A DNA stretch of 64,000 nt from Podarcis gaigeae (taxonomy: Eukaryota). The position numbers were made by a program, and so were the translations under genes. Below are positions 1 through 64,000 of the stretch, piece after piece; the stretch's first letter is position 1, and each line of letters begins with the position of its first letter. The stretch lies in assembly GCA_964106915.2 (NCBI GenBank), contig OZ066918.1; one strand, given 5' to 3'. The notes under the pieces were generated by a model. The model had not been told where the DNA came from. It ran no database searches and saw only the letters and a program-made list of their open reading frames with translations.

Positions 1-435
1 TGGTACAGTCCACTGAAACTTTTGGGTCGGCTCTTACCTAATTGCCTTATATGGCTGGTCTTACTTACCACTTTGTTGGAGTTTGTGATGCTTCTGCTAT
101 TTTTACAATAGTCCTTTTATTATGATTTCCTTGATTTATCGTGCTGCGAGTTATATTGAATCTTATAAGTCTAGTAGGTTCATTTTGTTGCTAGGGTTGA
201 GCCCCAGCAGTTTCCAAGAGATGGCTTCTAAATCTTGTGACTTGGGTCATGGAACTCAGGTGTTAGGTGAAACATGAGGAAAGTGTTGACTTGGTTTGGT
301 TGGCATCTGTTTCGGGAGACAATGGTGCAGTGTGCCTTTGGGGGTGGAATAAAACTATTGGAAGGTTATAGTGCCTGCTGTGGCTGTAGATACTGATACA
401 GGAGAGGTATGTTTTCTTGTTGCTTTTTTGAATAC

Positions 436-1194
436 TGTCAGGACTGCCGCTAGGTCCCAGCTCACAGAGGACCAACGCCCAGTGGATATTATATACAAAA
501 GTCTTTATTGAAGTTTAGTTTCCATTTCCAAGCTCTGGGCGCGCAGACCCACGTCTTAACGCTAGACCGGCTAAGTCCCCTCTGACTCGCTGCTAAAGCC
601 ACACCAGTTTAAGATTCTCGCTTTGCTCCACCTCCTACGCTGCTCCTTCCTACGCTGGGTCCTTCTGCCCTCTGGGGTTATCTCCTTCCTTGATTCCTCT
701 GAAGCTGACCCCCCTGAGTCCCGCCCTTCCTTCCGGCGGGCTTTAGGATCTGGCTCCCTGTCAGGACTCCCTGCTGTGCCGCTCGCCTGTACATTTGAAC
801 TTGGCGTGCGCGCCCAGCCGGTAACCTTCCTTCTGACCGTTTCCCCGCTTCCGGATGTGGGCGTGGCCAGCCCTGCCTCCTCTCCTCCCGCTGGTGGCAA
901 GAACACTGGTTCCGACTCCTGGGACTCCCCCTCCCCACTGCGCTCTGGTGGGGAAGATGGTCCCGATTTCCAACTGCTGCTCAGGGACTCCCCGCTGGCC
1001 CCTCCCTCTTGAGGTTTCTCCCCTGGAATCTCCCTTGCTCTGGCCATCGGTGCTCCCTTCTGCGAGTCTTCCGATTCACTAGAGAGGCTTGCGGAATGAT
1101 CTGGCAGCTGTCACTTCCTGCTCCCCCTTCGTCCTCTTCCTCCTCACTCTCCATTTGCTCCCCCTCCTGTGTCTCTCCTTCTGAACCCCTGACA
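436..1194 (-). mobile_element. Solo LTR (Gypsy/ERV-type), 759 bp
   Basis: TGTCAG...CTGACA termini; perfect 5-bp TSD AATAC at 431-435 and 1195-1199; AATAAA on the minus strand near 505-510; CpG-rich relative to the flanks. Confidence 0.85.
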
Positions 1195-1356
1195 AATACC
1201 TTCTTGTATTAATCCAGGCAGGACAGCAAGGGTGTCATCCTGAGATTACTGTTCACCACTTCTTTAATAATATTTCTTCTTAGCCAGAAAACATGACTTT
1301 TTATGACCCTTATCTGTTCCTATTCCTTCCTGTCTTTCCTTGTATCTTTCCCCCAG

Positions 1357-1419
1357 GGTGAGGTGGGTGAGGCTGGCTTACCTGGCACCCCTGGCCTTCC
1401 TGGTCCTTCTGGCCCAAAG
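1357..1419 (+). CDS. COL13A1: Collagen XIII exon GEVGEAGLPGTPGLPGPSGPK
   Basis: Polypyrimidine tract, cag|GGT...AAG|gtaact, 63 bp of Gly-X-Y. The gene begins upstream of the window. Confidence 0.9.
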
Positions 1420-2158
1420 GTAACTTTTGCATTGCACCAGCAACTTCCCATGTCCCAAATTCAACCGATTGCTACTTCACTGTGTTACAACAATGATGTT
1501 CATATGAACATCCCATACATTGACAAGAGGAGTGGTGTTGCACCCAGAGGACATTCTGCACACATGTATGGCTTAAGGCAAATATTTTTTCCCAGTCTTG
1601 AAATGAAGATTTAGTGACCCATTGTGATGGGTATTAGGTACTCTCTCTCCCCCCCCCCCGCCTCACTTTTGCTAGGGCAGGTGAAAACACCACTCTTTGC
1701 CCTGGAATTTCTTATTCCTGCTGCAGAGGCTTTCTCCCATTAATTAGTGGTGAGAGGAATGTATTTTGCAGTGCTTTCTCCTATTCTGATCTCATATGTT
1801 CTAGAATTGAATCCTGGCATTGAAAACAGATGCTATGGCTGGGTTCTAGCCCAAACGATGCTCTGTGCTCTTGTTTCTGGTCAAAGAAAGTTGCTTGGTT
1901 TTATAGTGCTTGAAAAACCTGTGGAGCCAGAGACAATAGAAGAAGGAAAAAATGTATGTGTACACTGTGCGCTCTGTCATACCATCTTACATTTTTTTTG
2001 TCTATCTACAACCTACATGGTTTTCAAGTGTGCCACCCTTCATTTCTCATCCATTTCTCAATGCAGCTCATTTCCCCTAATTTCTTATTTCTGCCTGTCC
2101 TCTCCCCTCTTTTTCTATCCCCCCCCCCATTTTCTTCTCTCTGTTTTCCCTTGCACAG

Positions 2159-2185
2159 GGTGAAAAGGGGGAGCCTAGCATGAAG
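2159..2185 (+). CDS. COL13A1: Collagen XIII micro-exon GEKGEPSMK
   Basis: Long polypyrimidine tract, cag|GGT...AAG|gtaggc, 27 bp. Confidence 0.75.
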
Positions 2186-2761
2186 GTAGGCATGGTGTCA
2201 ATCTGGAATGGGAATTGTTACTCAGAACAATGTATTGTTATAAAAATCTTGACCCAAGACAGACCTGTGGCCTATTTAATAGCATATCCATCTGTGTTGT
2301 GATTAACCACTAGCAGACTTCCATGTCCTGGCTCCACTAGGCACACACAGAGAGACACGGTGAAATCTATCTTTATGAGTTTGGTGGAATTTGACTCTTT
2401 GCAAAGGCATTTCTTTGACTACTCAAACTGGCTGATGATTTCTTGCCCTTCTGTATCTTGTGAGACGGGTTGGGGTTTCTTCACAATGTCTGGTTAGCTG
2501 ACACATCAAACCCACTCTAAAATCGGCAGATCCTGATGTTGAGGTTTGGCATGCTCCTTTCTTTTCTTCTGATGCTCGGCGCCCTTTTAAGAGAGGCTAA
2601 CATGATTTCATGCCCATATGTTATCTATTTGATTAAAATGTATATTGAGCCTATAAATTTTGAATATATCCCTGTGTTTTTTAAAAAAGGTATTACAGCT
2701 TTGGCCAAGATCCACAAAAGACAAGGCAAACTATAACAGGCTGTATGATTTAAATGTCTTC

Positions 2762-2905
2762 GGGGCTGGTTCTAGCTCAGTTGGTTAGTGTGATGCTGAT
2801 AACACCAAGGTTGCAGGTTCAATCCCCGTATGGGAGAGCTGCATTTTCCTGCATTGCAGGGGGTTGGATTAGATGATCCTCAGGGTCCCTTTCAACTCTA
2901 CAATT
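2762..2905 (+). mobile_element. SINE with tRNA-Ile-like head and CR1-type 3' tail
   Basis: TAGCTCAGTTGGTTAG (A box) ... GGTTCAATCCCC (B box), then CCTGCATTGCAGGGGGTTGGATTAGATGATCCTCAGGGTCCCTTTCAACTCT, a CR1 3'-end motif. Confidence 0.8.
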
Positions 2906-3974
2906 AAACCTACTTACAATTTACACACTACTCTCCAATTACACACTACTCTACAGTTACACACTACTAAAAATGTCTATTTGGATAGCTTGTCTTTTCA
3001 ATGTACCCGCTACAACTTACTGAGACAAATTTGATTTATTAATGTATTTATGTGCTGCCCCCTCACATACAATATCAAGACGGTGCAAAACAAGATATGC
3101 TAATACAATTGGCTTCCCAGCACATGTATTGAGGTAATTTAATGGTCATATCTTCCCTATTCTTTTTTAAGTACAGATGCTCCATTCTTCCCTTATTCCT
3201 TACTATTCATGAGCAAGAGAAATACATGCACTAAGGTACTAATAGGAAAGAAAACTTGACATCTGTCACCTACTGTGCAGAAAGGCGGCCCCTTATAAAC
3301 TGCTGCCCTAAGCTGCTACCTAGACTGGCTTCATAGTAGGTTGCAATGAGTCTGCTTTCAGAGACACCACAGTTATTCACATGTTGTGTCTGTCATTACC
3401 CAACAGCAAGTTGCTTATTAAGAGGAAGGTGGGTAATCATTAGCAACTAATATCAGTGCTAACTAGCATATCCCAGTGATGTTTTCCACACCTACCCAGA
3501 GGCTGCCTCCTGATTTTCTGGGCAGCTGAAAAAAACATACACATTCTCCAAGGTGAAAAGGATTATACATCAAGAGTTTCACAACCTGTCTGTGAGCACA
3601 GCCAGATCATTAAACCCTGGAGATCTGGAGATCTTCTTAATCCAGGTTTTCCAATTGGATTGTGATGAGAAGGAAGCGTCAATTTCAAGGAAAATCAAAG
3701 CTCCATGAAACTTGTAGTTTAAAGAGGAAACCAGCAGGAGACTGTCCTGGTGGGAAGAAATGAACAGCATTTTGTCTCTTCCTCCCCCCCCCCCCCAAAC
3801 AGCCTACCCTCAAGCTTTGAATTGAGATCCTGGGCTGCCCTCTGCTGGTTTGTTAGAAGCAGAAACAAATTACAGTACGTTGTTTCATGTTAGCTTTAGT
3901 GACAATCAAAACTGTTCTCCCATTTTTGGCACTTGTGAACACATACGTTTGGTTTATATACTGTTCAGATCCCT

Positions 3975-3985
3975 TTATCTATCTA

Positions 3986-4022
<37 letters not shown>

Positions 4023-4035
4023 TTATTTATTTATT
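3975..4035. repeat. Compound (TCTA)/(TCTG)/(TTTA) microsatellite
   Basis: Directly visible tandem tetranucleotides. Confidence 0.9.
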
Positions 4036-5159
4036 TCCTGGTGTCGTGCGTATATGCGGTCGCATGTGAGTTGATCACACATAAGTAGGGTGTGTGTGCC
4101 TGTATATATTAGTGAAAATGACATTCAAATATGCATTCTGCATTTTTGAAATTGCTTACAAAAATGTGTATATTTGGAAAAATTGTAAACAGAGATGTGT
4201 TTATTAAGAGAAATTAGCATGTAAATGTACTCAGATTTTCATGAGAAGGTTTTTTTAAAAATAGAATATTTTTCCCACTGATGTGGAAATGTGGTGAATT
4301 GAAGTTAAGTTTGGGGAAATGAGGAACTGGGAGCAACTAAAATTGTCACAATCATCCATCCATAGTCCAGAGAGACACTCATGTCTATATGATACACACA
4401 ACAAGGAAGTGTCATCCAAAACTCCAGCATCACTGAATTGTACTGCCTTTCTCCTCCCATAGTATTTAGGCTCCCTTGCTCCATGTGGTCCACTGTACAT
4501 CATCCCATTTCTGCAGTGATTATGTGGTAGGAAAACACATGATATGATGATGCCAGGGTAAATGATCGCTTGCATTGCTGGGGAGAACTTGACACACTAC
4601 CCATACAGCAAAAGAGTTGATCTGTGTTTTGGCCGCCGTGCAGAGAAGTTGTTTTCAGATGTAATAAATTCAGCACAGTGAAGTTCGGTATTTTCTGGGA
4701 AGGTAGTTAACATCAGCCAGTTGAAGTGACATTGAGAAGGTCATAAGTCAATCCCTACGCCTATGGCATATTAGCATAATATCTCTGCAACACTACCTGA
4801 CACCACAAGCCATGAGCTGCACTGATTATTTATTTGCTGGCACAACCAGTCTCTAGTTTGATTCTGGCATTACGTTTTGACATTTTCCCCATGCAAAAGA
4901 TGGAGAAAACCATGTTCTCATCATGATAACTTTAACACTTCAAATGTTTAATAATAAATTCAGAATGTACTAATTCTATTGTAAGAAATTATCACAGCAA
5001 TGGTTGACTTCTACTCTGAAGCGTCAGAGCTTCTTGAGATCTTATGGAATACAGTTTTCTCCAGTTTCAGTGGTTACCAACAAAGGTCATATGGGGGCCT
5101 ATGTTTTCCCCTCACTCTTCCATCTTCATTATCTTTATCTTGTTTTTTTCCTATTCCAG

Positions 5160-5204
5160 GGGGAGAGGGGCATGCCAGGGCTACCAGGAAAACAAGGAGT
5201 TCAG
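5160..5204 (+). CDS. COL13A1: Collagen XIII exon GERGMPGLPGKQGVQ
   Basis: cag|GGG...CAG|gtattc, 45 bp; matches COL13A1 GERGMPGMPGKHGAK. Confidence 0.93.
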
Positions 5205-6650
5205 GTATTCTGCAAGGAATGGAGTCTGACTTATCCAACTACCCTTACCCATACCTCTCAACTGACCCTGAGACTCAGAGATTACACCAATTACCTTTAA
5301 CATTCTCTACATGTATTCTGTACATGTATTTCCTACTCTTAAAATACAAAAAGCTCAAAGTCTGATTTAGCAAAAGGAAGAAGAACCAGGAAGAAATGTT
5401 TTGCTGAACAAATGGCATGCCTGTTCCTCAACAGTTTTCCCATTGTGGAATGAAGTGAAGTGCCTTAAGATACCCACTGCAATGAGTGTGCGATCCACTA
5501 AACCAATCTGTGCTTCATTTGCGCCACGGAAACAGAGAGCATAAATTTGACTGATTTGCCATTGGATCAAGGTTCAAATGTTTATTACTTTCAGAGGAAT
5601 GGAAAAGAATTCCACTTGAGTATGTGCTTAGTTTTAAATTTATAGCTGCGATTCAGATTAAACTCCAGTGCACATATTTTACGTCAGAATAACCCTTATT
5701 TAAAGGATTCCAGAATTGCATTAATTTACATGTTAAAGGACTGACATGCCATCTCTTCAATCAAATCCACCCTCCCAATATATATTTATCCCCTTCATGT
5801 CTCTAGCCCATAGTTACTAAACATTACTCACATCTGATGCATTTCTGAATGTTTCTTTCACCTGTTATTACATAGAATCCCTGATTTCCATCTTCTGTCC
5901 TTGTGTTTTTTAGCTATGCCCCTGATTTCTGTTTCAGAAAGTTGAGAGGTATGATCCTTCTCCCTCTTCTTCCATCCCCATCTGCTTCACACCTTTCAAT
6001 GTTTGAACCTGTTTGCCCTTCTTGGTTTATGATTTAAATCTGCTTCTCCAAGCAAGTCTCTTTGTTGTTCATCTATTTCACTAAACTCTCCAAACCCCCA
6101 TTATTCTATGTCTAACAATAAATATTTCCATCCGTTCCCACTTCTTTCCCTAGGACCACTTGCTCTTGTAATCAAATTCTCTCATTGAAGAGCCTAACAG
6201 ATACTAATATGTAGAATGTGCCCACCTCCTTTATTTAGCCAATAAGCACTCATCTCAAGATTCCATCTGCACTGCAATTTTTGTCTAGGAAATTCTCACC
6301 ACTTGATATCCTTCCCAAAGGCTTCCAGTATCTTTCTTTCCCTGCCCAGGTGTTACATGTTACATATTGGCTGCTTTGATGAGCTTGCTCCCCATTAGCA
6401 TCATTTCCAGTCATTAATAGGGAGCAGGGAAATACAGTGGTCTACAGTGGGCATTGTTTTTGCCATAAAAATGCTACTGAACGTGACCTCATCATGGTGA
6501 CTGGTCCTTCTTCCTGCTGAAACACTTGCAAGTGTATTTCAAATGGATCGAGCCATTACATTCTGCATATCCATGGCCATCTTGAGGCCGTTGGGAAGGA
6601 TATGTGGAGACACAAGGTAACAGCCTTTATAGGTGTACTTCCCAACTTTG

Positions 6651-7103
6651 GCTGGGTTCACATGTAATGCTAAACCACAGTTTGTGTTACAAAACTGAGT
6701 TGCAGTGAGCATTTGGCTTGTTACCTCCTTCTCTGGCAAAACCATGAAGAGGAGTTAATAATTTTTTGTTTCCTTATTTGACTAACTGCAGCTGGTTGTG
6801 ATGTTCAAACCTGGGCAGACTTCAGATACTCTTAAATATGGTTTGCTAAAAACAAGTCAGCTTCAGACTGTGACTTATAAATCTGGCTTGTTTGAGTAGA
6901 TTGTAGCTATGATTAACCACAGTTTAGGGTTGCACAGAATGAACAGCTGTGGTTAATATAAAATGGAAGCAGAAGATTCTAGCCTTCCTGCAGCTATGCC
7001 AAAAGAGGAGAGGAGAAGAGAAGTAAATGCAAGAGTCCTAGACTCATTGTGGCTTGTCCTCATAATGTTAAGACATAGTTTAGCATTACATGCTGATGGA
7101 GCC
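6651..7103. mobile_element. Degenerate palindromic MITE (PIF/Harbinger-like)
   Basis: Inverted termini CATGTAATGCTAAAC ... GTTTAGCATTACATG. Confidence 0.5.
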
Positions 7104-8307
7104 ATTATGGACAGAGCTGGGGTCACTAATCATAGGGAGGCCATTTTCTATAGTGTCCCTTTCATCAGCCTCAATATGTGCTTCAGCCTTCACAAAGAAT
7201 CACCCAAGTTTGATTCAGATGAACAGCCAAAATAGCTAAGTCATCACAGGACAATATTTTTTACGTGGACTGTTCTTTTAAATGCACTAACATAATGCAG
7301 ATACTGCAGCTGACAATCTCCTGGATAATGTCTGAAGTCATATGTAAAAATAACTAGTTGTTTTTTGTGTGGTGCCTTTACCACCTCAACAGTTTGCCTG
7401 AATCCAACTGCAAAGCAAAGGTTAAGTAATTGGTAGAGATATGAGGACAACACCAAACACTCATTTGTCACATTTTATGCAAAAAATCCTGCATATGTGA
7501 GGAATTATTTATTTTCCTGCCATCCAAAGTACAAAGATCTCCTGACAGATCCCATGGCTGTATAGCATTCTTGCTACATTTCATTTCATTTCCCCACCTT
7601 AATGTCCCATTACTAATATTCACATTTTCCCTCAGTCATAAAATAATACTAGATATACACTATTGCATACATGAGACCAGAAACTGTTCAGTAAAGTTGA
7701 TGGTGAAAACCTTAAGATTATGAAATAGCCAAGGTTTGGTTTCTGCTAAAAGCAATAGCACAGTTTCTCTTTCAAAACAATAGCAAGATGCATTGATGAT
7801 GCTAGTGTAGAGGAACTGTGAAACACTCCTGTCTAGACCCAAGAGTCTTAAAACCTCCGCCCTCAGGAAATTCTTTCCACATTGATTTGTCTGCGGAAGG
7901 ACCCCATTGCATGTGTTGAGGAACCCTTTGTGGTACTGAATGATTGTGATTTCTAGGGTGTCCTCTCAACACACACAGTGCCCCAGCCAAGCACATGTGG
8001 ACCAGTGATGTGCTCCACAATGTACCTAGCACTCCCTGCAACCAAACATTGCAGGAGATGGTAATGGAAGGCAAACTGTGCTTGAGAGAAGTTTGTCTGC
8101 CAATACTGAACTCCTCATTGAGGAATCCCTTAGGGCCAAGCCAGAGGTGACAGCAGCAGACCTTTCTCTTCCTCTTCCTCTCTCCCCCTCCCCGCCCCAC
8201 CTTTCTCTTTCTCTCTCAGAACTAAAAGAGGAACACAGGTGTGGATTTAGGTTTAGAAAATTTGCTCCTAACTGCAGCTTATCTCCCAGCAGTGTGCCCC
8301 TTTAGGT

Positions 8308-8438
8308 CAGAGGTGGGGAATCTGCAGTCCTACGGGAGTTATGAGATTCTGCTAGTCCCAGCCAGCATGGGCAATAGTCAGGGCTAAAGGGAGTTGTAGT
8401 CCCAAAACAGCTGGAGATCCACTTTTGGGAAACATTGA
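8308..8438. mobile_element. Degenerate hAT-type MITE
   Basis: Shares the GGGAGTTGTAG..CAAAA..CTGGAG block with the intact copy at 61684-61819. Confidence 0.5.
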
Positions 8439-8810
8439 GCTGGATGGACTGGTGGTCTGTCTCAGTATCAGGGAGCTTCCTGTGCTCTTGTGTGTTGATG
8501 CTTTTGTTATCTGTGCTCTGGCATCAGAGGCTAGGGGGAAGTAAGCAGTGGGTTTGGTAAGAGATTCATTCACACACTCCCTTTGCTATGAAAAATCAGA
8601 TGCAGCCAACATGCCCTGTGCTGCTGTCACATCTAGTTTGGCCCTAGTAATCTTCCAAGGCTGTTGGCTTCTATTTTACATTACCTTAGGTATGCGTTGC
8701 CCCCTCCCCAAGAAAAAAAAAGAGAAACTTTCTGAAACTTTCTCTCTTGAGCAAACACCTTTTTTTCACCATCTATCAAAGTATCCCTGTCTTTCCTTTC
8801 TCTCTGTCAG

Positions 8811-8843
8811 GGGGATCCTGGAATTGCGGTGGCAGGCATGAAG
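8811..8843 (+). CDS. COL13A1: Collagen XIII exon GDPGIAVAGMK
   Basis: cag|GGG...AAG|gttagt, 33 bp; contains the PGIAVAGMK imperfection characteristic of COL13A1. Confidence 0.95.
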
Positions 8844-10693
8844 GTTAGTTTCCAAGTGCTAACCTCTCAGGGGGGCTGTAGAGCTCTCTTAGGAGATGAA
8901 AACAGAGGTGTGCTCTCAGCATCAAATAGTGGGGAGTAGAGAACTGAAAAGCAAAGCACAGCCCTGAGATTAGAGCTGTTTTAATAAAAAGCATTTTTAA
9001 AAAAAGAATTATCATTATGACTGCTTACTATTTTGCCAGTTCAACTGCTAAATTTGGGGGTTTTATTGCACTCAGAAACATCACATCTAGTGTTTTGTAA
9101 TGTAGTAGAGATTATAATCCACTGGAGAGATCCTATGAGTACAAAGTTCCTTCATAGTAAAAAAAAAAGTGGCACTTAGTCAATAGTGCAAATGTTTAAG
9201 ATAATGTCTGGTCAAAGTTCATAATGTGCATCCATCAGATTAATTAAATAGCCACAATGGCAGATTCTCATATCATGCACTATCCACCGGTGTTGTTGTT
9301 TTTTAAAAAAGACCTAAAGCAGCTTTGATGTGCCAGCAAACCAGTGCTTAGAGTGGTGTACAAAAATAAAGTACCACAGCCCACATGAGATGCTGGTGTT
9401 ACAGAGACATTATAACACTGTTGCAAACAGAAACACAGATCAGAGTGATTTCTTTTAAATGATCATAATATAACTTTTCTCGCAGACTAGTGTGGAATCT
9501 AAACACATATAAAAAACTGTGAAACGCTTTTTTAATGTTTTGAAAAGAATATTGAATTTGCCATAGCTCACCATTGCCATCTAATGCCACATTTGTATAA
9601 TATACTTTACAACACACGTTTTATTTGCAGCTGTATAGCTGAGTCCTAGGCCTGCCTTATCAGAGTAATTTTATAGCGCTACCAAAATTCCTTTTAGAAG
9701 GTAGGTTATGTGCAGAGGGTAGAATTTTATATTTGTACTCTGCACTGAAGCAAATGGGACTTCCTCCTCCCTGGGAATTCTGTTGGTGAGGGCTGGGCCA
9801 CCCAGAGCTCATCCACACTTCCATTTGTCCCATGATTTCTAGACACGGGTCTGAGAAGTTTTTTTCTTGTCCTGCCACTTTCTCCGGGAAAATCTGTGGG
9901 TTTTTTGTTGAATCAGAACAAATGGTATTTGGGTTTTCTGCAGATTGACATTGGTTCCAATTCAGCAGTAAACCACAGGTTTTCTCAGGGAAAGTGGTGG
10001 GATGGAAGAAAAACCTCTTGGACCAAGAAATCATGGGATGAAGGGAAGTGTGGTTGAGCCCCCAGTGTCATTACCAGAGTTTCTCCAAGATCAACACATT
10101 ATTGTGCTCCATTCACTTCTATGGGAGAATGTAAAGAAGGGCACTATGGCTCTGGTGGCCCAAATCAACATTGCTCCTATCTGCATAGTCATGGTTCTCT
10201 TTTTCCAAAGTTGCCTCCTTAGGACAATATTTGCAGGGCAAAATCTGCAAGCGAGGGAAGGCTTCAAATCCTTTCCCATCTACTGATTCTCCCCAGAAAA
10301 TAGCCCTGACTGACATTTGCATTAGAAGGAAAACATCAGAACTCAATGTTTTCTTCATTAGTTCTGCCCTCAAACTTGAATATTAACAACTCTTGCCCAT
10401 CTGTATTTCTGCAGATTCTGTTTTTGAGTCTTGAAATAAAATACTTTTGGTCCGTTTAAAGCTGGATAGAAAGTTGCATGAGTGAATTTCACATCAGTAC
10501 ACAGCTGTGTGAGACCTAGTGAAACCCATTAGACAGACGTAAATGCAAATTGAAATAAAGCTAAAGTGGGGCTTTGGCATGAGGTCTTCTTCAAAGAATG
10601 GTCACCTACTCTGCCTGTTAGTGCTGGAAGTAAAAGAATTGCCCTCTCCTCTCTTCTTCTCTCAGTTTGTTTTTCCATCTTTTCCTAATGCAG

Positions 10694-10720
10694 GGTGAGC
10701 CAGGGATTCCAGGAGCAAAG
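10694..10720 (+). CDS. COL13A1: Collagen XIII exon GEPGIPGAK
   Basis: cag|GGT...AAG|gtattg, 27 bp. Confidence 0.92.
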
Positions 10721-10910
10721 GTATTGCACTTAAAGAAATGTCTGTTCTTAGTCTGCTTTGTCTATGTTTTATTTTAAGTCTCTTAAGGAGATCTGGTGTT
10801 ATAATCAGGATGTGAGTATGTGAATACTTTGGTTAGTAGAGATGTTCCCTATTTTCCTCTCCCCTCCCCAGAGGGAAACAAGTGAAATTTCACCAGGATC
10901 TGTAGAAGTT

Positions 10911-10959
<49 letters not shown>
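10911..10959. repeat. (TCTA)n microsatellite
   Basis: About 12 perfect units. Confidence 0.95.
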
Positions 10960-11270
10960 GGAGCTACTATATCTTAGCTCTAGATCTCCTCCCCAAGCTT
11001 CAATAGAAGGGCTTCAATAATGACCTACTTTACAGGGTTGTTGTGTAGATTACTGAGATTAGGTGTGTGAAGTGTTTTCACCACTTTAAAACTCTATATA
11101 AATCCTACTGATGTTGTTGTTGCTATCAGCAACAAAATTAGAAGTTTTAGCAAGTTTGCTATTTCTTTTAGGTGTTTCAGGGTTTGGCTATGTTGTGCTT
11201 GAAGACTACCAGTCAAGCGTAACAGACATAATTCTCTGCCTCCCTTTTCTTACCCATCCTCCAAATAAAG

Positions 11271-11333
11271 GGAGACCGTGGAGTTGCAGGGAAGATGGGC
11301 CCCCCAGGTTTGCCAGGGAAAAGGGGGCAGAGG
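11271..11333 (+). CDS. COL13A1: Collagen XIII exon GDRGVAGKMGPPGLPGKRGQR (possibly alternative)
   Basis: 63 bp of perfect Gly-X-Y; atypical aag| acceptor; AGG|gtagga donor. Confidence 0.8.
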
Positions 11334-13798
11334 GTAGGACATTGTCAAATGCTTGAGCTTGGTTTGCTTATTTGTATTGTCCTTCCCCCAAACCTTGACC
11401 AGGTTGCTTTGAGCTGCATTTTCATGCTTGTCAAAGAATGCTTTTATCCTATTTCTTACAAGTGTGGAGTGTGCTGTGTATGCCCAAAACTAAACCCAGA
11501 ATTTGAAGCACCCCTGTTCAGAATACTCAAACATTAGCAGTCTTCCGAAAGAGATATGTTTATATATTGTGTCTGCTTTCAACCTTGGAATAACAAACAG
11601 GATAAGTATTGTGATTGGAGGACAGAACGATTTGGATGTATGCTGGGATCTCAGTTTATAAGAGGATGCAATTGCTTCTGACTTTGAAGATAGCAAAATC
11701 CATGCAACTGATTAGTATTAGCTCTGGCTGCAGCTTTTTAACTCTTCACATTTCCCAACTTAATTTGAAAATGAAGCACTCCATTTAATGCCTTGTGTGC
11801 ACTTTGAAATATAAGTGAACTCAACTTCTCCACTGCAGATCCAGATATTAGATGAAAATGGCCCTCTGAGTAAACAATTTCCATCTGTACTCAAAAGTGT
11901 TATTGCCATGTCCATTTGGACCACTGCATATGCGTACCATGCAGACACAGAAAGCAGTTATATCTAGAACAGAAGCTGGCATCCTGAGAATCTCAGCTGT
12001 TGTGGTTTAACTTTGAAGGCTGTCTTGGTTGTAGAAAACAGTTGGAAAGGAAAGTCAGACAGAGCTTTCAGCGGTCAGATAATCAGGTTTGCTCCACGCA
12101 GCTCTCAGTACTTCATTCTGCCCTACCACTTGGCTCATTCTTCCTCAATCTCTGTGCTCCCCTTCTGTTTCCCTTCCTTCCAAAGGCCTATTGCCATAAA
12201 AAGAACTGCCCTTGTTAACTCTCAGACCTGCTTTATACATCATGCTTGCACATGCAATATTAGTGATGCCCTTCCCATTAAGCAATGTGGTTCATACCCA
12301 TGTGATGCAGCCGTCAAGCAGAAATTTACAAAAATGGGCTCTCACTGGGGTACATGGAATGGTTTCAGAACAAATGGTCTCAAGATAGCCTTCCATACAG
12401 CTGGTGCTATTACAAATCAGTGTGATCAATATGATTAAAATCATGTTTCCTATTTTGAAATCCAGACATTTCTTGAGCAAAAATGCATTCTGGCCAGCTC
12501 AGATAATTAGAACAGACTGGGTTGCATTTCCCTAAGGATGGGATTACAGTCTCTGGAGTTCACAGTCTGGTGTGCTGCTGATTGATGAAGCACTGTCACT
12601 GGAACTGGTAGATCGGCTGCAACCCCTGCTAGATTGTCCAGCCACAATTATTGGTGCTCTGGTAACATTTAGTGTGGACTCGTGAAATGCACTCTGTGTG
12701 ATATATCCTTTGAAGACCTTGGAAACTTCCATTAGTACAAAACACAGCAGCTACAGTGTATTAGCTATGGAGACTGCATCTAACCAGTTCTTAAATAACT
12801 ATAATAGTTACTGCTTCTTTTCTAGGCACATTTGAAAGTGCTGGCTATTGCCTGGATAACTTGGTGTCTGTTACTTAAAGGACTACTCTCTCCCACTTGA
12901 TTCTACCCAAAATGCAAGGTCTTCCCTCAAGGCCTTTGTTTGGATCCCACAACCATCTGACCTTGTATTTACAATGTCTTTATTGGACTAGCTACCCCAC
13001 CACTCATTATAAAGTGTTTTTGGCAGCAAATTCCTTTGCTTATTTCCCAGGCATTTCGGTGTGTTGAATAGCTGATTTAAATTGCATTTTGATGTCTGGT
13101 TTGGGTTTTTTGGGATGGATGCTGCTGTTTACATTGTTTTGATGTTGAATTTTTGTGTTGTTTTTGTTTGTTCTTTTAACTGCACACAGCCTTTGGGGCG
13201 TAAGCCAAAGGTGGCTCATAAAAAGATCAAAATGAATTTGTTTGCAACTGAATGCTGCTTTTATGTAATGCAAAGGCACAACTCAAAATGTTTGGCCATT
13301 CAGCCCACAGACCCTTTTGTACTATGGAGTGATCTCTCCTTATAGCTGAAGCATCAGCAATGTAGTTAGCCACTAGGGCACCTGGGGCGGCATGCGTGCC
13401 TGCACCCAGGGGCAAGGGAAGCCACCCACTGGGTGGGGTTTAGCCGGGGCAGGCCGCCGCCTCTCCCTCATCTGTAGGGCGGCTGAGGGGGGAGGCAGCA
13501 GGTGGCTGCAAGCTCCACACTGCCATTTCAGGAGTGCGGAGCCTGCAGATGCATCAGCCACCATGTCACTCCCAGGAGAAATGCATGGCTTGGACGCACT
13601 GCAGGCCCTGCGGTAAGTGTGGCATATGGTTCAAGTGGTTTCCCCGCTTCTTTTCCAGGGAAAACTTGCTCTTTAGCTCTAAGTTGAGCAAACATCTATC
13701 TGGAAAAAGCCTGAATTGCTCGTTAGCTCAAAGTGGGACAAGAGGAAGTGTGCTAAGCTTGGATTGCAACAGGTGGCCAGAACTTTCCTGAAACTAGG

Positions 13799-14241
13799 TG
13801 TCAGGGAACTGCCATCAGCTCAGAGGCAAGAGGTGGAAGGGCAGTTGGGTTACAGGGAGTCTCCAAAGATTGTGAGAAGCAGCACTTCCTTCACGGAGGA
13901 GGAAAGCCACGCCTCCAGTGGGGAAGGGGTGCAGGGCTCGGAGTATGCAAGGGAGAGACACAGCACCGAGCGTGAACAAAGCGCAGGTCCCTCTCTGCCC
14001 ACGCCCTCTTTGCGCAGTCGGTTTACACGCAGAGAAGGGAGTCGTAGGGTGGGGGTCAAAAGACTACTCTGCTGGGGAAAGTTTAAGGACCGCCCACTCC
14101 CAGATTCTGCTAGTGAGTGAGCAGACATGGAATTAAGTCGATCTGCATTGTGAACGTTTTGGACAGATAATAAAGCCTTGAAAAGACCAATGGGGAGTCT
14201 TGCCTGTTTGCTCTCGAGCAACCATGCCGACACACATAACA
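13799..14241 (+). mobile_element. Solo LTR, 443 bp
   Basis: TGT...ACA termini; 5-bp TSD CTAGG at 13794-13798 and 14242-14246; AATAAA at 14169; starts TGTCAGGGAACTGCCATCAG like the copy at 63297. Confidence 0.88.
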
Positions 14242-14872
14242 CTAGGGATGATAATGGTGTTTCTGTGTTAGATAACTGAAGTGGGAACACCCATATTGTT
14301 TGTTTTATCGAGCTTAGGTACTTGGGCATAAAACAAGGGTATAAGCCATCCATATGGGCACTGTAGATGATCTTGGACATATACTGGATTGCATCACCTT
14401 GATTCTGGTACCTGTGACGCACCTGCCAGTTCCTGGCCCCCAATATCAAACCATCAGATAAATGATTGTCCTGTGAAGATGGTTTCTTCACAAGATGTTT
14501 GTGAAATACAGCCTTTCAAAACTGGAAAGTTCATTAGAAAGTGATTAGTTTTGAGAGATTGTTTCATTTTAAACCATGTTCTTTGAAAGAGATAAACTTC
14601 TTGTAGCCAGAACTTTTTTAAAAAAGAAAACCAACCTATATATATATGGGTGTGTGTAAAAGAAAATGGACACATGGCCATGCTGTGATATAGAATCAAA
14701 AGGCAAACAATGGTTCTTCAGAAGGAAAACTAGCAAAGGAACAGGAATAAAACTGTAGACATACTTGCCATGTTGTGTCCATAGATAGATTTACTGTCAT
14801 TCAGCTGATCCTAGTGCAGATTAAACCAATAATTGCAGCAGGTATCCAACCATGTGTATATTTCACCAACAG

Positions 14873-14926
14873 GGCGAGAAAGGAAAACCTGGTGATCCGG
14901 GACCTCCTGGAACCGTAGGACAAAAG
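14873..14926 (+). CDS. COL13A1: Collagen XIII exon GEKGKPGDPGPPGTVGQK
   Basis: cag|GGC...AAG|gtttgt, 54 bp. Confidence 0.92.
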
Positions 14927-15291
14927 GTTTGTTTTGTAACCTGGGAAAGGGATGTGGTAACAGGTATATTTTCTTTATTTGCTTGCACAGAAACATTCAG
15001 GAAACAGGGCACCTCCAAGTATGCATCTTTATGCTTCCATAAAAACAGCAAATAATCTGACTTGAGAAAAATATTTCACTGGTCAGATCTTTGTACATTT
15101 GTTTTTTAAAAACGTTTATAGGCCACACTTTCATATGAAATATCCACAGACTGAAAACACACTATTACAGTAAAAACGTCAACACATCAGTGATAGCTGG
15201 TTGGCAAAGGATTTCAGAAAGGATTTCAAAGACCTGTTTGAATAATTCAGTGGTTGTTTTTTTCCAGAAGATCCCTAAAAGCAAACTTCTA

Positions 15292-15521
15292 CAGTGGTAC
15301 CTCGGTTTAAGAACAGCCCTGTTTACAAACTATTCGGTTTACGAACTCTGAAAAACTGGAAGTAGTGTCCCAGTTTGTAAAATTAACCTCGGTCTAAGAA
15401 TGGTGGAAGGGCACTGGCGGCGGGAGGCCTCATTAGGGAAAGTGTGCCTAGGTTTAAGAATGGTTTTGGTTTAAGAATGGACTTCCAGAACGGATTAAGT
15501 TTGTAAACCAAGGTAGCACTG
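15292..15521. mobile_element. Tc1/mariner (Tigger/pogo-like) MITE
   Basis: TA|CAGTGGTACCTCGGTTTA ... TAAACCAAGGTAGCACTG|TA terminal inverted repeats with TA TSD. Confidence 0.85.
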
Positions 15522-15946
15522 TATTGGCATGCAGTTCCAAGGAAACCAACCACATTAAGGGCTTGGAAAGGCGGGCCAAATCTCAGAGGCATGTGGGACC
15601 ACCAACAGTGGCCCATCAGAAGAGCTACATCTTAGTCAGCGTTCCAGACCCAATGAACGTGATTAATACTCATTGATCTGTTTTGCTCCCTCCCCCATTC
15701 GGTTTTATATTTCCTAAATACTGGTTGGCTTCACCAGATCCATAGGTTTCTCCTCCTTCTGTGTGGATGGTGCTGGTTTTGCTAACTGGTTTCACAATTA
15801 GTATATGTAATGTCAGCAGTCAACTGACTAAGGGGTATTAGCAGCAATACATTCTCATTTATCACTTCCTCCCCTTCACTCGTTCAGAAAAAGCCTTGTT
15901 ATAGAAATACAGGCATTTGACCACTGTTGTTTATTTGTATATCTAG

Positions 15947-16033
15947 GGAGATAAGGGAGATTCTGACAATGCACTTGCAGGAGGTAAAGGGGAACCTGGA
16001 CCCCCTGGTTTACCTGGACCTCCAGGACCAAAG
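15947..16033 (+). CDS. COL13A1: Collagen XIII exon [29 protein letters not shown]
   Basis: tag|GGA...AAG|gtgagt, 87 bp; corresponds to [29 protein letters not shown]. Confidence 0.95.
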
Positions 16034-16735
16034 GTGAGTAAATTCTCCTTGCTCTTTTATATACATACTGTGGGCTACATCTGTGTTTGGGTTGCTCACC
16101 AGCTCCACCTACTTCCCAATCCCTGGAGACTTTGCCAACCCTCTTATATTCCCCACCACACAAGAAAAAGCCCCTGACTCCTTACAGTTCAACAAAGCCC
16201 CTTTTCCTTGCAGCTCACTACCCACCCCTCCTTACACTGCAGGAGCGGCCCTTGAAGAGGGTAAGGGGAGTGGCAGGTGGCAGTGGCAGCAAAACAGGAC
16301 TACGGAGCAATTGCTGGGGAGCTGCACCAGTCTGTACTGAATGTTCCTCTGTGGCTCACCTGCCCACCTGGGCCACTTCTTCCCTCCACCTTGCCCTCTT
16401 CCACTAAGGGGTGGTTTGTGTGTTTTTGGCAAGCTGTCAACCCAATGTAGTTTGCAGCGCCACCTGTCCTTGGCCAGATGAACCACAGCTTGATAACATC
16501 TTTAAGCAAATATAGTAGAGAAAGATATGCTTACTGAAGACTATACCAGAGTGGGTTAGAATCTGACTATATGTGCACTTATAACTGCACTACGCGGTTT
16601 TTCTGTGAAGCACGTCCTTTTCTTTGGGGCTTTCTATTCAAGATACTCGAATACTTAGAGATACTTTCAAGCACTGAAGTATCTCTAATCTAGATAGAAA
16701 CTCTGGTTTCTAACCACCTGTGTACTATTTTTCAG

Positions 16736-16804
16736 GGTCCCAAGGGTGAACCAGGAAAGAATGAAATGGTAGATTACAATGGCAATATCAATGAAGCTTT
16801 ACAG
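16736..16804 (+). CDS. COL13A1: Collagen XIII exon [23 protein letters not shown] (end of COL2, start of NC3)
   Basis: cag|GGT...CAG|gtaata, 69 bp; [14 protein letters not shown] is diagnostic of COL13A1. Confidence 0.97.
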
Positions 16805-16897
16805 GTAATATGTTTGTTTTATGGTGGGGTTTTTTTTTTGAAGAGTAACAGGTTGTTTCATGCTGATTTAGCTGCAACAAGTGATCATCTCATATAG

Positions 16898-17087
16898 CAG
16901 GCATGTCCAAAGTCTGTTTCGGGGGCCTAATCTGGTCCGCCAGTCGATTTAATCCGGGCCCCGGGTAAAATCCTAAAAAAAAGCTCAGCAACTTCAATCC
17001 TATAAAAAGCTCAACAACTGTGGTCAGCCCTCATGCATGTTTACTTCATCAAATCTGGCCCTCTTTGAAAAAAGTTTGGTCACCCTG
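16898..17087. mobile_element. hAT-type MITE
   Basis: CAGGCATGTCCAAA ... TTTGGTCACCCTG termini; 8-bp TSD TCATATAG/TCATACAG (7/8 match). Confidence 0.75.
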
Positions 17088-19464
17088 TCATACAGTTAAT
17101 TGCTACCTCTGTAGAAGTTATAGTATGGAGACTTGGGTATTATATTTATGTATACAAATTATTGTAATCACAGCCAGTGATTGAGCAGCACTGGATCATG
17201 ATGTGGAGATCATTCATGTTTAGGACTACTCAGATTTTAGAATGTGCAGGGGATTCTGGTGAAGTCACCTATTGAAGATCGTAGGATTAGTTTGCAATCT
17301 CCTTGTTCCACTGCATGCAAAACAGCATCTTTTACCTAAAATAGATCAGCAGAAGTGTGGCATTCCTCTGGAATATGCATAAAGAATCCCAACCACTGCA
17401 TGAACAGAAGTCCTACTTTGGGGAGTGTAAGCAAACTCCAACTCACTGGACAAAGCTGAAGGGCCTAGTATGGCACGCAAAAACATTATGCCTTGGAAAA
17501 AGATAATGCACCCACCATGAACCAATAATAAGATTTTTGAGTGACATTTAGACTTTACGGTGAAGCGGGCTTCAGTATAAAATCATTGAGATGTCCACTA
17601 AGGGCCAAACTACATGTGGCACTAAACACCATACTGTATTAGTAGGTCTAGCTTATTTTGGATTTTCTTTTGATGTTCGGAGCTGATATCCATACCTTAA
17701 CACTGTTGGTAAATTTCAAGCCAAAATATACATGATGCTAAACAGGTCACTACGAGTTTTGTGAATCTTTTTAAATACCAGGCATGAGAGGCCCTGAACA
17801 AAATCAGAACTGTGGCTCATAGAGAGAGTTTTTATTCCCCTGCCATGATTCCAATTAAAATCACCCCCGCAGTTGCTGTTAACCCCAGGAGCAAAACTTC
17901 CATTCCTATGTGGAGGTAATTCTCTTTGAAACCATGATGGGATAGAACAGGTTATTCTCTTGGGCCTGTGGAGCTAATGTCAGTGATAGGGAACCAACAT
18001 TTGCTTATTTAGTTTTTAAAAGATTGGTTTAAATTGTAGTGATGCATTTAGCATCACAGTTTTTTTTGGCCCTAAGCTTACGGACATCACAAGGAATGTT
18101 TAGGAAGCTATGGATCTTGGTCCTTTTCTAAAAATATGCCAGACCTACATCTCTGAATGCAAGATATGGAGATGACCAAAGACTGTCTGAATCTCCAAGA
18201 CCACAGAATATCTGAGTCGAAGGAGGGACAAGACATTGTCCGTTTCTCACATCTAATATCTGAGAAGGTCTGCTTAGCTCCAGCAAGATGTTAGTCTCAT
18301 TTGCCTTCAGACTGTACACTGCGGTGCTATTCAGCATGTCTCTCAGTATTCTTACTTCTGCACTCCATGATCCCTTTTATACCCTACCAATAGGCTGTCA
18401 GCTAGGACAAAGAGGACATTAATTCAAAGTGCAATGTTATATAATATGCCTGAATAGCTCTTGCCAGCAGATCACTTTTTGCAAGAGTTGTACAGACATA
18501 GCAGTAGTAATAAGATAGTTCCCCACCTGCCAGATTAATACTGCAGATGTTTCAGATTTGTTACCTAGCTACAACAGATGTTTATAAACCCATTAGGCAG
18601 TAGGAATCAGTAAAGAACTTCTTGCAATACTTATATTTTGAATAAGAGCTTAACTCTCTGAAATGGGTTTTTTCCCCCTAATGAAGATTTCTTGTCTGCT
18701 TAATAAATTCCATTTTGTACCTCATATTAACCTCTCCTTTTCTGGTCTTTACCATGGGAGTTCAAGCTATTTCTGTGCACCAGAAATAGGCAAGTAAACT
18801 GATGGCTTCAATGCAGCCTGATGATTGATGATGGGTGGGAGCAATGTACACTAATCAGTAGTATGGCTGTCTAAAGTATTGAACTATAAAATGACCACTT
18901 GAAGGGCTGTAGGAACCAGGTCTATAGTGTATGTACAAGGAGAGCTGTATGGAAATTGCTTGTTTGGGGAGAAATGGTTTTGAATTTCAAGGTACTGAAG
19001 TAGTGCTTGTTTCAAATTAGGAATGCCAACTTGGATGCTTTCTTCTATGCATCTGTAACGGCTGATCAACTTGGACATTCGTAAACATATAGGGTGGTAT
19101 ATCCAGTTGTGGTGCCCTGCTTGTGCACTGAGTTCCACTTCTGTAAACAGGATTCCCTGTTCCCATTGATGCCCCTCTTCATCTGATTCAGAGGGCTGGG
19201 AGGCCCTCTGCAAGGAGGGGAGGGGAAGAGGAAGTCTTTTGCTGGGTTGAATCTTGCCCATATTATGAAGATGCTGTAAAGCTGCTGTTCTCCCTAAAGA
19301 AAAATTACAGTGCAAAAACTATTTTGAAATTCCAGAATGGAAATAAAACCTACATAACATTTCATGCAACGTGTGGTTAATTGTTTAAGCATTTGTTTGG
19401 AGGTGAAAGGAAGAGAGTTGCTTCAAGAAGAAACTTTAATATATATATTTTTTGTTTTTTCCAG

Positions 19465-19488
19465 GAGATACGAACCTTGGCTCTTATG
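19465..19488 (+). CDS. COL13A1: Collagen XIII NC3 micro-exon EIRTLALM
   Basis: cag|GAG...ATG|gtgagt, 24 bp; identical to the recalled COL13A1 NC3 peptide. Confidence 0.96.
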
Positions 19489-19830
19489 GTGAGTCACCTT
19501 TCCTCCTATATGCAGTGGGGTTTATAAACAAAGTTCTGTTACATAAAAGGGGTAGAATCAGCAACCGGTGGAAGATGCCTAGGAGGTCATCAGGTCCAAC
19601 CAGTGCGCAGGATCAGCAAAGCAAGATGCTGCTGCAGCATCTCTGGCAGATGGCTGCCCATCACCCTCTGCTTAAGTACCACAAGCAAAGGAAGAGCCCA
19701 CCACTGCCCAAGCCAGCCTGGTTCACTGTCAAAGAGCTCTTAGCATTAAGAAGTATCTACTTTTGCAATGTTTTCATTTTTAAAGGAAGAAAGCAAGTTA
19801 TTTTGTAAGCATGAGTTTTTCTTTCATCAG

Positions 19831-19884
19831 GGACCTCCTGGACTACCTGGTGTCGCAGGTCCTCCAGGACTACCTGGACAGAAG
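19831..19884 (+). CDS. COL13A1: Collagen XIII exon GPPGLPGVAGPPGLPGQK (start of COL3)
   Basis: cag|GGA...AAG|gtaaga, 54 bp. Confidence 0.94.
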
Positions 19885-21578
19885 GTAAGAGTCACAATCT
19901 GAGAATCCTTAAAAATGACTAGGGCATGATCTAGAAAAAAACAAAACAAAAACACCTTAAGGCCCATAAGGTTTCAATGCAATAGATGCCTACACATGTT
20001 TCTTTCTCTCATTTAAATTCAAAAATGCTGAACTTGTGATTATGCTCCAAGCTTACTAATAATTAGGACCTTGCAATGCAATCCTATATTTGTTGTTGTT
20101 TAGTCCTTTGTGTCCGACTCTTCATGACTCGGACACAACTAAGCAACTAAAGAACAACAAATATAGGATCTACTCATAAACAAGCCCTGTTCAATGGAAC
20201 TTACTCCTGGGTAACTGAAAAAGATTGTGTATAAGCATGAATGTACTACATGACCAGTAGAGTTATTTTCCCTGTGTATCCTCATCACTCCATAATGAAA
20301 AGGCAGCTGTAAACATTTCTTCCTACTCATTATATCTCACATTTTATAACTGCAGAATAATAAAACCTAGTTTTAGTGGTGGTGCTGTGCATTCCATTAC
20401 TAAGGGGAAATGTTCTATAAATGAAAGTATGCCTGGATAATGTCTGAGACAAGAAACTTCTTTTTCAGTCACCTTGTTTTAGTCAACTGCACTCTAAAGA
20501 CTTTTCTGCACATTACATACATTTTACCCCCTGATTGCTATACCTGAAGCAAGTGCATGTTAGGTACAAGTCAGATAGATGACACACCTGGTTCTAAATT
20601 AATTTACCACAGACAATTTGCTTTTTAAAAAATAAATGTATGTCCATCCTTAAGCATAATTTAAAACCTGGTTTTGTGTCTGATGATTGTGCTGCATCTA
20701 TGCTATGGCAAGGAATTACTTCATTCTCAGTGGCCATAAAGGAAACATAACACAAACCTGGGGGATGAATTTCAATTGTGTGTATAGTGGACGCTAGGTA
20801 CATACACACTATGAAATACATTCAAAGCACATTTACCCCCTCAAGGAATTTAGGGGTAAACTACAGCACCCAGAATTCTTTGAGGGAAAGTAGTATGTAC
20901 ACAGGCATCAGCACAGCTGGGGGAACAGGCTGCATTTTCCCCTGATATTCCCATCTTGGAAAACCTTTTCCCCAAGCTTGGCTCTTGTGTGAATCCCTCT
21001 GTGGTGTGGGAGTTCTAGGGCACTGCTATTGTCAAGTGAATAGGACTGCCAGGTTATTGGATGGAAATATCCCAGCCCAAGCAGAAGACAACCCAGGCTT
21101 CCCCACAAGTTCCCCTCTTAGTGTTGCCCATCCTCCCAACCTCCCTCCTGTTCTCCACTTGTCGTAATAAGCAGACTCTAGATCTACTGCAAGAAATACA
21201 GGTGCCAGAAAAGAGTGGAACAAGCGTAAGTGCTCATGGCTCCTTCATGCTCCCTGCATTAGGGAATTTTAATGTGCAGTGTAGATTTCCAGGTTGCAGT
21301 CTCACAATGTTCTGTAGCCACTGACTATGCTCAATCCTCATTGGATTGTTTGGTATTTTCCCGCACCTTAAGGTTTGTATCTAAAGGTTTTTATTATTAT
21401 TATTATGCAACCCTTGGAACTCCCCCACCAAGCCTGCTGATACCACTCTCTTTTGCCTGGAATTTGCCATGCACCTGGAGAGTGAAGTTTGCTGTAATTG
21501 CCTATGATTCCTCTACCTGCAGAGTTGTTTTTTGTCGCTTCCCATGCTTAACACATAAAGAGGTGAAATAGCCCTTCA

Positions 21579-21581
21579 TAT

Positions 21582-21628
<47 letters not shown>
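21579..21628. repeat. (TTTA)n microsatellite just upstream of an acceptor
   Basis: About 12 units. Confidence 0.95.
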
Positions 21629-21629
<1 letters not shown>

Positions 21630-21659
21630 AAAAAATCTCCATTGGTTTCTGCATCTTAG

Positions 21660-21704
21660 GGTGAAATTGGCCTGCCTGGTCCTCCCGGACATGATGGAGA
21701 AAAG
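21660..21704 (+). CDS. COL13A1: Collagen XIII exon GEIGLPGPPGHDGEK
   Basis: tag|GGT...AAG|gtaagg, 45 bp; identical to the recalled human peptide. Confidence 0.96.
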
Positions 21705-22397
21705 GTAAGGGCTAGGTAATGAGAGTGTATTAATTTGGCTGGCCTTTCAAGCACGAAAATAGATGGGTCACAGTTTCAAATGACTGAAGGTGAGATTATC
21801 TGCCCTCTAAAACTGGAATTACTATAAAAGGCACTGATGATGATCTTGATTTAAACTGTTTCCATAAAACAATAATGCTTTTGGTGGCTCCATTTGCCAA
21901 GTGCTTGCCCTGATCTATGGCAGCTGTTGAGTACATACCTGCCATTAGCCATATGATATCAGAACTTCCAGATTGTATGTTTTACCAAACTGGGCCTGGA
22001 GACTTCAACACCTGACTGAATTGTCATAAGGCAAGATGCTGCCTTATCTTTCCTCCTGATGGGTCTACCTCTTTCTTCACAAGTTAAATACACAAATGTT
22101 CTTCTCAATGAACTCAACTTTGCATGCAGAAATCCTAATTCTACACACATTTATCGTGAAGTAAGTTTGGAACGCCTCTCTGTTTAGCATAGCTTTCTAT
22201 AGGACTAAGATGGTGAAAGACTGAGAACTTTAAATGTGTTTTAATGTGTGTGTGTTTTCTAAGATGAGATTCACAGTAATTTGCAGTGGTGTGGAAGGAG
22301 CAGAGCGATGGACTTACATATATCCCCTCCATCCTGTGCAGACACACATTTTCACACAGCCCTTCCCCCTACACACACACACACACACACACACACA

Positions 22398-22527
22398 AGC
22401 ATGAAACTCTTAATCTCAGGGTCATGGGTTCAAGCCCCATATTGGTCAAAAGATTCCTGCATTGCAATGGGTCAGACTAGATGACCCTCATGGTTCCTTC
22501 CAAGTCTACAATTCTATGATTCTATGA
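22398..22527 (+). mobile_element. 5'-truncated SINE with tRNA-Lys(CTT)-like head and CR1 tail
   Basis: AGCATGAAACTCTTAATCTCAGGGTCATGGGTTCAAGCCCCA (tRNA-Lys-like), then a CR1 tail ending ATTCTATGATTCTATGA; preceded by (CA)n. Confidence 0.82.
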
Positions 22528-23097
22528 ACTTCAGGGTCACACTCATATAAATGGGATGTCATAATGGGGTGAAATCCTCCCATATTATTTTTTGTGCACC
22601 TTTGGACAAATGCCCTCAAGGTGGCCTACAAGGACAATCCATATAAGACACAACAATAAAAACCACAACAAATGAACAGCAAGATTTATTGTTTATAATT
22701 TGTTGTGTATTGTTTTACTGATTTTTCTGTTAGCCACTTAGAGCTCATTTGAAAGATACTCTGGGTTATAAACGTTCTTCAATTACACTCTTTATTATAT
22801 TACATCTGCCACTGCTTCTACCGAATCAATCCATCTGCACTGCATTCCCAGGACCTTTGCCTAGTGGGCTGTTGACTAGGGACATGTCAAGAAACACATT
22901 AGAGAGAGGAATGTGCTAAAGTTCTGTGAGTAAAAGCCACAAAGGGTGTTGTCTATAGCTGCTTGCTAGCACTGAGTTCAGCGCCCTTAGTACTTGGGTC
23001 TCAATATGTTTCCACTCTGATAATGCCAGCAGCGCACTCATGTTTTTCTATTGCATTGTATAGTATTTAAAAATAAATATTTTTTCTTCTTCTGTAG

Positions 23098-23187
23098 GGT
23101 CTTGATGGCTTAGCTGGAGAAAAAGGTGATCAGGGGATGCCAGGACCTCTAGGCCTAACAGGTCCAATCGGACTTCCAGGATTAACA
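23098..23187 (+). CDS. COL13A1: Collagen XIII exon GLDGLAGEKGDQGMPGPLGLTGPIGLPGLT
   Basis: tag|GGT...ACA|gtaagc, 90 bp of perfect Gly-X-Y. Confidence 0.9.
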
Positions 23188-23841
23188 GTAAGCTATCCAA
23201 AGAATTAGATCATCCCCCCAAAAAACCCACTTCTGTGGGGAGAGTCAAGCACTACAAAACACTGCCTTGAATTCTTTCTCAGCTGAAGCTGAGCTAATGG
23301 TTGCTCACCTGAGGCTCCGCAGTAAGTTTGTGAAGGAGGTGAGATTTAAAGCAGGAACTACCACTACCACAGTTCTCTATACTATAGCACCATAGTGCTG
23401 CTTGCTTGAGAAAAAGGCTTGTCAGAACCACCTACTTTTGAAATCGATTATGTTTGAACAAAGAGGGGGGAAAGTGGAAGCATCTATGCCTCAGATAAAA
23501 CAGGTTCCAATCAGTTGTGTGCAGGGAGGGCACAATTTCTAGAAATATGCAATGTGTGTTTCTTAAAAGTTTGGCCATTTTATTTCCTTTCTGAACATAC
23601 TTTGCCAGCTTAAGACATTATCTAAATTTGTTAGAATGGTGCCCAGCTATTTTGACAAAGATCAAGATAGGTAGCACAGCTAATTCAGGCACACTGGAGG
23701 GGTGCAAAATGATGACTGCAGTTCTTCTTCTCTAATGGATGTCTTCATCTGAATGTTAAGCCATCTGAATGCTCTTAATACTGTAAAGAAATAAAAATCA
23801 TACCAGTGCTTGGGTTTATGCTATACTTGCTGCATTTGCAG

Positions 23842-23886
23842 GGAGAGAAAGGAGAACCTGGCGCAAAAGGAGACACTGGAGATTCA
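23842..23886 (+). CDS. COL13A1: Collagen XIII exon GEKGEPGAKGDTGDS
   Basis: cag|GGA...TCA|gtaagt, 45 bp. Confidence 0.93.
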
Positions 23887-24412
23887 GTAAGTTGTAATTC
23901 CACAATTTATCCTCTAAAAACAGAAGCTGAAGCTTACTGGGAGGATCATTGGTGTAGTCAAAGCATCCATCAGGTTTTATGGGTTGTGAACTTTAAACTG
24001 CCTACTCCAAACTATTCTACTGAAAAAGGGGCCTGCCTTGACGTGATGGCAACTGATCTGTGGCTGACCTCTAAGTACTCAAAGAGTAAGGGCAGGGACC
24101 ATTTTTAACAGCAAAGGGGATTTCTGGGTGAGGACCACAGCAGCCTTCCCTACTCACAGCATGGTTTTCTGCATCCCCGCTCCCCAAGCACTTCTCCAGC
24201 CAACCCCACCTCTAATGCAGTGCTTAGTTGAGAAGAAAAGACACCCAGAAGGATAGACTTCAGACACATAAATGGTACCCATCTGCTCTTTTCATTTATT
24301 CCATAGCCATTCACTTCTCTCATGAGCCCACCATTCTGAAGGTTACATAATGTGCTCTTATGCAAGCTGTTTACTATGGCACTGACCTTTCTTTTTCTGT
24401 TTGGGGTTTCAG

Positions 24413-24454
24413 GTACCAGGGCCCCCAGGGCCCCAAGGCCCACCAGGAACACCA
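24413..24454 (+). CDS. COL13A1: Collagen XIII exon VPGPPGPQGPPGTP
   Basis: cag|GTA...CCA|gtaagt, 42 bp; corresponds to VPGLPGPEGPPGPP. Confidence 0.93.
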
Positions 24455-24933
24455 GTAAGTCCTATCTGTCAACTACATATATGGTAGCATTTTACTGAAA
24501 CTTCATACACAACTCTGTTCTGCAAGGCTGTCAATAGTCAATGTTAACTGCAATGCACGGCATGAGAAAGCAAGTAACTTAGTTATTATAGTTGTTCAAG
24601 CCATTTTTATCTTGTCTTTAGCTTGAGACAGTTTGTGGACAAATTTAAAATAGAAACAAAATGAAAACAATACAACATATAAGATATATAAGCATATATA
24701 TATATATATTTAAGATTGCAGTTAAAATATAGCAATAAGGAGCAATTTCTGGGTAGATGAAATAATCAAAACTGCAGTGCTGGCAGCACAGCATATTCTG
24801 GTCCTACGGTTTTACCTACTGTTTGCTGTACAAACTGAGCCAGGGCACCGTACATAGACCAACACATCCCAGTGAAGAATGTTTGTTTTTGTCGCATTAT
24901 GATCTGCAGACTAATTCAATAGATTCTATTCTA

Positions 24934-25151
24934 CAGTGGTACCTTGGGTTAAGAACTTAATTCGTTCTGGAGGTCCGTTCTTAACCTGAAATTGTTCTTA
25001 ACCTGAAACACCACTTTAGCTTATGGGGCCTCCTGCTGCCGCTGTGGCAAAAATTCTGCTCTTATCCTGAAGCAAAGTTCTTAACCCGAGGTACTATTTC
25101 TGGGTTAGTGGAGTCTGTAACATGAAGCATCTGTAACCCGAGGTACCACTG
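24934..25151. mobile_element. Tc1/mariner (Tigger-like) MITE
   Basis: TA|CAGTGGTACCTTGGGTTA ... TAACCCGAGGTACCACTG|TA. Confidence 0.88.
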
Positions 25152-25930
25152 TATTCCTAATGAAAAAGCAGTGTCGGGATGCTGCAGTTTTAAAGCAGAG
25201 TGGCAGAAGGGGGCTGCTCGTAACTGCTTCTGCAAAGAAAGACCTTTCCCACACCAGTAGCAGTTGGCAGGGGTGGGGCAGTCATGCTTACTTGACCTCC
25301 AGTTGCCCACATTGCTGCTGTATACTAGGATGGATAGCAGGGAAGTTGGCATGGTGCAAATACACCAACAGAGCCTGTTTGCACTCCCAACAGTGCATTT
25401 GCACCTCATTGCCACTCTGTCTTTTCCCTTTTCCATCCTAGTATATAGCAGTGACACCGGTGACCAGAGATCAGGTGTGTGTCACTGCCCTACGCGGCTG
25501 TCCACTACTGTCACCCACCATATGCAAGGATATGCTATGTAATGTCTGTTTGCTGATCCTGTTTAAGGACGAAAGGATGGGTACAATTAATGACACTGCT
25601 GTAGCAATCAATAGTAGACATCTAAAAATCCCCATTTTATTTTATATATCCTGATGCCTTACTGTTAATCCAATCCTTTCAACCGGATGTATCAATCAAC
25701 AAGACTTGGTACATCACTACTGGCACAGTATATAACTATTATCTATAGGCAGGAAATGGTGGGAACAGATAAAAACAGCACTGGAGCATTTGCTCTGTTA
25801 GTTGCTGTAATTTATATCATTAACAAGAAAGAAGAGGGTGCAAAAGAATGAGTAATATAGGAACTGTGTGCTACTGGACTTCTGAAATTTAACCCACCCT
25901 AACTTTTATTCTTGTTTGTTATAAATACAG

Positions 25931-25957
25931 GGTCTTCAAGGTGGTCGAGGACCTAAG
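25931..25957 (+). CDS. COL13A1: Collagen XIII exon GLQGGRGPK
   Basis: cag|GGT...AAG|gtaaga, 27 bp. Confidence 0.9.
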
Positions 25958-26719
25958 GTAAGAATGGATTAAAGGCCCTTTTAGAGAAAGTGTGTAAGAA
26001 GCTGCTCTGAAGGTCAAATTATTGGCTTGGGACAGTTTAGAGTTTTTCCAAACATGTCAGCGGAACTAATATACCCCATCTCCCCACATTCAAATAGTGT
26101 CAGGTTTTAAAGCAGAAACTCTTATTTCAGGCTGAAATAAACCCATGCTTCTTATACCATTATGTGTCAGTGCATGTATGTAAAGCCCAAACACTTGTTT
26201 GTTTCTGCTTTTTTTGTTCTGTTCAGAAAGGCCACTTAGGTGAGCAATTTGAAATAGGCAAACAACACATGATAAAAGGGTTTATGGGTCCCTCCTCCCA
26301 CACCTTCTTTACTCAGAATGGCTCCAAAGCTGTTTTCTTTTTCTTATGTGGAAATTTGACTCTAATACATGTATTTGCCCTTCCCTTCCTGTGTGATTCA
26401 CATTGAAAAATCAGGATATCTTACAAATATTTACTCTTCATCTATGGGAGCTCAGAACTTCTCAATTTGCATAAACTCTAGCATCGACTACAGAGACTGA
26501 TTATCCTGTCACTTTCACTATTGAACACTTTAAATATCTCCTTTGAAACCAGTGGAGCAACTTGGCATTGTCTAGTGTGAGAGTGAAATTGGCTGCAAAA
26601 TGTTCTTCAGTCATTGCTATGTCTTGGATGCTACTGGGTGCCTTTGCTATGTAATTAATATCTGTTTAGAAAGATTCCAAGGAAGTGTTAGGCTTTCTCC
26701 TGATACATCTTTCCTTTAG

Positions 26720-26800
26720 GGGGAAGCAGGCATTTCTGGAATGAAAGGCGAAAAGGGTGCCCAGGGAGAAAAAGGAGACCGAGGTCCTCTGGGATTGCCC
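26720..26800 (+). CDS. COL13A1: Collagen XIII exon [27 protein letters not shown]
   Basis: tag|GGG...CCC|gtaagt, 81 bp. Confidence 0.95.
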
Positions 26801-29287
26801 GTAAGTATCTAGAAAGCAAGGAGAACTTCACAGGCCATCTTTAACCCAAGCGTTCACCAAATACTAAAATAAGAAGCATAATTTGATAAAATGACATATG
26901 GAATGAGAAGCTTCAAAACACGATGCCATGCTGTGAAGTCCAGGAAGCTGCAAAGATGTCTTGAGTTTGAGAATTCTGGTCACTGACTCAAGGTCCCCTG
27001 GATTTTGATTGCTTGGGTGATACCAAGAAGAGAAATTTTACTTCTGGGCTCTTGCCACATGTGTTTCTTATGCTCATAATAATCTTCAAGTGCCAATACA
27101 TTCAAGCAAGAAACGTAAATAGTTTGTAGATTCTATAAACTATTCTATAAACAAGGCTGCTGGTTGGGGCTAATGAGAGCTACAGTCCAAAACGGGAAGG
27201 GAATTAGATCAGGGAAGACCAGGCTGAACTGCTAAGCCTAGGTCTGGCAGGGTTCTCTTCCCAAACAAAGCCAGCATTCCCTGTTTCTATTAGGGTTCTG
27301 TTTCTAGAGTATAATACTCCTCACCAGATAACCCATTTCCTCTCTTAAATATGGACTAATTGACACAGTCAGCCCACACATACCCTTTTTGTCTTCCTGC
27401 ACTGCAATTTGCTAATGGCAAATGGGGGCTTTGAAGATTTCATCCCAAGCCATGGTTCCAGTTTCCAGATTGCAATAAAGCATGCTGTTGCTCAATCCAT
27501 AGGACACCTGTAGCTTGGTGTGCCCACCCACCATAGGGCACTCTTTTCCACAGGCAACCTGCAAACCTAGTCTAGAAAGAAGGAGGGGGCTACAAACTCC
27601 CTGGTCATTTATTTGTGCAGATCCTACAGTTATGAAGTTTGAAGGAATGTTATCATGAACACTTAGGGCAGGGATAGCCACTTTTTTATGGGAGTATTAA
27701 TGTCAGCTAGCTGAAATGAAATTTGAATTAGGGATTTTCTGGCTTACAGCTCACATTCTGGGATCAACACCACAAAAGACTGCATAGAAAAGTGGCAATC
27801 AGGCCGCAGGGTCCTCATCTTGGCAACGTCCAGCTGCCTGTAGCAGAAGTTGGAAGCTAGAGACCCATGTGCTTGCAGTAGAGATGGACCAGTGCCATAT
27901 CTCACTATGCAGCTGCCCTGTTTATACATCCTCACTGATATTCCCAAGATTGCATGTGCTTTGCCTTCACTACCACCTGTGAAAGTCATCAATGGGTGAT
28001 AGTGAAGCAATGCAAAATGGATGGCAACTTGGTAAGATAAGCATGAGCTGCATCAGCTGGCAGATCAAAAAGGAGAATTCTGATATCTGTATCTGGGCTT
28101 TGGGCCATATGGGCAGCATCTCTATTTTAGTGGATTTCCATGACATTCATACATCAAAACCAAATGGATAGGGACAGGTCTTGTTATTCAGAAACTAACC
28201 TGAACTATCTTTATAGTTCTCTAGACTTCAGCTGTGTGATTGTTTGGCTGAGGGTTTGCTGGTCTTTGTTTAAATAGGTTGCTGTAATGTCATGATTTTA
28301 ACAATATTTTCAAAGCAGGGCAGAAGCACTAAACGATTTAAAAAACTAAGAAAGTGGAAGAGTTCAGAAATGTTGCCAACAGAATGCAAGACATAACAAA
28401 CATGGCAATTTTTGCAGGACCAATTTATAGGTGGAATATTATTATTTTTAAGAAATCTAAACTTTTGAACTTAACACAGAGAGTTTAAACAAGTCTGGAG
28501 AAAGAAATACCCAGGTCAACAATACTACATTTGCTAATAAATGCACATAGCAGAACATTGCTTCCTGTTAATACATCTTAAAGGCTGACTTTGATGTATA
28601 ATATTATATCATTTACTTTTGTTTATACGATGGTTTATATATCCTAGCTGTGACACAACCGGCTAGTGGTTCCTGCTGTATATGTTCATCCCTATCTCTA
28701 ACAAAAGCTCTGTATCCAGTCACTTCAATGAAGTCCAGGAGAAAATTGGAATGTGCCTGAACATTAGTTGCTTGAGTGGAAGTCTGTTCTCCAAACATGG
28801 ATCTCCCTTGTTGGATAAGAACAACAGTGTGCATTCATAGAGTTTTTAGTTAGCTAACCTTATGGATACATCACCATATTAACTGAGGGCTAATTTTTCA
28901 AGACTTATGTCCCATTGTCCTTGCACATTATCCCATTAGAAATATTACTGCAAGTTGGTGCCAGTTTCAAAGTCTCTTGACCCTAGCAGAGGATGAGGTG
29001 TGTGCATATGAAGATTCAGCACCATTCCATGAGCAAATACTGCAACAAATATGGCCAAATTCCAATGTGTATAGAAAGAGGTGATGTCAAATGCATCTTG
29101 CTACCACCTTTCAAAGAAATGAGAGTACAGAAGATGTTGTACAGGAACTGGTCAGAATTTCTTCATACACTGGGGCTCTCTTGCTGAAAATTTTCTCTTT
29201 CAGGGTCACATCGTGATACACTTTAGAGTGTATCTGTGGAAGAAAGCAAATTACAAAAACACACAAAACTGCTTCAGTTACTAGAGC

Positions 29288-29470
29288 TTGGGGGTCACCC
29301 AGTGAAATTGATTTATGGTAGGTTCAGGAAAGCCAAAAGAAAGTACTTCACAATACACATAATACGGAATTCAGTAACTTGGCTGGATATTATTTTTTTT
29401 TAAAAAAAGATTAGAGAAATTCCATTGACAGAAATTTCCTGTGATAGCTAGATGGATTCTGTGTTCAGAG
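29288..29470 (+). mobile_element. Old CR1 LINE 3' fragment
   Basis: GGGGTCACCCAGTGAAATTG...AGGTTCAGGAAAG...AAAAGAAAGTACTTC resembles the CR1 ORF2 C-terminal end. Confidence 0.45.
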
Positions 29471-30812
29471 GCCACGTATCTTCTGCAGGTATTGTGTTAA
29501 GTGTGTTTGCTAATTCAGTCAGCCTGTCTAGATTTAAACAGTGCCCATCTTTCTTTGTATTCTCTCTCTTGCTTGAAGAACCTAATAAATCACCAATGAT
29601 CATTGTTTAATTTGCATTTCAACCAACCAATTTCTTCCTTCAAGTTGTTGTTGTTTTTTTTAAAGAAGCCCATCAGAAATTGGCAGCTTAACAAATTGAT
29701 GTGCTTGATCATTCACAGTTCTAATAGTCTCTCCTATCTAGCTAATATAATCAGTCTTATTGCACATTTCACTTGCTGGGTTAGAAACAAACAGACATAA
29801 GCTGACTAGTATTCAAATACCTGAATGAGAATGCAGCCTATGTGCACAACATGCAGCATCAGTAACTTGTTTATGTATGACTAGAGCTTGGGGATGGACA
29901 GATCTGTCAATTTCCCCCCGTCTATTTCTCATTTTTCCAGACTTGCATTTTGCAATTTATTTATTTATTTTTAAAGGAATTAAAAGTCCACATGAAAATC
30001 TATGTGCATTTTTGTGAACATTTCTCCTGATATATGCATTTTAGCAAGCAGTTTCCTCCTTATAGAATGATTTTTTTTTTTTACTAACAACACATTTTTG
30101 TATGCAATCTTTTGGTTGAAGAATTGCACCGCAAAATTCTGAAAAGTATGAATTTCAGAGCAGAGCGATGTTTCTGTTTCTGTTAAGTACAGCTCTGGGA
30201 AGGTTGCATTGGAATGCAAACTGAACCAGTTCCCCCCACATCCCTACTAATGTCTTACCTATCCTTCACAATGACATCCCAAGGTTGGTTGCCACTATCT
30301 AAAAATGCACTACTGAAAACAGTTAAAACACATTAAAATCAGGACAACAGGGTGGATAGACAGGGTGAGGTATATCTCTCACAGGTGTGGAATAGAGGCC
30401 AAGGTAAAGAGCTGTGCCTTCATCAGTAAATGTGCTGGGATTCAAAGCAACTCCCACGGATGGCCTAAGGATTGCCATCAGCTCTCCTGTTACCATCGCA
30501 ACCTCAGCTATAGAGCATGAGACAGCAGCGATGCTCTCCCAAAGCTAGGCCTATTTATTCTGGTAGAGTATGCTGGTGTGCTGCATTCTCACCGGCAACC
30601 TAAAGCAATCAGACCATGTTACACTCAGTGTCTTGTTTTTTGTTGGTTTCCTTGTAAGTGCCATCACCTGTCCCTGAGATCCAAGTTTTGTTGTTTTATT
30701 GTGAGCATATGTTTGTCTCCAGTCACTGCTTCACTCACCTCTCCCTTCCCCTCCTCCTCACCCTCCCTTCCTCCTCGCCTTTTGTTTTGTTAACCCTTCC
30801 TTGTCTGTCCAG

Positions 30813-30848
30813 GGTGCTTCAGGTTTAGACGGCAGGCCTGGCCCACCG
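30813..30848 (+). CDS. COL13A1: Collagen XIII exon GASGLDGRPGPP (cassette-type)
   Basis: cag|GGT...CCG|gtgagt, 36 bp; identical to the recalled human peptide. Confidence 0.95.
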
Positions 30849-31394
30849 GTGAGTTCCATTTCTCTCTTACCCTACATTCCTATCCCCTAATACTGTGGTT
30901 TGTCTTCTTTGTCTTGCCACAACCGTATCTGTATCATTGTCTTTCCCAAAAGCTGAGACAGAACAAATGCAGCTGCTACATTTTGATGCCAAACAACCAT
31001 AAAGTTTTAATTCACATCGTTACACATTTCCACAGGTCTGGGAATTTAGCTAAAGATAACGGGGTATTATTTTATTTACTTGTAATATTTTGTAAATTAT
31101 AAATGAATTTTTTGCATGTACCCATTATTAATGTTATGTACTTCTGTCTCTCATATTGTCAGTCGTCAACTGTCTTCTTTTCTCTCCCCATGGAAAGCTT
31201 GCTTAAAGCATCTCCTTCCACTTTTCTCAGCCATAGTAATGCTTTGTAAATGTCTTATGTGAGCAAAAGGCACTCTATTGCATTTTTATTTCAAGCACAT
31301 TCAAGCAATGCATTGCAACCAATTTCTTGTTCTGATCTCACTATAGCCTAGGATGCTTGTCATATGTGCATGAGACATGGGAATAAGACTTAGG

Positions 31395-31704
31395 GGCTCA
31401 TTCACACTTTTGCTTGACCTGTATTTTGGTCACATTGTGTACCAATTAATTTCCCCAGGTCTGAGAGCTTTTCTCATTATCTTGTGGCTGTGCCTTGCAA
31501 AAACCCAGTCTTGCCTTCTGAATCAAATCTTATAAGATGCACAGAAAATTCAAAATTTTGCTTAACCAATCTTCAGTTCAGCGGGTACAATCAGATTTTT
31601 GCAAGGTACAGCTGCAGAACAAGAAGAAAAGCTCTTGGACCCAAGAGAATTAATTGGTACACAGTATGATCAAAATACAGGGCAAGTGAAAATGTGGATG
31701 AACC
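31395..31704. mobile_element. Foldback MITE (Harbinger-like) with ~110-bp imperfect arms
   Basis: GGCTCATTCACAC...CTGTATTTTG...GTGTACCAATTAATT...CCTTGCAAAAA is mirrored by TTTTTGCAAGG...AATTAATTGGTACAC...CAAAATACAG...GTGGATGAACC. Confidence 0.7.
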
Positions 31705-33874
31705 ATTATTTTAGGAACAGTGTATTGCAACATGCCAAGTGGGTCTTCATATCTGCTCAGTGATCTACTCAGATCCATCCTAATCTACAATGGACAATGC
31801 TCTTGAATTTGTTGGTCCCAGGAGGCTACTAGCTTAACAGCAGCTTCCATGATAAGGCTCTCAAGTTCTCTCCCTGTTTTGGCTTGGGTCATTTCAGCCA
31901 GTTCACACAGCCATCAATCCTTGGATAACAGTTCCTGACTCATTTGCTCACGTTCATGTAGTAAATCTGAAACTGAACTATAATAAATATGGACTCTTTG
32001 ATTTGTGTGTCTTGCTTTCACCTTTTGGGGGATAAGTGATAATGAAAGCAATAGAGAGGTTATCATTTTGGCAATGCAAGAGACTGAAGGTGTAAGAATG
32101 CTTGTAAGGTATGGCTAGATATGCTGTAACACTGTGACTAAGCTGACTAGGCTTGTTCAGAATTGACAATATTGAGTTAACTACCTATGAATTCTGCTGG
32201 CCAACTCTTCATGCTGAAAAACAGAATAACTATACTAACCCATTTTACAAAACACCCCCTTGGATTGCAAATGGGCAGCTGTTTCCATTAGGTCTTCATA
32301 TTGTGTCACAGACTCCATAATTTTGATTTCTGTGAAATCGCAATGGAACCTCCAGTGCCAAGTTGTTGTAGCAGGTTGTACTGCTTGTTTTGTATTTAAA
32401 AACTAGATTTCTTTATGTATACTTGAATTTATAGAGCAATACCTAGGACTGAGGGGGATCAATGTGATATTATGTTAAACTTATAATTGTGCAGCCACAG
32501 AGCTACATCTCCCAGAGTTCCCTGGGAAGACGGATTGACTGATTAATTTGAGTGTATGAACTGATCCTTAAGCTAGATTGTGCATGGATTTGATTCATAA
32601 ACCCAATAAAATTTTGGTAGAACTTGGCTATAAAAAGGGAAATGCTATTGAAGGCACTTCCAGATGGGGGCTATATGTTACACACCAGTTAAGATCCAGG
32701 TTTTCTGTGTGCGCGGTTGGTGCACAACCATCCACACACTTGTTTTTCACATGCATTCTGCTGTTTCCCAGCCACATTAGTGGGAGGTCCTTGATTGGTG
32801 GGAAACATCTGTTTCCAAGTTTGTGTGTGTTTTTAAAAATACATTATTTAGCTCTATAGAAATTATGATAAAGAGGTCTTGCACAAAATCTTTGGTTTGT
32901 TTCTTTTTAAAGAGAAGTTCTGATCTATGTGCTGTGATTACAGTCTCCAAGGTATTCCCCCACTTGTGATGAGATCTTTAGGGAGTAGCTTTTCCAAACT
33001 AGATTGTTTGGATTGGTGATACCAGGCAGGCTGGTGTGCTGAAAATACAATGGCTATGTTGTGCTCAAGTGGAAGTAGGCAGGGATGTGGTAATGGGGAC
33101 TATTATCACATCACCACACATGTGATAAACTATTTATTAAATAAATAAATAAATAAATAACATCCACAAGCCTATGGTGACCACAGATGTATTTTGTTAA
33201 TTATTGGGTTTTCTGCAATAAGAGAAATGTAAAACAATATGTGGGTGGGTATGTTGATAACATCATCATCATATGGACAGTGCAAAAAAACCTGAGTGCG
33301 TGAGCAGCACTGACTCCACAATAAGCCTCTGTCTTGTCTAGAAGCACCCGGAGCGAAAACCAAAACACACCATTCTCTGCCCCACTGAAGTTAAATTTAA
33401 ATGGCAGATAAGGACTTGAAAATGAACAAGACCTTCTCATGTTCTCTATTATATTACTGTACATTTGCATTACTGCCTGTGGCATGGTGATCTGTCAACC
33501 TGCATGATGAGCTGCCTATGTAAAAAGTGATGCAAACTTTACTTTTCCCCTACTCTACCCAACCACTTTTAAAAGGCTTTAAGTATGAACATGCATTGCC
33601 CCCCTTTTGCTACAGCTTTTAGCTTTGTTGATGATTGTAAAGGAATAAATATTTCATCTAATGTTTCAGGAAATGTCTTTTATATTTTTTATCATCTCAA
33701 CCAGCCCAGACGTGGTTCTGCTTTGTATATACAATAATGATGGTCATCAACTTTAAAAGCTGTAGTATTTAAGTGTATACCTGAATAACCAAAAACTCCT
33801 CTTTTTTTTCCTTGTCCAGTTTGAAATATGTTGAGTAAATGGCTTCATGGACTTATTTCTCCCTAAAATTTCAG

Positions 33875-33928
33875 GGTACTCCGGGACCAGTTGGAGTTCC
33901 AGGACCAGCAGGACCAAAAGGAGAGAGG
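33875..33928 (+). CDS. COL13A1: Collagen XIII exon GTPGPVGVPGPAGPKGER
   Basis: cag|GGT...AGG|gtgagc, 54 bp. Confidence 0.95.
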
Positions 33929-34045
33929 GTGAGCAACCTATAGCAAACAGGTCCATATACCAGCTGTCTGTTACAAGTCCAATACATCTTAAACGCAGCA
34001 AATTTTACTTTTCTGATATTATAAGTAATGCTTCCTAATGGATGG

Positions 34046-34359
34046 CATGATGCAGGTGGTGCTGTGGTCTAAACCACTGAGTCTCTTGGGCTTGCAGATT
34101 GGAAGATTGGCAGTTTGAATCCCTGCAACAGAGTGAGCTCCTGTTGCTCTGTCTTAGCTCCTGCCAACTCAGCAGTTCAAAAGCACACTAGTGCAAGTAG
34201 ATAAATAGGTACCACTGTAGCAGGAAAGTAAACAGCGCTTCCATGTGCTCTGGCTTCTATCACAGTGTTCCGTTGTGCCAGAAGTGGTTTAGTCATGCTG
34301 GCCACATAGTCGTCTTTGACTGGACTTAGCTGTCCAGAGGTCATTTACCTTTTTACCTT
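34046..34359 (+). mobile_element. Sauria SINE (older copy with internal deletion)
   Basis: GGTGGTGCTGTGGTCTAAACCAC...GTGCAAGTAGATAAATAGGTAC...TTTACCTTTTTACCTT; aligns to the copy at 56710. Confidence 0.85.
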
Positions 34360-34723
34360 AGCTAACGGATATTTCCACTGTCTCTTTTTCACTTCTAATG
34401 TGTTTTGTTATGTGAACATGATACCTTTTCAGAGATAAACAGTAAAAGGAATGTTTATTTAACGCTATTCTGTTGCTAGTCAGCAAAATACAGTTTAACC
34501 GACACTTTGGGGACCTTTTTGCGGGGATGGAGGTGGAAATCTCTCCTCTCCAATTCCACGCTAGCGTGAGAAAAAATTATGTGAAACTGAAAATACAATT
34601 CTGTCGCCTAAGGCTCAGAAGTAACTTGCTACTATGAAAGATATAGTATTGGTCTACCTTCTCTGTGCCTGTAGTACACTTTCAAAATCAGGACATACTT
34701 CTGTCTTCTTAAATTCATTTTAG

Positions 34724-34777
34724 GGCAATAAAGGAGACCCTGGAACAGCAGGACCAACAGGACCAGCAGGACTTCCT
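34724..34777 (+). CDS. COL13A1: Collagen XIII exon GNKGDPGTAGPTGPAGLP
   Basis: tag|GGC...CCT|gtaagt, 54 bp. Confidence 0.95.
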
Positions 34778-35189
34778 GTAAGTATAAAGCATTATTTCTT
34801 CTTCCTCCACCTCACTTTCCCCATGAAATTCACTTTAATAATTCTACTGCACGAGAACATAGACCTTCTGCTGCAGTTACTTGAGTAAAGCTAAATGCTT
34901 TTAAATTTCTCCATAAGTAAAAAAAAGTATGATCAATTTTCTGTCTAGTTCAAAGGTGGCTAACTCCTAGCTTGGGGGGCAATTTTTTTGCCATTCTCCA
35001 CAAGGCTTCACCAATTTTGGTGTAAGAACAGCGGGGGTAATATTTAGGCAAATGGATGGGATGAATACTGAGGTTAAGACGTCTCCAACCCGCCCAGTGA
35101 CCTAATAGCAATTCAGATCTTCTCCATCTCAGTCATCAGATGAATCACTTTATGAGCAAGGTTGTAGTTCTAAGGTGATATATGTGGTT

Positions 35190-35325
35190 CTCCTTGCCTC
35201 CCTATTTTATCCCAACAACCCTGTGAAGTAGGTCTGGCTGAGAGACAATGATTGGTCAAATGTCACCCAATGAGCTTCATGGCTGAGTGGGGATTCAAAT
35301 ACTAAGCCAGGGTACTGCACTGGCT
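35190..35325 (-). mobile_element. Squamate SINE fragment with L2/MIR-like tail (Squam3-like)
   Basis: CAACAACCCTGTGAAGTAGG...GTCACCCAATGAGCTTCATGGCTGAGTGGGGATTCAA; a similar tail occurs on the + strand near 11022-11120. Confidence 0.55.
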
Positions 35326-35368
35326 TTAAAATGAGTAACTTCTTTAAACATTCATACCTATATTATAG

Positions 35369-35404
35369 GGTTCACAAGGCTCACCAGGTGAAAAAGGAAA
35401 CCGG
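35369..35404 (+). CDS. COL13A1: Collagen XIII exon GSQGSPGEKGNR
   Basis: tag|GGT...CGG|gtaagt, 36 bp. Confidence 0.93.
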
Positions 35405-37100
35405 GTAAGTCTTAAATTATGGCTCTTTCACTATTAAGGCCTTTAAGGAACGGTGGAATGATTAAATTTGTGAGGACATCAAAAGGGATAAGGTAAAATC
35501 TAACTGCCTAATAAAGTATAACCCAAAGACTTATCATCCTTTTCAAGGATGTTACCTGTTCAAGAATGTAGGAGCCTGCAGTAATATTGGCTGCTAGCAG
35601 TAATAGAACCATTGTTCGAAATAATTCTCATGAAACACTTGGAAAATAAAGTTGTGATACAATACTTGAAGTAACAAGATGATAAGTCTTCATAGCACAT
35701 CACAGTCATGATGAGCGTTACCTCTTAGTTTATGATTTCTCTAAGGCTGCTGTTGCGTAGAGTACTTAATCATTCCACCTCTGCTTTTATAACTTCCTTT
35801 TGATTAAAAAATAAATAAAATGTAGTTATTATTCTGATTACTCTATCAAGCAAGTTCCTGATACTTTTTCAGTTGGTTTTAAATTTGAATAAAATGTTTA
35901 GGACAGTCCTGGTTAACTAAAACTGAAAATTCAGAAACCACTTCAGGCTGGGTTTCTGTCCCAACAAGTTTATTGGCAGATGAGAACTGTCACAGATTGA
36001 TGAGCTAACCTTCTGCCCAGTTAGACAAGAGACAGCTTTGTTTCTGAATTGCTTGTAATAAAGCTCTGGGGAAAGTCAGGCCAGTTTCACTCTCAGTGCC
36101 ATTCATAATTCTGAAACCACTTAAAGAGAATAAAGATCCAAAGCACCATGCAGGAGTATGTTTTGCAAAACTGCAACAAATACTTTGAAATCACAATACG
36201 GGGGCAGGGGATGAGTTAGAGCAACTGTGCACACACAAATCCTGCATAAGTATCCATTTAGTCATTAAGAAATGAAGAGTCCTTCCATATATCATTAGCA
36301 GACACTTTATGACTAATTGCTGTTTTGGAAACGTTTCTTGAGTCGGGTATGAAATGTGTGGTGCTGTGGATGTAAAACAGTCAAGGGCAGCCTGTTATTT
36401 AACTTGCAGCATGATTTGGCAACGGGATACTCTGTGCAGCAGTTGCGGAAATTATCTTTCCAAACTAGATTTGATGATAGCACAACCCAATATTGGTTGC
36501 ATTGTGCTGTATGTTGACAAAGCGGGAAAAGGGCTGATTTAAAGCTCAGGAGGAGAGGGCAGGAGACTGCTGACCCCTTACCCTGCCCCTCCCACCCCAC
36601 CTGCTTCTTTCCAGCTGCATTTATCCTAGCAGGATTACTTCCAGCCTAGGAGTCCTCCTGGCTGAAAAAGAGCTAAGAAGACATAATTTGCGTAGGGAGA
36701 AGTACAGAGAACAGGAGGTTCTCCTGCCTGCCCCTAATGTGCTTTTAAATCTCACTCCAAGTTCTGTTTTAGAAGGATCCAATGGCAGGCCTGATTCTGA
36801 CCCATGAATCTCATGCTGCCACCATCCCATGCAGCTTGGTCCTTCTTTTCTGCTAATCAGTCCCATTGGCTCTTGTGTGATACCATAGGGGTTTATCTCC
36901 CAGAAAGAGCAGTCAAGAAAATAGAAATAAATGCAATATTATAATAGATCATGGGAATGGAGTATGCTCATTTGGACAAACCAGCTGAAAAGGTGCCAAT
37001 GCTTATTCTGTGCATTAAACTTGAATTTGTTATTTCAACTGTTTTTTCTTCTTCTCCTGTCTTTGTGTGGTTTGCGTGTGTGTGTTCCTTGCTTCTACAG

Positions 37101-37214
37101 GTCTACCTTTGTCCCCCTTATCCCTTCCTGCTCTTCTGCCTTTTCTCCCGGATCCTTCCTTCTCTTCCTGCCACAACCCAGTCTGCATTTTCTCCTGGAT
37201 TATCCTCCCTCTAA
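37101..37214 (+). CDS. COL13A1: Candidate alternative terminal exon VYLCPPYPFLLFCLFSRILPSLPATTQSAFSPGLSSL*
   Basis: Strong U/UG-rich tract ending ttctacag|G; open in phase 0 for 37 codons to TAA. Confidence 0.4.
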   Translation, partial: VYLCPPYPFLLFCLFSRILPSLPATTQSAFSPGLSSL

Positions 37215-38001
37215 GCCAACGTTTGATCCTGGGTGACCTCTCCTTTCCCATCCATTTTTCCTGCCAGTTTATTTTTGTTTTATTAAAAAAACAAACAACA
37301 AACCCATTTATTTCCCTTAAAAAAATATACCCACTCTGCCTGATTTTATGTCGCCTCCTTGCGCCACCTAATCCTTATACCAGTTACTAAATGAAACTCC
37401 CTCTGCAGCAATCCCACTTACATCCTACATCCACAAGCACTTATCAAAATGTTTCCCTCTTTTGTATGTTGCTGATTTTTGTAAATTGGCTTGGAAAGAT
37501 TTCATAATTATGTTGTCTTTCTGACTATTGGTCCTTGGCTTGATGTTGGCATTATTCATTCAAGGTGACTTTGCACCATTGTTCAGAGAGGTAGCATGAG
37601 GCCGATGGTTTCCATTTTTATCCCTTTGAGGGTCTATTTTAAGAACTTAAGTAGAATAGAGCATTTTTACAAGAATTTGCCAATGTTGCCTCTCCTGTTA
37701 AATAAAAAAACATGGTGGATCCAGCTGATTAATATGTGATTTTTAAACAGAAGTGTGTCTTCCTAGGTTTATTTTAAAAAATAATACAGAACTTCAGCAA
37801 GATTATGGTTTTTTTCAAAGTTAGTCATTGGGAAAAAAGTGTAATGATCCTCACCACTCATTTTACTTTTATTGTCCGCTTGGATATTGTAGGTCAGAAT
37901 TCCCCACTAAGCTCAATGGGATTACTTCTGAGGAAATGTGAGGAGAAGCTGTTCCCAATGCTAATTATTCTGAAAAATTTCAGGAGGAACAGTGATTATT
38001 G

Positions 38002-38034
<33 letters not shown>

Positions 38035-38368
38035 AAGCTTTATTGCACTAGCCAAAGGCCATGACAAAACAATACAAACACTGCCTGGAAAAGAAATATC
38101 TATATAACTATATAACTGTATAAAGAAGAGCCACTGCATGAAAATGGAAGACAAACACCTTGCTATTGTTTGAGGTTTTAATAATACAAAATACACATAC
38201 ATTTAAACATAAAATGCCAAAGCCAGCCAAAAAATAATAATAATAATCATGAAGAATGTTAAATGAAAAAGAAAATCAAGCTTTTGAAGTTAATTGTTAA
38301 TACATTACAGTTAATACATTACAGTATTTTGTTTTTATGAGACACTGACTTGAAATGGATAATCCTAA

Positions 38369-38509
<141 letters not shown>

Positions 38510-39837
38510 TAAGGCACATTGTTTTATATTTTAAGCCACTGGGGAAGAAAGAAGGACAAGAGGCAATGACACCACAATGCAGGAACGTCTTGAATTGATT
38601 TCTTTAAAAAAAGAAGAAGAAAAAGAAGAGGGGAGCTCTGCCATACCTACTGAAGTGATTAAAGGAAGCCAGAGCAAGCCCTGGCCATGTCAAACTGGCC
38701 CAGTTGAAAAAGCAATACCACTTAAAAACTTCTAGATTCACTGTTACAGCTTCTTCCACAGACTCAAGGCCAATTCAAACATGTGTGTTCACTCGTTCAC
38801 TTGATGACTTACTGCTGAATTAACTATCTCAAATGAAATGTGTTATGAGGCAATGTGAAAACTGTGTGATCTCATCTACAGGGGTTTGTTTGTAAAGGGT
38901 CATCACTTTACATTATAATCATCAAGTGAATGTGCATGTGTGAAGAGGGCCTGAGTAAAAGTGAAATCTAAAAGTGCCTTCTTCCTTCGCCCACTTTGGA
39001 GATGAGCAAATGTTGTATCAGAAAGATGTTGCAGCTGATTGTGTTGCAGGGTACTCAGTTTATGACACCCAGTGAAAAACAGACTGATCTAGTCCAAAGA
39101 AAAAGGAGAAAGTTCTTGACATTGAGCCACTTGCATACGGGCAAATTACTCCAATTGTACTTTTAACAAAGAAGCAAGTGGCTTTCTGATGACACCTGAA
39201 AGATAATTTGAAACACGTGCAGCTATGTGGAGAGCTTCAGAATTCCTTACCTCCTATGTCTCAAAATAAGATTTTTTTTTAAAAAAGGAAATGTTCTAGT
39301 GTTAACTTTTCAAGCCGTATTTTACTTGGTTTACTTTATCTGGGTTATAATAGCTTGTATCTGTATCTGGCCAGAGAACATGACAAGATTTTATTCTGTT
39401 TTCTTAATCATATCAAATTAACAGTACTTCAGTAAGATTTTCTAAAGATATTTTAAAGTTAAGCTAATAAAAAATGTGACAAAACCCCAAAGTATTCCAT
39501 TTCAGCTACTTCCTTAACTCTGTGAATTCTGTAGCAAAGCCATCCAAACAGCTAAAGCACACCTGCCACCAAGTTGCTTTGAAGTATCAGCTTCCTGGGA
39601 AGTCTTTCCCCAAAATTTGGATTCTCTAATCTTCTCCATTTAAAACTAGTAGCTTCTGATTATTTCAGAATACTATTTTTTTAAAAAGCTATCATTGTAT
39701 GCCATTGTACATAAAAACACTGGGACTATAACCTGAGTGCCTTTGAGTACATCATTGTCCTACTGAGTTTCTCCACCCATAAAATGGAGATTATCTGCAC
39801 TGACTAAAGTAATTCTAGTGGTTGATTTCACGAACAG

Positions 39838-39915
39838 GGACTTCGAGGTTTTAAAGGCGAGAAGGGTGAGCCGGGGTTACCAGGGCTGGACGGGCTGGAT
39901 GCCCCTTGCCCATTG
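39838..39915 (+). CDS. COL13A1: Collagen XIII penultimate coding exon, variant B: [26 protein letters not shown]
   Basis: cag|GGA...TTG|gtatgg, 78 bp of Gly-X-Y ending in the same GLDAPCPL motif. Confidence 0.9.
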
Positions 39916-40449
39916 GTATGGTGTTACCTTCCCTTTCCTGCATGTTTCAGTTTGCTTTTCCTTCCTTCCTTTATTGCAAGACCCTTTCCATATCCCCTCC
40001 CTTTCTCCCAAATGCTTGATGTCCATTGACACTCATAACAGCTTTTGGAGTGAGACCGGTTGCTACTACCATTTTCCTGCAATATATGAGGTTAAATATG
40101 CTGGTTTAAGGAACATAAAGCTGCTCGCTCGTATCTGCTTTACTTCTTCTTTAACTTTCATGATCTTACAAATATCTCACACCACATAAAAGAGCATCTA
40201 ATTCACATATATAAACTGTGACCCTTCCGCAGATCTTGCTATTCGCCACATCACCCTGCCTTCCCACTTCTGTCCTGCAACACACCTATTTCATATCCTC
40301 TATTTCAGAATTACAGGTTTCCCATGTATCATGGCAAAAGACTATGCATAGTTCTTTCATTTTTTAATTCTGAATTTGTAATTTGTTCAATTGTAATCTG
40401 TTCCTTGAAGATTTCAGGAGACAGGTTATTGACTGGGACCATAAGGTTT

Positions 40450-40685
40450 GGATATGTTACACTGATTCTGGCCCAAATGCACCAGCTACCAAATAATTTC
40501 CAGGCTCAGTTCAAAGTGCTGTTTTTGCCATTTAAAGAGAATCACCTCTCCAGATGAACCAGCCCATACCCTGCAGTCTTAATCAGAGGCTCTTCTCTGT
40601 ATGCGCCACCCAAGCAAGGTGCAGAAAGTTAGCCACACAATAATGGGTCTTTTCAGTGTTGCTCCCCCCCCCCCCCGTGGAATAT
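40450..40685 (+). mobile_element. Old L2-type LINE 3' fragment
   Basis: GATTCTGGCCCAAATGCACCAGCTACCAAATAATTTCCAGGCTCAGTTCAAAGTGCTG resembles the L2 ORF2 C-terminal ITP.L..LHWLP...R..FK region. Confidence 0.45.
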
Positions 40686-42189
40686 ACCACATTCATTACT
40701 GGTTACACACACAAGCACACACACTCCTACTCTGATACACTACATGGATACAAACACACATGCAAAATCTTGTGAAAAGTCAAACTGATGCCATATTCTT
40801 CTAACAAAGCAAGAAACCCAATGTTAAAATATGCTATCTGCTTCAAGCATGAAAAAAACCTTACTTTTTAACTTGTCACTCTGCTGCGATAGTTCCTGGA
40901 CTGCTCTGTATTCTAAGAGCATGTATGAAGTCCATGCTTTTCAAGTGTGATATGCCTAATTTCTGCTCTTTACTAATAAATATGCTTCCTTCTGCCTCTG
41001 CAAAACAAACACACTGTTATGACCACATCCTTCTGTTGATCCCCTCAATTGTAACTCCTGTTCCCTAACTTTGGATTTTACATGCATTACACAATTCATT
41101 CCTGCCAATGGGACCATTGTACCAATGGGAACTTCTTCATTCATTGTTAATGGCTCTTCAGTTATTGCATTTTGCAGTTGTATGTACCAGCGGAAAGATG
41201 TACTGTCAGGAGAGTGTCTGCATTAAGGATAATAGGTTTAGAAAACATGTGGTTATTTCAGTGTCAAATGATCATTAATTTATCATACTTCTTGCCACTA
41301 TATTTCAAGATTGCCATAATAAAAAAGGTATTATTTCTTATGAGAAATCTCTATTTAGAAAGCATATTAGTTGTCAGAGGAACAAACCAGTCATAATTCT
41401 GCTTGAAGTTTGATCAATCCACAAGTCTGACCAGCTCTTTGTTTTAATAGGTTTGTGTGTATGTATAAATGTATATGTATATATATATCAAACACACACG
41501 TTAAAATACTGGAATGACTAATGGGTAATCCAATTAGAAATCTGGGTGACAGGAATACAGCTTGCTGCACACACTTGACAGTATTAGGGGACACACTGGG
41601 ACTTTCCTTTAAACTGGCTCCCCTCATATATCCATGGCTTGGTAAGTATAGCCTTAGAAAATTATTCTATTTGTGCTTACAGATATTTTAAATAATACGT
41701 GCACACACATCCTGCAAAGCACTAAACAAAACATCAAAACATTGTAGTTTAAGGACTGGGTAAATGCTATGGCCCCACCATAGCCTACTGAGGAGAGGCT
41801 TTTGGAGGCTAAACCAGTCAGTAGTAGCTGTACATTTAGAAAGTAATTTATGAGCCACAGAAATCAGTGACAAAACTTCCATAGGTTTTAATGGATCTGG
41901 AATCCACACTTATTGGACAGTAAACTGATTGTATGGAAAGGTCCAACATGAATTTGGTTGCAAGATTCTGATTTGGAACATGTGGGCCTTCTATTATATG
42001 CGGAGGCAGCCCTCTTGTACCAAACATGTTTATTCAATCTATGGCTAAGCAAGGTGTATTACATTGGGATATCTCATCTAAACAGATTTTAAATTTTGAA
42101 TATTTTCTGCTGCTATATTATTTATTTCCTCTCCTGATTTATTTTAGTCTTTTGCTGTTTTGAACTCCTTAAATCATTCTTTGTTATAG

Positions 42190-42228
42190 GGGGAAGATGG
42201 CTTGCCAGTTCAAGGATGCTGGAATAAG
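42190..42228 (+). CDS. COL13A1: Collagen XIII last coding exon GEDGLPVQGCWNK (NC4)
   Basis: tag|GGG...AAG|gtaatg, 39 bp; diagnostic COL13A1 C-terminus. Confidence 0.97.
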
Positions 42229-43889
42229 GTAATGGCATGATTGTGATATGTGCTGCTTCTGCATGGTGTAACTATAACAGAAAAGCATGAAGGGTTGGCC
42301 ATAGCACACTTCTGTACCAATTCAAAAACATCTATATTATAGGTACTATGTTATTGTTCAAACATATGCAAATAAGATGAATACATGGGTAATGTATCTT
42401 TTATAACTCAGACCAAACCAAACACATTAGCAATTCACCATGCTGTATGCCACCCAGAGTGGGGTATACATAATATAATCATAATCATATCAAAAGCCTA
42501 AAATTATAAACTGTATGCCAATATTTTAAGTAGATATGACGCTAAACACATCATTAGCAAACATCTCTGTATGCAGTCTCTCTTTTAATGCAGAGCAGGC
42601 ACATGAGGGTAGTGCTGCAAAGAGAACTTTCCTTCTGGGGTCAAAAACAGCTGGAAGGGATTATCTTTTGGGGGGCATGATAGAGGAAAGAGTTAAACCT
42701 TCTATCACCATGTACTTCGGTCCTGACAAAAATCACCCCAAGTTCGCTATTCTTTTTCTTTTAATCCACATACCTGCTTACTAATGATGTGTTTGATGAC
42801 ATATATAGTTTGGTCCTTAGAAGTCAGAATTTGACATTCATGAGAATGTTAGACTTATTTAACACCTCACTTCTGTTATTCAAACAGAGACTTTCATAAT
42901 TAAACATCCAAAACACCCAAAACTTTTAAAATTAGTATTTAAACCACTTGGTTTAAATCTGTAATTTGTACAGAGGTTACATATCTATTGGACTCTCTGT
43001 GTAAAAGTATTTGTGAACCTTTATGCATTCAAAAGTATGCTATATGTCTGAATCCAGCATTAAGATGCCCTGGTGCATCCATTGTAATAAAGTATCTCTC
43101 CATAAAGTTCATGCTGTGATTAACCTCTCACAAGATGTCTCGTACAGTATGATTACATTTTACATGCATTTAACTTGTGTAGTTTCAACCCTAAGAGGTT
43201 GAAGGCCAGCTGGTTGAAATTCCACAAGTTAAATGCAAGCAAGGCAGAGAGCTTAGCAGCCTTTTTGTGCCAAGTTTTCCCAGTGCAAAAAGAGCTTTTA
43301 AGTTCTCTGCCTTTCTTGTGTGGGCCATGCCCTCTCAGCACACCAGTGCTGGAATGCTCTTGCAAGATCTCACAGGGCTGTCCAAGTTCCTGTGAGATGT
43401 CGTGTGAGCATCCCTAACCTTCCAGAGCTAGCATGCTGAGTGGGCCTTGCCCAGCAAGCAAAGCAGAAAGCTTAAAAGCTCTGCAGATCATAAGACTGCC
43501 ACTGATTAAAGTGGAATTCCAGTGAAGCATTTTGAACACCAAAGTGCAGACTGTGAATATAGAGGGAATAGGACCAAATGGGTTACAAATTTCTCCTAGT
43601 CAATTACTGAAGAATGCAAAATGAACAGGTGATTTCCCCAGGACTTCAGTTCCTAAGAAAAATGCCTGTCAACAAAGCTAGACATTTTCATACTGATGAA
43701 ACATGCAAAATCTCTCTCTTTTACATCAATAGGACTTCAACATGCTTAGCTTTGATTACATGCTTAGATTATTTCCCTTGGATCATACTCACATAACAGT
43801 ATACCTTCACAGCACTTCTTCTCAACAGAAAATCCCTTTCAAAATTATTATGTGTGATATTAACATAGTTTTATATTTTTCTTTTGCAG

Positions 43890-44340
43890 TGAAGATTCTA
43901 ACCATGGACTGGCCTGTGTGTGTATGTGTGTTTGTGCATAGAATATTTATTTTTATACAGTGTTCTTTTTGGAAGTGCCAAAAGATAATGCATTTTTCAA
44001 ATTATAAAGAGCTGCATATTTTTGTACAGAAAATGCTACTTTTCTCCTTTTTATCTGATTGTCAGTCATTTGTATCATTATATGTATATTGATACTATGC
44101 TACTTGCATTGTGGAATACAGCTGCAATATTTGCATGATATTTGTGCACTCATACTAAGTGATACAGCTAAATAAGTTATTGCATTAAGGTGCCAGGAAG
44201 AATCACTCTATTTACATAGGAAGACCAACAAAGCCATTTGACAATGAATGCAAGAACAACTTAAAATACTATGGACTTTCATTATTAAAATGAAATGAAA
44301 TTAACATTTGTAAAATAAATCATATATATATATATAATGG
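43890..44340 (+). other. COL13A1: COL13A1 terminal exon: stop codon TGA (43890-43892) plus proximal 3' UTR
   Basis: cttttgcag|TGA, followed by AU-rich UTR sequence; ATTAAA at 44284 and AATAAA at 44314. Confidence 0.85.
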
Positions 44341-44972
44341 TATTTCATGGGGAAATGTAAGCCAACAAAGTGAGAAACAACAGGGACCACCTGTGTTCAA
44401 GCCTATTGCCAGCAGAGGGCACCGATGAAATAACTAGGAGAGAATTTGTGGATAACAAAACATGCACATACATAAACACTGATCTTCTAGAATCAGTTAA
44501 AGCTAAGGTTAACATTTCAGTGAGGAAGTCATTGGTGGGAACAGCAGGCTTCCGATACACAACTAAGTGCACAATCTTATACACCCTTACAATAAGGAAG
44601 TTGGTCCCACTGAACTCAGTAGAAACTTCTAATAACCCTTTTCAGTTCTTGGATGTCTTTTAAAATTTGCTGCCTCTCTTCCCATGCATTGCTGCTCTTC
44701 AAATATTTCATTCTAAGGAGCATCAAATGTTATTGCACTAAGATGCATTTATTCAGCATTTCCCTGTTTGCCCCTGCACCCTGCAAGATCTCACAACCCA
44801 AACAACGGCTGTTTTCCTCTGGTTTTAACACATGTTGCTTCTTGTCCTCACTTCAGTGCCAAACTAAAGGTAATGCAAGAGACTAAAATAATTAATTGTG
44901 GCCACTATCAATTAAAACACATGAACCCAAGAGGCCCAGAGTGGTGGTCCTGACCCCAGAAGACCCCAAGCT

Positions 44973-44977
<5 letters not shown>

Positions 44978-45022
<45 letters not shown>
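44978..45022. repeat. (CA)n microsatellite
   Basis: Directly visible. Confidence 0.95.
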
Positions 45023-45023
<1 letters not shown>

Positions 45024-45544
45024 GCAATCCATGATAAGGATCTCAAGGTCACATTTAGTTGTGCCCTCAGATCAGTGAACAGTCAGTTAAGTTTCCCTTG
45101 ACATTATTAACATATGATAGATTCTTAACTAAATATATGCTGACCACTTCACACAGAGGAAAGAGCAGCTTTCTGGTCAATCCACTGAAACCAGGACAAA
45201 CCCACAGCAGGATATGCTTTGGCTTGGTAGGTCATGAGGTGTGTGTGCCTCAGCTGAACATTTCCAATTATTTTCTCATTTCCCCATGTGACTTGTCATT
45301 CTTCTCATATCCTTCTAAATCTCTTCTGGCTTCTCAGCATTTTCTTGAACTTTAGTATGGAAAACATAGTACTACAAGTGAAGGCTTAGCCTTGTGTAGA
45401 TTACTGCTATGTATTTCTCTTAGTCTTGGAAGCAGTACTAGCTATGTATACTATTGACACAGACCAGTATTTTAAAAGATGTCACTCAGTTCATGCACCA
45501 TGCAAATTCCCCATCATGACTACCACCAATATCCACACTAATGA

Positions 45545-45748
45545 CAGATCCGCAACATACATTTAAAGCATACCCATCACACATTGAAAGAACATTACTT
45601 TCTCCAAAGAATCCTGGGAACTGTAGTTTAAAAAAGACAGAACTGTAGCACTGTGAAGTGGGAAACTACAGATCCTGGGATTTTGGGGGCGAGTTGTGTG
45701 CTTTAAATGTGTTGGATGGTCTTTAAATATATGGTGTATATCTGCCCC
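45545..45748. mobile_element. Degenerate palindromic MITE (Harbinger-like)
   Basis: CATTTAAAGCA...CCTGGGAACTGTAGTTT is mirrored by AAACTACAGATCCTGGGATT...TGCTTTAAATG; related copies near 20790-20900 and 59270-59398. Confidence 0.55.
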
Positions 45749-48700
45749 AACTCTGCAGCTGACAATTCAAAATGTGCACTGCATCCCCATGATGCACCCC
45801 AAACGAATAGTTATGAAACCCAACTCAGATTTAGTTCACTATCAGGGCACAACAGGAAACTAGACTGTTCCTGGTTTACAATGTCACTATTCTGAGTAGA
45901 GCAAAGGATTGTGCAACATACTAGCTGCAATCCACTCACATTATTTCAGGGAGGTGTGATAGACTCCCATCATTTTCAGAAAAGGGATGGCACAGGTGCA
46001 AAACCCAAAATAGCTAAGTGAAAAATACTTGCTGCTAAGGATTATAAACATTTATGTTTAAGTGGAGCCCAGTGGAACACAGATAAAATTAGATTTGAGA
46101 TTTTGCATAGTTTTAAGTACATGAGAGCAGCACTTTTACTAATATCTGAAAGGACATTTCTATATGAAATAATATATCTGTCACTTAAAGGGTCAAACTC
46201 CTTGGCTGATAGCCAAATAATGAAACCAGTAAGAGAGTGGAGATATTTGTGGAAGGCCTACAGTGGTGACAGAAGAACATCCTGCTTGAAGGTTTGCTGA
46301 AGCTATTGAATGAGTTGCCTCCAAGGAGCACGAAGTATTCTTGAGCCACGCGCACCAGAGCTTTGTTCCTGAACAGTGGACCTGGTGAGGCTGCAGAAGA
46401 TGGACACCCCAGTGGTTTTTGCTCTCTCCTTCCAGAGGTTGGCACCAGTGCCAGATGTGAGAGAAACTGGCTTCTGTTTCATCATTTTTCATTCAATTCA
46501 GTCTGTTTTGATAATAGGAGCCTTCGTCCAAAAATCTTGACATGTCATGCAGCAGCTGATGTGAAGAACATTAGGACATAAGACAACTTTCTGTGGTTGT
46601 TGCTTTTTTCAGAAGAGGGGCTATTTTTCTCATATTTCTAAGCAATAAACTTGAATATTGATTCTGAAAAGCAGCTCAGTGAAGATACAGCAACACTTCG
46701 CCATCTTTCCTGGTTGCCCAGTGACAAACATTCATTTACTCACGTGATGATTCCATCGTTAACCTTTTCATGGCTTCTCTTCAAAAGCTACCGTTTATTT
46801 TTCTGCAAGAAAGTTATTATCCTTTTGGTGTACTAGAAGTTAATTTTAAATTTGATAAATGTTTGATTTCTTTTCTACATAATTTTAGTTCTACTCATTT
46901 TCAGACATTTTTCATACTAGAAACATATTTGTCATGAAGTATTTGCTGCCATGATAAAACTGCTCAATTCTCTAGGTTCCCTTTTCAGTGGAACTATCCC
47001 AGTGCTAAAAACATAAGGGCACCACTTTAACAGACTGTACAAGTTTATGGGACAAAAGATTAGGGGGGGGGGGGAATATAACTTTCCAATAATGTGCTGA
47101 CATTTTTAATGACAACTTCGCCCCTTTTGAATTTTGATAGTTTTGTAATATCATCTGATTTATTTAAGAAGTCTCAAGTGGATGCAATGTAGTCCCAGTA
47201 ACTTACTGTTTTGTCAACTAGGTTTAAAACTTCTACTGATTCCTGTAGTCCATGTGTATTATTGTTAATTTGTTTTAAGTGTAGGTATCTCTGGGATGTC
47301 TTCTATTGTGAAGACTTGTGCAAAAAACGCATTTAGTTCATCTGTAATTTACTTGATGGTTTTTTTTCCTTTTCTGAATGCTCCCCCAGGGCTCTAGCAC
47401 AGTTAAACTGCCCCAACAGCTCCTTGCATACAACACTTTTGCATACATTTGGGCTCCCTTATCCCTTTTACAGGAGGCAATTCTGTGTATACATCTGTTT
47501 ACACATGCAGATCTGCATCCTACATTGCTGAAAATGGATTCATGCAGAAATAGCATATTCACATTGGAATGCCCACAAAGCTCTAGATGAGAACTGTCAG
47601 TAAACACTCAAATAGCAATAACCCATAAATTCTTAAGGAAACACACATGATTGCTGATTGTTGGATGCTAATTTCACCAGGACAGAATTCGTGGAATGAG
47701 GCTCCCCCCACCTTCCCTCTAGTCCCCTGAAAGTCTGTTAGTAGTGACTGGGATACTTTGGGGATATGTTATGGGGGCCTGCAAATTAAAACCCCTCACT
47801 TCTGATTAGAACAGCAATCTGGGATCTAAACCTTTATGTTTCATTGATTGCTTATAAATCATAGTTTAGTGCAGAGCCTGAACTATTCAGTAAGAAAATA
47901 GAAGGATTTCACAATACTGAGAACAAACAGTATAAACTGGTTACTGGAAACCTTAATTGCCACTGGGTACTATTTCATCACTAAATGATTTCTGCCACAG
48001 CTTTAACTGCAGAAAAACCAGAAATGGGCAAGTCAAAAGTGATACAGGGTAGTCGTTCATGAGACTTGCGCTTAAGTTCTTATAATTATACCACACTGGG
48101 CACAGTTAAGTGCACCATTATGAACCAATGCCACTGAAATCAATGGGGCATAAGCATGGATCTATGTTGCAGTGTACCCATAATTTAGATGTCCTGCTAG
48201 GTTTCAAGGATTGTTCCCATCCCAACCTCCACATATACAATCTGGTCAGCAAAGAGGTGTTCACTGCGATGTTGGAGGTGGCTCCATATAGACAATGGGG
48301 ATGCATACAGAGGACTGCCCAGCAATGAGGAGAAAGCCCTCTGCACTTACGAATTCTTTATGTATGCACCTGCAAAATTTTGGATTGGACTGAATGTTCT
48401 TCAGATCAGGGAGAGAGTGCTCACAAAGAACAAGAAGAAATTGAATGTTACTTCAAAACATTTTTGATATAAGACTTATTCAGTGTAAGTATTAACAGGG
48501 ACTGCTATTTTTGCATATCAGGTTTGTTGCAGAAGTTCGTTTTGTTGAGGTAAGAATGTGTCCAACTGCAGGGCGGTGTGCCTTTGTACTTTAATATATT
48601 CATTTTTTAATATTACATTTCCTTTTTTATTTTGTTATATATTCTGTAGCTGTATTTTGATATGGAAAGCAGGAAAATTTTAAGTTCCTAAATCATTTGT

Positions 48701-51700
48701 TGTTAGGGATGATGTTTTCTTGCCTTCTAAGTACACTATCTTATTGGTGCTTTTTTGCTGATGGGCAGATGTTCAGCTCGGAAGTTTTCTTTTTTCCACA
48801 GACTACCCTGGGGACCAAACAACTGTGGACTCCCTAAATACAGGCCCCCAATCAAGCTCTAGCAACTCAGTTATGTTTGGCTAACAACACCAGGAAGAGG
48901 ACAGGGATTCACATTCCAGTGAATGTGCATCTAACTGTGCACCCCCATCATTCTGGCGCATTAGCTATGTATAATTATGCACCACTTGAGCTGGATTGAG
49001 GGATCAAAATGGTCTCTTTCAATAACAGTAACAATTTACACAAAATGTAGGGACCAGGAAGGGCAAAGAAATGGTCTCTTTTGATGACAGGTGGTCTCTC
49101 TAAACGAAAACAGACTCAAACATGTCTGTTCTGTTTGAAGCGATTGTGAAAATGAAACTAACCTCTATACTGCCAATTTTGTTATCCAATAAGACACCTT
49201 CCTGTGCTTTAACTTTCAATATCCAAATTGTCCTAAGTAAACAACTCCTTGCTCAGAGACACAGTATAGCTCTGGACATGAAGAGCCTGAGGAATGAGCA
49301 AGAGAGGACTGCCATCACCTTCACACTCTCCTTGTAAGCTTCCTCTATTGAAAACAGAATGCTGGACAAAATGGATCTTGCATGATCCCCAATATATTTA
49401 TGAATTAATTGAGCACTTAAACGCTAAGTTCATTACGCAGTCTGTATAATCTTCGGGCATTTGGGTTGCTTGCATATTTGTTAGCTCTCAATGGTTTTAT
49501 ATCTAAATAACTAAATACCAGCTTTGCTTTATAAATGATGTATGGAGAAGGAATTATACTTTTTACATGCATTAATCTTAGGTTTTATTGTTGCTATTAT
49601 TTTTGACTAGTTACTATATTATTTTGAGATTTCAGACAGTAATGGGAAGTATAAGGGTCTGATGGTAAATCAATTAGCTACCTTTTCCTATTAATACATT
49701 GCTCCTGGTGAGTGCCAACTTCCATTTAGAGAAAATTCCGTATGTCTCCGCATCCCAATACACTTCAACACCTTACTTCTACATCTTTCATATCCTTTCA
49801 ATCAGTGCCACTAATTCTAGTGACTCTTGCAAATGAGTGCATATCCTCCTCATGCAACAAATATATTTTCATAAAATATATTTAAACTCCTATTTAATGT
49901 ATCTACCAAATTTTCTCCAATATATGTAATCAAAAATTTCTAATCTTCATTCTACATGTTCTTCCAAAACTAGAAATCAGTGCATGCCAAACAGCAAAAA
50001 AGATATTGAAAGTGAAATTAATTCTAAATATGTTCTAGCAGCTATGCAAACTTTTGTATGAGCATGAGAACTCGTAGAAAAGCCTATCTACAATAGCTCT
50101 GTGCACTGTTGTGCAAACATTTTTGGAATGCTAGCAGCATTTTTCTTCCCCTTCAGTTAATTATGGGATCCAGCACCACAATGTCTAAAGATGCATGTCC
50201 AAAAATCATGTTTTGCATGCAAAGGAATTGATTTTTTTGAAGAATTTCCTGTGAGTAGACCCATGCAAATATTTCCAAGGACCCATCATATCTTACTCAT
50301 GTGACTTATTGAAAGATGACAAATTAGTTTTATTTGTCTTCTGTGTGCATTTACCAACAACAAAAAAACGAATTCAAAGTGTTAATTTAGGACAGACCCT
50401 ACAGGAATTATTTCCAAATCCAGGTTAAGGTAGATTATAAATTCTAGGAACCTTCATAAATAGCAGGTAAAGATATTAAAATCAGGGCAGACAGAAACCT
50501 GCCATTTAAGATTTTTTTGTGTGGTATCCTACCTCACAATAATCAATGGGACTCTTGTAATAGCTTTAAAGTCATCATTTCATTCTAGATATTTAAGCTT
50601 TCAGAATTTGTTAAAAAAATTATATGAGTAGCTAATCTTTTGAATTAATATTTGGTTTTATTTTTTTTAAAAAAAAGACTTTCGTTATGGAGCCAGTTTT
50701 TGCAGGAAACTGATTTGCAGAAACAATTTGTTGTTGTTTCTGGTTTTGTCAATTTACATGACAAAATATGCTTTTTATCTGGTTTTATTTGATGTACAAA
50801 TATTTAAAATTTTATTAAACTGGAATATATTGCATTGTTGGGGCATTGTTTCTACATTCTCCTACATAGGCTTCAACTGATTTGAGATAGACATCTTTGT
50901 ATCTACATAGGTTGCAATGAAATTTTCAGTTTGTTAAATCACTGCTTGGCATGCCAACTAAATATTGTAGGGTAATATTTAATAAGCTTTGTGAGAAAGC
51001 AACTTCAAACTCTTTTTACTTCAAACAGATAAAGGTATTTAACTGTAAATTAACTGCAGCCAAGTGTATATGCCCACTTTAAAAAAAAGTATTTCAAGCT
51101 TCTGCTGAATACTGATTTAAACGTTTAGGGTTATATCCAACAAGTCATACACAGAGTAGAACTACGGAAATCAATGGGTAAATGCAGTTTTATTTTCAAC
51201 ATTCCCAACAAAATTACTTTTTGGAGAAATGGAATCAAGCATACACCTCATCATTATACTGTAACAAAATGTAAGGAGAAGATGCTCAGATCTTTATAAA
51301 GTAGCAGGAAAAAAAATGTTCACTTTTTATGTAAAAATATACTAAATCAGGATACATACACATTCGTGGCTTGAAAAGCAGTGACATGGTTTTCTTCGCA
51401 ACATTTCCAAATCACATTTTTATGTTGCTGTACACACAGGAGAGGAAGCAGGGGTGTCTTCAACCAATATGCATTACCTGCTACTCCCCACCCATTCCAA
51501 TTCAATGAAACTTTCATCTGCACATGGGCCAGCCCGCCCATGAGGACTGGTGAAGCAGTCAACTCACATGGCAGATCCAGCCTCTGAGGAGCATGTCACC
51601 CACCGCTTCCTGTGCTTGTCGGCCGCAGCCTCCTCTGCTCACAGGCTGTTCCTCTCTGGCTTTCTTTTACTCCCCACCACCACCTTCAGCATGCTGGGCC

Positions 51701-52356
51701 TTTTCCAGACCACCTCCAGTTGCCTCAGGTGGCTGCTGAAAAGTGGTGGCAGGGGGCGCTGCAGAGGAAGCAGCAGCCCTTTCTATTTTGTCTCTCTCAT
51801 GCGGCAAAAACGTCCTAGGCTGGCCCAGACAATGGCTATCGGAAATGAACACACCTCAGATTAACTGCTGCTTACGTTTTCAAGTCAGATGGAAGCTGGT
51901 TTGAGGGGAAACACATCAAACACCAGTAATTCCCAAGAAGCTGGAGGATAGATAGGGATTGTGGTTAGCACCACGTGTCCATGGTTTCAAACCATCAGTG
52001 CTGGGAGCACACTGAGCTGAAGTAAACAGCAATACGCACATAGCCTCAAGTATAATAGCTTTCTTAGGCAAAGTAGATTATAAGCAACATTGAGGATATA
52101 CGCTCAAATGCCATAACTAGTTCTCCATTCTTTATCATGCACTGTGGGGCAACAATTTGATCCTACTCCAGGAAAACTACAAACATTCACTGTGCTAACA
52201 TTTACTTATCTTGTATTATTTCTGTAGTGGGGTTATTGTTTGGAAAACGTAAGTTTATGCAATTCTGTACTGTTGGTTTATTGTATATGATGTAAATATT
52301 TATCTTTTTAAAATGGCAAATGTTTACGATTTATTATTTCATGCAGCCGATTTAAA

Positions 52357-52362
52357 AATAAA
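52357..52362 (+). terminator. Candidate distal polyadenylation signal
   Basis: AATAAA preceded by U-rich/TGTA elements and followed by a GU-rich tract (GTATATTGTGTGTGTGTCTG) and poly-T. Confidence 0.5.
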
Positions 52363-52528
52363 GTGTGCATTCTCTTACAAAACCTTATCTGTATATTGTG
52401 TGTGTGTCTGCTATTAAGTGGTGATTGTTTAAACTTTTTTTTTTTACCGTGCTTCAGTTTTCACTGAAAACTTTGAAACTGTCTCTACTCAACCTTTATA
52501 TTTATAAACAAAGACCGTATTTCCAATA

Positions 52529-52749
52529 CAGCTTTAGGTTACATACGCTTCAGGTTACACACTCCACTAACCCATAAACAGTGCTTCAGGTTAAGAACTT
52601 TGCTTCAGGATGAGAACAGAAATCGTGCTCTGACAGCGCGGCAGCAGCAGGAGGCCCCATTAGCTAAAGTGGTGCTTCAAGTTAAGAACAGTTTCAGGTT
52701 AAGTACAGACCTCCGGAACAAATTAAGTACTTAACCCGAGGTACCACTG
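52529..52749. mobile_element. Tc1/mariner (Tigger-like) MITE, left TIR damaged
   Basis: Ends TAACCCGAGGTACCACTG|TA; reverse-complement homolog of 24934-25151. Confidence 0.8.
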
Positions 52750-52819
52750 TAATCTCTCCTCACAATGAAAGTGATATATTTTAAACCACTGGGAGAAATA
52801 AAAAGCTTAAAATGCTATA

Positions 52820-52985
52820 CAGTCATACCTCGGGTTACAGACGCTTCAGGTTGCGTTTTTTTGGGTTATGGACCAGCCGAAACCCGGAAGTACCGAAACG
52901 AGTTACTTCCGGATTTTGCGCATGTGCAGAAGTGCTAAATCGCACTTTACGCATGTGCAAAGCGCTGAATCGCAACCCATGTGAT
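52820..52985. mobile_element. Truncated Tc1/mariner MITE
   Basis: TA|CAGTCATACCTCGGGTTACAGACGCTTCAGGTT; related to 61376-61627. Confidence 0.7.
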
Positions 52986-53028
52986 TCATGCACAAGTGCA
53001 GAAATCACTGCCAGACACAAAAATATAT

Positions 53029-53163
53029 AGTTATAGGTAGGTAGCCGTGTTGGTCTGCCGTAGTCGAAACAAACAAACAAAAAATCCTTTCAGTAGCACC
53101 TTAGAGACCAACTAAGTTTGTTATCGGTATGAGCTTTCGTGTGCATGCACACTTCTTCAGATA
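53029..53163 (-). mobile_element. Penelope-like element terminal repeat with hammerhead core
   Basis: GGTAGCCGTGTTGGTCTG...GTAGCACCTTAGAGACCAAC...GGTATGAGCTTTCGTGTGCATGCACACTTCTTCAGATA. Confidence 0.75.
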
Positions 53164-53842
53164 GATATAATTCTTCAAAAGATATAATTGTCTTGTGATC
53201 AAGATTCCTGCTGTATTTCACTATTAGGACTTTTTTTATTTAGGACTTATAAAATGGTGACAAAAGTAGTTGCATTTGTGATAGGAAATAAGATTTAAAA
53301 GGATTTTGATGTATTAGTGATGAAATATTATTTCTATCTTATTAGTTATACATTGAGTACTGTTATGTTATTCATATTTACTTTTTTCCCCTCTCACCTT
53401 TCTCCCAGTAGAGGACCCAAGGCAGCTCACAGCTAAATACAGCTAAAACATGCACAATCGGTATAATTATTAAAAAACAAATTTTGTTGTTGTTGTTGTT
53501 TAGACAAATAAGTATCCCTATTAAAAACAGCCCTGAAAGACTTCTAAACCATTTAAAAGCATAAGTAGATCACACACCTTCATAAGGCTCTGCTGCAACA
53601 GCCAGTTAGTGGCCAAAGGTTTCTGAATCAAGTTTTTGCCTGTCCACAAAAGGAAAGAGCCAACCTAGCCCTCTGTGGCAATGACACAATTTGAGAGCAG
53701 TCCACTTAGCATGCCCATGAAGGTGGCAAGACATGGGAGTAAGGCCTCTCAATAATATCTCGAAGTCTGAGTAGAGTTCTATAGGCAGATGAACCCAATT
53801 CTCCAGATACTTTTTAATGTAGTTGAAACATTTTATAAACAT

Positions 53843-54069
53843 AGTTACAGATAGGTAGCCGTGTTCGTCTGCCATAGTCAAAACAAAAAATTCCTTCCAG
53901 TAGCACCTTAAAAACCAACTAAGTTAGTTCTAGGTATGAGCTTTCGTATGCATGCACACTTCAGGTGTATCTGAAGAAGTGTGCATGCACACGAAAGCTC
54001 ATACCTAGAACTAACTTAGTTGGTCTTTAACTTAGTTGGTCTTTAAGGTGCTACTGGAAGGAATTTTTT
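53843..54069. mobile_element. Penelope-like insertion with inverted terminal-repeat arms
   Basis: Arm 53843-53964 is followed by its partial inverted copy 53967-54069; flanked by a 13-bp direct repeat ATTTTATAAACAT (53830-53842, 54070-54082). Confidence 0.8.
53967..54004 (+). ncRNA. Minimal type I hammerhead ribozyme motif
   Basis: GTAT-CTGAAGA-A-GTGTGCATGCACAC-GAAA-GC-TC^ATAC: CUGANGA and GAAA core, palindromic helix II, UH site, helix I GUAU/AUAC. Confidence 0.7.
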
Positions 54070-54689
54070 ATTTTATAAACATCTTACTGGAAGCCTCAGG
54101 AAACAAAGCAGGACTTACTTCCACATAATTTTTTGCTGGGGCAAACTGCGTATTTTACCAGAGGCATGGTCCTTCCCTTTCTTTGCACACAATATACTCA
54201 CATTAATTTATTACAGGAAGCAATCTGCCTGACATGTTTAAGAACAGATGATGCCACCTCAACAGTTTTTAAAAAACGCAACTCCAAACAAGTTGCTGTT
54301 CGACCCTTACCTGCGCTAAACAGTGGTAATGAAAAGTGGGGAAATGATGTGCCACCCTTTCAGTGAATAATTATGGGCGAAAAGCCTACGCTGCGGTGGC
54401 AGCTTTGAACACACAAGACTCGTACTTTTTGTGCGGCATCGAAGATGAAGAGGGACATCTAGCAACACAAGATTCCTAACTGATGCTTCCTTGGATCTCA
54501 AGCGCGCTCTGCAACACCCTCGCCAAACAGCGATCTGAAGCAGCTTGCGAAAGAGTACAGCGGTGTTGTAATACCAGGTCCAAAGAAGCACCACTGCACA
54601 GTATTTTCCCAAAGAACCCCGCCCCTTTCTGTTTGGGCAGGTATTCCTTGGCAGAGAGCTTTCTTTTAGGTTAAAGTCACCGCTGCAAA

Positions 54690-56390
54690 GCAAGAATTAG
54701 AAGAAATCGCGAAGAATTCGGGAGCGGGAGGCGCTGGGAACCTTCAGAGGTAGGAAGAGGGTTAGTGGGTTATTTCGAAAGGGTGTCCCGATGGCTCCAA
54801 AACTGACCCGCAGCCGATCCAAACGAAGAGCAAGGCTAAAAAGCCCCGCTGCTGCAACAGCTGCCAGCATCGCTGCTCCCTTTCGACGACCCGGCCCCCT
54901 TGGCGGCTCTTCCCTGAGGCACCAGGAGAGCGCCGTCGACGCCAGGGCTGGCGGCGGGGGCGCTCGGAGGACCGCGCTGCCGTGGCTCCTCCTAGAGGTG
55001 GTATGTGGAGAAGGACCCCCCTTCCCCTCCCTACCACCGGCCTCCAGAGCTGCCGCCATTGAAACCATACAATAAAAGCGACGGAAGGGAAAGGAGGAAG
55101 CGCGACGCGGGCATTGCGGCGGCGCCGGAGCGGAGGCGGCAGCAGGCGGGCAGGTGACCGGGAAGGCTCGGGGCGGGGGGAAAGGCTGCTCGGTTAATGC
55201 AACCCCGGAGGACAAGCCGTTGGGGCCCGCAGGGGAGGGTGGGGAAGGAGGAGGCCTGTCGCCGTCACTGGCCGCCCCCGCCCCTCACCCAAAGCGCCCT
55301 CGCGGGAAGGGAAGCGGCCCCCGAAAGCAGCCGCAGCCTCCCGCCCCCCCCATCCCCACGCACGGAGGCGATGCGGGGAGAGGCGCGTCATCCCCGGTAG
55401 GGAGCAACGCGAGGGGAGGAGAGAAAAGGCGGCAGAGAGAGCCGTTGAAACAGAAAAAAGCGGGAGTGGCGGCACCTCAGTGCGCGAGATGAGAATCTCT
55501 TCCCGCTGAGGCTGCGGCACTTTTCCCGCTCCCGTTTTGTCCTCCTCAGAGGTCAATAAAATGCCGCCGAGTGGCGTGAAGGGGGGGGGGAAGGAGCCGC
55601 CGGCCTCTGCGCTGTTTCTCTCTACCCCCCCCCCCATTTCTCTCGGGGGTCGCGATTCCCTCTCTCCCTCCCCACCGCACGGCTCTCCCAAGGGGGAGTG
55701 AGGTGAGGAGAGGTCACTTCCCCGGCGCTTCCCTTTCCGGGGCGCCCTTTCAACGAGAGCCGGTTAACGGCATCTCAACCACTCCCCTCCCCCCCCCCCC
55801 GCTCATCTCGGGCCACAAGCAAAACGAGGAGAGAGGCGGGAATTTGACGAGAGAGCCTGGAGATGGACGCCTCCCCCACCCGCCCCGCCAGAGGCTAGGA
55901 GGACGGGAATTGCGCGGGAAAGGGAAGGCTTTGGTTTCCCAGGGTTCCCTGCGCCTGACTGGCGGCTCGCGCACAAGCGCACGCTCTCCATCCTGCCTCT
56001 TTAAACGCTGCCCCCCCTCACGCCCACCCACACACCCCCTTTAAGAAAAAACTGCCAGCCCGCGTCTTTCAACCGTCCGACCTATGAGCGCGTGCCCTAA
56101 AGAACGTTAGGCGGGGCGGGTCCCTCAGTGCGCGCGCGCCCCGCCCCCGACTCCGTATTAGCAACATCTTCCTCCACGTTCTCGCTCGCTACGTAAATAA
56201 GTTTTAATGCTTTGGCGGTTTGAATTTGAAAGAAACAGAAAGGTTCCTGCTTGAATTTAAAGGCCAGCCCCTTTAAAGAGTGGGGCGTTCTAATATGAGG
56301 ACGAGCAATGTCACACCTCCCTCTTCTGAGAGGGAATGTTATGGATGGAGGAAACGGCCGCGGAGCATGCGCAGTGCGTTTCTTTTTATG
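54690..56390 (+). promoter_or_regulatory. MACROH2A2: CpG island / promoter and non-coding first exon(s) of MACROH2A2
   Basis: Sharp rise in GC and CpG; GC boxes, YY1-like GCCGCCATT (55052), NRF1-like GCATGCGCA (~56365); candidate donors CAG|gtgacc (55153) and GAG|gtgagg (55702). Confidence 0.8.
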
Positions 56391-56709
56391 AAGCGCTGTG
56401 TGTGAGTTGCGAGGTCTTGAGGTTTCCTGTTTTGTTTTTCCAAATGGTTGTCTACCTCTTTTTACATTTTCTCTTATTCTCCCACGCAGCCCCTCAATCG
56501 ATCACTACTGCCATAATAAAAAAAGAACACATATCATGGTTATATCAGCCACTTTGAAACCCCGCCTGTTGACAGGGATGTAAATGTTTTAGATAAATAA
56601 TAGCTATATATTCTGCATCATGCCAGAAGATTTAATGGAAATAATGAAGTTGCCACATAATTTGAGCAATCTGATCTCCCTATCATTTAGGCCCAGTTTC
56701 CACTGAATT

Positions 56710-57067
56710 GGGACGTGGGTGGCGCTGTGGGTTAAACCACAGAGCCTAGGGCTTGCCGTTCAGAAGGTCGGCGGTTCAAATCCCCGCAATGGGGTGAGCC
56801 CCTGTTGCTCAGTCCCAGCTCCTGCCAACCTAGCAGTTTGAAAGAACGTCAAAGTGCAAGTAGATAAATAGGTACTGCTCCGACGGGAAGGTAAATGGTG
56901 TTTCCGTGCGCTGCTCTGGTTCGCCAGAAGCGGCTTAGTCATGCTGGCCACATGACCCAGAAGCTGTACGCTGGCTCCCTCGGCCAGTAAAGTGAGATGA
57001 GTGCCGCAGCTCCAGAGTTGGCGACGACTGGACCTAATGGTCAGGGGTCCCTTTACCTTTGCCTTAC
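56710..57067 (+). mobile_element. Full-length Sauria SINE
   Basis: GGGACGTGGGTGGCGCTGTGGGTTAAACC...GGTTCAAATCC...GGGGTCCCTTTACCTTT; TSD CCACTGAAT at 56700-56708 and 57068-57076. Confidence 0.92.
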
Positions 57068-59546
57068 CCACTGAATGGTAGTCTGGTGATTCCCTTCTCC
57101 CTATCATCTAGTCTAGTGTATATACTTTTCTATATGGGGAACATTAAATCATGGATATCTCCCCCTGCGAGCAGAAGTGCTGCAGCCACTTATAATGCTC
57201 TATTTCTTAACTTTTCATTCTTGGTTTTTTTATTTGTATTTGTGGTTTTACATATTTAGGTAATATTTGTGTGTTTTTGCAGTGCACTGCTTAGAAATAT
57301 TTTGTATATTAAGCAGTATAGAAATTGTCTTAAATGCATTTTTTTAAAAAAGAAAAGAAAAATCAGAAGTGCCCTTTATGTGCTTAGGAAACAAGTGAGA
57401 AGGAGAAGCAGTATCGGCATATCTGCTAGCCTTGCCCACAACCTGTACACCTTCGGTTGAAGGTTTGGTTTGCTATATATTTGGGAGCCCTAAGCTTCCA
57501 CACCTTATACTGAATGTATGAAGGCGATGGATGAGAAGTCAGTAGGCAAACTGGAGGTGGGACCAGTGGGCTCCATGCCCTCCTCTCCCCTGATTCCCTG
57601 AATGCATGGAGAGCATTTCTGAACAGGGCTCACAACACCTAGATAACACTAGAATTAGGTCGCCCTATCTCAGAAATACAAGTAGACATGCAGTTTTCTA
57701 CACAAATGCAAATACTAACATCAGGAATCTATCCACAGACAACACTTCTACCTTTTGGGGTTTTCACTTTTCCTATGTTTCTGTATCTTCAAGAACTACA
57801 AGTCTGACAGGAATTGCATTAAACAGGTGCAGTTTGCTTTATTGTTTTATCCTCATTCTGAGAATGCTGCGGCTGTTTGAATTTCAGCATATAATTTGAT
57901 ACGGGCAAATCCTATTTTGTGCACATTTGATGCACATATGACCGTGCACACACTTGCCAGGTTTGGTACCAGAAGAGGGCAGAATGAGCTTACACGCAGT
58001 CCACTGACTCCGCACAATGACCTGGGACGTAACCTCCGCATAAATGGGTTGCCTGCATTGAAGGCAGAGAGCCTCTGCCAGGGGAAAAGGTTGCCATCCT
58101 ATTTCCCTTCACATAGGCACACAAAAGCTACACAGCACAAACAAATAACAATATAATGATGCATTTAACTAAGCCTAAGTACATGTAACTGAAATAATTG
58201 CAGTTACTTGCCCTTTTTATCACTGCTCCATTTTCCTCCCCTTTGTTGTCTCCTGTGTGCCTCTTTCACTTTGTAAAATGCCAAGCACACAATGGGCATT
58301 ATGTACAGAATCGGGTGTGGGGGTGTGGCCTAGTTTCTGAGCAAATACAGGCTATTTTACCAGATGTGTGTAAGTCAGGTACATCTACATAGTTAGATCA
58401 CAACCCTGAGATCCATTTATCTCTATGCTAGGACAAGTTTCATCTGTGTATGAGGCTTCCAGGTTAAAAGCCACAGATCAGGTCAAATACAAAATGGAAA
58501 TTACTTAAATATTACTTATTACCTATAAGATATATATGCCTTTGTGGCCATATGGAATCAAAATATAGTGTATTCTGATGCAATGGAGGATACAGCTTCC
58601 GTATTTTTTCATAGTTGTGTAGCAAAGACAATTTCAACAGGTACAATTATGCTCACTCCTTCATGACAAATCTGTGCCTTTCAGAAAATTTCACTTTACA
58701 CAATTTTTAAAAATATAGAAGCCTATTTTTAGTTTGCATTGGAACAGCCTAGGATAATATGAGAGGCTATTACATGAACAGGTTTGGTTGTAATAGGAGA
58801 AATTGAATCAGACAAATGGGACATATATCCAGTGTTGCAGTGCGGAGGTGCTTTTGCTCACTGTTCCAGTCAGTACCCTTCCTCCAGGATACTCTATTCC
58901 ATTTCCCCACATAGTTCTCCAGATCCCCCGGACAAATCAGTGTTTCGTGGTCACAGTCTTCACCCTGTTTTTGAGGTGTGTCTCACACAGGTTTTTTTCT
59001 CTCTCAATTCATTTTTGTACTGTACTTCTGCGACATGGGGTTCCTTCACATCTGTTCATAACATCATATGTGTGTGTGATAAAGGTCTTGCAGCCTAAGC
59101 ACTGACACCCACATGAACATCAGACGAAGAAACTGGCTATGAAAACTTTGTTTCAGATGTATCATGGGTGTTGGCAGCTGTGCCATGTTGGTTGTTCACG
59201 TTGTGGACTAGTTGGTACAATACTGAAAGTATTGTTTCCATAGCAATTACATTACTATAGGTCATTTATGTTTTGCAGTTTGTTAAGGGTTGCTGGGAAT
59301 TCTAATTCTGTTGGGGGCAAACTACAGGGCCCAGAATTCTTTGCAGGGGAATGTGTTCTGAACATATAGCGTAGTCAGGTATAGTGTGTACACAGCCTTA
59401 AATCTTGCTCCCCAACATTTTTTAAAAATCCAACTCCTATTATATCACACCCAATATCAATCCTTGTTTCACCCTTTGTATGTTTTATATTAGGACAAGC
59501 AAATAAGAATAATCTGTCAGAAGACTGAAAAACACAGAGCGACAAA

Positions 59547-59718
59547 ATGTCGGCCCGAGGTGGAAAGAAAAAAATGACCAAAATGTCTCGCTCCAGCAGA
59601 GCAGGCGTTATTTTTCCAGTGGGCAGAATGATGCGATACTTAAAGAAAGGAACATACAAATTCCGGATAGGAGTGGGAGCTCCTGTCTACATGGCGGCTG
59701 TCATAGAATATCTAGCAG
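59547..59718 (+). CDS. MACROH2A2: Core histone macro-H2A.2, first coding exon ([10 protein letters not shown]...AAVIEYLA)
   Basis: H2A histone-fold N-terminus with macroH2A2-type residues ([14 protein letters not shown]); acceptor at 59493, donor CAG|gtaaga. Confidence 0.97.
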
Positions 59719-60492
59719 GTAAGAACATGTTTTAATTAAATTAATGAAGTGGCAAGGCCAAGTGCTTGCACAACACTTCTGGAAATGAGGCTGTATAATG
59801 GTAAAGAAATCATTTACTCGTTTGATGTTGAGTTCAAGCTTTTAACAGAGCAGTGGGAATAGTGGACATTTGATCATGCATACTTTATCCCAGGTGGGAA
59901 AGCTTTTCTTTTTTTGTAAGAAGCTTTGGGCACTATATAATTGAAAAGCAGGATATAAATAGAAATCGTCAAATAATAGTGCAATCCTAATCCCTCGATT
60001 ATGGCTGGAGGGGTCAGGATGGCACACTGTTTGCCTCTTTGCCCGCAGAAAGAAGTACTGCCAGTGGAGAGGGTTCCACTGTGCTGGAAGGCCCAGGTGG
60101 GCAGAAAGTTCTTGCCAGTTCTCCTCCTAGTGGGAGCAGGAAGAAAGCTCTGAAATGGTGCATTTAGGAGCAGGGTACTAGCAGCCTGGAACTGGTATAG
60201 TGAAAAGAAAGATTGGAAGCCACCCCCCTGCACTGCAAGCTGGCAATGCTCGGAATGTGCTGCTCTGCTCCTTCCCCATTTAGTAAATTCAGTAAATCAT
60301 TAAAAGCAAAGGTATTGAAATACACACATCCCAGGCTTTTTTCCATTTCAAGGAAGCACCTAGAATTTTACAGATCTATGAAATGAAACTGTGAGGTGGT
60401 TCACAGATGGCCTAAATGTGTAAATTATTTATATAATGAGTCCCAGGAGCAGACGTATCTTGTTACTGACATGTATCCCAATGTATTTGTAG

Positions 60493-60599
60493 CAGAAATA
60501 TTGGAATTGGCTGGTAATGCTGCAAGGGACAACAAAAAGGGAAGAATTGCTCCAAGACACATCCTTCTGGCAGTTGCTAATGATGAGGAGCTGAATCAG
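60493..60599 (+). CDS. MACROH2A2: macroH2A.2 exon (A)[35 protein letters not shown]
   Basis: tag|CA...CAG|gtatgc, 107 bp; restores the reading frame. Confidence 0.97.
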
Positions 60600-61375
60600 G
60601 TATGCTTTACAAACAATTTACAGAAGATAATTGTATTGGATAACTGTTAATTACTGTTGTAGTGCTGTAGTTCAACACTACTAGGGGACAAAATGTTGAA
60701 AAACCAAGATCTTACAGGTTTTTTACAGGTTTTTTTCTGAATTTGCCAAACAAGGTGTTGCATGGCTTGCAGTTATTCTTCATGAATATGTTTGCTGTTC
60801 TTTGTTTAAAGGTTTCAAGGGGGGGAGAAAGTGAAAAAATAAACATTAAGCATGGAAGTGTTTGGAGTCAATTTAAAGCATTCTTATCAACTTATCTGCT
60901 CTACATGGGGCAGCTCTACAGTCATGTGCTTCTGATTTGAATAGTACATTTTTATTAACCAGTATTCAGTAGTTAGACATGCTGCCCCATCACAGAAATG
61001 TTTAAGAAAGGGTATACTAACAGCTATACTGTTATAATGCCACAAAATGCAATCACCTAAACTTCAATCCCATACCTACTTACCTGGGAGTAAACTCCAT
61101 TGAACTTGGTCCAAGTTTAACTGCTGGAGGTTTGTGCTGTTGCTTTCCAATAGTTCTGTTTCAACCATGACTGCCATGGTTTTACACCACTATGAAATCT
61201 ATACAGAGCAGTGTGCAAATATTTCAATGAATGAGATTGATTTAGAGGCTGGGGGGCATTCCTCCCTCTTTTCTCCCCTCCTTTTTGCATCATTCATGTG
61301 GATGAAAGCATCAGCTGAAGCTCAAGACAGGTGTCACAAAGAGTAGCCTATCAGATTGAGATGTGCTACTTTATA

Positions 61376-61627
61376 CAGTGGTACCTCTGGATACGAACGG
61401 GATCCATTCCGGAGCCCCGTTTGCATCCTGAAGTAAACGTAAGATGCGACTGCGGGTGCACGGGTCACATTTCGCTGCTTCCGTGCAGGCGTGTGACGTC
61501 ATTTTGAGCATCTGCGCATGGGCGAGCGACGAAACCCAAAAGTAGCGCGCTCCGCTACTTCCGGGTTGCCGCAGAGCACGACCCAAAAATATTCATCCCG
61601 AAGCTACTTCAACCTGAGGTCTGACTG
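61376..61627. mobile_element. Tc1/mariner (Tigger-like) MITE
   Basis: TA|CAGTGGTACCTC ... GAGGTCTGACTG|TA; CpG-rich, so probably young. Confidence 0.8.
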
Positions 61628-61683
61628 TATCTTTGACATCCATAAACTATGGTACCACCAAAATTATGACGTACCCAATAGAA

Positions 61684-61819
61684 CAGGCTGCCTCAACCTC
61701 GGCTCTCCAGATGTTTTGAGACTACAATTCCCATCATCCCTGACCACTGGCCCTGCTAGCTAGGGATCATGGGAGTTGTAGGCCAAAAATATCTGGAGGG
61801 CCAAGTTTGAGGAAGCCTG
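61684..61819. mobile_element. hAT MITE
   Basis: CAGGCTGCCTCAA ... TTGAGGAAGCCTG terminal inverted repeats; perfect 8-bp TSD CAATAGAA. Confidence 0.9.
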
Positions 61820-62150
61820 CAATAGAACATACCTTTATAAGACCCAACCAAAACGTAATACAACAGTGAATAAACTTCTCCATATCTCCTCAGTTGGCTG
61901 GATATACTATACTGCACTGAAATGTTTAAATATTTTATTGTTCTTGAATGTTTCTGCCACACTTGCCACGATGTCCTGCCACACCAGTGTGGTATGCCAC
62001 ACCCTTTGAGAACTACTGTGGTAGATTGTTAAAAGGGATGGGAAAGTGTGAGAGAGAAAGTTAAGGAATGAGAGGAGTGGGAGGAGACAATGGGCATGGG
62101 CATTGCAGAAAGGATTGATGATGGTTCAGTGTTTATGCATGTGTTCAGAG

Positions 62151-62297
62151 CAGTGGCGTAGCGTGGGTTGTCAGCACCCGGGGCAAGGCAAGTAATTTGC
62201 ACCCCCTAACCCGTGGATTTGCGCCCCCTAACCCTAACCCCCAGCTGTTGCGCCCGGTGCGGCCGGCCCCCCCTGCACCCCCCACGCTACGCCACTG
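62151..62297. mobile_element. hAT (Tip100-like) MITE carrying CCCTAA hexamers
   Basis: Perfect 17-bp TIR CAGTGGCGTAGCGTGGG; perfect 8-bp TSD GTTCAGAG. Confidence 0.92.
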
Positions 62298-63296
62298 GTT
62301 CAGAGGCAGCCCACTCCTGAGTGTTAAGTTTGTGGGAGGGCAAAAGTCTGCAGTAGTTCAGTGATGAGGGGCTTGTACTCTTCATGATCTCAGAGGTGCC
62401 TTTATTCCCAGAACTCTGGCCCAACATTGAAAGTAGACTCCTGAGCTGCCCTAGTGAGGTCTTGGCATAATTTACATTGGAGGAAATTGGGGAGAATAGG
62501 AAGGGAAGCAGGGGTTGGTTTTCCCAGATTGGGGAAGGAACACGAGAAGTGGGATGAAATGGTACACTCTCTGGGTGAAGTTTGCAGCAATGGAGAGGGA
62601 TACTTAACTATTATAGAGAGAAGTGCTAGTAGTTTAATCTCTGTGGGAACTAGGCCACCACACTGCAAAGCGGGGGCAGGGAGGCTACAATTGTTAATGT
62701 TTTATTTTTCTAGAATTCTTACTATAAATTCATTCCCTTATCTTGGGCTAGGTATTTACTGCTGTGCCTCTGTGTTCCTCGACTGTTAAAGTGGACCAGT
62801 GTTCTGTGGTTTATATGCAATATAGTAGTGTTGTTTTTACTTGCTGGATAGCTTGTGGGTTGCCTCACTAGTTTTGTCCACTTAAGCCTTCTGCTTAGCT
62901 CCCAGTTTCTACTTTTGGCAGATTGAGTCTGAATTGTGTTGGCCGCAGCGTTATGTAGCCAGGCATGCTGCTGAGGTGCCAGACTCCACTCCAGAAATAC
63001 TTGGACATGCACAAAAGAGTGGCTCAGTTCTCATCCATGAAATATTGGAGATTGTTATAACAGCATAAACGAGTATATTGTCACCAAAGCTCATGGGCCT
63101 TCAGTATCAGCAATCTGATCTATAAATTGTGTCTTCCTTTTTGTATTAAATGTAGGAAGTATAACTGAATTTATTATTTTTATTTTGCTTATTTGATCAC
63201 ATTTTTATTCTTTTAAGCATGAAAGCAGAGCTGCATTTTTGGAGTTTTTCCATTTTGTACAGTGAATTGTTTGTAAAAACAACAAGCAAATCTATC

Positions 63297-63707
63297 TGTC
63301 AGGGAACTGCCATCAGAGCAAGAAACGGAGGCAGGGCTCCCGAGTGATGCCGGAGAGGGGACGAGCAGGGGGGAAGGATTTCAACGTAACACCCATAGAG
63401 CAGAGAGGGAGATGGAGGAATTGGTGACAGGGCTCCAAGACCCTTCCCCCGAATCTAGTGGAGAGAGCGCTGGGACGCCCCTGCCTTCCCCTTACTTGTG
63501 CAGACGCGTTCCGCGCAGAGAACATAGGCGGAGACTCGGGGTCAAACAGCTTCTATGCTGGAAGAGATTCAAGAGACGCCCACTCTTGGATTCTGCAAGT
63601 GACTGACAGGTCACGGAGGGCGAGCTCCGACCCTAAGCATGGTTGGGCAAGCAAAATAACTGAACTGAAGTAAGGTTACGCACAAGTAACCCCTCACATC
63701 CATTACA
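63297..63707 (+). mobile_element. Solo LTR, 411 bp, related to 13799-14241
   Basis: TGTCAGGGAACTGCCATCAG...TTACA; 5-bp TSD CTATC at 63292-63296 and 63708-63712. Confidence 0.88.
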
Positions 63708-63785
63708 CTATCAAAGTGAATGAGTACCCTCAAGAGAACTTGTATTCAGGTATGTCTTGTCTCTGTACACTGCTTCTTTCTGCAG

Positions 63786-63983
63786 TTGCTAAAAGGAGTG
63801 ACCATTGCAAGTGGAGGTGTCCTGCCCAGGATTCATCCAGAGCTTCTTGCCAAAAAACGAGGCACCAAAAGCAAATCTGATACTATCCTTTCACCTTCTC
63901 CAGAGAAGAGAGGGAGGAAATATTTGGGGACCAAGAAGACTGGAAAGAAAACAAAGGCTGCAAAAGCCCGGGCACCCAAAAAG
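63786..63983 (+). CDS. MACROH2A2: macroH2A.2 exon LLKGVTIASGGVLPRIHPELLAKKRGTK...KARAPKK (histone-fold end plus basic linker)
   Basis: cag|TTG...AAG|gtaagc, 198 bp. The gene continues beyond the window. Confidence 0.97.
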
Positions 63984-64000
63984 GTAAGCAAAACTTGGAC

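Follow-up and report, generated by a model that had tools for sequence, protein, structure and literature searches.

Two solo long terminal repeats (LTRs) in the window, the whole 64,000-nucleotide stretch of Podarcis gaigeae DNA analysed here (contig OZ066918.1), carry long open reading frames, and the question raised by this locus is what such frames encode. The preliminary description had proposed that they specify a protein ending in an Arg-rich/LLCW module, either an accessory protein belonging to the LTR itself or a C-terminal extension of the Pol polyprotein.

Analyses of the two repeats, LTR A and LTR B, indicated that the observations behind this proposal were correct. Both had the TG..CA ends and 5-bp target site duplications (TSDs) of an LTR retroelement (Table 1), and both frames were open from LTR base 2, for 106 codons in LTR A and 102 in LTR B. 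The final 47 residues aligned without gaps at 29 identities. Differences between the two modules at codon positions 1, 2 and 3 numbered 13, 7 and 27, respectively, and the synonymous swaps that had been reported amounted to 11 codons with a synonymous difference only. In addition, the BLASTN similarity between the repeats (13972–14120 against 63458–63606, 68%) stopped at the stop codon. Frames A and B were open in 67 and 59, respectively, of 2000 dinucleotide shuffles (about 3%), so openness alone is weak evidence; it is the codon pattern across subfamilies that carries the evidence for coding.

LTR A is the older copy, with 85–92% identity to its nearest siblings, and LTR B is a young copy (95–98%). 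A third solo LTR, of family C, was absent from the preliminary description. Its frame ends in RRKEQRRRWSKARILNWCGF, a diverged version of the module motif, and in the window copy the frame is shifted early in the LTR. Collagen-type Gly-X-Y coding repeats were dispersed across the window, which suggests that introns of collagen genes hold LTRs A and C or lie close to them. A CpG-island-like, GC-rich stretch (58% GC over 54001–56000) is probably a host promoter, and a short repeat end that recurs in nested form, in both direct and inverted orientation, probably represents LINE/SINE tails.

Table 1. Coordinates of features in the window, counted from its first nucleotide.
Feature	Position	Strand	Remarks
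Solo LTR A (family A)	13799–14241	+	TG..CA ends; 5-bp TSD CTAGG at 13794–13798 and 14242–14246
Pol fossil in LTR A	13800–14120	+	final 106 codons and stop; acidic spacer, then basic module
47-aa Arg-rich/LLCW module of LTR A	13977–14117	+	
Site homologous to the 11-nt self-primer, LTR A	14096–14106	+	putative transcription start and U3/R border; overlaps the final codons of the frame
AATAAA in LTR A	14169–14174	+	likely polyadenylation signal, from sequence
Solo LTR B (family B)	63297–63707	+	TG..CA ends; 5-bp TSD CTATC
Pol fossil in LTR B	63298–63606	+	final 102 codons and stop
47-aa module of LTR B	63463–63603	+	
Primer-homologous site in LTR B	63582–63592	+	
Third solo LTR (family C)	436–1194	-	TSD GTATT; 99% identity to siblings
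Diverged module of LTR C	about 574–666		
Collagen-type Gly-X-Y coding repeats	1297–1430, 15995–16028, 19828–19870, 23140–23191, 33881–33914, 34739–34772		
CpG-island-like stretch	54700–56200		probable host promoter
Nested copies of a short repeat end	53027–53163, 53841–54074		direct and inverted; probable LINE/SINE tails

LTR searches of the lizard's own genome returned 1104 (A), 1431 (B) and 2759 (C) first-look candidates, and 40 of each were scored. By eye, TSDs were perfect in 19 of the 30 family A copies fetched, and in family B paired LTRs about 5.1 kb apart enclosed gag and pol. The full-length elements had TG..CA LTRs, 5-bp TSDs and a polypurine tract (PPT), with pol in the -1 frame after gag and encoding, in order, PR-RT-RH-IN-SH3-chromodomain-acidic tail; env was looked for in these elements and none was found.

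The frame continued from the chromodomain into the LTR. It passed through the acidic tail and the PPT into U3 of the 3′ LTR, which, as one of the two earlier proposals had it, makes the LTR frame a C-terminal extension of Pol entered at VRELPS. Three family B elements (L091, L092 and L096) read from the chromodomain through GEEVD, joined directly to VRELPS, and on to LLCW, with the stop at LTR base 310. In full-length relatives of family C the frame was unbroken over 1566 aa, and the LTR encoded the final 208 aa of this Pol; for family D, many among the 150 matches listed had a pol frame of 1331 aa. Family A was represented by L319/L321 (the same element as L018), in which an LTR 87% identical to that of the window lies in frame behind the chromodomain and PPT. 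In total, 66 of the 114 chromodomain-bearing loci were open through to the module; these loci, some of which are the same element fetched twice, comprise 46 distinct sequences in 15 subfamilies at 90%. The Pol tail after the chromodomain is 160–370 aa long and terminates inside the 3′ LTR, which holds between 72 and 208 Pol codons depending on the family, and the module was conserved regardless of spacer length.

Pfam searches placed SH3 (PF24626) and chromodomain (PF00385) matches above cut-off in families B and D. PF00385 was marginal in family A, and family C had the SH3 match and a chromodomain that could be aligned but was Pfam-negative. Relatives in UniRef included full Pol proteins of Podarcis muralis, named "Gypsy retrotransposon integrase-like protein 1", that end in the same module. 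Word-index protein searches found only three P. muralis Pol clusters and one contig protein, which is weak evidence of absence outside lacertids. Reverse transcription copies U3 to both ends of an element, and the 5′ and solo LTRs therefore also carry the frame.

Several further features of these elements were recorded. Family D has many near-identical copies with the unbroken pol frame, and the LTRs were identical within each of the three two-LTR copies checked (L211–L213), pointing to very recent activity. A slippery heptamer, G GGA AAC, lies at the gag-pol junction of family B (L091:1622–1628); no such heptamer was found in families C and D, and the frameshift signal is therefore not generalised. 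The same heptamer occurs in PEG10. One contig (C32, 29.5 Mb of 1515 Mb) supplied 16 of the best 30 matches of an internal-region search and is possibly a non-recombining sex chromosome; unlike these matches, the young family D copies were dispersed across many contigs. An env-like fragment of an endogenous retrovirus (L097:7368–8069, minus strand) and a copia-type element (L127:1639–4317, minus strand) adjoin or sit within elements of this lineage.

Analyses of the tail revealed two features upstream of the LTR. The chromodomain of families A–G lacked, as judged by eye, the first and third cage aromatics; it thus resembles group II chromodomains and does not have the intact Y/W/Y cage that defines group I, as both groups are set out in the accessible part of PMC3605345. 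In addition, 41 of the 46 intact tails had two FxG(F/I) motifs, each behind a hydrophobic helix and an acidic Ser/Thr linker, and family C had a single, atypical one. The pair lies upstream of the 3′ LTR, outside the window (L091:5027–5270, the tail of L212 and relatives). A helix, an acidic Ser/Thr linker and FxGF are the layout of the TND-interacting motif (TIM), which binds LEDGF/HRP2, and the sequence layout of the tail motifs fits the definition given in the portion of PMC9987994 available; JIL-1 carries DFxGF, according to an excerpt of 10.1101/624023.

The genome contains two LEDGF/HRP2-family loci, and its LEDGF exon matches the P. muralis protein exactly. An AlphaFold model of the tail had a folded chromodomain and short helices before both FxGF motifs, the rest being disordered, and in a relative a single short helix was predicted over VKQLLCWRKF; confidence outside the chromodomain was low (mean pLDDT 60). 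Prediction of the lacertid LEDGF IBD in complex with the first of the two FxGF motifs gave 0.22 twice, against a mark of 0.34 and with controls that were not folded, and weighs neither for nor against binding. Based on their layout, we give the binding of LEDGF/HRP2 by the FxGF motifs an even chance. Searches of Pfam, PDB and the ESM Atlas with the module or tail gave no match, the best Atlas hit (0.77) being a lead at most. A reading of LLCW as a PCNA PIP-box was dropped, as the Gln of the consensus is missing from its expected place.

Other chromoviruses in the same genome end their Pol differently. Lineage H (L306, L308, L309 and L252), with 53–55% RT identity to the LLCW lineage, has intact cage aromatics and neither FxGF nor LLCW. 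Its Pol ends 116–118 aa inside the 3′ LTR with RRSARL, which is absent from the LLCW module and is identical to the HMGN acidic-patch motif RRSARLSA over its first six residues (PMC12487698, available in part). In a third lineage (L181/L310 and L312) Pol stops directly after the chromodomain, and the copies seen were decayed. Based on the lineage with the intact cage ending in RRSARL, and on the LLCW lineage having FxGF motifs and a cage short of two of its three aromatics, we read the module as a basic import and chromatin-contact end, comparable in role to the C-terminus of Ty1 integrase. The frames in the window are, in our interpretation, the last 102–106 codons of a Ty3/gypsy chromovirus Pol and likely the chromatin or nuclear-import end of an integrase targeting tail, a reading to which we assign a probability of about 0.7. 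For the LTR-encoded module taken by itself, a chromatin or nuclear role is probable, as judged from its sequence.

The same Pol tail might instead act in particle assembly, with the module forming an amphipathic helix whose Cys and polybasic run anchor it to membranes, possibly with lipidation, or bind the genomic RNA. The module resembles the palmitoylated helix-8 tails of receptors. In each of the 15 subfamilies the invariant Trp has a Cys as its neighbour (preceding it in 14, following it in family C), Lys or Arg comes next in 14 of the 15, and the one short helix is predicted at the LLCW site. However, the elements have no env, the module stands at the integrase end beside the chromodomain and FxGF motifs, and a nucleosome-type motif occupies the corresponding position in the parallel lineage H; we therefore consider an assembly role unlikely.

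We also examined how the module could be expressed. The sequence following the 5′ LTR is complementary to an 11-mer within the LTR, and at the homologous site 23 of the 29 two-LTR elements had a perfect self-primer match of 10–13 nt. These matches comprised seven different sequences that co-vary with their partner at the sequence level, and the folded leaders of families B and D had z values of -4.0 and -4.3. Members of the Tf1/sushi group self-prime in this way, with the RNA 5′ end serving as primer (PMC4600332 and PMC6317226, both in the portions available). Transcription of the lizard elements would start about 24 nt 5′ of the stop codon; this start, like the processing of Pol, is a prediction from sequence. 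A start so near the stop codon would place nearly the whole frame in U3, so that it would be transcribed solely as the 3′ end of genomic RNA, and with the frame upstream of it a solo or 5′ LTR would not transcribe the module. The self-primer overlaps the final 7–8 codons of the frame. Relative to the putative start, the LLCW codons occupy positions of about -32 to -21 even in families as distant from one another as B, D and C, and lineage H has an AT-rich box at that position. Dual coding, for protein and for cis elements, is likely in the module region.

A separate accessory protein, made from the LTR frame by spliced or internally started RNA or released from Pol by protease, is improbable. 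In its favor, the long disordered spacer could house a protease site, and the module is kept independently of spacer length (72–208 Pol codons in the LTR). However, frame A has no Met and frame B only an unconserved one (Met39), all intact families have the frame joined to Pol without a break, its position in 5′ and solo LTRs is upstream of the putative start, and solo copies lose it freely (family A was open in 5 of 27). The accessory protein put forward in the preliminary description is not supported on these grounds.

The selection acting on the frame was estimated from natural copies of 10 subfamilies, in rows picked for an intact frame; family C, both E clusters, family F and a copy with a deletion could not be aligned and were left out. 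To keep the primer codons out of the estimate, the module was taken as the 37 codons that lie 5′ of the primer site. The Nei-Gojobori dN/dS of the module was 0.21 (0.11–0.35), while the chromodomain had 0.11 and the spacer 0.57; other frames of the module gave 0.77–2.8 and the antisense mirror frame 0.35. Maximum likelihood omega over 15 rows was 0.28 for the module (LRT against 1, p = 5e-12), 0.11 for the chromodomain and 0.48 for the spacer, and the two FxGF blocks upstream of the LTR had values of 0.07 and 0.22. Second codon positions of the module were the most conserved (0.26/0.12/0.39 for the three positions). Synonymous swaps involved both first and third positions (Ser as TCA, AGT or TCC; Leu as CTT, TTA, TTG or CTC), and the DNA under the LL residues was highly variable (CTACTC, CTTCTA, CTTTTA, TTGTTA and ATCTTA). 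Together, the codon patterns indicate protein-level purifying selection on the module between subfamilies, as had been claimed from the two LTRs, with ratios of 0.21–0.28 rather than near 1. We are nearly certain that the Pol tail is under protein selection.

Changes within families had a different character. Private changes ran at about 2.4 non-synonymous to 1 synonymous. In the family A module, synonymous changes made up no larger a share of the shared changes (12:6) than of the private ones (24:10; p = 0.76); for family B, this contrast was not significant in the module (p = 0.13) and had p = 0.01 in the spacer. The frame was open in 5 of 27 copies of A, 45 of 52 of B and 25 of 26 of C. Frame-disrupting indels, which had been named as a feature that would speak against coding if frequent in consensuses, were counted in family A: indels common to at least three copies were in frame in 2 of 3 cases in the coding part and in 0 of 5 after the stop, and 22 of the 30 private indels broke the frame. 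As the copy-private changes look neutral, the solo LTRs hold only a Pol fossil, and LTR A of the window is an old copy whose frame is open by luck.

Part of the conservation of the module is probably at the level of DNA, based on the lower dS of the module (0.88, compared with 1.39 in the chromodomain), two nearly invariant stretches (GTC-AA and CGC-CCA-CT) and the fixed distance of LLCW from the putative start. The suggestion that promoter motifs might explain the conservation thus held in part, for the promoter and primer overlap at the 3′ end, but dual coding does not account for the frame-specific omega. A functionless peptide, with Pol running on to the next stop and conservation due to promoter and self-primer DNA or RNA elements of U3/R, would agree with the primer overlapping the last 7–8 codons, the LLCW codons at the TATA position, the lowered dS and the lineage that ends Pol at its chromodomain, but it has very little probability left and is largely refuted for the module as a whole by an omega of 0.21–0.28 that excludes primer codons and is specific to this frame and its antisense mirror, by the conserved second positions and widely varying DNA under LL, and by spacer length changes that preserve the frame.

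For the targeting tail that we favor, the following course can be proposed. As part of Gag-Pol, the module would be translated from the genomic RNA's 3′ end only, and the first 11 nt of the transcript would, from their complementarity, self-prime reverse transcription. The tail presumably stays on integrase, where the two helix-acidic-FxGF motifs would dock on the TFIIS-N-terminal-type domain of LEDGF/HRP2. Nuclear import and contact with nucleosomes or DNA would come from the Arg/Lys-rich module encoded in the LTR, with its short LLCW helix. Together, the FxGF motifs and the module would replace the methyl-lysine reading lost from the degenerate chromodomain. Solo LTRs would not express the module and would decay neutrally. 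We speculate that this integrase swapped methyl-lysine reading for mimicry of host-factor ligands, with tandem LEDGF/HRP2-binding FxGF motifs and an LTR-encoded basic module, and would be tethered to H3K36me3 gene bodies like lentiviruses by means of a copied cellular linear motif; as a whole, this scheme is tentative and has somewhat less than an even chance of being correct.

In the HIV nef and MMTV sag genes, coding sequence overlaps U3. Nef and Sag are made as proteins in their own right, each from its own start and RNA, and the lizard frame, which has neither a start codon of its own nor a frame apart from pol, is the end of Pol; the comparison with Nef, Sag and Rev made in the preliminary description concerned the wrong family, as the elements are env-less chromoviruses. 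They share with the Tf1/sushi group (V-clade) of vertebrate and fungal Ty3/gypsy chromoviruses the gag and -1 pol arrangement, the PR-RT-RH-IN-SH3-chromodomain order, the 5-bp TSD, the lack of env and, judging by the available text of PMC6317226 and PMC4600332, self-priming by the transcript 5′ end instead of a tRNA. They differ from this group in the 160–370-aa tail ending in the 3′ LTR, in a chromodomain without the first and third cage aromatics and in the two FxGF motifs. This apparent kinship is drawn from layout and self-priming.

A closer parallel than Nef, Sag or Rev is provided by plant CRM group A elements, and by some Beta elements, in which Pol runs on into the 3′ LTR, carrying a putative targeting motif, the CR motif (CHDCR) in the CRM case (PMC3059260 and PMC3605345, as far as their accessible parts describe it). 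In the CRM elements the true chromodomain has been lost and tRNA-Met serves as primer, whereas the lizard elements keep a chromodomain upstream of the PPT and self-prime. Membership in CRM was rejected on these differences and on the lizard host, and the likeness to the CR motif is one of description, not of alignment. Pol running into the 3′ LTR is thus already known; in the literature searched, which left aside older sushi papers, Repbase reports and supplements, neither such a tail in vertebrate chromoviruses nor FxGF in retrotransposons was described, and the accessible part of an LTR survey covering Sushi (PMC3601003) had no match for "ORF" or "open reading".

The tandem helix, acidic Ser/Thr linker and FxGF resemble the TIM or IBD-binding motif of KMT2A, JPO2, IWS1 and JIL-1 (PMC9987994 and 10.1101/624023, in part). 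Unlike the cellular TIMs, the lizard motifs belong to the integrase of a retrotransposon, and they lie upstream of the LTR and not inside it. The same host domain is used by lentiviral integrase, which engages the LEDGF domain through its folded core and is not known to use a TIM. The C-terminus of Ty1 integrase likewise combines an import signal, a bipartite NLS, with a short host-docking motif (PMC7459421, in the section available). Ty1 differs in belonging to the Copia superfamily and in targeting Pol III. Its C-terminal integrase tail is not known to be encoded by the LTR.

Vertebrate chromoviruses are the ancestors of the PEG10/RTL genes, and little is known of how they choose insertion sites. 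In this genome Pol occurs in three states: without a tail, with an RRSARL tail behind an intact cage, and with FxGF motifs and an LLCW tail behind a degenerate one. Young copies are numerous for two of these states, which makes targeting testable from existing insertion sites. For annotation, the ORFs of such solo LTRs are Pol fossils and not genes. In the elements themselves, protein, promoter and RNA primer appear to be encoded on the same 60 bases, and, if the FxGF motifs bind LEDGF, these chromoviruses would have converged on the lentiviral tether by motif mimicry.
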